A stretch of 63,257 bases of DNA, filler included, from Reticulomyxa filosa (Eukaryota > Protista > Foraminifera), in the NCBI GenBank assembly GCA_000512085.1. It is 14 parts of 14 records of this genome, joined end to end, with 100 filler letters (N's around TTAATTAATTAA, not from the genome) between each part and the next. Parts side by side here need not be neighbours in the genome. Positions count along the whole stretch, not along the records: positions 1 to 12,161 come from ASPP01018165.1; 13 more parts are not named here. One strand, 5' to 3'. A program made the translations under genes and the position numbers. The notes under the pieces were generated by a model. It was not told the DNA's origin, made no database searches, and saw nothing but the letters and a program-made list of their open reading frames with translations. Positions 1 through 63,257 of the stretch are shown in pieces (positions within the stretch are counted from its first letter, which is position 1; every line of letters begins with the position of its first letter).

Positions 1-72
1 TTTTTTTAATGAAAGATATAAATAGTTTTTTTTTTATTTAAAAAAAAAAAAAAAGGGGGGTCAACCCATTAC

Positions 73-830
73 CTCATTATTTTTATAGCTGAATGCGCGC
101 TGCCAATTAACTGCAGAGGCATACTTTTCCAATACATCCACAAACAATACTTGCTTGTTTTGCTCTGCACATCGACATGCATATATACAAATTTCGTCCT
201 ATATTATATATGTGCATATACACACATACATGGCTGACGACCTGTTGTTCATCTCTTTCATTTGGAAACAAAGAGGAAATGGACAGTCTTCAAACTGATT
301 TTATGTCATTGTCCACGATCTCCTTGATTTTTTCGAGATATTTCACGTGGAGAGTGTCCGCCTATGTGCACACATATTTTTCAATGCAGTTACACGCAAG
401 CGTACACAATTTTTTTTTTGGATATGGTCATATCGCAGTAATTGATCCAATAAATACTTATACCAAATCAGATTTTTCGTCTTTCGACTCGCTCATGATC
501 TTTCTTCAGTTTCTTGGTCTATTTAGCTTTCCCCAAGCCTTTCAAAAAAAAAAGAACGAAAAAAAGGTACAACGTAGTTGTACATGTTTTTGCAATAATG
601 TAATAATTTATTTTTAAACACTGCTATCTTGTTTCCAAAAAAATTACAAACATTTGAGATTTTCCATGAGACCAGCAATCAGTAGTGCAGGTATCAGTTA
701 TTTGCTTTAAATAATCACACATTCTCACTTTAATAGATACAGTCTTTTCGTAGGACTTGACCTTCAACGTACGTACTTTTAAATTCATTGGGCGTATTTT
801 TGCAAATTGCAAAAAGAAACCGATATGATC
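73..830 (-). pseudogene. Spliced gene relic of unknown family with in-frame stops
   Basis: Minus-strand exon-like blocks with AG/GT edges (ADTLHVKYLEKIKEIVDNDIKSV*RLSISSLFPNERDEQQ; AEQNKQVLFVDVLEKYASAVNWQRAFSYKNNE). TGA at 290-292; TGA/TAA/TGA in one frame at 506-508, 458-460 and 428-430. Confidence 0.45.
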
Positions 831-951
831 TAAATAAAGAATGTTCTTTTGTGTTTGAGGAAGGGAAATGAAAAGAAGTGGACGGTTCCCTCAGTATCTC
901 CTCAACATTATTTTCTTATAGTGGAAGATTTCTTACAAATCCTTTTGCACG

Positions 952-2747
952 ATGCTGATGTGTAACAAGAATGGCTGTTATTCTGAAAATGGATATGTTG
1001 CAGAATCAGCCACTCTGACAGAGGAGTCGGACGACGAGATGATATTGAACAAGTGGAGCTTTTCAATGTCGATTTCGGCAAAGAGTATTTTACCAGGGTC
1101 ACAAAGTATGCACAATGACGGTACACAGCATAAAGAGGGAGTATATGCGGACACTGAAACATTGTCGAGTTTCGTACATTCCGCGTCAGGAAGTCCACAC
1201 GGAAATGAACACAGCAACATTTGTGGGACGCAATCTCTCAGTACCGTCACCGAAGCAAAGCTCTCTACAGAAAGCGCAAGCAAAGGCAAGTTTTTGTGTT
1301 TTCCTTTTGCAATAAATACGTACTTGTCACATTTCCATTTCTTTTTTTTTTTTTTTAAAACAAAACAAAACAAAACAAAATGGAAAGGAATTCGTCCAAA
1401 AAAATACAAGATCGTCAAACAGTTGATGACAGGATCGTCATCAACGGTATACGTCGTGCAATCGGATGAACCAGAAAATAGCAACCAGTTTTATGCCATG
1501 AAAATCATCCCGGTTATAATTATGTTTATACGTATGTTTATTTTTCCATTAACATTCAAAAAAAAAAAAAAGTGAGAAAAAAAAAATTTGTATGCACGCA
1601 TAATTATAAAAAAGTTTACAAGTGAGCTGAACGAACCATTGTTTTGGAATGAATGTGGTCATTTGTCCAAGTTGAAAGACGTCCCCGGAGTAATACAGTA
1701 AGTGTTTGGCAACAAAAAATTGAAAAAAGTCAGGAACAAGGGGAGGGGGGGAGGGGGGAAAAAAGAAAGGGGAGAGGGTATGTGAGTGCAAGAGAAAAAG
1801 TGTGTATGCTTTGCATATTTTAAAAAAAAATTTTTTTTGAATTAAAAAAAAAAAAAAAAAAATGGAAAATTATTTTTATCACGGTAATCGTGGGCTTATT
1901 GTAACGGAATTAGCATCTTATGATTTATTCAGTTACGTTTGTGCTCATTATTTTTTTGAAGAAGCACAACAACAGCAACAAAAAAAAAAACAAATCAAAA
2001 GGCGTAGAAGCGAATACTCGGAATGCTCGATGGATTATCCGATCATTGTTAAATACGGTGAAACACTTGCATGAAAGAAACATCGCACATCGAGATATCA
2101 AGCCAGAGAACGTGGTGATATTCGAACGAGAACACTTAGCACTGCAAGCGAAAGCGCTACAAGGACAGCAAGAGCAGATGAAAGAAAAGAATGAGGAACA
2201 AAAAAGTTGGAAAGCTGAGAAAGAACGACAAAAACCAAGAGGGAAGCGTATAGAAGTCAAGCTAATTGACTTCGGCAATGCGGTGAGTGGAGACAATTGG
2301 CACAAGTCAAATGAAATGGTTGGAACTTTGAATTACATGTCACCAGAAAGGTACAATCCAGCACAGCAACAGCTATGGCATGAATGGAGTGGTGACATGT
2401 GGAGTATTGGCGTGGTCACCTTTGAGCTGTTATTTCAACAGCGGTTGTTTGAATTAGATCAAGAAGTCCATGCCCTTAAAGCACAAATCTGTCAAGGACT
2501 TTGGTCGTTTCCTACCACAAACCAATCTCAACTTTCCATGTCTGATTTAGAATGGTTAGCCGCAAAGCATTTTATCAATCATTTGCTTGTCATTGATCCC
2601 AAGCAAAGAACCACTGCTGCCTATGCACTTAAACATCCTTGGCTATGTCGCAGCAACAAAACCAACTCCATTAAGCAGTTGAGACATAGAATGCATCTGT
2701 GGGAAAAACGTATCACCACTTATGCTCCGTCATCAAAAAAGTATTGA
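952..2747 (+). CDS. Ser/Thr protein kinase, CAMK-like, multi-exon
   Basis: Kinase motifs in order: YKIVKQLMTGSSSTVY, YAMK, LFWNE, IVTELASYDLF, HRDIKPEN, LIDFGNA, VGTLNYMSPE, DMWSIGV, DPKQRTTAAYALKHPW. Introns at ~1286-1387 (GC donor), 1513-1614 and ~1697-1860. A 1-nt frameshift lies in the A11 run at 1980-1990. Confidence 0.9.
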
Positions 2748-4144
2748 AACAACCCCTTTTTTTTTCCTCTCTTTTCCTTTTACGTAACTATATGAAAAAA
2801 AACTCGCCGATTGTTGGACTGAGAAAAACGAAAAAATGTGGAAAAACTTTCTTTTTTTTTTTTTGTGTTCTTTTTTCTGACTTTTTTTTTCTCCTGTGTC
2901 AGTCAAGTAATTTATTTCTTCTCTTTCTTCAAAAAAAAAAAAAGGTGTAATTTGTGCAACCATTTTTTTTTTAATCTGTACATTTTGCAGATGGTTTTTT
3001 TTTCGTCGTTATTGCTTTTCATCTGCCGTCCTTGCTTTTTTTGGTTTTGTTTTTTTCTTCTTTTTTTAATTTGATTGGTTGTTCGTGTAATGGAATGACA
3101 AGGGTTTGTAAAGTATTAAAATTGTCCCTGCAAGGAAAGCAATGAAAGAGGAAGGGAAAAAACAGACACGAGAAAACAGTGAGGTACAAATGATTTGTGT
3201 CATTTAAATTTGTAAAATTGTTTGAATCGACGTTTTTTTTCTATTATTTTGATTTGTTTTGGTTTTTGTTTTTGTTCCCTCTCTCCTCTTCCTCTTTTTC
3301 GTTTTGTTCGCTTTTTTTTTCCCTGATTTGTCGAACAAAAAGCTCCCTCTTTTGTTTTTCCTCCTGTTTTTTTCTGTTTGTTTGTTCGGTTTTTTCCTCT
3401 GCAGCAACAGTAATTCAAAGAAATTGTAGTGTTCTGACTTTTTTTGGTGTTTGTTTTTATATTTGGTGTTTGATGCTCTTGGACAAGTTCTGTCGATTTC
3501 AATATTTCATACACTTTATCAACTTTTTTTATGCCGGTTTTGGTATCGATAAATGTTGTCAAATTTGTGTCAAAGCTTTTTAATTTGAAGTTGGTTTACA
3601 AAACATGTGTCAACATTTCTATCTCTTTTTTCACTTATCATTAATCACAACTTGTTTTTCTGAATCAATTTTGACGAATTTTATATCTACAAAAAGCAAA
3701 CTAAATAAATTAACATCTTTAAAATTCAAACAATAGTGAAAACGGAACAAGGACGGTTTCCTTGTGGCTCATTGTTAATATGAAGTTTCCTAGTGAACAA
3801 ACAAAAAAAGCGTTTGTCCGCTGGCCAACACGTAATAATATGCCCACGGGCAAAATAAAACAATACATCGTGCAGCACAAAACAACTAAGTTGGGCGTGT
3901 TTTTTGGTTTTGTGCTCTGGGTTTTTTTCTAACTTCTCATCTGCCTAGAAACTTTAAAGCATTATCACAAAACATTTGTTTCTTTTTGCTAATAATTTCA
4001 TACGCTGTGGCTTCAATAGTAGATTTTGCTTGAATAAAGATTGTGTTTAAGCCGAATCAAAATTGCACCTACTAGTGACAAACTAAAATCTCCATTCACA
4101 AGTGGTGCGTTAAGACACCCTTTTGGGGCAAAGAACGCTTGCGA

Positions 4145-7100
4145 ATGTTGCACGACCAAACACGACGAAATGTGGAAGAAACTTTGAAAAAGAGGATTGA
4201 ACAAGGGCTGGCTGCATTTCAATCTGAATTGAAGCCGAACACAAACGTGAACAAGCAACTTTGATTTTTTTTTTTTTTTTTTTTTTGTTCATTCAACGTA
4301 TACCATTTAGTAATCTTACGTAGTTTTATTTAATTTCTTTTTTTTGCTTGTTTCTTATTGTCACTTTTTTAATATTTTTTAAGCTACAAAAAAAAAACGT
4401 TGCTGGACTTATGAACAGATCAATGTGTTTCCATTGAAAGATAAGCCTGAAGAATGGTATGTTGATTTTATTTTATTGTTAGTGATTATTATTGAATTTC
4501 AACTTTATGTAGGTTTCAAAAGAAAAAAAAAAAAAAAATGACCCCAAAAAAGTTTTGTTGTATGTTGTTGTGATTGGTTCGGAACTTGAATGGAAAGGCA
4601 TTTCAACATATGGCCAAAAACTGGAAGTCTTGCAAATGTGTGCATCCATGGGACAATTGAATTTCCCCGTGAATATCCGAAAAGACCACCTACAATCGAA
4701 ATTGCATCACCCATTGCGCAATCTAACATTTTGTCGAACCATCCTTATGTTCTCGATGTCAACCACAAACTAATTGTCAAATTGCCTTTGCTGCAATGTA
4801 TGCAAAAAAAAAAAAAAATCAAAACAACAAAAACAATTGCGTGATCCCGTTAGGAACGTGAATTTGAAATTTCTTGAAAAATTTTTTTTTTTATTCCCTT
4901 TTTTTTCCCTTCACCCCTCTTCTTCTTTCTTCCCATCCTCTTGCTCTCCTTGAGTGCTCTTTCTTCATGAAGGTCAAACAAATGACACGAAGGAAAGAAT
5001 ATCTTTTGCGCAAATGAGGAGCTGGCTTTTTTTTAAAGTTTAGATTACTATAAATAATAACAATTGGTGAAGGATGACTTAAACAAAAAGGGGGAGGAGG
5101 GGGGGGGGGGTAGAAAAATAAAAAAAATGAAAATTAGAGGTGATAAAATAGATATTTGATTGAGTCGAGAAAATAATAAACACAAATACAAACATACATG
5201 AAAAAAAACTCCAACAAACGGATAAATAAATACAAAGCCTCATGGCAAGCCACGACATCTGTGAGCAGCATATTGGCAGATTTGTGTCTGATTTTCGACG
5301 GAATGACAGCAAAAAAAGAAGATATAAACACAGTGAAACAACAAATAAGCCAATATACTTGCATGTGGTGTGGTCATACGAATGACAAACCCATACCGGC
5401 CAAAGGAATATCCTATGGAGCAACCAAAAGTGACTTTACAGAAATGAAGGGACGCGAACCGTTAGACATTGTCAACAACTCTCAAGTATGGGATGATGCC
5501 AAAGTACCTGACATTGGTTAATTTTATTTCTTTCTTTATTTGTGAATGCATGTATTTTGCATCACAAAAAAATAAAAGACATACACGAAATGCGCAATTG
5601 CGTTGCGTATAAGAGAAGGAAAAGAAAAGACTGTAGACAATACCCTCTTTCATCTCCTTTTTTTTTTTTTAAAAAAAAAATCAATTGTGATGTTTTGTTG
5701 TGTTTGTTTGTGTCCAGAATGCAATTATGCGCGAGTTTATTTTGAAACGGAGATAGTACGCATACATGTGGGACTGAACAACTTGACTGGTGCACAAGTG
5801 GGATGGAGCCTGAAAGACTCGTTGGACGACAGCGGAGAGTTTGAATTTGTGGCCCTTGGAAACCGCTACTCAGCAACAGGGGTGGCATCACTTTTGTTGC
5901 ACAAAAAACCTTTCGAATTGGCGTACACTCAAGAACAGAAAATAGGATTTTCTGACGGAGATTTTGTGGTGTCTGCTGCAGACTTTGATAATGGGACATT
6001 TAGCTTTTTCGTCAATGGGAAAGAATGTGTCACTTTTCCCATGCCACCTTCATTCCGAAATGGAACAATCACTCCCTTTGTCGGGCTTGCGGTATGAATG
6101 TTTTCTCCCCCTTCTACTCTTCTCAGACAACCTTCAACCCATTTTCTCTCTGCCTTTTCCAAAAAGCATTCTCCCATTTCCATTTCCATTTCCATTCCAA
6201 TGTTTCAACAACAATAATGGTAAAACACACAATAGCAAGGACATATGCGATTGCACTTTTGTGAGTCAAGATTCCCCATCGATAAGTTGAAAAGCTACTT
6301 GACCATTGAAGAGTACAACTCACAAAACAAGGGACAGTATTTATGGGATACGGGCGAAAGTGTGTTGTGGCAGGAACTATTTCGTTATGGAGTGAGAGAG
6401 AAAGAGACCACACAGTCCACACATCCGGAACAGTACAGAGCGCACAAATTCGTATTACAAATTTTTGAGCACTTGGCTCTTCAAGATTTAGCACAATGCC
6501 GTATGTGTTGTGATTTATATTTTGTGTATTTTTTTTTTTTTTTTTTTCTTTTTAATTTTTATATTTGTATTTGATATATTTACAAATTTTTTTCTCTCAT
6601 TCACCTCTTATCTATCCCTTATCCTCATTGTCCCTTTGTGTTTCTTCTTCTTCTTCTCCTTCTTCTCCATTACAGATTGTGTGTGTGGCATGTGGAACCA
6701 CATTTTGAAACAATCTCAAATATCGCCTTTATCGAAGTTGAAATGCTACTACTCCAACAAAACCTTCAAGGAAACAACCATCGGAATGATGTTGCAACTT
6801 GACTTTAAACAGGTATCCAGTAAAAGCACCGCGAAAAAGGCACTTACCAAATTTCGTGTCTCTCCAGACCGTATCTCAGTGCTTGCATGGACCAAGAATA
6901 TTCAATATGACTCTGCCAAAGAAGAGTTTACTCATATTTTGCCACTCGTCATTAATCCCACACACGCAGAGAGGGCATTTTCGGACATCAAGAAATACAT
7001 CCCTTTACTTTCTCCTGGAGGTCTCTTCACTCCCAAAGGTGCTTTGGATATCATCTGTGAATTGCTTAATGCGTTAAGTCGACTCCAAACAATTTTATTA

Positions 7101-10100
7101 CCAAAGGAGTTTTTTTTTTCCGCATGCCCCCTTCTCTTATGTTTATGTTTACGTTCACGTCGACATTTGAACTGAAATGTGGTCGAAACAAGAAAAATAT
7201 GTCGATAACCAAATATGACAACAATAAAAATGGAAAATAAAATAAAATATGAACATTAGAAACGTGGAATTGCTGAGTAATCAATTTTCAGGGAAAAAGG
7301 TTCCTTCTCGTGAACAAATTACGCATGCATTGTCAGTGTGGTTTAGCCTGCATCATCTGCTGTTGCATTTACGATTTCTCTTTCCCGAAATGGTTGACCA
7401 AGCTGAAGAGTGTATCAACAAGTTTTTGCCAGTAACGAGCGAGCGCGGCCGTGAGGACATACCCCAGCTGGGCAAAGTTGTAATGTACTTGTTGTTAACC
7501 CCTTCTTTCGATTGGCATGCGATTCGCCGACCATTGATAGAAGAGCAATTTTGTCGAGATGTCCCCACGTACATATCCATCCACAGACAATTGGAAGATT
7601 TGGAAACACCAACCAAAGATCGTCTGCGTTTGACCTTTGAGTCTACCGAAAAGTCGCGACGAAAGTTGATGTTGCTATTTGTATTTTTGACACAATTTGG
7701 TTGTTTGGGTGGCATTCAAGTCAAAAATATCTTTGACCATTATAATCGTACGTACGGTGGCTACGTTGGTGTGGCTGCTTTGCGATTGGAGGTCTGATAT
7801 CTTTTTTTCTTTGTATGATTTGTTTTTTGTTTTTTGAGTGTGTTCTTGTTCGTTATGTTTGATGGTTTGTCCCTCTTCCCCTCTTCCCCTCTTCCCCTCT
7901 TCCCCAGGGTGTTTTTTTTTGTTTTTTTTATCTGTGCGTACAAACAAAAAAGAATAAAATTTTCTCGCTGACGTTGGGCACGACACCGATCTCAAAATAG
8001 GAAGCCTGTGGGAACATGATGAAGTGCAAAGATTGGATCGATACTTTCCAATTTCTGTCCATCGAACTCAACGATGACAACATTAACAAATTATTGGTGA
8101 ACGCGCTGCGCGATGCAGATCGAAAGGGATACACGCAGGTCCTTCGAAAGCCACCTCAATCATTTGCGTCCGGTGAAGGAGTACGTTCAGGAGATGCCAA
8201 TGGAACTTCTCCAGGTCGCTCGTTTTCCCCTCGAGATTCGCAGGGAAGAGAAGGTGACAGGGGCTTTGGTGGACGATTACCGCGAGGCCGAACAAGAGGA
8301 GGAGGAGATTTTGGAAGAGAAGGTGGACGCGAAAAAGGTCGCGGCGGATTGAGCACCCGAGGTTCCGGCGAGTACTCGCGAAGAGGAGGAGGGGGTACGG
8401 GTGATGTTCGCTTTGACAAAGGAAGAGAAAATTGGGATAGAGACCGAGATCGCGATAGAGATAGAGATAGAGAAAGAGGAGGAGGTGGATTTGGAAGACG
8501 TGGTAGAGGCCGAGGATTATCTGATTCCGATGGTAGAAACTATCGAGACTCGGACCGAGGAGGAGGTAGAGAAGGTGATATGGGTAGAGGTAGAGAAGGT
8601 GATATGAGTAGAGGTAGAGGAGGCAGAGAAGGTGATATGGGTAGAGGTAGAGGAGGCATGGGCAGGAACCGAGATCGGGAAACGAATTGGGGCAAAGGCC
8701 GAGATAACCGAGAACGCGAGAGAAGACAAGTGTTAGGCGATGTTTCTGAACATGCAGCAATGTCTTACCCTGCGGAAGCCGTGACTAAAAAAGACCAATT
8801 GCCGGTCTTTTTGCAGTCGGGATTGCAACTTCAAGGCATTGACAAGTGGAGAAATGTCCAAGAAAAAGGATTACCGTTGGCGTGTGCAGGAAAAGATTGC
8901 ACTGTGTTGTCACCAGCTGGAAGTGGTAAATCCACTTTGGTCTCCATTGCTGCTTTGTATCGGCTGTACGTTAAAAAGGATCCCTCTCACGTCATTATCA
9001 TAGGCGGAGACAACTTCCACTGCAGCCATATGGCTAAGTTCATCGAGCGAATGGGGGAAAAAGTCCCTGATTTATCCGTTAGGTTTTTGGACGAAAGAAA
9101 AACCGATATGAGTAGAACTGATTATTCGCGAGGTCGAAATATTTACATTGGTTACGTAAAATGTTTTGTTTTGTTTTGTCTTTATTTCAATGAATCTTTG
9201 TTTTTTGTATATACACATATTACAAATATGCATATGTTATGGGTAGAGGGCGTCTATCTTTTCAGTCAGTTAAACAAAATTGCTCTCTCATTTGATAGGA
9301 AAACCACGCGTTATAAGCCTTCTCCTTGATGCAGGTAGAAAGAATATCACCGAGAATTTAACTGCGGTGTATTTAGTAGACGGTGACACATTGTTGAGCG
9401 AGTACCGAGAAGATGTGGAGAGGACCTTCCGATATATACCACAGGGTATTCCATGCGGGTTGTTTTCTAATTCCTGGTGCGAGCCTGTGCAAACCTTTTC
9501 CAAAGTAATACTTACGGAAACGGCATTAGTTGACTTGCGATCTGAACAAAAATTTTGTCACTGGTTTTCTGCTGTGCAAGATGAAAATGAAAGGGATTCC
9601 GTACTTTCTATGCTCTGCAAATTGAACCCGCATAAATCAGGTTTAATCTGGTGCAATGATTCGAAAGAGGTATGCATGAGGAGTTACATTCTTAAGTGCA
9701 CGTGTTCATTTGTTTAAAAAAAAAAAGGCACACTGGGTACATGACCTCTTGCGCTCCAGTGTTACTGTCGTTTTGCTGGATGAGCGACCAATTTTCCAAG
9801 AAGCAAACCGTTTGATTGAAAGTTTCGTTGCTGGAAAACTCCAATATATCATTTGCAATGAAAAATCTCCAGTTAATTGTGTGTTTTTGTTTATTTCCAT
9901 TGTTGAAGCAATAAACCGAATTTTTTTTTTTATAGTCGTTTGAATTATGGAAAACGCAAGCGCATGTAATTATTAACTACAACATATCCAACGCGGAACA
10001 ATATGCGAAACACATGGCTTGCACCGGAGTAACAACTGCACCAGTTCATGTATTGTCGTTTGTAGTGCGAAATAAGGCGCACATGTTTGGAGGGATCGAG

Positions 10101-10169
10101 AAAGGCTGTCAAATTGAATTGAAAGAAGTATCCAAGGATGTACAAGATGGGTTCAAACAGAAAAGCTAA
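4145..10169 (+). CDS. Multidomain protein: Cys-less UBC/E2-like + SPRY + F-box + E2-associated helical domain + RGG/RD region + degenerate eIF4A-like DEAD-box helicase
   Basis: Exons: 4145-4246, ~4384-4456, 4598-4797, 5238-5516, 5718-6091, 6236-6500, 6676-7072, 7260-7791, 8001-9150, 9299-9669, 9728-9871, 9936-10169. All junctions are GT-AG and phase-compatible except the first (A10 run). Motifs: WHFNIWP..IHGTIEFPREYPKRPPTI; VYFETEI..AQVGW..GDFVVSAADFDNGTFSFFVNG; LQIFEHLALQDLAQCHCVCGMWN; GIDKWRNVQ..SPAGSGKS. Confidence 0.8.
8565..8657 (+). repeat. Coding tandem repeat (GREGDMGR-like x3) within RGG/RD low-complexity region
   Basis: Unit ggtagagaaggtgatatg(g/a)gtaga occurs three times. An (RD)n dipeptide run lies at ~8436-8472. 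Confidence 0.85.
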
Positions 10170-11714
10170 GAGACGCAGCTCTGATTTATCCCTTGCGGGG
10201 TTTGTTCGTTTGTGTGCTTCATTTTGTGCACAAAAAAAACTGCAAAATAAAAATAAGATTTGATCTTTTTTTTTTGTTGTTGTGTTTTGTTGTACTTTTA
10301 ATTTTTGTGTAAGGTCAGTTTGCTCACTACTTTTTTTGCTCTTGTATTTCCTTTTGTCCAGTTGTTTGTTTTGTTTTGTTTTTACAAAATTTGGTGTGAA
10401 AGATTTTGTGTCAAAATGTGGGCTTGTGCAATATTGAAGTATGTTTTCCTTTCCTCATCCCTTTTCTTTTCTTGTTTTTTTTTTGTCACAATGTGATTGT
10501 GACAATTTTTTTGTTTTATTTTTTTTTTTGGGCTATGGAAAGAAAGATGCGTTTTTGAACTGGGGAATGGTCTTGCACACCCACACTTCGTTGAATAAAA
10601 ACAAAATAAAAACATACACACAAACAAACAAGTAAAACAAGGGTAAGAACTGTGTCTTTAATTCATTTTTTTTTATGTTGTTTGTTTGTTTTCCATCTCC
10701 TTGCCTTAACATAGAAATCAAAGGTGTTTTTAACCTTTTTGAAACCCTGTACGTTTGTTAGCAACATTTGTGTGATTTGGATTATTTTTGCTTGTCTCCG
10801 TGTTATGTTATACCCATGTCACTTGGAGCTTCTTCCTTCCATTTTCTAATAAAAGATGTGAAGTTCGCCGAACTCTATCTTACTTTCAGTAACATATTGA
10901 TATCTTAGTCAACTATAGTAATTTTTTTAATTATTACCTTCGAAACGTTGATGGAGGTTTAATTACTGAGCCTTTTGCTGAAAATGAGAAAATGTTGGGT
11001 GTAGTTTCAATTTTTTGTAGATTTCTAAAACTTTACAAAATACTAAATCGCAAATCTAATAGTCTTAGACGAATTGTGGTAGCACCGCCCAATCATTTTA
11101 TCTTATCACAGAATCTTTGGGCATAAATGCACTTTTTTGTGCAAGATATTAAATACAAAGCTTTTGTTCTTTCTTCTTTGGCATGTAGCATTTGTACAGA
11201 TCAATTATACCTATCAAAAAAAGATAATGCTTGTGCTTTGATGCAAGAACGAAATTATCAATTCAAAGAAGCCCATTCATCCAATAACAATCTTGGGAAA
11301 GGGAAGACAAAATAAAAAATAATAAAAAGCAAAACGAAAGTTGAACTCAATCCACACCCATAATCTTTTTCTTCCCCTCCTGTCGTCTTGTTTCCATAAA
11401 GGCTTGCCTAGTTTTTAGCATTAAATGTCAATCCGCCGACGAAACATATTACAAGACAGGTTTTTTCAGGACGATGTGAGCGAAGCGAGAAAAGACCGGA
11501 GGAGGGGGAAAAAAAGCACAACGAACAAGAACTAACACACAAACACAAACAAAACAAAATCAAAAACAAAACAAAAAACAATGCACAAAGATCTTCGATA
11601 ATTTTTTTGCTTTATTTATTATTTTTTTTTTTTTCTTTTTTTGATTTTTTAATGTGTTCGATAGGGATACTTTGGAATAATTTATTTGACTATAATGTAT
11701 TTGCATATTGAACT

Positions 11715-12161
11715 TTAATAACGGTCATAATACCCTCCATATCCAAAAGCAGAATGGTATTGATGTTGTTGAGGGACACTACCATCGTAATGATCATAGG
11801 CAGGATAATTGGCATAGATTGCGGTAGGATGCTGTGAAACGTTGAGACCGCTATTTGTAGTAGGATTTATATTAATGTTGACATTGGCATTGAGATTAGG
11901 ATTGACGTTATTATTACCATTATTGTTATTACTATTGCTGTTATTAGTATTATTGTTAGTGTTGATATTGTTATTGTTATTGGCATTGATATTAGTATTT
12001 GTATGAGCATTGGAATAGACGGTGGAAGGAGGTACAGAATGAGAGAAATTGGTTGAAGGAAAGCTCTTGTCTTTTAAATTGGAGTAAGTGTTTGGCATGT
12101 GTCTCGAGTGATGGGAATGAGACAACGATTGCTGCTGCTGTTGTTGTTGTTGCGAATGGAG
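11715..12161 (-). CDS. 3' end of a Gln/His/Asn-rich low-complexity protein, truncated by the contig edge
   Basis: Open frame from the gap with poly-Gln then poly-Asn, ending YGGYYDRY*. Confidence 0.5.
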   Translation of the reverse strand, partial: LHSQQQQQQQQSLSHSHHSRHMPNTYSNLKDKSFPSTNFSHSVPPSTVYSNAHTNTNINANNNNNINTNNNTNNSNSNNNNGNNNVNPNLNANVNININPTTNSGLNVSQHPTAIYANYPAYDHYDGSVPQQHQYHSAFGYGGYYDRY

Positions 12162-12261
12162 NNNNNNNNNNNNNNNNNNNNNNNNNNNNNNNNNNNNNNN
12201 NNNNNTTAATTAATTAANNNNNNNNNNNNNNNNNNNNNNNNNNNNNNNNNNNNNNNNNNNN
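12162..12261. other. Artificial contig linker N44-TTAATTAATTAA-N44 (stops in all six frames)
   Basis: Identical 100-nt linkers also start at 13445, 27652, 31733, 34288, 36128, 38090, 41055, 52486, 54557, 55759, 60141 and 61745. Confidence 0.97.
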
Positions 12262-12629
12262 TTTTTTTTTTTTTAAGAAAAAAAAGGGGGTGGAAGAAAC
12301 AAAAGAAAAGAAAGAGAAAGAAATCTTTTTTTTTGTCATTATGAATACCAATCAATAGAAAATGACCACACATCAAAAAAAAAAAAAAGGTACCACATTA
12401 TCAATTGTGATAAACTTGCGCACAAGTTCCATGGAAATTGCAAAACTGTCATCCGAGAACTCTTCCTCGGACGTTCAACCGGAAGGGTCCAGTGAAACAA
12501 ATATGAAGAGTTAAATCAAAAAAAAAAAAAAAAAAGGTTGAACTTGATTTTCAAACCAATCAAAAAACACACACGCACAAAAAAAAAGGAGAAGAACGAA
12601 GAGAAACAGAACAACACAGAGACAACGAC

Positions 12630-13358
12630 TTGCACTTGGTTCAATATGAGGATCCAATTGCAAAAATTGTAAACAACTCTTTAAATGCAGCAAAGAGACT
12701 ATCGAACGCTCAAAAGCACAAGCGATTTTTTGCGTCGAGACACAAGTCGATGAGTTTTATCGACATGATTAACAAGGAGGGGAATGCGAATGAGAGTGAT
12801 GACAATGCCCATGGCAGTGACAGTGAAGATGAAAATGGAGATGAAGAAGAAGAAGAAGAAGAAGAAGACAATGATTATTCCACTTTTTCATTTTTAAATC
12901 TAAAAAAAAAAAAAAACAAAAAGAAAAAAGCAAAGACAACCAGACAAAAAAAAGAGGTCGCAAGTACACATCGAATTGATGACGATACCAATAATGATGA
13001 CGACGATAACAACGTAGAGATATTGGACAGTGAAGTGCATGAGGATTTCCTATCGACTCTCTCGAGCAGGCGAAGGAAATGTAATACGATATTAGCCACC
13101 CCACGGACTGGACTTGAATCCCGCCACTATTCTAAGAGGACGCTGGTTCCGGACAAGTCCAAAGTAAAGACATGTCGCGGGTTCAACCAATCCGCTCATG
13201 TGGTCAAGCACGGAGACAACCGGATCACCGTCAACGGCATTCAAGATGGCATGCGAATCGCATTTGTGTTGGCCGGGGGGACGGAAGACACTGGGAAAAA
13301 AATGGATCAAATCGGGTCCGCCATCACCATTATCGACCAGTTTTGGACTGTGGCTTAG
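12630..13358 (+). CDS. Fragment of a hypothetical protein with acidic and Lys-rich tracts
   Basis: 242-aa open frame with poly-Glu/Asp and KKKKNKKKK, followed by the start of a more globular segment. Cut by contig ends. Confidence 0.5.
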   Translation: MHLVQYEDPIAKIVNNSLNAAKRLSNAQKHKRFFASRHKSMSFIDMINKEGNANESDDNAHGSDSEDENGDEEEEEEEEDNDYSTFSFLNLKKKKNKKKKAKTTRQKKEVASTHRIDDDTNNDDDDNNVEILDSEVHEDFLSTLSSRRRKCNTILATPRTGLESRHYSKRTLVPDKSKVKTCRGFNQSAHVVKHGDNRITVNGIQDGMRIAFVLAGGTEDTGKKMDQIGSAITIIDQFWTVA

Positions 13359-13644
13359 ATACATACGTATGTATATATGTATGTATCTCGTTCTCATCTC
13401 TTCCTCCCTTCTCTAATGCCACGTTTTTGATTGGTTGCATTTTTNNNNNNNNNNNNNNNNNNNNNNNNNNNNNNNNNNNNNNNNNNNNTTAATTAATTAA
13501 NNNNNNNNNNNNNNNNNNNNNNNNNNNNNNNNNNNNNNNNNNNNAAGGAAAGAAGTCACACTCCAATCGCAATGTTAGTAAATTTCAAAAAATCTTCTTC
13601 AAAACTTAAGAGATGTCGAATTATCTTAACACTTCCAAGAAAAG

Positions 13645-13941
13645 TTAATTAATAATTAATGTGATATTTATTAATTCTTTTTTTTTGTAATTCAAAGTTT
13701 GGAAATGATATTGAAACTGATTCATTACACCAAGAATTCGACACATTGCAATTCTTGCATCCTTCAAATCGTCTCTTATGAATATCCACAATGAAATCAA
13801 GGATACAATAATCACATCGTTGCTATTATGACCCAACCATACATGATGATTTGCATTCCAATCTCCTCCAATGACAATATATTCAGTTATTTTTAGCCAA
13901 TCCGCAATAATTACATACTTTGCGCTTCTTTGGGCATTCAA
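13645..13941 (-). mobile_element. Decayed APE-type endonuclease of a non-LTR retrotransposon
   Basis: YIVIGGDWNANHHVW matches the GDxNAHHxxW motif of LINE endonucleases. No intact RT frame nearby. Confidence 0.6.
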
Positions 13942-15573
13942 TCTGTAGCATTTCCTGCATGCTTGGAATGCGATTTTGGTCTTGATTTGCCTTTATCGAA
14001 TAGTTCCACTTTCACCGTTGAATATCCAATCTGAATATCATGTCTTCAATATCTTTATGACATAACAATTTACAAGTGATTTATTTTGTCCTAGCATTGA
14101 TTGAAGTATATCTTATGTGTAAAAACATTCTGCATCTGCCGTCCTGGTCGCTTCGCAAACCTTGTTATCAGCTAGTGTATTTCGGTTTGCCCGAAGTTCA
14201 ACCTTTTCCTCAAGCAGTAAAAGAGATACTCGGAAAAATTTAATAATCACGCCCACATATACAGTCACACAACACTAGATGTCGAACAGACAATTACCGA
14301 AAATGAATTGTAACAAAAAACTCTACCGAAATCTTTGCTTGAGAAAAACGCTTTCGACTTGTTTGATATTGATATATATGATCTTTCAATTCGAAATCTT
14401 GATGTTTCAACGACGATCTTGTGATTAAGATATAATTTTTTTTCATAGAATATTGCTATTCAATATACTTCTTTCAGTGGTAAGATGATGAAATTAAGTC
14501 AATTCCATATAATGATGAGTTCAATTAAGGTGCAATAGCGGAAGATGAAACAGCCAATGCATTGACATACATATCGACAAATAAAGCACAATAAGCAAGT
14601 GATAAAGAATATCAGTCAGATATTGTGATAATGAAATTGATATTCGATCACTGCATTATAACCAGACATGATTTCAGCTTGGCACAATACATCACAACTG
14701 ATTAGCAGCAACCAAGTTCGTGATTTAAACAACTTCAAGTTTTTCAAGTCAAATTTCAGTCTCAAAAGACTTTATTGTTTTTCTTTTAATTATTTTTTTG
14801 TATGTACCTTTTGGCCATTGTAAGATCTTGTGTTTGTTTTCCTTTTTGATGAAAAACCTGAGTTTGTGCATGTATAGATGGCAAAAGTATTTCAAGTTGA
14901 TTATGAAGCGAATAGTATTACCACTACAACCCATCTAAAAAAAAGCATCTAGATGCAAAATACCGGTAATAAACTCAAAAGTCAATTCTTCTCAATGCCT
15001 TCTGACTTCGTCAAAGCGGTAGTTATTAGTATATGCCTTTACTCGTTCCCCAGTGCTAAGACAGATTTTCCTTGGAGCCTTTTGGGCTTATTGCAAAGTC
15101 CTTCTTCACCTGTTGCTTACTTAAAGAAAGAAACTAATTACAAAAACGAAAAAAACTTGTTAAAAGCGACCGGGCAAGCCTCCTGTTTTTTAAACAAAAC
15201 AGAATAACTATCAATTAGTGGAAAATGATATAGCAAGTGATTATTATTACTTTCTTATCGTATTTCTTCTTTAATGTACTGAAAATCATGTAAAAAAATT
15301 TTAAATGTAAAAGGGTAAGTTTAAAAAAAAGAAAAATAATACAAAGTATTAGTAGATTTTTTGTTAAGTGTAGTGTCAATTAATGTCTTACAAAGTTATG
15401 TAAAGATGACAACAAAATTGCGTAACTGTAACCGATGCATAAAAAATACATCACGCTTTTTTACTTTTTTAACAAAAACAAGTTTAGTTTTTCTAAAAGC
15501 GGGCGTTGCCTTCGTTTTTGTTTTACAACACCTGTTTTCGTCGGTTGCATCAAATAATCAAAATAAATATAAA

Positions 15574-17426
15574 ATGAGTACTGATGTTAGAGAAATAGAA
15601 GAAAGAATTCCTTTGACTGCAAATCGTTCTTCTCTTCAACTCGGAGACAGTGAACTTCAAGACGCTGCTCGTCATCAAGCAGTGGTGGAAGAGACAAAGA
15701 AACAATTTATGCGTTTGTTAATAGTCTGTATTTTGCAGCTACTTTTATTTGGAAGTCGCCAAATTGTGTGGATATTATATGCACGGCAGTTTACAAGTAA
15801 CGAAGATGAAATAGGTGTTGTACAATTCGCAGGTTATTTCTTGGCGCCATTTGTGATATTATTTATGTCAGGGTATCTTGCACCGAAAATTGGCTACGAT
15901 TATGCTATTTTTGTGATGAGTTTATTGTTGTTAGTTGGAATATTATTGGAATGTTTGGCCGAATCGTTTTGGATGTTGGCATTGGGATCATTATTGGCCC
16001 AACAACGCATCGGTTTAATTACTCAAACATACAACGCATGGATATTGCCCCTGGTGGAATCGAAAGCGATGTTTGTTTCCATTCAGCAGGCAATTGCCCT
16101 GGCATACTTTTTTGGGACCAATATGCGGAGGTGTGATAGAAAACACAAGAAAACAGAAAAAGAATGTTCTTAAAAAAAAAATTCAACAAACAAATCAAAA
16201 ACGTGGCAGGGCTGCTATCCTACGCATTTTCGTACCGCATTAATTTTTATATCAACTTTGGGTTAAGTGTAATGTTGTCAAGTTATGTCGCCGTGGTGAT
16301 ATTGGGCTCCCAGAAGAAGTTGGAAGAACAACAATTGGCGTTGGTGGAAATCTACAACAGGTATCCGTTGGACGGTGAGAAGCCGAAGCGAGTTTCGCTT
16401 AGCCAGGGCTCGAAGACGTCCGGTGCCGCCAACAGTCTGAGCAATGCCAAAGATAAAAACAAGAGCAAAAGTATGAACCAAGTGGGATTTCTGGTCTCCA
16501 GTGAGTACCGCTTTCCGTCTGCCTTAGTGCATATGCAAAAGATGAAACAAGAGAATTCTACTACCTCAGTCGCAATCAACACGGATAGTGCAGAGGTGGA
16601 AAAGGGAGGCAACGTCACACCCACGTCGCAACAAACAGCTTCAGCTGAAGCTTTAAAGAGAAGATGGACGGTATTGATACTACTATTGGCTGAGTTACCT
16701 GTTTATTTGCTGGAGAAACTCTGGTTATTGTTTGGTGAGTTAATGTGTATATATATGCAAAGTCTCTATTTGTGTGATTTGTTAGATTAACAATTGTGCG
16801 AAACAAAAAGGTATGCAGTGTACATGAATGATCGATTCAATTCAAATACGGCCATTTCTAGTGCACAAATCGGAATACTTTGCATTGCCCTCATGATATC
16901 CGTCAACCGGGTACAATACACTTGCGCTATGGCACGTGAACGATACATATATACAACCCATGATGAAGCCATTCAAGAGGAATCACCCAATGTTGTCCTC
17001 GAACACAAGTTCTGCGGCGATACACTGCATAATCGCCCCGAGGAATATAACGGCACGCATCTTTTTGTGGTGTTTACCGTTTCCGGCTTTCTTTGCTTTT
17101 TCTCTTGTTTGCCGAGGTTTTCGGGGTCCAATGGATGGTTTAATGCCGAAACCTACAATTGGATTGGAAATATTTTCTTAGGTCTTTCCTTCGGCTTTGT
17201 TTTTGCTTCTCTGGATCTTATGCTTTTGGACTTGACGCCCAAAGATAGTCTTAAACTAGTTCAATCACTTAAAGCTTTTGGTGGCACTTTTGGAGCTGGT
17301 ATAATGATGGTGTGTGTTGGGGTTGCATGGTCGAGTACTGTTAATGCCATTTGGTATGCTTTTATCGGCAGTTTTTTTTTAGCTTTTTTGTGTTGGCTTG
17401 CAGCTATGGTACTGCTGAATTTGTAG
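15574..17426 (+). CDS. Major facilitator superfamily transporter
   Basis: About 6+6 hydrophobic helices around a hydrophilic loop; motif-A-like SGYLAPKIGY. After correcting a T-run (16108-16113) and splicing 16131-16209, it reads YFLGPICGGLLSYAFSYRINF. A second probable indel lies near 16702. Confidence 0.8.
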
Positions 17427-17833
17427 TATAGTGTCACCGATTCGGTTTTGCTCAACTTTTTTTTGTATCTTCTTTTCATGTTTGCCATTGTGGTGGAAAA
17501 TACACTATCGATTAGTTACATTTTGCTCTGTAAAAATTCTATTGAATACATCCAAGCAAATTCTGTTTTGTCGTGACAGTATATGATCCATTTTAAAAAA
17601 AAACTGCAGTACAAAAATGGCCAAGTTCATGGAGCTGGTGGAAAATGTGGACACCCTTTTTTTCCCCACAACAATATTTCCACAAAAACTTTTACAAGAG
17701 AGAATATTATGTCAAATTGTTCGTTTTTTGACATGTCTGCGACAAATCTTTCCTCAAGTCGAACGACGAAACTTCTAACAAAGTTAAGCGCAAGAAAAAG
17801 GTCCAAAAAGACATTTATTTAAAAAAGAACAAA

Positions 17834-20800
17834 ATGCAATACGATAATAGAAAAAGAAAAAGAAACTTCCAAGAACTGGAATCCAGCAATGAAAGTGAAG
17901 ATGGGAAAGTGTTGAGTGATTTAAGATGTGTTTTTGATTGGCTTTGTTTTTATAACACTGATCATAAACATTGGTAACAGAGAAAACTCAATTCCATCGA
18001 AACGTGCCAAAGTAGTCGTACGTGAAGGCAAGACGACAGAGCCAAAAATATCTAAAAGCAAGAGTTCGTACGACGAAAGATCTTCGGATGAAGAAATGAG
18101 CGATGACCTCAGTGATGAGCGCGACAGTTCAGCGAACTCGCCAAAAGCGAATCAAAACAAAGACAACGCTCTTTCTTTTCCAATGACTGATCACAGCGAC
18201 ATTGTCGATATTGACTGTGATTTTCCTCCGTGTTTCGTTGAGCAAAACAACCGCGTGCAAGAAATGCTAGGTTGGTGTGCGTTTTTGTGCTCTTCTTTTC
18301 TTTTTTTGATTGGTCGTGTGTCAGAAACACTGACAAACCAATCAAACAATCAAATGTTCTGGGAACGTTTCCAATCGCAGGATGGTTCACGGGCAACTCT
18401 TCGTTGAAGGCCAATTACGACAAAATCAAAGATTGGGCGAGTGAATTCGACAAGGACGACGAGTTTGGAATGGATTTGACCAACTTCATGTTTCACGTTT
18501 CGTTCAAATAAACAAAAAAAGTTGGTTGTAGAAATTCCAAAATCTCTTAACTGTAAAAAAAAAATAAACAGTTGGTGTTTTTTGATTGGGTGACACGACA
18601 TAAAACAAATTGTGTAGTGTGCAGGCATACGCACGTGGCAATTGACCAATCCCCAGTTGTGTTTGACGCCACCTGTGGACATATCGGTCAAAGACAAAGT
18701 GCGTGAGGTGTTGGAAAAGAGTCTCGAACACTCGCCGACCACCACGATGATGTTGGATAAAATTCGACAAGAGCTCGGGATTTTGAATGCGACCACGACC
18801 TTGAATGAGAATAGTGCAGCGTACTTGAAATGGAAGCAAATCTTTGAAAACGGCGAAACAGATGACATTTTGTTTGTGGACAAGCGCAAGCAGCAAAACA
18901 GACCAAAGACGAGCAAAGACAAAGCCGCAAATAAAAAACAGGTGATGACGCGCTACAAGTCGTTTTGGCATCACATCGTGAATGCAATCGAAGACCTGTT
19001 GTACGAAAACAAAGAAGACTGCATTGCATGCGTGCTAAGATTTTGCGAGCTGCTGTCTCGGTAAGGACTGTTTGCTCTGTTGCGACTCGATTGTCCATTG
19101 GCAAACAAATGTACATATAAATAATATATAAACATACATATTATATATAAACATACAACATGTACATATACATGCAAAGAGAGTCCAAAATCACACATTT
19201 GCGCAAAGTGAGCGTGTTGACGGCCATTTCCATTGGCGACGGCTGCGTGCATCTGATGGCAAAGGCCCGGCAAAGCCTTGAAAAGTGTGAGAGACAGTTG
19301 CACAAAGACACAAAGAAGGCCAACAAAGATAATGCGAAAAGCGAAAAGGAGGAAAAAGAGGAGGAGCAGGAAGAGCACGAAAAGGGGACGAGCAAAGCGA
19401 GAACAAAGCATAAAAAAAGTGCAAAGATGTCAAAGTTGGAGGAAAGTGTGGCCGATTTCAAGCAAAGAATAGATGCGTTGAAAAAGTTGACGACGTTCAT
19501 TTTTGAAAACATGATTTCGTACAAATCGAAAGATAGTCACTTTGAGATTCGCATGTGGACGTTGAATTGCATCACGGAGTGGGTGAACGCAGATCCGAGT
19601 CCAACGTCGTTTTTCAACGACACGTATTGGAGATACCTGCAAGAGGCCCTCACCGACCAGGTAAGCCCCACAATTTCGTTTTAAACACAAACAAGCGGAG
19701 ACACGAACACTGTGACATGCTGACATCCGAAACGAACGAACAGGAAGCGAGAGTGCGCGAGTGTGCGCTTAACAACTTGCAGGCCCTGTTTGACCCCGCG
19801 CGTCAAGTGTATCCGAGACATCAGTCGTCGCACCGTCTCAAGTCGCCCGAGACGCGCAAGCGCATCACCGACGCGTCGGCCAACAGCGCAGTGCATCACG
19901 ACCGAATGCATACGCTGAGCACGTTTTGGGAACGCGTCAAGGGCTCGGTGCTGATGCTGCTCAAAGACTCCAACGCCGACGTCGCGGCGAGCGCGATAGC
20001 GCTGTTGAACGTAATGCTGCGCAACGACAAGCTGTGCGCCATGGAGGGCGACGATATCCTGTGTTGCTTCTTGGACGAGCACGACGCCATTCGAAGAGGC
20101 AGCGCCGACTTTATCTTCTTCGACACGTTCGACGATGCGGCTCTGATCGCAACAACGGCCAAGCATCACAGCACCAGCGAACAGACGTTGGAGCTGGACG
20201 TGATGAACTACGAACGCTTCCGTGATGACATCCGCGAGTTGATATCGCTGGTCAAAGACCGCGTCATGGATCTCAACAGCAAGGCCGCAAATGGACGAAA
20301 GCGCATCGACGAGAGTGTCGCGGACGTGGCCAACACTCATTCGCCGTTGCATTGTCGATTCGATTCGATCACAGACTATTTGGTGTACGCTATGGAACAC
20401 AAACTCGTCGTGCTGCATCAATTCGATATCCTCGTCGAGGCGCTCCTGTCCACCGAAGAGTCCGCAAACCAACAACACGAGCGTGCGCTTCGTCGCGCGC
20501 AACTCAAAGGCGGCGTCCACGGCGTCCGCGAGGGCGACGTCGATCACAACAAAAAGGTGCTGCAGATCGTCGGTGAAATCGACCTGGACGAGTTTGGGCA
20601 GATCGCTCTCTGCTTCTTGACTCTCTCTGCAATGAGAGCCGCCAATGGCGTGTTGGAACACACCATTCGAAATCCCAGGGAGCTGCGAGGAGCGAGCAAA
20701 CTTTCCTTGCAAAAGACGCGCGCTGTTTTGTATTCTCGATTCAAATACATACACATGCCACTGCGTTGTTAAAACAAACAATTAAAAACACACACACACA

Positions 20801-23280
20801 TATATGCATACATATATGCATACATATATGCACACATATAACACGATAACTAGAGCCACGTACAAAGTATCTCAAAGGATGTGCTGCCGTCGCTGCCAAC
20901 TCTGCTGCGCGTGTTTCAAACAGACACGACAAAGTTGTTTGCCGTCGTTCAAATGGTCCCATTGATCCCAATCTCTGCGTTAAACTCTTCGACTGGGAAG
21001 CAATGCTTGGACGACATCTTGTTCATATTGCAAGACACGCTCTTCAAGCACGAAACCCACATTCGTCACACGCGGGATAAGCACACTCTTCGAACAAAGG
21101 ACGACAGTCGCGGACGCACGGGCTCCATTGGCTCTTCCTCTTCGCCTTTGCATTTGATCAATCAAAGCAAACTCTACGCAGACCCGCAAATATATGAAGT
21201 CATCGGACAGTCGCTGGCCTATTTGGCAAACAGCTCTTACGACTACAAAGCCGATGCCAGGAAAGCAATGGCCGAACTTGTCACACGTTTGATGAAACAA
21301 CGCAACTCGTGTCTCTCTCAAATCAAAAAAGCCTTGCATGATAATTTGGATTTGTGCAAGGTCAATTTCGACAACGAGGGACATTCCACTCAAGAATTCC
21401 GCTGTTTGCAAGACTGCTTTAGCAACTTGCATCGCATCAATGGACTATTGAAACATATGCATATTTCGCAATTGTCCTTTGATGTCAAATTGCAGACTTT
21501 ATTGGAGTCTGTGCTAAATGAAACTGTCCATCACGCAGTTGAGTTAACTTGCTTTTCCAAATCCCATTTGCTTGTTCTACTCGCAACATACAATATAAAA
21601 CAATTCATAAAAGCTGTTAGACGTACTCGTTCCGACTTTGTTGTATTGCATTTTGTGGGAAGTCAAAGGATTCAACTTTAATAATCCAAACACTGGCAGT
21701 GTTGCAATGCTGCACCAATTACGGGGATTCTATGCAAAAACTTTGCATTTTTTATGCCAAAAACTCATTGAACAACACGAAAACGCTTTCTTTATTTCTC
21801 TGTTATTTCAAATGTTGGATATTTTATTCGTTTTTTCTTCGCCAAATCAAGACAAAGGCGAAAATGAAAACGAAAACGAAGACACAGAACTGGTCAACAC
21901 TGTTTTCAATCACGACTTATTTAACGAAATAACTGGCGATGCTCCAGGTGTGAAGCCATTGCTATTGCAGGTGTTCATATCTCTATTAGATCGTCCGCTC
22001 GTACACGATCCTTTTGATCTTTCTATGTCTTGGAAATCTGAAAACGAATACATGCGTGCATTGATAAATTCTACTCGCTTATGCATTTACAATCCTGTGG
22101 ATATGCTTTCCTTTGGAGCGTTGGCGCTTTCAAAGTATCATCGCAAATTGTCTTTCAAACATATCAAATCAACTGAATTCAATGAGTTAAGCATCGTAGC
22201 GCTTTCATTGGCATTGACCTTTGATTTGGGTGTTTTTGTTTATCCCCTATAATACTAACTCTATCGATCCTTTTTTTTGTACTGTGTAAATAAAGACTGG
22301 AAGCCAGGAAGGAGGTATTTGACACAAGCACCAAAAATTGCGAAAACCAGATCTGTAGTCACTCAGATGATATTATTCGACAATTCATTTCTCACATGGA
22401 CAAATCGATGCATTATCAATTACAATTAATAGTACTCGAGGCCTTTAAGATAATATGTGAGGATACCAATAGCTCATCCATTCTTCCGGAATCCTTATGT
22501 AAGACGTTAGCGTCAATTCGAGGTATTGGAACAAAAACTGTTAGATATTTCCAAGTATTAATCGAGAAAACTTTGGATTTGGTTATTAACGAAAAGAATC
22601 TACACGACAAAAAGTATTTCATTTTGTTGCCTGGACTCTTGCATATTATTAGAGCCTCTACTAATACGGATAAAATTGCTTTGTTAAGTTTCCCTTTTGT
22701 TCATTATTTTGGTTTTCACTCAAACATGATTTTTTGTGTTGTTTAACAAAACAGTTGGAATTATTTGCAATCTTTGGAAAAGGGTCTGGTAGATGTTTCC
22801 AACTTTAAAGATGCTGATTACTATGAAAGTTTCAGAGAAGAGCTCAAGAAGAACTGGATGAAATGTATGTATTAAAAAATCTAAATCATTTTTTTTGCGA
22901 TCCTCCCCACAAAACAACGATCAGCTCTCCGAAACAGTTCAATTGTGGGTGTTTGTTTGTGTTTTTGTAAAAATATCATAGTGCGTGGCGTCAAAACAAA
23001 TGCCATTGAAATAGAAGATAAAAAAAATGAAGAAGTTCATGAAAAGCCTGCTCCAACAACGAAAACACAAAAACAACAGCGATCCAAAACTCTTAAAAAA
23101 AAGCCTCACAAATCCGTCCAAAAGCAAGCCAAAAGTGAAAAAAGCATCCCAATGAATAAAGACTTTAAAAAAATGCTTTTTAAATACAGCAAAGGCCAAA
23201 CAAGCGAAAATGAAGATGAGATTGAGCCAATTGAAGATAGTGAAAACGAGGCTGAATTGAACAAACGCAGCAGAAAATAA
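17834..23280 (+). CDS. STAG: Cohesin subunit Scc3/SA (STAG family), multi-exon
   Basis: IFENMISYKSKDSHFEIRMWTLNCITEWV..FFNDTYWRYLQEALTDQ|EARVRECALNNLQALF matches the stromalin conserved domain (xRDxxxEIRxxCxxxxGxW..FLxDSYLKYxGWxLxDxxxxVR). Also DLTNFMF, HLRKVSVLTAI, LLKDSNADVAASAI and LPSLPTLL. Confidence 0.85.
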
Positions 23281-23734
23281 ATAAATGTAAAAGGAATATC
23301 ATTAAGATTGGCACAGAAATATTAATATGGCTTTTCTTTGAAAAGAAATTATATTCGATTATCTGCTTTGACACAATTTGTTTACAATAATAACTGATAT
23401 TCAACTTTCACAACTGTGGCTTTTAAATCTTTCTACTTGTTTAATTTCATTGACTTGATTGAAATCCCATTAATAACTTTTTTCCTTAATTATTATATAG
23501 CAGTTTTTGTACGATAGGCCAATGAGCGATCTAACATTTATGAATAAATTTTTCTGTATGCTTTAAATGTATCACAAAAAAGATTGGAGAAGCTTGCAAT
23601 AATCAAAAAGCAATTGAAATAAAAAAGTATGGAGATATCCAAAAAAAAGTTTGTCTGTTGTTATTTTTTGTGATTGTCTTCTTTATGGCATTGCTCAGTC
23701 TTTGACAGGCCGTAATTTTTCTCTTCGTGTTTGG

Positions 23735-26700
23735 TTAAACGTTGTCATTTGGCCGATTCTTTGGAATTTTGGTCTTAATAAATTTGTCAAACGAAGTTGC
23801 TTTGTTGAACATTTGCTTCAATAAAAATCCTCTCCGAATTAATTCATCTAGTGATAAGTGCTGCGATTTTTTCAATTCAAATTGACGCAACAATTCCTGT
23901 CGAGATAAATGCAAGTGCTGACAACACTATTTTGTTGGCGCGAACATGTGCCATATTTTGAAAAATCCTGACAATAATTGATCAATTGTCTGATGTGAAA
24001 CATCAAAAGTCCTTCTCGGAACAATTCTTGCTTATTTAAATGAGGCCAGTCACATTTGTCTTCACGAGGACAACTACCGAGTGCATATTCCCAGCAATGG
24101 TCTATCACATGTGTACGATAATGATGCCCTTGACAACGTCGCTCAGCCAATCGCAACGGACAAATCCCCTTTTTTATTTTTTTTATTTTTTCTTGTTTGC
24201 ATGCTTTCTTTCCTTCAGTTTAGTCGTAGAAAGGGAAACAACTTACATCTTTTTTTTTTTTTACAAACATGACTTAGGAGCATTGAACATGGCATTGGCA
24301 AGTCAACAACAAATGGAAAGGTGTCAGGAATGTGACAATTATCAGAACCGGCATAGCGAATAGCACGGGGACCTATATAATCAACGACCTTTCTATCAAT
24401 TCGATATTGATCACCAATGAATCCATAAAAAATCAAATGTGTTGTCAGCGTTGTCTGTGTCTTCTTCTTCTTGAAATACTGCAAAATTATCGGTTTGAGA
24501 TTGATAAGCCAAAAGAAAAAAGTTATCCTTTCTCTTAGTGTTCTTGTCATTGCTGTCAAATAGTTGGGAATGAATTTTAAAGCAATGCTCAATTAAGTGA
24601 TACAAATTCAAATAAACGAATTGTAATCGTGGTTTTAAATCTAAAGCTTCGTTTTCATCTTCAAGCAACACTTGTTCCAATTCATTGTGCGGAATCGCAC
24701 GATTGTGACAAAGAGTATCTCCTTGTGCATTGAAACGAATGCGTGACAAGACCAGCTGGCAACGGCCACTTTGTCGAAGCAAGCAAGAAAAATACCATTG
24801 TAAACGTTGCGAGGCAGGTATCTTTTCCAAATTTTCCAATCCATATACCAATGCATCTTCGTTCAACGAGTGATTGTTCTTTGATGGTTTATTTTTCTCC
24901 TGTTTACGCTTGTGCGCCAATCCCTCTTGTTGTTTGTGTGATGGGAACGCTTCTCTGTCCAAGCTTAAATATTCAAGTTTGATTCCCGGATAACACCAAT
25001 CTCCATCCTATGTATAACAATATAAAGCAAGTAATTTTCATTTATGTTATCGATTGGTATTTTATTTATTTATTTATTTTTTTTTGTCATGCCTTGTTCA
25101 TTCCATGATTTCGAAATCGAATTAAAATATTGAAGCGATTCATTAAGTTCCACAAAGAGTATTCCAAAGCCGGATCGGTGTTGAAGGCAGCGCATTGTTG
25201 TTGTAAAAAAGCATTCCAATTATCGTGTTGTCCACGCTGTTGTTTCAAGTGATTCATTGCAAAGTTGGCTCTCATTGCGCGCTTGTGATACTTGGCATTG
25301 GCAGTTCTCGAATTCCAAAACTCTTTCACAACGGGCTTTCCAAACAGCAATACGCGACGATTTGAATGTTTGGTGTGAACAACTTTCCAAGGTAGTACAA
25401 ACGAACGCGTCCATTTGCCTTCTGAGGTGATATCACAAAGTGTGTTCACCACTGTCGAAGACATGATCACATCAATTCTTTGTTGTTTGCTCTCGACACT
25501 GTCCAGCAATGTGTGCACGTGCTCGTCTTGAGTGACACAAGGCAGTGGAATATGCACCAAGTGCGGTAGCTCATTATCCACGTGCGATGTCTCCACATAC
25601 TCGTTGACAGTCGGATAAAACACGGTGATGCATTGTGGCAAGTGGACTTGCAAATCTCCAACACTCGTTTTATTCTTGTGTTCTTCAAATAACTGCCATT
25701 GTGGAATTCGTTTGTTGTCATCTTTCGGAGAAGTGGTCGGGGACAAGAAACCGAGGAATTCAAACAGAGACTTGTGGGAATTATCGCAACTGCGTTTACT
25801 TTCGTCAAATGCGGGAGAGGAGTCAGCGTTATACCAATCCTCGCGACTGACATTGATGACATGACGATAGTTTTGCGGATACGTGGATTTCAGCAATTGT
25901 CGATGATGTTTCATCCATCGAATCAATAAAAAAAGACGATCACTTGAAATAAAACGGTATTTCATTTGTCCCTTTGGGATGTTTTGTCTTCGCCAAATCT
26001 TTGATTCACTTAATTCATTCGGCTCTTTGAATTCTTTCAAATAAAACCACTTTTGAAACTTGTTGCATTTGTCTTGCTCTGCTTCTACTTTGTTCCGGAG
26101 TTCTTCCCATTTCTGCTTTTCTTCTTCTGTCAATGTCTTGTTCCCAATCCATTCAACTTTTGTTTGAGAGAAACAGATAACAGAAAGAGATTGAAGGAAG
26201 GAAAAAAAACTTGATGAGTCCGATATTGCTTTTGAAATAGTTGAAAGTAGTCCTTACGATCTTGTAGACTAATAGTAGACTTGATTACTTTAGGAGGCTG
26301 CTTTTTATAGGGTTGTGAGGATAATAGTCCTTGTTTTCCGGCAACTGCTCGTGAAATCTCGCGTGTCATTATACGCTGTTTCTTTTGTATCCCCTTCAGC
26401 TCTTCTGGAAATTCCACTTTTTGTTGCTTGCTATTTTGTTTTCTTTTCAAAGGATCGTCCATTATGTCTTTTTCATTAGCGTCGCTTGGCTGTGTTGTGG
26501 GATTATTTATTGTCTTATCTATTGTCTTGTTCATTGTTTCATTCATTGTCTCATTCATTATCCTATCTCTTGTCCTATTCCTTGGTTTGTTGCTGTTATG
26601 TTGATTGTGCACACTTGGCTCATGTCCGGCTAGGTCTGCTATTTTCTCCTTTTTGGATCTGTCATTTGTTTCTGCTGTTCTGCCTTTGTCTGCTGGTGGC

Positions 26701-26822
26701 ACAGCTTTGACCACTTTGTCAATTGGAGAGAATTTTGTCTCCGAGATTCCCTCGGATGATTGTCCATTTGGCTTTAGCTCGGACTGTGAGCGAAAGACAT
26801 TATAATCTTTTTTGCTGAACAT
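23735..26822 (-). CDS. ICE2/NARG2-like protein (little elongation complex subunit 2-like) with three C-terminal CCCH zinc fingers
   Basis: Ordered ICE2-like blocks: ELRNKVEAEQ; VIMSSTVVNTL..FVLPWKV..LLFGKPV..RTANAKYH; YSLWNL..ILIR; IKLEY..YGLE..QWYFSCLLR..VLSRI; HIPDTFP. Then CSMLLSHGIC..C..H, CWEYALGSCPREDKCDWPH and CQDFSKYGTC..CQHLH. Two 1-nt indels (~24425 and ~23928). Confidence 0.7.
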
Positions 26823-27199
26823 TATTTCGTACACGTTTATGTTCACTTTTTTAAAAAATTTGACTTTAGCTTGAGAACAATACATTAATTATAAATTTTT
26901 GTTTAGTTTTGTAATTGCTTTATTAGGAATGTTTCATCAAATGTCTTTGTTGAACTGCTTTTAGCGAAAGAGATTTCGTTACTGTTTTTATATTACAAAA
27001 ACAGACATTATCGCAACCACCGTTGTACACAAGATGCGATATGATTCTGTTGTAAGCAATTGCAACAATGAAGGACGAAAAGGGGGAGAGAAAAAGATTC
27101 TGAATTTTATATTTACAAAAAAAAAATTTTTGTTGAAATTAATTTGTTTGAAATTTTATCGTGACTTTGAAGATTTTTATTTGTAAGCACTAGAAGAAG

Positions 27200-27651
27200 A
27201 TGCCAGATAAAGTTCGAATACCTCGCAAACGTTTGGAATTGTTGAATCAAGTATTGTGGTACACGTTTGCGTCAATGAAGGGAGAAGTAGTAGCAGTGAC
27301 GACAAAAAAAGGGGAGCGACACATTGGGATATTGTCACAAATATCAGAGAACGACAAAGACAAAACGTTGGACATAGTATTGGAGTATGCACAAACTCAC
27401 AACGGTAAGTTGGATGAGACGATAGACTTGAGCAAGTTTTGCAACGGGACACACTACAAAGCGCAACTGACAATAAGTTCGAACGACTTTGCCTATTTGT
27501 ACGCGCCCAAGATTGTGTTTGACCATGACAAGCAAGAGGACCCAGAGAACATTGGAAAAGAGAGAGAGCTGAAGCCCTTTAATTACGAGAACTTCATGGA
27601 GAGTACAAGCAATAGCAATAGCAATAGCAATAGCAATGGCAATGGCAATGG
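27200..27651 (+). CDS. ATXN2: Ataxin-2/Pbp1 family protein, N-terminal Lsm (SM-ATX) domain, truncated
   Basis: NQVLWYTFASMKGEVVAVTTKKGERHIGIL..IVLEYA..LTISSNDF followed by ERELKPF. Confidence 0.75.
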
Positions 27652-27804
27652 NNNNNNNNNNNNNNNNNNNNNNNNNNNNNNNNNNNNNNNNNNNNTTAAT
27701 TAATTAANNNNNNNNNNNNNNNNNNNNNNNNNNNNNNNNNNNNNNNNNNNNAAAAAAAAAACACACACACATGCAAGAGTTGCCAACATATCAAATTTGA
27801 TGCA

Positions 27805-27839
<35 letters not shown>

Positions 27840-27852
27840 ACGTATATAATCT

Positions 27853-28800
27853 TTAAACTTCTCCTTTTTGCTTCATTTCATCAATGTAATAATTAGCAGT
27901 GGTGAGGACCGTACTATGAAGCTGCTTCAGCACATCCAGGACGTGCATAAATGCCAAGGACGATGCTTTTATGTTGGCTCTGTTGATTTCTGGCTCTGGT
28001 ACCAATACTTCCGAGTCGAGCAACGGAGTTCGCACATCTCTGTGAACGAGCTCGGGAATCTGTCGTGTTTGAAGATTCTTTGTTTTATAGGCATACCGAT
28101 AACCAGGTTGAGATTGGTTCGTTGTTTCTTTCTATATTAAAAAAAAAAAACAATAACACATCATACATATACAAATACACGTATACACAAGAGTAAGACA
28201 AAATGATGATTTCAAAAATAAATACATTACACCTTTGCTTCTTCATTAGATATGTCTTTTTGCTGGTATTCAATTTGGCTCTGATCGACAGAAGAGTGTG
28301 GTTCCTGCTCGTTCTCTTTGGCATCGTTGTAATGAAGAATGTTCAAGTCGATCAACTCGTTTCGCGCCAAACGATTGGAAATTTCGTCTTCCAATTCATT
28401 GGAAATGGATTGCCGTCGCATTTTCTTTGCTTTTTGAGCTTGTTGAAGATTATTGAATGCCCCATAAGGAACGATACCGGATTGTTCGAGCATCAACACA
28501 CTTGGACGATTTTTCAAGTTTAGCTTTCTGTTCAACTTCTGCTTCAATGCTTTTTTCGCTTTTTTTTGTTCTTGTCGAGCAGTATCAGCGTCATTGTCAA
28601 AATACGATGGAAAAATCAGATACCGTTCGACCATTTCCGTTTTGGAAGGTCGTTCAGATAGTCGATGGTTTAACTTGTTCCGAATTGCCGACCAAGGATT
28701 AGCCGACGAGTATTGATCAGTATGGTCCATACTGTTTGGCGATTCTGTCATTATGCCATTTTGTTCTAATTGTTGTCTCATGTCATTGTGTTCCTATTAC

Positions 28801-28834
<34 letters not shown>

Positions 28835-31670
28835 GTAATAAAATGATATAAATATATGAACATGTAATATATTAGTATGCACAGCACAAAACATAAGATA
28901 ATAAACAGACAACCACAAACCAAAGCTTTTTCTAATAATCCTCTCGCAACGGTCATAGAATAGTCTGGATTTTGATTCAAGCGCTCTTTCAAATCATTGA
29001 CAATCGATTTTTTACGTCGCCGTTTAGTGGCAATGGCTTGTTCTGCGTCTGAAAAGTAGCCTTTCGGAACGATGCCTTGTACTTCCAGATCCACAATAGT
29101 AGTTCTCCGCCCGATATGATCTTGCTGCGTTTGCTCCGGCTTGGACGTGAGTACACTCTCACCTTCCTTGGGCAAAATACCAAGCGCCCGCACATCGTCG
29201 ATCGACTTTCGCCGTTGCAAGCCATACTGCAACTGCTGCGCCTGGTTTTGAATGGCTGGCGCCATTTCCGCAGAATATAGTATACGTTTTTCCACCAATT
29301 GCTGTTGTCCAGGACGATGCGATATTTTGCGTTCTAGTTCCAACAATCGTCTTCTCTCCACTTCTTCGGAGTCCTCTTCCGATTCATCCGTCGTCTCATG
29401 TTCCCACGTCTCTCTTTCCCAATGTTGTTCGTCACCGGAAGCGTGTTCCGTTGGCTGATTGTCCAGCTTGCCCACTATGCCTTCTGCTACCACTTCTGTG
29501 TATTGTGGATTTTCCAGTAATCGTTGGTGCAATTCCAATACAATACTTTCTTGTCTGCGACGTCCTGCTCGAATATCTTCGGCCTTTTTTTTTTTTTTTT
29601 TTTTTTTTATGTACATACGTATATATGTACATATAATACGTATATACATATAATATGTACATATTGTGGTTAACATTGTTAATAAAGACAAACCTTTTGT
29701 CGGAAATAACCCTGGGGCACAACACCCCTGGACTCCAATTGATAGCAAGGATTGAAAAGTGAGTCCAGTCCTCGTGACAGGGAGTGAACGGTCCCTTTGC
29801 GAGCGAGTTTGACAGCTTGGTCGGCTTGTTCCTTGTCCAAATACAAATACTCTTCACGAGTTAGTCCCCTTTGCACCAACTCTTTGGGCGTAGAGCGGTT
29901 GACCATTCGCAGCTTTAGATCTTCCGTTGCCAATCGACGTCCAATACTTTTCAACTCGACGGTGGAAGACGGGTCGTCAAAGTAGTTCCCTTCGGGGATC
30001 ACATTTCTTTGTTGCAGTTGTTGTGGTGTCGAGCGAAGAGAAAGTCTTCTCACCAAACGCTTTGTCACAAATTTGCGTTTTTTACGTTGCCTTTTTTTTT
30101 TTAATGTTTAATTTGTTCGATTTTTTTTTTTTTTTTTCCCCCCCCCCCCCTCCCATTTATGTTGCATAAACAATAATACAATACATATATGAATACGTAT
30201 ACGTATATATTATATATATGTATACGTATGTATGTAGTATGTACCTCCACGTCTTGACGATTGATTTCCATAAGTAAAGCAGGCCTGATGGTGTTAATCT
30301 TGATGTCAGTCAATGTATTCTGCAGAAGGAGGTCTTCGTTATCTAACAGAGAAGGTTGCTGTTGCAACTGGCGTTGCATTTTATGAAAGGCATTATCGAC
30401 GACATAGTCCAGGTCTAATTGGAGTGGAAAAGCCCCCATTTGTTCGCAATAGAGTTGAATAACGCTATCTCGTAATTTCTCCTGCAACAAGTATGCGCTT
30501 TCGGTCAATGCCTCCGAAGCATGTCCTGCAAACACTACACCATCGTCCACTAATGCCTGAAAGTCGATTCGCTGGGTCAAATTCTCAATCGGGGTGTCGT
30601 GATCTCCGGACAGTTGCAACTCCATCGAATTTCTTTTTCGGTCATTAGTTGCTGTATCTTTCTTTTCCTCGTTGTCTTGCTTTCTTTCATTCTTTGTCTT
30701 GGAATGATTGTGTGTCGGATCTGTACAGTTGGGCTCACGGCAAAACTTTATTGGCGATGCTTGTTCATACTTTTCGAGAAGGTCTTCGGCAATTACTTCT
30801 GACGTTTCCTCGACAAAAGGCAACTTGTCTTTCAAGTCTTCTAATGCACTTGAAAACCGATGATGTCGAACTGCGATACTCTTCAATTGTTCCATCAGGT
30901 TAGTACCGATCATAAAAGATGATTCATTGGTATTGTCGTTTGCTGCAGTTGCATTGACATCATGGAGTCGTTTTTTAACTTCCAAATGCTGGCGTAACCC
31001 TTTTTTTTTATGTTGCAAGTTCTGTTTTTTCGCCGCTTCGACTTTTTCTTTGTCTTTGAAAAAGTAATCAGAGTCAGGTACAATTCCTCGATAGACCATT
31101 TCTTTCGGTTTTGACCGTTGCGCTAAAAATGTTTGCAAGTGTCTTTCGGTATCTTCGACTTGATTTTGTCGTTGTTTGTAAGCCTCTTCCTGTTCTCAAA
31201 CCAGACAAACAGTCTCCAAAGAAGAGACGAAAAGAAAATGATTCAAAAAAAAAAAAAAAAAAAAAAAACAACAACAACAACAAGAAACTGGGTCTTCCCA
31301 ATAGCCTTGGTATGGAACAATGCCCCTGTCAATCAGTTCTTGCGGATTCATTCGTTGGGTCAATCTAACCTTCAATTGTTTTCTAGCGTCCGCAAAGGCC
31401 TTTTGTTTTCTCTATAAAAAAAAAAAAAAAAAAAAAAATGTGTTTATAACCATGCAAAGATGCACATTTATCCAATAATAACAAGAGCAATAAAGAATAC
31501 GAAACTTCTGATGCAATGTCTCCAACACCATCATTTTCCTCTCCTTTGAGAAACTCTGCAAGGTCTTCTTCTGGAATTTTTAAGATACCCCGTTGCACCA
31601 TTTCATCTAATTCAAACCTTTCTTCTAAAAAGTTATCCAAATATTCTTGAGTCAATCTGCGTTCACGTGT
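27853..31670 (-). CDS. Large RPEL-repeat (G-actin-binding) protein, multi-exon, partial at both ends
   Basis: About 15 L-x2-R-x4-E/Q-L-x2-R/K-G/N-I units, e.g. ISHRPGQQQLVEKRIL, LSERPSKTEMVERYLI, LKNRPSVLMLEQSGIV, LSLRSTPQQLQQRNVI, LTQRMNPQELIDRGIV. Confidence 0.8.
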
Positions 31671-31698
31671 TCGATTAGATATACTCTCTTGCTTTTGT

Positions 31699-31731
<33 letters not shown>

Positions 31732-32149
31732 TNNNNNNNNNNNNNNNNNNNNNNNNNNNNNNNNNNNNNNNNNNNNTTAATTAATTAANNNNNNNNNNNN
31801 NNNNNNNNNNNNNNNNNNNNNNNNNNNNNNNNAAAAAGTGGTTACAGTAAATATTTCGACGATTTCCAAAAAAAAACAAGAACAAAATGTTTGAAGCAGT
31901 CAGGACTGCAAAAATGCTCATTTAGCATTTCCTCATCTTTAATATAATCAAATTTATATCTGTGTGTATTGTGTATATCGCAATCGTTTTACATTTTATT
32001 ATTATTTTTTTTTTGATTGGGTGAAAAAGTAGATCATCTAAAAATTTATTTGTTCCACTTTGACTTGTGGACTAGTGAACAAGATGAAAAACCCCTCCAA
32101 AAAAAGATACCTGTACAATTCTAGTCTTATAAATACGCTTGTGTCGTTC

Positions 32150-32600
32150 CCACGTTTCAGCACAACTGTCATTTGGTGTTGTTCTTTGTAAAAATACACA
32201 TAGATCTAATCGGGCTAAGACAAGCATCGCAAGAGAAAGAATGCTCTTTGACACGCCCGTGATAATGACATGCCTTTTCGAATATTATTATTCAAGTGAC
32301 CAACTCCAACGGGGTCATGACTTTTAGAAGTAAGGGTCCATGTGCTTGCGGATCGAAATCCCGTTTCTCATCGACCTTTTCCACAATGCATTCCAAATTG
32401 CGATCGGCCATCGCAATGATCAATTCGGCTAAGTGTGTGAGTGCCTCCTTGGAAAGGTACTTGAGCTGGCCACGTCCATCAAGCATGACTAAGATGTTGT
32501 CGGGATGAGTGTCACTTTTGAATCTCTTATTTTTGAAGATTTGATATCCATGCACTAACAGCAGCGTTTTCAGAAAAAGCACCAGATTGGGCACTGCGGG
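32150..32600 (-). pseudogene. ABC1/UbiB (ADCK) atypical kinase relic
   Basis: HGYQIFKNKRFKSDTHPDNILVMLDGRGQLKYLS..LAELIIAMA resembles QIFxxGFFxxDPHPGNILV..LDFGxxKxL, with the LxLLDF segment deleted and no intact N-lobe. Confidence 0.6.
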
Positions 32601-33011
32601 TGCGTCATACGAGAGATAGAGCACTGACTCTGACAGCCTGTCAGGCCACGTCAGCAGGATAAACAGCAGAGTAAGCATGCAAGTGAGTAAAACGTTAGTA
32701 TGTTGTACAAATCTCTCAGCTTCTTTAATGTGTAAGAGAAAAGATTATCATGCACAAGTATGAAGGGGGAGAAAAAGCAACAAACTTATGTACGTGTGGA
32801 CTAAATTCGTAATACTTAACGTTGAAATAATTTTTAAAATAAATAAATAAAAAGTTTAGTAATTTTAAAACAAAATTGGAAAGTTATTTTTTTTTGACTT
32901 AATAATGTTACTAGTGGCAGCGGAAGGGCTATGAGAACGAAAAAAAGGTTTTGTTCTAATCAATGATCTTTTGAAGTGCAGACAGTTATTGAAGTGCTAA
33001 TAACAAAAAAA

Positions 33012-33660
33012 ATGACAAAAAAGAGCGTGTTATTGTGGTGGGTGTTATGGTGTAGCACTTTGGTTGTGTGGACGACGTTAGTAACGACTGGCAACATGAA
33101 CGCACGTCCGTCAGACGACACTTGCATTGAGTGCAGCCAAGCGCAAAATTGTTCAACAGAAGACTGGGTGTGTGTTGAATTGGCAGCAAACGGACACAAC
33201 ATGGACACACACGACGAGAGGTTGTTAATGGAAAACGAGCTGAAAGAATTACGAACACGGCCATACTTACGTATCGCGTAGTGTTCCACAACAACACAAT
33301 GACTTTATCGTCTTGACATCAACACATTGTATTCGAACACTACCAACTTTTTTAGGTTTTGGCGAGTTTTATTTCGGTCATGCGCATATCATGAGTTTTC
33401 GAATGGTGTAAGTACTTCCTCAATCCACAAGTATACGTAGACCAATCGCTGTCTATGGGGGATACAGATGGAAGAATAATCACTTGTCGTACGTGGAAGA
33501 CCCATTGACAGATGCTCATCGTTATCGTTATCAAGGCACAGACGCAGTAGATCTTCGAGGTCACTCAGAGCACTTATCGCATATAGGACGACGATGCTCG
33601 ATCACAATTTCACCGCACAAGAACACATTCATGGACCCATCTATTCAATTCCTACTTTAG
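33012..33660 (+). CDS. Hypothetical secreted or membrane-anchored Cys-containing protein (exon structure uncertain)
   Basis: N-terminal hydrophobic segment (VLLWWVLWCSTLVVWTTLV), then CxxC..C..C. Further coding-like sequence follows a putative intron at ~33271-33355. Confidence 0.35.
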
Positions 33661-34453
33661 TGGCAATGAGACCACGTCACAGCCTGTTATAATCTTTTAC
33701 AGATCGCTTTGGTCATTGCTTATACTTTTTTTTTTAATTAGTTGTGATCTTATTTGTGTACATGTTGTAGTGACTTTTGTGGAACATTGGTTGAAATATG
33801 TTGACTTGTTGAGTGTTATTTGATCACCTTTTTTTTTCCCAATGTTTTTGCTGAAGAAGGGCTCGTGTTTTATTGTCTTTTTCGCTTTTGCTATTTTCAA
33901 AAAAGAAAAGGATTCTGTCTTTTTTTTTTTTAAGTAACATTATTCATCGCAAAATTTTGTTGAGATAGAAAAATGAACAATCCAAGGAGGGAATACTTGG
34001 AGATGAAAGATGTTTTCAACTGCACCAACGGAAAAGAATGCAAGAAAGTATTAAAATTTGGATTGCTTTTTTTAAATCAACTGGCTCAGATATGGATCAG
34101 AAAAGAATAATTCAAAAAAAAAAATGCAGCTATATTGAAAGATAGCAACAATCATCAGAGCACATAAAACACACTTGCACTACAGTGATGATAAATCACA
34201 CAATGAAACTAATCACATTGAAAAAACAACAAAAGAAAGACAATTCAATGCGTTGACTTGTTATATCAACGAAGGGATTAGACTGACNNNNNNNNNNNNN
34301 NNNNNNNNNNNNNNNNNNNNNNNNNNNNNNNTTAATTAATTAANNNNNNNNNNNNNNNNNNNNNNNNNNNNNNNNNNNNNNNNNNNNATATATATATATA
34401 TATATTTATATATTTATATATGTATTGTGTTTTGTTTCGACAAACACGCATAC

Positions 34454-35465
34454 CTGAAATATGTACAATTGTTTCGTCTTCTTGGCGAGCTCGGGAACAA
34501 TTTGAATGGCGCTTGGACCTGTGTGCGTATGTAGTATCGCAAAGACCACGAAAGTGAGAGTAAAGGACGATGCAAGAGAGTGGGGACTCAACCAGTGCCA
34601 ATGACTCCCACGCGCTTGTTTTCGTAATCGAACGAGTGATCCCATTCCGCAGAGTGGAAGAGCTTGCCTTCGTACTTGTTTATATCTTTGAACTGCACTT
34701 TCTTGGGCACGTTCAGTTGGCCCACACACGAGATATACACATTGCTCGTGTCATGCACGTGGATAGCCTTGGTCGTATCGTCCTCTTCCACGCCTGATCT
34801 CTCCTGGAACTGCGCAATGTCAAAGTGCCACAAGTGCGAGACTTGGTCGTATCTCGCGGAGACAACGCGGTGGTTCAATTGAATGTGTGATCCAATGTCA
34901 TACTTGTCTATCACGTAGTGCAGGTAGGCCAGCAATTCCGATTGCGGCGGAAAGTTTCGTGACCATCGATAATGTGTCTCAAATGAATAGCTGTACATAT
35001 TTACTGGAATGTCGCACGCGCAGCCAGGATATGTGTTGTAGTACCTTTGCCACGGAGTGTGTGTGTGTGTGTGTGTTCATTATACAACTGCTCAGTGTTG
35101 GTCTCCACCCTCCAAACAACATACAAACAACAACAAGAAAATTCCAATGTTCGAATTTACCATGTTCCGCCAATACTTGGCGCTTTTTCATAAATTATAA
35201 AATTGTTTATTCCTTTCAATTTCAATTTTACTCCACACAAAATGCCACCAATTCCAGCTCCTATAATCACGATTCGAAAGTTTTGAGACTGCAACTTTTT
35301 CTTAAGCTTGTTCCGGTGTTGTCTGTCTTTCAGACGACGAAGCGCTTTCCAAAGAATATACGTCCCAAGGATTGCGCAGAGATACTTGGAGGAATTGTTC
35401 AGTCGAGACCAGACATGGCCTATAAGTCTACTGAATTGCAATATAATGTCTTTCACTTGGGCCAT
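34454..35465 (-). CDS. Baeyer-Villiger (class B flavin) monooxygenase, 5' half, truncated by the contig edge
   Basis: IIGAGIGG, EKAPSIGGTW|YYNTYPGCACD, BVMO fingerprint YEGKLFHSAEWD, second Rossmann motif RVGVIGTG|PSAIQIVPEL. Spliceosomal introns present. Confidence 0.92.
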
Positions 35466-35703
35466 TACTTGACCTGTAAGTGCAAACTTTTTCTAAGAAT
35501 CCTGAACAACTGTACAAATCGGACAAACCACAGCCTTTTTGCCTAGTCCTCACAAAACACAATCTAAAAATAGACGCTTTTTTTTTTGCAAACGAAACAA
35601 ATGAGTTCTATAGAAGGTGCAAGGGACCAGCGGCTTGTTAAAACCAAAAAAGACCTTTATTGAACATAATAGTGAGTAACTCTTAATACTCAATCCTCAG
35701 CAC

Positions 35704-36043
35704 ATGACAACATTACCCAAGAGTAATGTCAAAGCACCTCCTCCAAGACCAAAAGGGTCTCCGCGAACTCCAGTAAAAGCGAAAGATAAGGAAGGAGGGA
35801 AAAAAGAGAAAGGACCAAAACCAAATGAACAATCGGAAGAAGACCGAGAAAGAGAAGGTTTACGAGAGAAAGCAATAGTGGAATTAATTGAAACAGAGAC
35901 TACTTATTGTGGTTTATTAGACAAGTTGTGTCAGCATTATGTGATACCCTTACGAGATTACAAACTAATCAATGAAGAGCAGCACAAAACATTGTTTCCT
36001 CAGCTCGAAGTCATTAAGCAATTGTCGGAAACTTTTTTGCATG
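35704..36043 (+). CDS. Dbl-homology RhoGEF, first exon
   Basis: REKAIVELIETETTYCGLLDKL..YVIPL..LFPQLEVIKQLSETFL is the DH domain N-terminus. A Pro-rich segment precedes it. Confidence 0.88.
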
Positions 36044-38269
36044 GTTAAATTTTCAACTCATTGGCTAATATTATTTCCTTGTCACCACCTTCGTTTTTTG
36101 TTCCCTTTTTTTTTTTTTTTTTTTTTANNNNNNNNNNNNNNNNNNNNNNNNNNNNNNNNNNNNNNNNNNNNTTAATTAATTAANNNNNNNNNNNNNNNNN
36201 NNNNNNNNNNNNNNNNNNNNNNNNNNNGCAGTGCGTACAAACTACACACAGTCAAATAAAATACAAGAATCGTTGGAGTAAAAAAAAAAAAAAAAGTATA
36301 ATGCGAAACATGATCGCTCAAGTGTCATCATTTTGTTTTTTCCAATGTCCTTATTTTTTATGCATATAACTAGAAGAATGATCGATGGAATATTTTGCTT
36401 TATGTAGTAAAAAATTGTGTCAAATACTTTGGTGATGGCAGAAGAGAGAAAAAGAGAACCAAATGATGAATGAATATATTTATATACGTTTGTACCTTCA
36501 TGTACATTACTAGACATCAACTGCCAAGCAATTTCGTATACAGCAAGAACACAGTTTCAAAACACTTGACTTCAGAATAATAGTCGAATGATAGTGGTGG
36601 TGATCAGTGTAGATTCGTGGCAACAATGATATCTTCTTTAAAATGTAATACATGACTTGAAATGTCAATTAAAGAATTCAATTAATACAATTTAATAAAT
36701 AGTGAAAACAAGAAGAGGTGCTGTTGCAAAAGCATATATTCGTTTGGCCTTTTTTATATGTTCTTACAGAACAACTTGACAAATCAATTGAACATCTTTA
36801 AATATTAAACAAAAGTGGTTGGAAATATGGATGATCATGTTGATAAAGAAACATCTGCTTTGATTGTGGCATTTACGTGTGAGTAGAATGAGTGTAAAAG
36901 TTAAATGAACAAGAAAAATCGTTCTTTTTTTTTTTATCACAAAAACTTTTGAAAGTAATGTCACTGAATAAAACGTTTAGTCAAAATCCTCTTTGTAAAT
37001 AACAACTATGACCCGAATTTTAACTTTGGTGAGTTAATTTTGGCAAAGATCACTTGCTGCACTTTCCAAAAGTTCAGTGTACATTATATTTGGATCAACG
37101 CATATTTGAACTGCTCCAAAATGCCAGTTGTTCCATTTCATATTTTTGATTTGGTGCTAAATTAATCAAGGGAATATAAAATTTGATTTTTTTTTTTTTT
37201 AATCCACTGGGAAAACACTTTTGGAAAAAATAAAAAAAACAACCAATCAATTACTATTAAAAGCAAAATATATCATTTTCTACAAATTTTTTTTTTGTAA
37301 TTGAACAAATAAATATTTTTTAATAAGGTTATGTAAAAAATTGAAGTTTTCGTTCACTTATTTTGTTTGATATTGGGCTGGCCCCCTTTGGGTAATGTCC
37401 GAAATGAAGTCTCTAACAAATTTTGAGACCTCAGTACAGAAAACAAAGTAGGTCAATGTGTTAGAGGTTCATAATTTCGAATACGAATGAAGATTTGAAA
37501 ATTCTTTCTTCGAAACATTTTCTACTTTTAAAAACGTCTGCAAGTGGGAGATCAATTGAAGAAGAAAGCAGAATAAATTTTTTGCATTGCGTACAAACTA
37601 CTTACGCACAATCAAATGAAATACAAGAATTGTTTGTGGATAGAAAAAAAAAAAATGTAATGAGAAACATTGTCTTTCAAGTATGTCCTCGTAATTGCAT
37701 TATCAAAAAAAATTTTTTTTTAATATGATGAAATGTTACTTATGGATTGGATAAAGTTTATGTGAATTTTTGTATTGACGTTGTTTTAAAACACTTGACT
37801 TTGAAGCCATCGTCGAATGATAGTGGATGCAGTTAATGTAGAATTATTTTCTCTTCAATATGTAACGATTCTCCAAGATTATATTTTGTAAATATGTTCC
37901 TCTCTTTTTCTTCTAACTTTAAATAAATTTTTTATTTCATAGATTACTTCAACGAATATAAAGAAATTGCACAAAACTTACAGTAATATTTTTACATTGC
38001 CGAAGCATCAATTAAATCAATTGTTGCGTGAAGAAAAAACTAAAAGCAATTTGTTAAATTGCTTTACTCATATGTAATTTTTTTGTTTCNNNNNNNNNNN
38101 NNNNNNNNNNNNNNNNNNNNNNNNNNNNNNNNNTTAATTAATTAANNNNNNNNNNNNNNNNNNNNNNNNNNNNNNNNNNNNNNNNNNNNTTTTTTTGTTG
38201 TTGTAGTTGGGTTGAAAGGACCAGAAAAAGGTAGATTTTTTTGGTAGGTCTTTTCGGGTCAAACTTAAC

Positions 38270-38511
38270 GGTCACTCAACACCTCGTATGCTCGACCGAT
38301 TTCTTTAAACTTCTCTTCTGCTTGTTCTTTGCTGTCTGGGTTCTTGTCCGGATGCCACTTGACCTGTTTTTCAATTTTCCATTTGTCCTGTTTGTGACGT
38401 AACAAAACATTCACATTTAGCCTTAACGGCCAATTTTTTATAAGCCTTTTTCAGCTCTTGTTCAGTGGCATCACGCGATACTCCTAATATCTTATAATAA
38501 TCCTTTGCCAT
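38270..38511 (-). CDS. DnaJ/Hsp40 J-domain protein (DNAJB-like), 5' exons; absent from the ORF track
   Basis: [28 protein letters not shown]|[31 protein letters not shown], with the HPD motif and a short GT-AG intron. Confidence 0.93.
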
Positions 38512-40250
38512 TTGTTACTAAAGTTACTATGATTTTTTTTTAAGGGTCGCTAATTGTTCAATAATTATCAGAAACTTTTGGTGTCCTCTTGAAACAGATT
38601 TGAAATTTTGTAATTCTGTTGGGATATAAGATATAATTTCTTAAAGTATAGTACATGACTTGGAGTTGATAACGGTTTGACAGAAAGATTTAAAAGAAAA
38701 ACTAAAAAAGCAAATTGTAATTTTTTTAGAGATCAGTTCACGTTATACTGTCTTATACTAACATACGCTTGCTTAAAGAAACTATTGTTGCAAACATAAG
38801 CATACCAAAGAACACAACAAGTCAAACTTGCTATATTTAAAAAATAACAAAATAAAAAAGAAGCATCAATTAAAAAATAATTCAAGTATTTACCATGAAT
38901 AAAAGATAATCCTTTAATTTGTGAATCTGATAGCTATACCATACATTGATATATTATGTTTTATGTTACTATCTTAATCGAACAATATCTCAACAAAAAC
39001 ACTAACACTTAAAGATCTTTCTTCCGAAATTGCGTTAAACATTTCTCCCGTCTTTTCATTAGTTGTTCTTTTTAAATTTCTTTATTTTCTTTTTGTTTGT
39101 ATACATTTTACAAAACAATACATTAACAGATCATATGCTCAATAATTGTTTTGCAAAGTATTCCACATAAAACATCAACGATTTATTGAAAAATTATTCA
39201 CAAAATATCTATTTTCGAAATTAGATCTGCCATAGTGTTATTTCCACGTGCAAATAAGAGAAAAAGAAAGATTTAAAATTGCATCCATTATTTAAATTAG
39301 CACTACAACTAAACGATACGTAACATAACATCAAGATACGCAACTAGTATCAGCAGCAATTCGAGAGCTTTTGTATTGTTTTAATTGTGTAAAAAAGTTT
39401 TGCAATCATTGTCAAGTTGCAGACAGTTTACATTACAAGATATAATTGCATAAAATTTACAATGAAATTTCACATCATATAACATTATACGAAACAAAAT
39501 GTCGATTGTAATCCAATATAAACTTGTGCATAATGAAAAATATACTTAGTAGTTGATGTTAAACTGAATACACAAATAAAGTGCGTGAAAAAGATTAGTA
39601 CAATGCGAAATAATAACTACTATAAGATATTGCAGCATGAACACATAAATTACATCACAAAAAAGAAGAACAAACTTAAAGACAAATTTTCTTTATGTTA
39701 TTCAATGTTGTGTGGTGTCTACTGTAGAGAGCTACACTGAATGTAATACGAAAAGGTTTTACTCAAATTGAGAGTGGCTTTCAGTAAAACAAAGAAAACT
39801 AAATAACCAAAATGAATAACTCAATAAGTAAAAAAGAAAGACCAAAACAAGAATTGAAGAAATTTTGTTGAGAAGTTTAACCCAAAGGGGCTCCTCAGTT
39901 CCATAAGAGTTCAGCCGTGTGTAATAGGGGCTTGCCCTACAGTTGTTATTTGTGTATGATCAAATAAAGCAATTTGCTACCAAAATTTCTGGACTATGCA
40001 ATGCAAATTCAGATAAATTTAACATTAATTTTTTGTCGTTTGTTATATTTTACACATCAAGCTTGTGATAGACAATTTATAATCATTTGCGCTGCAGACA
40101 AGTAAATAAAATAAAGTAAACATATTTATTTCTTTTGTTCCGAAAAAACACTGCAATGATCTAGACGTAAAGTAAGTGTTCTCTTTGAATCCGAGAAAAA
40201 AACATTAAGATAATATATAGATAATTTACATTTTTATTTGTGATTGAAGC

Positions 40251-40821
40251 ATGCGATCATTTGGTTCAAGGTCTCATAGAATAAATAGAGACAGGCATGA
40301 CTATCAGTACAATTATGACAGGTTTGATAATTACGACAACTCCAACGTTATACCGACGTCAGACGAACATTTTGACAGATACGACAACTACGACAATTTT
40401 GATGAGATATACAACAAGCAAAGGTACAGCGCCACGAGGGATGACAATGGAGAGAAGGAGACGAATCCGTGGTTGATTCGCAAGCAGCAGTACGAGGAGT
40501 TGAAAGCAAGAAAGGAGGTTGAGATGAGAATTCAAAGCGAGCAGACAAATGCGGAAGAAAAGATGAAAGAAAAAGAAAAGGGGTTGAAAAGCAAAGAAGA
40601 AGAAGAGAAAGAGCAACAAAAAAAAAAAAAAAAAAAAGAAAAAAAAGCCAAAAGAGAAAAGCATTGAGCAAATTCGATTGGAAGAAAAGATTGCACGACG
40701 ACCTAAGCCAACCGAAGTGACATTGGCTGACTTTGTCAATCACTTTCTTGTTCAACACGGTTCACGAAAAGTGAATAAAAAAAATCCACCTGCATCCACT
40801 GCTTCCAAGCGCAAAAATAAA

Positions 40822-40853
<32 letters not shown>

Positions 40854-40957
40854 TGACGGGGATCTTAACACTGATAATACAATTGCGAAAAAGCAAACCC
40901 ACACTGCGAAAAAGTCAAAGGCTATCAAACATCCGACTATCACAAGTGTACAACAAG
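40251..40957 (+). CDS. Hypothetical charged/low-complexity protein, first exon
   Basis: Two overlapping frames joined by an indel in the poly-A run at ~40617-40640. Contains a duplicated DR(F/Y)DNYDN peptide and a coiled coil. Confidence 0.5.
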
Positions 40958-42861
40958 TACTTTATTTGTTTATTTATTTATCCTTCCCTTTTTAATGTTT
41001 CGAAACTTAAAAACTAATCAAATTTGAACCTATCTTTTTTTTTTTTTTTTTTTTNNNNNNNNNNNNNNNNNNNNNNNNNNNNNNNNNNNNNNNNNNNNTT
41101 AATTAATTAANNNNNNNNNNNNNNNNNNNNNNNNNNNNNNNNNNNNNNNNNNNNCAATTTATATGAAGTCCTTCGAAATTTTTAAAAATCATATTTTTCA
41201 TCAACCTAGAAAAAACTTATCATAAAACCAATTTCATATTTAAAAACTACAAGATTAGTATATTAAAAAAAAAAAATTAGGTTTAAAGCTTTATTTTTCA
41301 TGGAGAAAATCTATTCTCTTCATATAGTGCCATTTAGGTATGTCAGTTTTTGCAATTTACTGTAGTAAGTAATAAATCAAAACTCTGACAAAATTTGTCT
41401 GTCCATATATTATCGTCAAGCAAACATGACATGTAAATGTATTAATAAAAAACATATAGGAATATTGAGAAGACTGATTGTAATACGAAAGAAACTTAGT
41501 TCCAAAAAGCAACTTCAGTAAAAGAAAATTAAATTGACAAAAATAATTTCAACACAAAAGTAAACAAGTAAAAACAAGACAAAAGTTAGTTGTGTCGTGA
41601 AGATAGTTTTAACCCACATGAGGTCCCATCGTTCCATTAGTATTTGAAATTATATAATAGTGACTTACCCTACAAACAAAAATAGTTTCAGAAAACAGTA
41701 CATATATCGAAATTAAGAAAATTAAACCCATAGTATACATCAGCATAACTGGAAAACATTGACAGCACACCAATATTGTAATATACAGTACCCTCATTGA
41801 AGCAAATTGAGTACACACATGTTTTGGAACCAACAGACAAAGTACATTTCTGAGCAATTGTCACCTATCAGACAAACAAACGACGACTTGCACAAATCCA
41901 AAATTGTCCAACGCGACATGACTGAATCAGTTCGAATAATAAGTCAGTACCTGAACTGAAGCAATTTGCTTCAATCATCACGTTGCTTGGAGCAGGCAAA
42001 GATTAGTTGACATATTGCAAAGTCTTTTTTTGTTACTAAAACTTCCCCTTCACTTCCACCAAAGTCTTTCCCTTGTTTCTTTGTTATCCTTTTTGTCTTG
42101 TATCTAGTGATTTATTTTCTTATTTAGTTTACTTCCGTTCTATTGAAAATTCATTCTAACAGCAATTCTTTCGTATAAATTTAAGTGGTCATCCCTCATA
42201 CACTGTGTTACAATTTACTCGACACATTTTTGTATTTAAATCAAAATTTTTATTTTCTTTTTCCTAACAGAAAGACATTATTTTGTCAAAAGCTATTCCT
42301 TTTTAAAGTCTCTATTTTTTTTACACGCTCCTGCCATGAAAAGGAATAGTATATTATTTTAAAGTTAAACCTTTTGAAACGAATGCTAATTTGGCCAATA
42401 AAACAGTCTCATTATTGTAAAAAAGAGATACAAACAAATTCTTTCTAAAAGCAAAAACGACAAAATATCAAAAACAAGTAAAAAACAGCAAAACATTAAC
42501 CTGATAACATACTTGCTTTGCTATATAACATTGATATTTAAGTTAGATAATACTAAAGATAATTGATAACTTATGATATTAACAACATGGCATGGCTAAA
42601 AAGAGCACTATGATGCATGTTGTCAGATTCCGAGTATAAGATCTACATTTGTGTGCAAAATCCGTTTGTTTTAAAGTTGAAAAGACTTATTTAATATTTG
42701 AGACATTGTAATTTCTGACTGTCTTTGCTTCAATCACTTCAACCAGAAGATCACTCGATATCGAAACGGTAAAAAAAGAAACTAACATAAAAAGGGCACA
42801 AGTTCAGAATATTAAAAATACCAAAAAATTTTCGTGTGAAAAGTACAAGACATTTCTTTTT

Positions 42862-44062
42862 ATGGCTAAAGTGGGTGCTACATATGCAGGTTGTTTGTTT
42901 CTGTGATCTTTCAAGACTGCCCTAAAAAAATTTTAAAAAAAACGTTCGCAACATAAAGACGCAGTATATGTGATCAACATTTCCGGATACATTTGCATGA
43001 TTGCTCAGGCAGCAGTATTAATTGACTGGATCCTGAATATTTACTGGGGGAGATCACTGCTTCAGCCACGTGCAAAAGGGGCGTATGTGGACATGCTCGA
43101 TCATATTGGCTCAGTGACACCTGCACCATATAGCAAGGAGATACAGAGCAGGACCGCGTCACCACGACAAGGCAAGGAAGCAACAGGTATTAAAAAGCAA
43201 AAACGTATACTTTTTTTACTGACTTTATTTTTACGTGCGTTTTCAAAAAAAAAAAAAAGACAACAGCACTTCAGCTCATTTGACAGTGAATTGCATTTGC
43301 AGTAAAAAATTTAATTTTGTCGTGTGCACGTTGCATAGTGGTAACGCAAGCACAATCTCCAAAAATGTGAAAGGAAAGTGGTTAATTACGCTGTCGCTGG
43401 TCTTTGGTTTATTGTACATTTTGAGTACAATAATAGCGTCGCAGCTCTTCATTGCAGGGGGCACAATTCCTTGCCTGCCCACCAACTTTCGCCTGCTGTT
43501 TGTGTATTCGGAAAGAGCTTTAATGTATTTTTACTTTGGCAAAAGACTGCAGCTTACATTTAAAAACACAGCATACGCGTACTCGAAAGTGTTTCTGTTT
43601 GTGCTGTTGTGGATCTTTCTGCCTTTGTTCGTAACTGGACTGGTTTGGTATTATTATCGGAGTTGGCACTGCACAACTTCTGGGATCGTTGAAGGGTACG
43701 CTGTGTTGGTTGTTTTGGATTGCTTGTATGCCATTGGACTCTGGTGCCTGTTTGTTTCTAAAATGCGTCAGGTCATTAAACAAATGAACTTGTCAAGTAG
43801 ACCAGCGGCGGACAACAAGTCGTCTGAACCGTTGCGAATTAAACGTATTATCAATAAGTTCACCATTTTATCTTCGGTCATGGTTGTCTCCTCTCTGATT
43901 TCGTATATATTATATCTATGGCTTTGGACTGCTCCTGTTCTTGTCGACATTGTTATCAATGGCCTTGGTTTAGTGCTGAGTTTTCAACGCTATCATTTGT
44001 GGTACTTGTTTTGTTGTGTCACTTGTCGTAGGTGTTGTGAGCCTAAAGATTTATGGACATAA
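42862..44062 (+). CDS. Divergent seven-transmembrane (GPCR-like) receptor
   Basis: Seven hydrophobic segments, YFGKRLQLTF at the end of TM3, and a Cys-rich tail after TM7 (FCCVTCRRCC). Short first exon MAKVGATYA, intron 42889-42958. Confidence 0.7.
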
Positions 44063-44854
44063 AGCAGATTTTGTTTTGTACTGTACAATATCGCAAGCGA
44101 AAGTCTCTATTTCATTACTTCGGTAAACTTTTTTACTCATCGAAAATCAATCAAAGCCACACATCTCTGGGACTGTATTACACTTTTGCAAATCCAAATA
44201 ACAAGTAAATCAGCAAGGATTTTTTAATACAAAACTTCTTTCATTTTCGCATTTTTTAATATGTTTTGTCACCTTACAAACGTATCCAATCTCCGAAACA
44301 TACAGTGTCAGGGAGACCACAAACTGTAACAAAACACTAGTTGACAATTTTTTTTAACGCTTAAATTTTTATAAAACAATAAAATTGTCATTATTTCTTT
44401 TAATATACAATTTAAAAATGACCAACAGATGAAAAGCGAGAAAAGATAAATCTATAGTTAAAAAAAAACTGGAGCTACATATAAATAAGATCAAAGTGTT
44501 ATTGTTCTAGGACAGCACAACCAACAGAAAAAGTGCCTTTACATTTTAGAGGCGTCTAATATTGGCAGAACTTTTAAGATTTCAAAAAAAATTCAGTAAG
44601 TGGCAGCTTAAAGAACTGCAAAAACGTAATCACAGAAAAAATAAATTATTTATGTTTTGGGAAAAAATAATAATATTTTTAAAAAGGCAGTTATTTTGGT
44701 ACTACAAGATTTTAATATCAGCTAAAAACGTTGTCTTTGATAACATAAATTAGAGCATTTGCAATTTTTTTTTTGCAGGTGGTTCGGCTAAGACAGGAAG
44801 GAAAAAAAAGACTAATATATTTATTATTTGTGATATTCATAAAATTGAATTACT

Positions 44855-46466
44855 ATGTCTCAATCAACATCTTCCGAGGCTGTAAGTGGAAATCCTTCTG
44901 TGGATTTCATTGCGTCATTGGTGGCAGCGGAATCTTCAGCCCATGGTTTTACAGAAGAAAATGCTCAAAAACTTTTCGAATTTTATTGTATTGAGAAAAG
45001 TGAAGCGCTGCAGCCACCAGACGTGCGCAAGTTGCTTTTTGACGTGTTGGAAGCATTCAAGTGGCCATTGGTAGTACCTGATGAATGCTTGGACGTTGTA
45101 TTTGAAGAGATCAGCATAAGCGACAAGAACAGCATGACGTGGGTGGAATTCAAATCGTTTTTTGTGTTTTTGCAAGACAAGCCTTTGCATACATTGTTAC
45201 AATTGGTAACAAAAGGAATTTCCAGAGAAGAGTTGTCTGTTGCAAGATTGATAGCAATAGATCCAATTGAATCCATTGAGAACCCCTCTTTCGAAAGGCC
45301 TTTATTTCAACACGTTACAAAAAAAAAAAAAAAAGAATACACGTACACATAATGTTCATATGTCCAAGATTGACCTTGATTGCGTGTGCAATACACAAAT
45401 GATCAATTAGGCTGTGGAGAAAATGTTGGGAGAGGGAACGACCAGTGTGTACATCTATTTTTTAGGCGGTGGTAGTGTATTGGCCCTCGGCTTAGGAAAA
45501 TTCAATGCACCTCAAGAGCAAGTACGAAGTGAACAGATACAAATTGGAGATTTCACGTATAATGTCAAAACTCAAGGATTTGATACGAGCAAGGACATGT
45601 TTCCACCCATTCAAAGAACTGCCGGATTCAGCAGTAAAGTGGCACGAAAAATCGCTGACACCTATGTGGTCGCAAAGCAATGGGATAAACGCAATTTGAA
45701 AATTGGTCAAAGAACTGCAGATTTGGCCAAGCTTGCCAAAGAAAAATGGCAAGAATTTGACGCGAAATATCAAGTCCATGAGAAAGTCGACAATGCGTCC
45801 AAAACCACCGTCGATGCTGTCAAAGTTATTCACTCTTCGCTCTCCCTTTTTTTTAAAGATTATTTTTATTATCAATACATAAAAAATGTTTTTATGTGGC
45901 CCCAATGAAGGCATTTGATGAAAAACACCAAATCACTCGAAGATTGAGCGAAACAGCGAAAAGCATAGATGAAAAGTTTGAAATCAGCTCGACAGTCCAA
46001 TCACAGGTCGAAAAAATTAAAACCAATGAAAAAGTGCAACAGGTGTCTACCAAGGTCTCTCAAATTGTAAAAACTGGACTTGATACGATCGAACAGATCA
46101 CCAAAGAAACTCAACAAGTTTCGCGATATCCAAAAACTTAACGTTTTTATTTATTTCGTTGTCGCTTTGTTTGGCACAAAGGAATAAGAGATTGCAAAAA
46201 TTACACATTTTCCAAACCATGAAAAGTAATACTTGAAAATTAAACATATCTTATTTTTTAATTGATTGATTTTTGTCGTAACCAAGCTGGTGACTGAGAA
46301 AGAAGCCCACGGCCAATTAGGAGAAAAGAAAGAAGAAACATCTCTACATCCGACCAACGAAGTTGATTTGAGTACCTTAGCAAGTGCTACCGAAAACACT
46401 TCAGAAACCCAAGCTGCCAGTGGTAATACCAAAGATGCACAGCCAGACACAGAATCGCAAGTATGA
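44855..46466 (+). CDS. EF-hand-like protein with C-terminal (F/I)DEK(H/Y/F) helical repeats
   Basis: LFEFYCIEKSEALQPPDVRKLL and VFEEISISDKNSMTWVEFKSFF form an EF-hand-like pair. Repeats FDAKYQV, FDEKHQI, IDEKFEI. Four phase-0 exons. Confidence 0.7.
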
Positions 46467-47197
46467 AAGTCAGTGTATACCTGAAGAGTAAGGATATTGC
46501 AGTTTAAATGTTGGTTGTTTTTTTTAATTGACGATTCATAACGAATTGTGCTTTAACTATTTAGTTGTTTTGTGAAAAACTCTTTTAAGTCTCTTACTAA
46601 TAATTGAACAAGTAGTCGTTCAGTGGTAATTAAATTTAACTTCATACATTAGTTTACATAATCTCTGATTTTTGCAGACATTGACAAAAAAATGTTGTGA
46701 AAAGTTTCTTATAAAATATCAATTTTTTTGAAAATATAGCCTTCAAAGTATATTATTCATTTGCATCAGGATTAGAAATGAGTGATTTTTATGTTATTGG
46801 AAATTTAATCTTGAAGTTCTATGATCAGTGAGCTTTAATTGTTTCGAAAGAATATTTGAAAGTTTTAAACAAATTTATTTTATGTGCACGTTTCTACGAC
46901 GTTTTGTTTTTGTGTTTACAGAAAAAGATATCCCCACGCTCAAAAAAAGGATTATTGCATGGTTCTGGGAATATTCCTAAATGTGCTGAGTTTGAAGAAA
47001 TTCGCTTTGATTTTAGCTGAGTATTCAAAAAATAAGTTTTTCATTGAAAATTACACCTTTTTTAATTTTTCAACAATTTTTGAGCCACAAAGAGCCAATT
47101 ATTGAGACAAATATGAAGTGATTAGTTTGTGCAAAAACAAGTTAAGGAACTCGTAAGAGAACTCTTATTTCTTCGAAGATGTTAACTTGTTGTTGCA

Positions 47198-49070
47198 TTA
47201 TAGTTGACTTGTATTATCCCCTTCTTGTGTAGAGAGAGTTGTTTTAGGAACATCGATTTCGACCTTGGACATTTCATCAGTAATACATTTAGTGCCAAAA
47301 TCATTTTGTGAGCTGTCATTTGAACAATTCAAATGAAAATTTTGTGTTTCGGTGTGATTATCAGTGTTGTCAATAGTTTGGTTTTGTGTTAATGTGTCGG
47401 TGCATTGATGAGAAGAAAAGCCAGTGCAGTTGGCATTTCCGCCTAGTGAGAAAATCTTCAGTCTTAGTTCTTCTATTTCGCGAGTCATTTCATGTTCTCG
47501 TTCCAATTGTCCCTTTTGTGTTTGTGGATTCAAATGATTTCAAAACTAGCAATTTGTGTATTGTTTTTTAAAAACAAGAATGATAATTTAAAAAAAAAAA
47601 GAGATTGAACTGCAATGTAATTTTTTAATGCCATATTTTCATAATGCAGCAACACAGCCAAGTTATTCAAGTATTGTCCACGTTTCCTTGCTCTGTAAGC
47701 GGCCTCACGATTTTGTTGTTTCCTTCGATCGGCCTTTTCCTGTTTGGTCAGTCCCATGGTATAATTACCACGATCCCTTGACTTGAACAAAGCGATTAGT
47801 TCATGAACATTGATTAGACTGCCTTTGACTTGGTAATCATGATGAGTGTCATTTTGATCAAAGTAGACCTTGGCCTCGATGATTTCCTCTTTGTCATTTC
47901 GACAGACTTTTTTGAGTACACTGAGATGATCTCTCTCCTTGGGCTTTTCAACAGAGACCATTCCCGAGTTTTGCACCTGCTCAAAGGCCTGGAACAGGTC
48001 CTTATTGCTGTAACTTCGATCCAAGTCGACGTCCGCTGTCTTCTTTGTGAACATGCGTCGGGCTCGTTTGGTCTTTTTTGGCGACGGCGACGACGTGGCC
48101 ACATGAAAGGGAGAGAACTTACTGTGGGTGCATCCGTCGTTGTCAAACGAAGGAGACAGTGGAACGAGTTGTGCATCAAACAATTTGGAAGTGTCTCCAC
48201 ATAAAATGGCCGGCGACAATTGCTTATTTGCAAATTTGCTGTTGTTACATTCGTGAGACGTCCTTTCGAAATCCATTGTCAGAAAGGCCTTCATTGTCTC
48301 ATGACTGTCGTTTATATCGTGTTGTTTGTTATCAATCGCCGTCGATACTTCACTCATCGTTCGCGTATTCACTTTGTGATTGCCCTTTTATTGTTTCATT
48401 CAATATACTTTCTCTCTTCTTCTTTGTGCTCGATAATACAACAGATATGAGTTTGGAGTTGACTCAACTTCCCCGCCGCCGTGCGGGTTGCCACTACGCT
48501 CAAACGATGGACTCGTGTCCTCAAGCAAACACGACGACGATGGCGAGGCCGATGAAAAGTCTCGCTCTTGACGGTCGTCCGCATTTTGGCCTTGGCCTTG
48601 GCCTTGGTCTTGCGAACGTCGATCTGAAAGACTTGAAAAGTCCATCGATGCAAAGTCCAGATTTATCATCGGAGGCAATGCAAACAATGGATTCGTTATT
48701 GGATAGCGCATTCCTGCTGCGTCCAACAGCTCACTGTGAAATCTGTACATTCATCACAGTTTATATTTTTCTTTTTTTCTTTGCTTCTTCTTCTTTTCAC
48801 AAATCAATCACTCGCGCTCTCACGCCAATTGCAAACGCAAGTCGCTATTGCCATCCTCTTCTTTTGTTTTTTTTTTGCTCCAACACAAATGTATGTCACT
48901 CACGAGGCACGTTGCAAGGCGTCCGTTGTTTCTTCAAGGTCCTCTGATTTTGGCGAAACAAACCGGTTCGCTTCCTGTGCTGTTACAAGCAAATTGCTTT
49001 TATATTTTTTCTTTTGTGGCATGGACATGGAAATGTCCATAAACTCATGATTGGAAGGATTAAAGTCCAT
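47198..49070 (-). CDS. bZIP transcription factor, multi-exon
   Basis: EKADRRKQQNREAAYRARKR basic region followed by heptad L..L..ENMALK. Start MDFNPSNHEF at 49070 is tentative. Confidence 0.8.
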
Positions 49071-49425
49071 GTCACAAATGGATAAAGTTTCCTTTTTGCT
49101 TGGGCAAAAAGAGCCTTTTAAAGCTTGTCACGAAAGGAGTTGAATGCTTTTCAACAGAAAGATACACACATCATGTGTACTTGCGCAATAAGACGCGAAT
49201 AGTGTGTCTCCCTACTGTAGGTATAGCATTTGCAGACTGTATATTTCAATGCTTGGAGAAGCGAATTGTATCCCACAAACATAATAGTACTATGCTGCCA
49301 TACAAATTACTTGCAAATGCAGTGTGTAAGATATTGACACATGTTAGAAGGGGAGAACAAATTTTTAATTGTTTGGAGTGTTTCTTGTTCAAAGAAAAAA
49401 AACTACCACAAAAAAAAAAAAAAAA

Positions 49426-51174
49426 ATGAAAAAATTTGTTGGTGAAATTAATAAATTTGATTATCAAAAACTAAAGCACTCAGTGACCCAGGTTCGAACC
49501 CGTGACGGTCGTGTGTATAACGAATCTTGGACAAATGAAAGTAAGACAGAAAGTAAGGAGGAAAACAAAAGTTCAGAAGCGACTTGGAAAAGAGATTCAG
49601 CGGCGGCAATGGCATTGTCGGGACCAGTGCTAATGGTATCGGATCGTATTCCGTTTTGTTACAATGCACAACAACAGATATGGGACGCAGTTCAAATCCG
49701 TCCAAACGTACGAAAAGACCCATCGACAAGCAACCTGTCGAATGTAAGTGCAAATACGGACAAAGACAAGAGTCGACATAGTTCGACGTCGTTTGTGCCG
49801 TTTGTGATATCGAAAGAGTTGTCAATCGCGACGGTGTGTTTCGCGCCAACACGTCAGTCGACAGAAAAAGAGAAAGAAGACAAAGTGCCAAAGCAATTCA
49901 AAGAAATGATGGAGTGGTTGAAGGTGCAACAGCCATCAGTAATGTTGTTTTTGTATTTGGAAAATGATAAGATCTTTGAGTATTTAATGAAAGAGTGTCT
50001 ATGGATTGGTAAGAAGTATGTGTGCAGCGACAATCACAATGGCTTCAATTCGAAGCAATGGAAGTGCGTTGTGTTTTCGTCATTGTATGTGGACAAGCTG
50101 CAAGTGAGCAAGCTGTACAGCAATAAGCATCTGCTTTCGCGAGGTAGCAATAACAGTGAGAATGGTTCTCTGTTCAAACGTGGCAATGGCTCTACTGCAA
50201 ACAAAGACGATGTCATATACGATACAGCGTGGTTCATTTCATTACATGTCAACACCATTCATTCCGATGAGCCTTTGATCATTTCTCTGATTCAACACAA
50301 TCGCGTGGACAGCTTTTTTCAACAGGTACAACTCACGCAGGCCTTTCAATATATCGACAGCATCACAAAGTCCACAGACACCAATGCATCCAAGTTTGTT
50401 CCATTTTCGATTTGTTGTTAGTTCGCATATCTGCATATTTGCATATCCGCATATCCTCTTAAGTGAAGTCACAACCGTGTGTGTTGCGTTATAAATCTAC
50501 CTTTTGTGTTCCCCATGGTTCACAGCGCAGATACAAAAAATCGTGAGTCCTCTTCCCTCGATAACATCAAATCTGAGGTTAGTTCCGTGCTGCTCCCGCC
50601 ACGGTTTCAGGATTTCTTCATTGTTGGTCAGGCTTGTGAAACGGCCATCGATTTGCCAAAGACGTATCATTTTCAACATTGCTCTCAACTTTTGAAATTA
50701 CAAAACACTAATGACTTGCCCTCTTTTTCTCCTCTCTCTTCCGAGATCCTATCTGACGATGACCACAAGATCTCTGATCACGAACGTGCCAAATTGTCTC
50801 ATACCAACAGCTCTCAAACTTCTGAGCTGAGTCAGCGCTTCAGCTTTGGTGACTTTCTCAAGAAATCGCCCAATCTCTTTGCTGGCTTGAAAAAGGGCTC
50901 TCCTCAAAAAGACAAAGACCATTCCAACGGTCGGTCCACTGATAAATTGTCAGAAACATTCGACTTACCCATCTTCAATGTTTGGAAGTCCAAAGAATGG
51001 ATTCCAGAGTGCATTGAAGTTTTTGGCCAAGGGGATCAACACGAACAAAAACGACATTTACTTAGCGAACACGCCACATCATCATTTTTGGAAGATAGGT
51101 TTTCTCCGAATTGTGTAGACGGGAAATGTCAATGCTTGTTTCATGCAAATTGTGTATACTTTGTCAGACAATGA
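49426..51174 (+). CDS. Protein with a thymosin/WH2-like (DUSP19 N-terminus-like) motif and a degenerate EEP-fold domain
   Basis: EINKFDYQKLKHSVTQVRTRDGRVYNE; later LSIATVCF..EWLKVQQPSVMLFLYL..WIGKKYVCSD..CVVFS. Intron at ~50393-50525. Confidence 0.55.
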
Positions 51175-52099
51175 CATTTACTCTTGTTCTGTTTATTGTT
51201 GCCTTTTAGCCGTTTAAACTTTTGAAATTCAATATTTCAAAATTGAATTCAACTAATATTGCAAGTTTTTGACCATTTTATGCTATCTTACCAGTCATTA
51301 TCAACTATCTCTGCGAAATACAATTAACTTGATCAGGCTTTCGGTCTCTGATGGATTAATTATGGTCCTCTAGGCTTGCAAATACCTATGGAAACTTTTA
51401 CCAAAGTAAATTGGATGTTTTTTTGAATTGGTGTATCATCTTTACAATCTTCATTTTGCACATATTAAAGTTGTTGTGAACACAGCCAGTTGGAAAAAAA
51501 TCCACGATGTGTTCACTTTAAATTATGAGCTACTAGGTTTCTCAGGTGATCTAGAGACTTTGTGATATCAACCGGTCTGATCAAAATATACGTTGATATT
51601 CAATAATTCAGAGAAAGAAACATTAATATATTTTTGGTTATTGTTTTTATGTTTCATTTTTCTTTCAGATTTTGATATTAAATATTTTATTTTGCTTTTG
51701 GTTTTTGTTTTTTTTGGTTTTAATAATGATTTGAAAAGTGCAAATGTTGTTTTATTGATTACTTTGTAAGACATTATAGTTTTAGTACTGTATTCCGTGT
51801 GAGGTACTTGGTTATGATGTTTTTTCTTTCGTTTTTTCTTGTTTTCTTCTTGGAATTTCAACATTCTCAATATAAAAAAAAAGTGTTGGATTACTATATC
51901 GCTTAATCAAACTGCTTTTTGCCCTATCTACATGCATAAATTAAGGTCTTTCTAGTTAAAAGAGCACTTCGTTATAAGAAATAGAACAGAGTACTTAAAA
52001 AAGAAACATAAAACAAAAGAAAGACACAAGATCTTACAACGACCAAAGATCCATGCAAAAATAATCAAAAGAAAAACAATAAAGTTATTTCAATTTAAA

Positions 52100-52309
52100 T
52101 TGACATCTTCTTGAAGAAGATTGACAATTATTAAAATCTTCTCTTGATATAGACTGCGAACTTGGTTTCTGCTTTCAAAACTTTGATCATAACATATTGT
52201 TCCCATGATCGATCACAATAATGAATTGCTCATTGACAGGGACAATACATTGATATCTGGAAGCAATTCTTGAACATTTGTCCACAAATTGCGACGTGAT
52301 TCAATATAC
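52100..52309 (-). pseudogene. Gene relic, possibly VPS50/syndetin-like
   Basis: YIESRRNLWTNVQ..EQFIIVID with frameshifts and stops. The resemblance is from memory only. Confidence 0.25.
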
Positions 52310-53373
52310 CTTTTTTTTTTAGCAAGAATGAGATCTTATCCAAGTTAAAATGAGCACCTCGTCCCAAAAGGAACAAAGTAATACGATAAAAACAAAAAAA
52401 AAAAGGAAAATATCAACAAAACATATAAAAAACTCACAATCAACGAAAAAAAAAATTTTAAGTTTTAATTTAATCTTTAAAATATNNNNNNNNNNNNNNN
52501 NNNNNNNNNNNNNNNNNNNNNNNNNNNNNTTAATTAATTAANNNNNNNNNNNNNNNNNNNNNNNNNNNNNNNNNNNNNNNNNNNNTTTTTTTTTTTGCTA
52601 GTTCGGTGTTCAAAATTGAAGGGGAGGGGCAAGAAAAAAAAAAAAAAAGAAACTGGTGGAAAAAGAATAGATGAATAAAGAAGAGGAGACGAAAATTGGC
52701 GCACAAAACAGCCAATTTTTATGTCCTCTTAGCTGTGTATTGCACTTTGTACGAATTTCTACAATCATGTTAGGGATTTTTTTTTTCCTTGTCTGGGCTT
52801 GGGAACCTACAAAGAGTCGTCACCGGAGTTTAAAAAAATAACTTGTATCTTATCAGATTTCTACAGTGCCTTAATCTTTTTTTGCATTTCAATTAAATGT
52901 ATTGAGCTAAAATGAAAAAATAAATGCCACAAGAAGTAATGATAAATAGTGTATAAGAAAGAAGATGCGTTAATTAATCTCTAATATAAAGAAAATAGGC
53001 ATTAAATAGAAATCATGTCAGCAAAACATACTTCAATCACGATATTGTCGTTCGACCAGCTTCCTAAAAAAAAATATCAAATCTTTGTGCAATGAGCCTG
53101 AACTCGATATTGATATTTCACAATGAAACAGTTCTTAAATCTGTGTCTTATGAAAAACAAAGAAAAACTACAATATGAACTGAAACAAAAAAGATAATAT
53201 GACATATGACAAAGAATATAATTGAGCAAATTACAAAAATTTATTTATTAATTGATGAAAATTTTCGATTTCTTAGCTTGATGTAAAGTAAAATAGACAT
53301 AATAAATAAACTACTTTTTGACCTACCAGAACAGAAATAAACATCAACTTTTAAAAAGATTGAGATTGAATAC

Positions 53374-53480
53374 AATTCGCGGGGCTACGTATTTCTTGAA
53401 TATGAGGATCAACAGAGTACGGTGCTTGCATTGGACAATATGAATGGTGCAAAGGTCGAACATTGTTCGATTAAAGCAAA
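53374..53480 (+). pseudogene. RBMX2/Snu17-like RRM fragment
   Basis: SRGYVFLEYEDQQSTVLALDNMNGAK resembles SKGFxFLxYEDQRSTxLAVDNxNG. It is isolated in AT-rich noncoding DNA and the frame breaks immediately after. Confidence 0.7.
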
Positions 53481-54656
53481 AAAATAAAAACAATAAAATA
53501 ATTGAAACTGTTTTGAATGCTATTTTTTATGAATAATTACTGGATCGTCACTTGCACACAAAAAAGAAAAAGAAGTTGGGGATACACATTCCAAAATCAA
53601 AATGGAAATGGAACAAAAATTGACGTAAAGAAAAATGAAAAGGCAAAACGACAGAGCCAAATAATTTTCAGACAAACAAATCGGAAGTTAAAAATTATTG
53701 ATAGTCGAAAATTTTATTTGACAAAAGTCAAATTTTGTTGTTACTTTCTTTGGACAGAAAGAAGCAAATAACACATGAAACAAGATAAATATTGATTATT
53801 GTTAATGAAGTGGAATCTTTTTTTAGAATAGCTTTGTACATTCGTACACTCTTTATTTTTGCGTTTGACTTAAAATCTGAGAGGACTTGTATTGAGGTTA
53901 TTCAAGAAAGTAATTAGAAAAGAATAAATTAGAATGGGAACAAAAAGTTGCAATAATGGTACATATACAAAAAAAGGCAATTTAAAGACTACTGTTGATA
54001 TTTTTAAGAAATAAATAAAATTTTCAAAGAAAAAAGATAATGTTTAAAGGGAAATCAGGAATAAATATTTGTTTTTCCTCGAATTTTCTTTTATTTTATT
54101 TACTAAACAAATTAACTTATTTTCGAAACAGAATTCCTTTTGTATTACACTTCAGCCGAGCCACATCTCTTACAAATTCAAACATTTAAATCAATCGGAA
54201 CATTTCAAACTTTGAAGAATGAAAAATATTTAAACATCTTTTTGTAGTTTAGCAGGACATTTATCGATTTGGAATATTGTTTAAAAGGATTGTGAAAGAA
54301 AACAAATTGTCATAAAGTACGATTTTATATTTCAATACTTTAGCTAAATAAATTTTTTGTTAAACACAAGTAGTAAAAGGATATAATGCTGGTTTTTAAC
54401 AGTGGAGTGGAAAAAATTATTTATATTCTTTTTTATGAACTTCAATATCGTAAATTGTACTCTCGGAATAGGAGAAGGTTTAATTAAATTAAAAGAGGAA
54501 AGCAAAACAGTGTCATGCAATAATTGTAAATAACTTTAAGAAAAATGAATTTCAATNNNNNNNNNNNNNNNNNNNNNNNNNNNNNNNNNNNNNNNNNNNN
54601 TTAATTAATTAANNNNNNNNNNNNNNNNNNNNNNNNNNNNNNNNNNNNNNNNNNNN

Positions 54657-55758
54657 AAAAAAAGGAAAAGGAGAAGAAAAAGAAAAAAAGGAAGAAGAGA
54701 AGGAAAAGAAAACGAAAAAAAGGCGCAGAAACAATAATTCCATAGATTCGAAAGAAGAGACTAATCGAAAATATGACAGTACCAGTGATGATGACAGTGA
54801 TGACGATAACAGTGATGATGATAGTAAATACAATAAGGACGATAATAAAAAAAAACATAGTCATACCTTTATTTCTTCTTCTTCTTCTTCTTCTTCTTCT
54901 TCTTCTGATCAAACTATTTCTCGAAATATCCTCTCGGTGTTGCGCATGTCTTGCATCGAGTTTCAATGGATTGTCTCGCAACAACGAATGAACTTGTTAA
55001 TTTTTTTTATTATTTATTATTATTTTTGGATAAATATATACATATGTACATATATATACATTAAACAAAAAAAAAAAGGAAGTTTGGAATGTTCCTGACA
55101 GCACAGAAAGAGTCAATGGCTTTGCTGATCGGCATCTGCTACAAACAGAACGAAGAGTGGCTGTCGCAGTATTTCCCTTTTTTTTTGGACTTGCTGGCTC
55201 CGACGCCATTGGACATTCGTCTCACTCTTATTCGCAAACATTGCTACACTAAAGTCCAAGAGATTGATTCCGAAAAAAAAGCCAAAGTTTTGTTAGAGAC
55301 AAATGTGTGTGTGTCATTCATTGATAATCACACAGTAATTACGTGTTATGTGTAAATGTGAAAAAAGGAATTAAAAGCATCTGTCGTCATACAATCCCAA
55401 GCAAGTCAAGTCACAACAAATGCACCAGTTCCATCGTCCACTACAAGTTCAAATTCATCTGTCTCAGTTTCATCAACTGCAAATCTACCAACTGTAAATT
55501 CAGTAGTTACAAATTCAACTTCAAATATAAATACAAATGCAAATACAAATATAAATATAAATTCAACTCCAATTGCAACTGCAAGTTCATCTGTTTCAAA
55601 CGCAAATGCAATTTCAAATTCAAACTCATTAATTACAAAGCCATCAACTATAAATTCGGCACCAACTACAAATCCAAATCCAAATCCAACTTCAACTTCA
55701 TCCTCAACTTCATTTTCAACAGTTGCAAACCCAGATTCATCTATTTCAAATTTAAATC
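54657..55758 (+). CDS. Internal fragment of a hypothetical protein (charged, Asp/Ser-rich and Ser/Thr/Asn-rich exons)
   Basis: Three exon-like blocks separated by AT-rich introns; both ends cut by linkers. Confidence 0.45.
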
Positions 55759-58499
55759 NNNNNNNNNNNNNNNNNNNNNNNNNNNNNNNNNNNNNNNNNN
55801 NNTTAATTAATTAANNNNNNNNNNNNNNNNNNNNNNNNNNNNNNNNNNNNNNNNNNNNAAAATTCAAAATAAGTCTGTATCCAAAAACACACAAACTTTC
55901 GAAAATACAAAAGGAAAGTAATTATCTAAAAAAAAGTATGTACATATATTATTTAAAAACACATAAAGATGTACGTACTAACAATCTTAAATAAGGGATC
56001 AAAATCCAAAATTTCAAATTTCATGTCCACAAAAATATATTTAAAAAAGCTGGAGCCGCATATTATGCACAACAAATAATATTGTGCAAAAGTCCTAATT
56101 AGGTATAACAAAAATCCAACAAACTTTTTTTTAAACACACAATCACGTAAATGTTTTTTTTTGTTGAACATACTTACCAAACAAACAAAAAAAGATTAAT
56201 TTTCTCAACTTAAACAATCAAGGGAGCAAGCTGTATAATTATTAATATTGATATACATACAGACAAAAAAAAAGGCACTATGTTCAAAAAAGACAAGTGT
56301 TTTTCGACAAAAAAAAAAAGTAGTTAATACCAGAGAAAGGTTGCATAACATGGAAGCAATCGGCAATAACATAATAATCTTATATTAACATTGTCTTGTT
56401 TAAGTTGTGTGTTGATCCTTTGATATAATAAAAGTATATTATAAGGACCATTTAATAACAAGTGGTCATTCGTGACCTTGTCAAATCGCGTATCTTGTCA
56501 AGTTTGTAGTGCTATTAGCTGCTCCAATTTTTTGTTTAACAACTTCACTGGCCTTTCGCTAATCATTTCATACAGACCAGTGTTATCACTATTGTCGTTA
56601 TTTATGTTGGTGCTGCATACATTGTCAAAATTGATAGATATGATTTGCCCTATATTTGCAGAGATCTCTGATTGTCTCATCTTCTCACTGATGTAGTGAA
56701 TTTGTGATTGTTGTAGTAGTGATTGCAATATTGATATGTAATCATTCAGTTCCTTGGTTTTCGCTTGCACTTTGCCAGCAAATACCTTTCCAAGGCTAAA
56801 TATCGGCCTTGCAATAACAAGTAATACATTACAAATGACACTGTATCCATTTGTGGTAAGGCTACACCTTTTTTCAATACATACGCTTCCATTTCCCCGT
56901 TTTTTTAACAACTGGTCCACGTTAGCAATGCTTTTTTATAAACTAATTTCTTCTGGTTGTTTAAAGTCAGTTTTTTGATTTGTTTTTTCGTTTTTGAGAG
57001 AAATATATCAACCAAGAGTGCCTGTTGTAAAAAATAAGAAAAAATTTTCGGCCAGATTTGTCACTTGAATTTTATGTTTATCCCACAAAACTAAAGAAAG
57101 CCCAACAGGCAAGATACATATGCGAATTAAAAACGTTTTTTGCATGAGATTGTCTTTAAGACAAGTCAACGCAAGTAAATGCCAATCACTCGTCATTGAC
57201 TGTTCGACTTGTAGGTCGGAGTGGTACAGAACTGGAAAAAATTAAAGAAGCTCAAGAAAATTGTGAAGATTCTTTTGCTTATATTTTATTTGGATAAGTC
57301 AAAGGAAAAAAGAGCCAGTGATGTAACATCGTTTGCACAACACGATAATTTTCTCACGCAATTATTGATGCCGTCTCCCACTAGTCACACGTGAATTTTG
57401 ATTATTTTAAAGTATAAATCCATCTTCATATTTTTTTGTTAAAATGAAATATGAAATGTTTATGTTATATATGTATGGTTCCATGATGCACAGTGTGCAT
57501 TTATGGACTCAAACGATGGAAAATTTGACGTGATGTCATATGACAACTGAAACAGCGTGTAATAAAAGCAAAGTTTCTGACTTGCATCATGAATGTCGCG
57601 TCTCTTCGTTGGGAGTCCGATGATTGTTATGCATTGGCCACTGGCTGTTAGGATTTTAATTTGAAAATTTTTGCTATATGTGTCTTTTTCCCCAAATTGT
57701 GATAATATCATTTCCTTTTTTTTTTGCTGTTGCTGTTTTTCTTCATCTCATTGTTGATGTTGATCATTCTTTTTATCCTTGCGTTATTTTAAAACATTGT
57801 TTAATTTTCCAAAAATTAAAAAAAATAGATTATAGTCTATGCAAACAAAAAACTTGTTTGAGTGAAGAATTTTGAAATGGATAAAACAAAATGTCTAACA
57901 CAAAGAAATAAAATATTTTAAGTTTTTTTTCAAAGGCAAAAAAAAGGGGAAAATGCTACCGCACCTGTATACTAGTGTAAAGTGGCAGTAGTGAACTCGT
58001 TATTGGTTTTGTATGTGTCACATAAAATTTCATGCATCAAAATTCTTTTTTTGTTTTTCTTCTTTGAGCGGGGGTACAGTAAAAAAGGAAGTCTTTTTGC
58101 AAGGGCCGTGTAGTAATGAGCGAGGTTATTGAAGTGGCATCAAAATGACAAGATATCACATACCTTCTTTATTCAAAAAACAAAGACAACATCTTTATCG
58201 TTCAATTCTGATACTTTTTTTGACGAGAAAAAATATCCTTTGATGCTTCTCTCGCAATACAAATGTATTTTCTTGCGAATAAGAAAATCACAAATGCATT
58301 TATTGACATCTTTTAAAAAAAGAAAAAAAAAGTGTAGTGATGGCTGAAACCGTGGAAGTTAGAATCGTCTCATAGTTGATGTGTATTTTTTTTTGTAAAT
58401 TATCAACAACTTTTTTTTGAAAAAGAAAAAGTATCGAATATCAATTCGATAACACATTTTCGTTGTTTGCCGTAGTTTTCTTTTTCCAACTCTTTCCAA

Positions 58500-59040
58500 G
58501 AATTTCTATAAGTAAGACCTTTCAGATCATTGCTCCGGACACGCACATAGTCCTTCAAGGCATTGGCAACAGTCTTTTCATTCTTTGACTCTAACAATTT
58601 GCTTCCACCACTGTCTCCCCATTACCACCACTTTGATCTCATAAATCCATGGAAGTTTGTTTGTGTCTAATGCCAACTGGATTAGCTGCACTAAATCAGG
58701 AGTCCAATATATGTGCGCATTTTGAAAGAAGTATAAATTTGTCTTTGGCATCTGCTACTGAAATGTTTTGTATTCGCCATTGTCTAAAGAGGCCTTGGAC
58801 GAAGATGATACCATCCAATGCTCATACTGTGCAGTTGCAAGTCTGGACAATCGTTAATATGGACAAACTCTTCTGCGTCCTTCTATTCTATTTTTTTTTC
58901 CTTTTTCTTGCATTGCAGAAAAGGTAAAATACTGATCAATATCGACCATCAACATACGCTTCAGTATCGAAATGCATTCACAACAATACTGGCAATTAGA
59001 GTACACAAACTCAAGTTCAAAGTCAGATGGGCCAAAGAAT
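58500..59040 (-). pseudogene. Decayed FERM (talin/band 4.1-like) domain relic
   Basis: FELEFVY..EAYVDGRY..FSAMQ and GLFRQWRIQNISVADAKDKFILL, interrupted by stops and frameshifts. Confidence 0.35.
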
Positions 59041-59579
59041 CAGACAGACTTTGCCTTTTCTTTTTTTTTGGTCTTTGATATGCTGCGATAATGGTCCATG
59101 GTTTGGCTTGGACTATCTTCTCTTTCTTTGTTTGCAAATACAACACAAACATATGCATTTGCAAAAAAAACAATGTTTTGATAATATGTTGTTGTAATGA
59201 ATAAATAGCTTGACCTTTTCAAATGATTGGAATCTACAACGAAAGTGGATAGCTACTGCGTCTCTGCCGTTGAGCGTTTCCTCGACGACCGAGGACATAT
59301 TCCAACGTGATATTTTGTTTGGAACTTACGGGAGCACGCTTCATAAATTATTGGCATTGTCAATATTGCGCTGTACACATTATAAATTTGATATTTTTAT
59401 TGCTTTTTTAAAGTAAATAAACATATACACATATACACATATTTATATATGTTATATGTAAATTCAACTGAAACTCTATTCTGTTGTTCGGTTTTGGTTT
59501 TACAATCCAATGACGTGCGTGTTGTCGGTGGACTGCTGTTGATCGGAAACTTGTGAACATCTCGCTTTCTTCTCTTCAC

Positions 59580-59940
59580 TTTCCAAACGGAGATCGACAA
59601 TGCTATCATGTTGCAATGCAGTCGATATAAATCTTTGATTTCATTTTGCATTCTTTCGGCAATACTATTGAACATTGTTGTGTCACCACCAATCACGATG
59701 TTGTTGCGCAAGTTTTTTCTAATATCAATATCGCATTTCATGATGGACTGGAAGGTCAATTTGCACACATTCTCGTTCAAATCCATGAAGTTTGGTTTGA
59801 ACAAAACTTCTGGGCATTTGAATCGTTCAGCACCAACAATGATGGCTTTGCCGATGGTCGAAGCTTTCTTCAATTCACCATCATAGTCCAAAGCAACAGT
59901 ACAATTTTTCCTTAATGTATCGCACAATTTCCTTATCAGC
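59580..59940 (-). pseudogene. Actin pseudogene fragment
   Basis: VALDYDGELKKAS..IIVGAERFKCPEVLFKPNF..LTFQSIMKCDIDIRKNL..GGDTTMFNSIAERMQNEI. The ELPDG loop is deleted and the N- and C-terminal parts are missing. Confidence 0.9.
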
Positions 59941-60240
59941 GAGTGTTTTGAATAAATATACTCTTCCATCAAGTTTTTTTCAATTATCCAATCTTGTGCC
60001 CTCATATACTTACCAAACAATCACTAGATTTTTTTTGACTGTCAGATCTTTTTTCTTCTGTCGTTGAGCTGATTCAATAATGTCTTCCATCGCCTTTTCA
60101 CTTCCATGGCTTTATTCCAATGCCCTTCCTCTTTCCTTCTNNNNNNNNNNNNNNNNNNNNNNNNNNNNNNNNNNNNNNNNNNNNTTAATTAATTAANNNN
60201 NNNNNNNNNNNNNNNNNNNNNNNNNNNNNNNNNNNNNNNN

Positions 60241-61642
60241 GCCAAAGTAAAGCCTCTTCTCACGTCGTAGACGATAGTCTGTTTGAAAAAGCCTCGACAA
60301 ATGCAAATGCAACTGCAAATGCAACTGCAAATGCTAATAACAATGACGATGAAAAAGAAAACAAGTGTAAGCCAAACACGATAGAAAGCGATGAGCACAG
60401 TCGTTGTGAAAGCGGTGTGAATGTGTGCCAGTATCAGGACAACAAGTACTGTCAATTGGATCGCGATAATAAACAAGGAGCGCTGCATCGACTTATCCAA
60501 TCCATGGACAAACTAACGACAGCTGTGAACTCATTCAACCAATCGACGAACCAACTCAGCCAATCCATCACACAGTGGTCTTTGTACAATCACCCTTGCT
60601 TCTTCCGGCCGATCCCGGTTGTCCCGGCTTTCACTGTGCAAATGCCCGCACCCGTCACAGCTGCACAACCACAAAACTATTATTGCAATAATACCAATAT
60701 TAACAGTCATTGCAATAGCAATAACACGAATAATTGTAATAATAACAATTGGACAAATTTGAATACTCAAGCTGCCAAATTGACGACATCGTACTTTCCT
60801 TTTCTTGAAACAGTTTTGTAAATTTATCCTTATTTATATATGTATATATATATGTACATATATACATATATAATCTCATTGAGACAAAGAACAATAAAAC
60901 GGCATGTACTGCAATATTGAAACATGCAGGCTTTGAATAACTTGTCGTATTCACAGATGCTTCAACAGCAATTGTTACAGCAACAGCAAATGCTGCTCGC
61001 CTTGCATTTGCAGACCATGCAAAAACTAAACCTGCCGCAATCCGTTCCTCCGGACCTTGGCGATCGCAATGGCTCCAATATTGTTCCGTCACTTCCAAAC
61101 GTAAATATGCCCCCTCAGCCAATCTCTCGTGTTTTAACAAGCAAAGACAGTTCTCCTCCCTCCAGTTGTGTATGTGTATGTGTATGTATGTATGTTTGTT
61201 TGTTTGTTTGTTTGTTTTGTTTTTGCTTATGCATGCGCTTTGCTCTTTATTTCTTTACTCTTTTTGTACTGGTTCAGAAATAGTATTGCCAAGTAGTAAC
61301 ACGATAAACTCTGATTATTTAAAGACAGTGGGCGGACCAACTGAAGATGACTGTGAGGACGATACTACTCAGAATTGGTTCCAATTCCTCACTCCAAAAT
61401 CCCCAAAAGCCATTGCGACTACCTCGCCACCACCGCCCGATCAAAAGAAAGAAAATAGTAAACCAAACCCTTTGTTGGCCTCGAGCCATATCATCAAAAA
61501 TATTGATGAAATCACTCAAAAAAAATTGGAGGCTCTTCACGCTCTTGGATACACGAACAAAACTTTTAATTTGGTGTTACTCAGTCAGTACAAAGGAAAC
61601 TTAGAAAAAGTTGTTTTAGAATTAAAAGGTTTTTACAACTAG
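60241..61642 (+). CDS. C-terminal part of a low-complexity protein ending in a UBA domain
   Basis: KKLEALHALGYTNKTFNLVLLSQYKGNLEKVVLEL* is UBA-like (NBR1-type). Gln/Asn/Pro-rich exons lie upstream. Confidence 0.8.
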
Positions 61643-62764
61643 CTTCGTTTTATCTCTTTTTTTTTTTTTTTTTTTTTTTTTTGCTTTGCTTTGTTTCGTT
61701 TTGTTTTTTTGTCATTGTTCTGATTATCGCGTATTATTTTTAATNNNNNNNNNNNNNNNNNNNNNNNNNNNNNNNNNNNNNNNNNNNNTTAATTAATTAA
61801 NNNNNNNNNNNNNNNNNNNNNNNNNNNNNNNNNNNNNNNNNNNNCGCACTACTACTTTGTTGTGACCTTTCTTTAATTTTTTTTTTTGTTGTGCGGGAGA
61901 AAGTTTGAATGAACTTTTTGTTGATGTGCTCTTCCAATTGATGTTTCAAAGCTGTCATGGATTTTTCTTTTCTTTTTTTTTTGGTTTTTTCTTTTAATTT
62001 GTGTAAACTTGACATGTGAATGACGTAAACTGGGGTGTTGTCATATTTTTCTCAATTTTCTTATTTTTTTACTTTTTGTTTTTTTAGTAAGATCCTGCTC
62101 GCTCTTTTGTGTTGACTCAATTTTTACACAAATTTTAAAGGTCTAAGCAAGTAAAACAAAACTGAAACATAGTATAAGTTACACTTTTGATTTTGGTGTA
62201 TTCTGAAGATTATGTAATATTTTTCATTTGCCAATACAAATCCATGATTATCTTATTCTTGCTCAAAAAATTGCTACAGTTAGTGATTTTTCGATGTTTT
62301 ATAAGTATGAATATATGACATTATTAAAAGAGTGAGCAAGTGAGTAAAGTAGTTTAGACATTTAACACCAAATAAGCTACTTTCACAAAGTGTCAAATTA
62401 TTTGTATTTTTAATTAAATCAGAAGATAAAAATAAAAATTGAATTTCTTTATTAATTGCAATTTAATGTGTGCATATTCGTAACGTATCAGAGCTGCTTC
62501 ATTCAGCAAAGAAAGATCAAATAAAGCAAATCTAAAAAGAAATGTTTAAAACAAGGCAATTTTTTCGTGATCGAATATAGTATCATTCTGTTTTGAAGAA
62601 AATACAAACTTTTCACTTATTGTAACAATTGCAAAAATGTTTCAACTGGAATAAGTTAATTGTGTAGAGGAAAGATAGAAAGTCGAAATTATGGTCAGTG
62701 TTTTGAAAAATCACTGGTGAACGTTGCAAATTTAGGATTTTTGAAGGTCCACATAATAATCAAC

Positions 62765-62962
62765 ATGACCTGGTATTTTGTAGATTCAGCTGGCGCAACG
62801 CATGGTCCTATGGAGATAAAAGAATTACAATCAAAATATAAAAGTGGTGAAATTGCTGACGACAGCTACGTGTGGAACGGAACAGAAGTTAATCAATGGA
62901 CTGAAATGTGCAGCGTTATTCCTCTATTAAATGAAGTCAAAGCAAGTCCTCAAGCAAGTTAA
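62765..62962 (+). CDS. GYF_2 (DUF4339) domain protein, ~65 aa or a first exon
   Basis: MTWYFVDSAGATHGPMEIKELQSKYKSGEIADDSYVWNGTEVNQW matches WY..GP..L..G.I..VW..W. Confidence 0.8.
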   Translation: MTWYFVDSAGATHGPMEIKELQSKYKSGEIADDSYVWNGTEVNQWTEMCSVIPLLNEVKASPQAS

Positions 62963-63257
62963 GCATTTCAGCACGGTTATATGGATTGTAGTCTCGCAAT
63001 GACTTAAACTTTTTAATTTTGTTGAAGAAAGCAAATAAAATTACATAAAACAAATATCATCTTCCAACAATCACCATTTTACCTAATATTTTTTTTGTTG
63101 TAGTTTAAGACACTTTTAAGACACTCAATTAACTTTTCAAACAAAAAAACAAAAAGAAGCACTTGTTGTGCAACCAAAATCTCAGCGGATTGGTGTGTCT
63201 TGCATTTTTTTTGTTTTGTACTCATTACAAAAACTAACAAAAAAGGCATTCGAAGTA

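What the first reader, a model, noticed from the sequence alone, without database searches (positions are those of the whole stretch)
4145..10169. Single gene joining ubiquitin-ligase modules to RNA-binding modules: pseudo-E2 + SPRY + F-box + helical domain + RGG + pseudo-DEAD-box helicase
Seen: about a dozen ORF-track fragments join through GT-AG introns into one protein of about 1370 aa, with 10 of 11 junctions in phase. The helical domain, RGG region and helicase motif I share a single exon (8001-9150), so that join does not depend on splicing. Recalled: the UBC + CxxCGH + helical domain (THILPLVINPTH, HHLLL, PQLG, RLRLTF, KGY) resembles a protist/giant-virus E2 family (Mimivirus R795-like). 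Known: F-boxes bind Skp1, SPRY domains bind substrates, RGG boxes bind RNA. Inference: an SCF-type adaptor that recognises RNA or RNPs through two dead enzyme folds and targets them for ubiquitination, e.g. in translation control, RNP granule turnover or antiviral defence. I know of no described protein with this architecture.
Basis: partly seen in the sequence, partly recalled or inferred. Interest (0 to 1): 0.88.

Follow-up and report, generated by a model that had tools for sequence, protein, structure and literature searches.

The report
Foraminiferan F-box protein, multiple dead enzymes
A real, conserved gene of foraminifera joins a dead ubiquitin-conjugating enzyme, an F-box, a probably disabled UBR4-type ubiquitin-ligase module and a dead RNA helicase in one protein, and reveals an uncatalogued parent family that appears to carry E2 and E3 in a single chain.

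Summary
Window 4145-10169 (Reticulomyxa filosa contig) is one 12-exon gene of 1361 aa. With the exon-2 acceptor moved to 4419, all 11 GT-AG junctions are in phase. Intron-free transcript ORFs from Elphidium, Nonionella and marine assemblies have the same domain order, as do two R. filosa paralogues (one cut by its contig end). An unnamed marine sister clade has it too, without the RGG region. NCBI's model (RFI_20824) covers only exons 4-8.

Main correction: the 'helical domain' has the fold of the UBR4/UBR1 E3 module, a zinc-free U-box-like part plus UZI helices (Z 21.8 to 8BTL). It has no Pfam model. The parent family (fungi, rotifers, giant viruses) keeps the E2 cysteine (57/60); all 36 helicase-fused rows lack it and also lose a conserved UZI surface. 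The helicase (DDX6/eIF4A group) keeps the Q motif and P-loop but lacks DEAD, motif VI and most RNA contacts. The F-box is the most invariant module.

Best reading: a Skp1-binding SCF adaptor built from dead E2, E3 and helicase folds (about 0.45). RNA recognition is weaker than proposed. Read support for this locus could not be tested.

The parts
4145..10169 (+). Whole gene, 12 exons, 1361 aa (NCBI model RFI_20824/ETO16517.1 covers exons 4-8 only)
4172..5299 (+). Pseudo-E2 (UBC fold), aa 10-134, exons 1-4; catalytic Cys replaced by Lys in the stretch 4773-4793; HPN motif lost
   Evidence: Pfam UQ_con; orthologue model matches E2 structures at Z about 15
4419..4456 (+). 38-nt exon 2; its acceptor puts junction 1 in phase
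   Evidence: same acceptor in paralogue L014
5321..5404 (+). CxxCGH knuckle after the E2 (CMWCGH here; second Cys is Thr in orthologues)
5456..6256 (+). SPRY domain, aa 187-338
   Evidence: Pfam SPRY 8e-5; Z 17.8 to DDX1 SPRY, 17.3 to ASH2L SPRY
6440..6725 (+). F-box, aa 400-436, split by intron 6; core I407 F408 L411 L416 C419 V422 C423 W426 invariant in 14 sequences of both clades; leading Leu-Pro absent
6732..7004 (+). Zinc-free U-box/RING-like subdomain with a long beta-hairpin insert, aa 439-529; only one conserved Cys and one His
   Evidence: model residues 48-127 align with Prp19 U-box and RNF4 RING (low Z 3.8-4.0) and with the UBR4 hemiRING; conservation
7017..8135 (+). UZI/cap-helical-like domain, aa 534-774
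   Evidence: Z 21.8, rmsd 4.3, 315 aligned to UBR4 8BTL; Z 11.7 to Ubr1 7MEY; Foldseek E 1.4e-4
8172..8723 (+). RGG/RG/RD low-complexity region, aa 787-970 (7 RGG, 16 RG, 55% R+G); foraminiferan clade only, variable length
8754..9519 (+). Pseudo-DEAD RecA1: Q motif (8850-8867) and Walker A SPAGSGKS (8910-8933) kept; motif Ia lost; DEAD reads VDGD (9373-9390); SAT reads SNS
9547..10166 (+). Pseudo-DEAD RecA2: motifs IV, QxxR and V degenerate, motif VI replaced (10002-10028); no invariant residue across clades

Best explanation
A Skp1-binding (SCF-type) ubiquitin-ligase adaptor that descends from a single-chain E2-F-box-E3 enzyme. SHOWN: the ancestor of foraminifera and an unnamed marine sister clade had an E2 + CxxCGH + SPRY + F-box + U-box-like/UZI protein with a DDX6/eIF4A-group core fused at the C-terminus. 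The E2 cysteine, a conserved UZI surface patch and the helicase catalytic motifs were lost; the F-box core, the folds, the Q motif and the P-loop were kept. INFERRED: the F-box docks on Skp1-Cul1-Rbx1, which supplies catalysis. The dead E2/UZI block is a rigid spacer or ubiquitin/protein-binding platform. SPRY and the helicase-like domain bind substrate proteins, most plausibly partners of DDX6/eIF4A-type helicases or other mRNP proteins. RecA1 may bind ATP/ADP without hydrolysis and so gate binding. In foraminifera the RGG region adds RNA or granule association.
For: Same architecture in intron-free ORFs from Elphidium (P0161), Nonionella (P0162/P0167) and marine assemblies. The two fused clades are sisters (SH-aLRT 99). 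No Cys in 36 fused rows versus 57 of 60 others. F-box 8/37 invariant versus 75/1051 in the other folded parts, Fisher p=0.005. F-box aligns with Skp1-bound F-boxes by profile and structure. Six positions at least 83% conserved in the parent family (window equivalents 572, 578, 655, 690, 768, 774) are replaced in both fused clades. Q1016, S1033, G1036, G1038, K1039 and D1142 are invariant.
Against: The F-box lacks the leading Leu-Pro that the parent family has. Its invariant residues are also fold-core residues, the F-box boundaries were chosen by hand, and the 14 sequences are related, so p=0.005 is optimistic. No Skp1 binding, substrate or activity was tested. The U-box-like/UZI fold is intact and may still recruit a free E2. 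That the lost residues form the E2~Ub-activating surface is inferred from a rough offset to UBR4 numbering, not from residue-level superposition.
Confidence: 0.45

Rival explanations
1. An active stand-alone E3 of UBR4 type: the U-box-like/UZI module recruits a separate E2~Ub, the fused dead E2 works like a UEV (positions acceptor ubiquitin or tunes chain type), and SPRY, RGG and the pseudo-helicase pick RNP substrates, by analogy with helicase-E3 fusions such as ZNFX1.
For: Module fold intact and high-confidence (pLDDT 93; Z 21.8). UBR4 works without a linchpin and with one zinc (PMC10873205). C443, S487, W491, P509 and H516 are invariant. HPN is kept in rotaliid orthologues.
Against: Surface residues conserved in the active-E2 relatives are lost together with the cysteine in both clades, including the SEKAL motif at the start of UZI helix 2 and a conserved Trp in the second U-box loop. 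HPN is lost in the window protein and the sister clade.
Confidence: 0.25
2. A non-catalytic mRNP scaffold or decoy: the helicase-like domain mimics DDX6/eIF4A and binds their MIF4G/MA3-type partners to regulate translation or decay; the ubiquitin-system folds are only structural.
For: All recognisable catalytic sites are degenerate. The core is closest to DDX6 and eIF4A (E 3e-18). RGG region present in foraminifera.
Against: RecA2, which carries much of the partner surface in these helicases (own knowledge), is the least conserved folded part, with 0 invariant residues. It does not explain the well-kept F-box.
Confidence: 0.2
3. Two or more neighbouring genes, or a decaying pseudogene, stitched together by the reader (NCBI annotates only part).
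For: The NCBI model ends at exon 8; no reads could be laid on this locus.
Against: Collinear 31% identity over residues 10-1366 to one intron-free 1555-aa ORF; named foraminiferan transcriptome orthologues; paralogues share intron positions; no stop in 1361 codons.
Confidence: 0.02

Closest known systems
UBR4 hemiRING-UZI E3 module (PDB 8BTL/8B5W; PMC10873205) and Ubr1 RING plus cap helical domain (7MEY)
   Same: Cross-brace-like subdomain with a long beta insert packed on an 11-12 helix bundle; Z 21.8 and 11.7.
   Different: 10% identity, no match to PF13764, too few ligands for the zinc site, no UBR box; preceded by E2, SPRY and F-box in the same chain.
Uncatalogued E2-CxxCGH-F-box-UZI-like parent family (chytrid KAJ3186029.1; Ascomycota with TerD; rotifers; Tetraselmis virus 1, Terrestrivirus and Hyperionvirus E2s)
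   Same: Same core order and motifs; 251 hits; TM 0.73-0.80.
   Different: Parent keeps the catalytic Cys and the SEKAL motif, and carries other accessory domains (RRM, WD40, vWA, ankyrin). The fused subfamily is dead at E2 and adds the pseudo-helicase.
F-box/SPRY proteins (FBXO45/Fsn-1) and F-box helicase FBH1
   Same: F-box with SPRY, or F-box with a helicase, acting as an SCF receptor (own knowledge; FBH1-SCF F-box hit).
   Different: Those have no E2 or UZI module; FBH1 has an active UvrD-type DNA helicase.
ZNFX1 (10.1101/2025.09.05.674436)
   Same: RNA helicase joined to a cryptic cross-brace E3.
   Different: No homology claimed; ZNFX1 has a different helicase and demonstrated E3 activity, and is not an F-box/E2 fusion.
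DDX1 (DEAD-box with SPRY)
   Same: SPRY and DEAD-box folds in one chain; nearest Atlas feature hits (0.81) and best SPRY structural match.
   Different: In DDX1 the SPRY is inserted inside RecA1 of an active helicase (own knowledge). Here it lies about 650 aa upstream, also occurs in helicase-free relatives (P0181, P0070), and the core is nearer DDX6/eIF4A.

Membership tests
E2 ubiquitin-conjugating enzyme | UBC fold | tested here: met
E2 ubiquitin-conjugating enzyme | Catalytic Cys with HPN motif | tested here: not met
   Lys in window, Cys in none of 36 fused rows; HPN lost in window
F-box protein (SCF receptor) | F-box profile match and hydrophobic core with VCxxW | tested here: met
   Orthologues P0154 and P0011 at 24.6 and 26.1 bits against cut-off 24.3; 8 invariant core residues; window half-exon alone E 0.19
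F-box protein (SCF receptor) | Leading Leu-Pro | tested here: not met
F-box protein (SCF receptor) | Binds Skp1 and assembles with Cul1 | not testable with these tools
   no complex prediction or experiment available
UBR4/UBR1 RING-UZI E3 module | Cross-brace subdomain plus UZI helical fold | tested here: met
   On the Nonionella orthologue: Z 21.8 and 21.7 in two models built from different alignments; Atlas TM 0.53/0.65 to a PF13764 cluster
UBR4/UBR1 RING-UZI E3 module | Zinc-ligand set (C2HC in UBR4) | tested here: not met
   only one Cys and one His conserved, 73 residues apart
UBR4/UBR1 RING-UZI E3 module | Binds and activates E2~Ub | not testable with these tools
   loss of parent-family surface residues is only suggestive
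UBR N-recognin family | UBR box; sequence match to PF13764 | tested here: not met
DEAD-box RNA helicase | Two RecA domains, Q motif, Walker A | tested here: met
   E 3e-18 over the full DDX6/eIF4A core
DEAD-box RNA helicase | DEAD, SAT and HRxGRxxR motifs | tested here: not met
   VDGD, SNS, motif VI replaced
DEAD-box RNA helicase | RNA-contact motifs Ia, Ib, IV, QxxR, V | tested here: not met
   Ia, QxxR and V lost; Ib partly kept
DDX1 | SPRY inserted within RecA1 | tested here: not met
   SPRY aa 187-338, RecA1 aa 981-1186
Mimivirus R795-like E2 family | Homology of the helical domain to R795 | not tested

The most novel reading that the evidence does not exclude
The parent family is an undescribed class of self-contained E2-E3 enzymes (active E2, F-box and zinc-free UBR4-type ligase module in one chain) spread across fungi, protists, rotifers and giant viruses. 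This foraminiferan subfamily is a triple pseudoenzyme derived from it, which uses a nucleotide-binding but hydrolysis-dead DDX6/eIF4A mimic to gate SCF-dependent ubiquitination of mRNP or translation factors.
Probability: 0.2. Interest if true: 0.88.

Novelty: new variant of a known kind. Interest (0 to 1): 0.72.

Why it matters
The UBR4 paper called UZI a novel fold, with its top predicted-structure matches in UBR1-3. This places it in a broad, unannotated family fused in cis to an E2 and an F-box, which gives small single-chain systems for studying linchpin-free, zinc-free E3 catalysis and suggests a ubiquitin tool carried by giant viruses. The foraminiferan form is a natural case where up to three enzymes died in one chain while an adaptor motif was kept. 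It is also a rare dead DEAD-box core with a preserved P-loop, and it points to a lineage-specific link between SCF and RNA helicase partners in an ecologically important, molecularly little-studied group. It corrects three mis-split R. filosa gene models.

Tried and rejected
Rejected: a homopolymer error at the 10-A run 4388-4397 as the fix for junction 1 (acceptor 4419 fits without any change); MA3/MIF4G identity of the helical domain (Atlas 0.91 with low recognition; contradicted); casein kinase hits (E above 0.2); DDX1 membership; a catalytic role for the Lys at the E2 site (orthologues have H, N, G, V, E, S). Exon-8 word search was blank because of the length limit. Taxonomy of the sister clade was not found: no source names, no spliced leader recognised, accessions not in papers. 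Literature searches found no description of either architecture; one paper id recalled from memory was not held.
Full report
Source and gene model. The strongest hit to exon 8 is the window's own protein, ETO16517.1/RFI_20824 of Reticulomyxa filosa on a 12161-bp contig. That model covers exons 4-8 only and retains intron pieces. Rebuilding from the sequence gives 12 exons and 11 GT-AG introns, 4086 nt, 1361 aa, with one terminal stop. Introns are AT-richer than exons (GC 0.301 against 0.443).

It is one gene. The evidence is comparative. P0154 is a single intron-free 1555-aa ORF on a 5549-nt contig with UQ_con, SPRY, F-box, DEAD and a weak Helicase_C hit in that order. It aligns with the spliced model over residues 10-1366 at 31% identity (local script). 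The same architecture occurs in Elphidium margaritaceum (1596 aa) and Nonionella stella (1349 and 1459 aa) transcriptome proteins. Two R. filosa paralogues share the exon structure: projected splice sites fall on AG/GT at 19 of 22 places in L014 and 14 of 15 in L002. A second set of 1190-1225-aa proteins from unnamed, mostly marine assemblies has the same order without RGG. It is sister to the foraminiferan set on a tree of the F-box/helical region (SH-aLRT 99, quick method, midpoint root), so one fusion event is the simplest reading. Its taxon is unknown; radiolarians would be a guess only.

The helical domain is an E3 module fold. It has no Pfam or NCBIfam model and no sequence match in PDB beyond the F-box. 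An AlphaFold model of the Nonionella region (pLDDT 93, pTM 0.92) matches the UBR4 E3 module: Foldseek E 1.4e-4, next unrelated hit 0.38; VIA Z 21.8, rmsd 4.3, 315 aligned, then Ubr1 Z 11.7, next 5.4. A second model from a different alignment repeats this (Z 21.7, residues 447-780 on UBR4 4833-5183) and confirms the E2 and SPRY folds. Residues after the F-box align weakly with the Prp19 U-box and RNF4 RING and keep only one Cys and one His, so the subdomain is probably zinc-free. PMC10873205 describes hemiRING-UZI as an E2-binding module that activates E2~Ub through a UZI loop, and names UBR1-3 as its structural relatives.

Parent family. Exon 8 finds 251 proteins. The consensus is E2 with HPN and Cys, a CxxCGH knuckle, F-box, then the U-box-like/UZI module, with variable extras (RRM, WD40, vWA, ankyrin). 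Members include chytrids, Ascomycota with TerD and rotifers, and giant-virus E2s (TM up to 0.80). By anatomy these look like single-chain E2-E3 enzymes (inference).

What died and what was kept. E2: none of 36 helicase-fused rows has the cysteine (H, G, N, V, K, E, S; rows include near-copies), against 57 of 60 others. UZI: six positions at least 83% conserved in the parent family are replaced in both fused clades, while core residues such as G623, E647 and R651 are kept. The SEKAL motif is also gone. By rough offset it lies near the UBR4 loop between UZI helices 1 and 2; that it is the ubiquitin-contact element is inference. Helicase: equally near DDX6 and eIF4A (E 3e-18). Q motif and GxGK are invariant, DEAD reads VDGD, SAT reads SNS, motif VI arginines are gone, and motifs Ia, QxxR and V are lost. 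From established DEAD-box biochemistry this excludes RNA-coupled ATP hydrolysis and makes canonical RNA clamping unlikely, but leaves nucleotide binding possible. F-box: 8 of 37 positions invariant across 14 sequences, against 75 of 1051 elsewhere (p 0.005, optimistic); the leading Leu-Pro is missing. RGG: 7 RGG and 16 RG here, about 34 to 250 aa among foraminifera, absent from the sister clade.

Mechanism. The pattern best fits an SCF adaptor: catalysis comes from Skp1-Cul1-Rbx1, and the dead E2/E3 block, SPRY and helicase mimic supply geometry and substrate binding (0.45). A live UBR4-like E3 using a free E2 remains possible (0.25), as does a non-catalytic mRNP scaffold (0.2); the remainder covers mixed or other roles. 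No binding or activity is shown.

Novelty. Every module is a known fold, and F-box/SPRY, F-box/helicase and helicase/E3 fusions exist separately (ZNFX1). I found no description of this combination or of UZI in an E2-F-box protein, in a library that lacks most subscription papers. Verdict: real, conserved, new variant of known ubiquitin-ligase kinds; interest 0.72.

Noticed in passing
P0006, P0009, P0019, P0023, P0027 and others; BFVD A0A2P0VP69, A0A3G4ZRM4, A0A3G5A9Q2: Parent family with active E2, CxxCGH, F-box and zinc-free U-box-like/UZI module; no Pfam model for the module; probably single-chain E2-E3 enzymes and worth a finding of its own.
   Followed up: partly
BFVD rows 4-18 (Klosneuvirus, Catovirus, Harvfovirus, Faunusvirus, Pandoravirus vWA and RING proteins): Many uncharacterised giant-virus proteins without an E2 label share part of the fold at TM 0.3-0.6; possibly a wider UZI-like family.
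   Followed up: no
L014 about 4280-9350 and L002 about 10-4260: Two R. filosa paralogues with the same exon structure, annotated as several split or partial genes (RFI_00561, RFI_27062 and neighbours); a further fragment is RFI_19386 (P0003). L014 also has Lys at the E2 site.
   Followed up: partly
L013 (SRR32380747 contig, P0004): Intron-containing foraminiferan-clade copy with Asn at the E2 site, SPRY, F-box and UZI; the contig ends before any helicase part.
   Followed up: partly
P0162 versus P0167 (Nonionella): Two forms differ by about 110 aa in the RGG linker; alternative splicing or assembly collapse.
   Followed up: no
window 952-2747 (+): Upstream spliced Ser/Thr protein kinase gene (Pkinase E 7.5e-32 on its last exon); no sign of linkage to the finding.
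   Followed up: partly
window 11715-12125 (-): Asn-rich low-complexity ORF near the contig end; probably the 3' part of a cut gene.
   Followed up: no
P0181, P0070, P0118: Relatives with active E2 and SPRY (or SPRY-like) but no helicase; they suggest SPRY was acquired before, or independently of, the helicase fusion and loss of the cysteine.
   Followed up: partly
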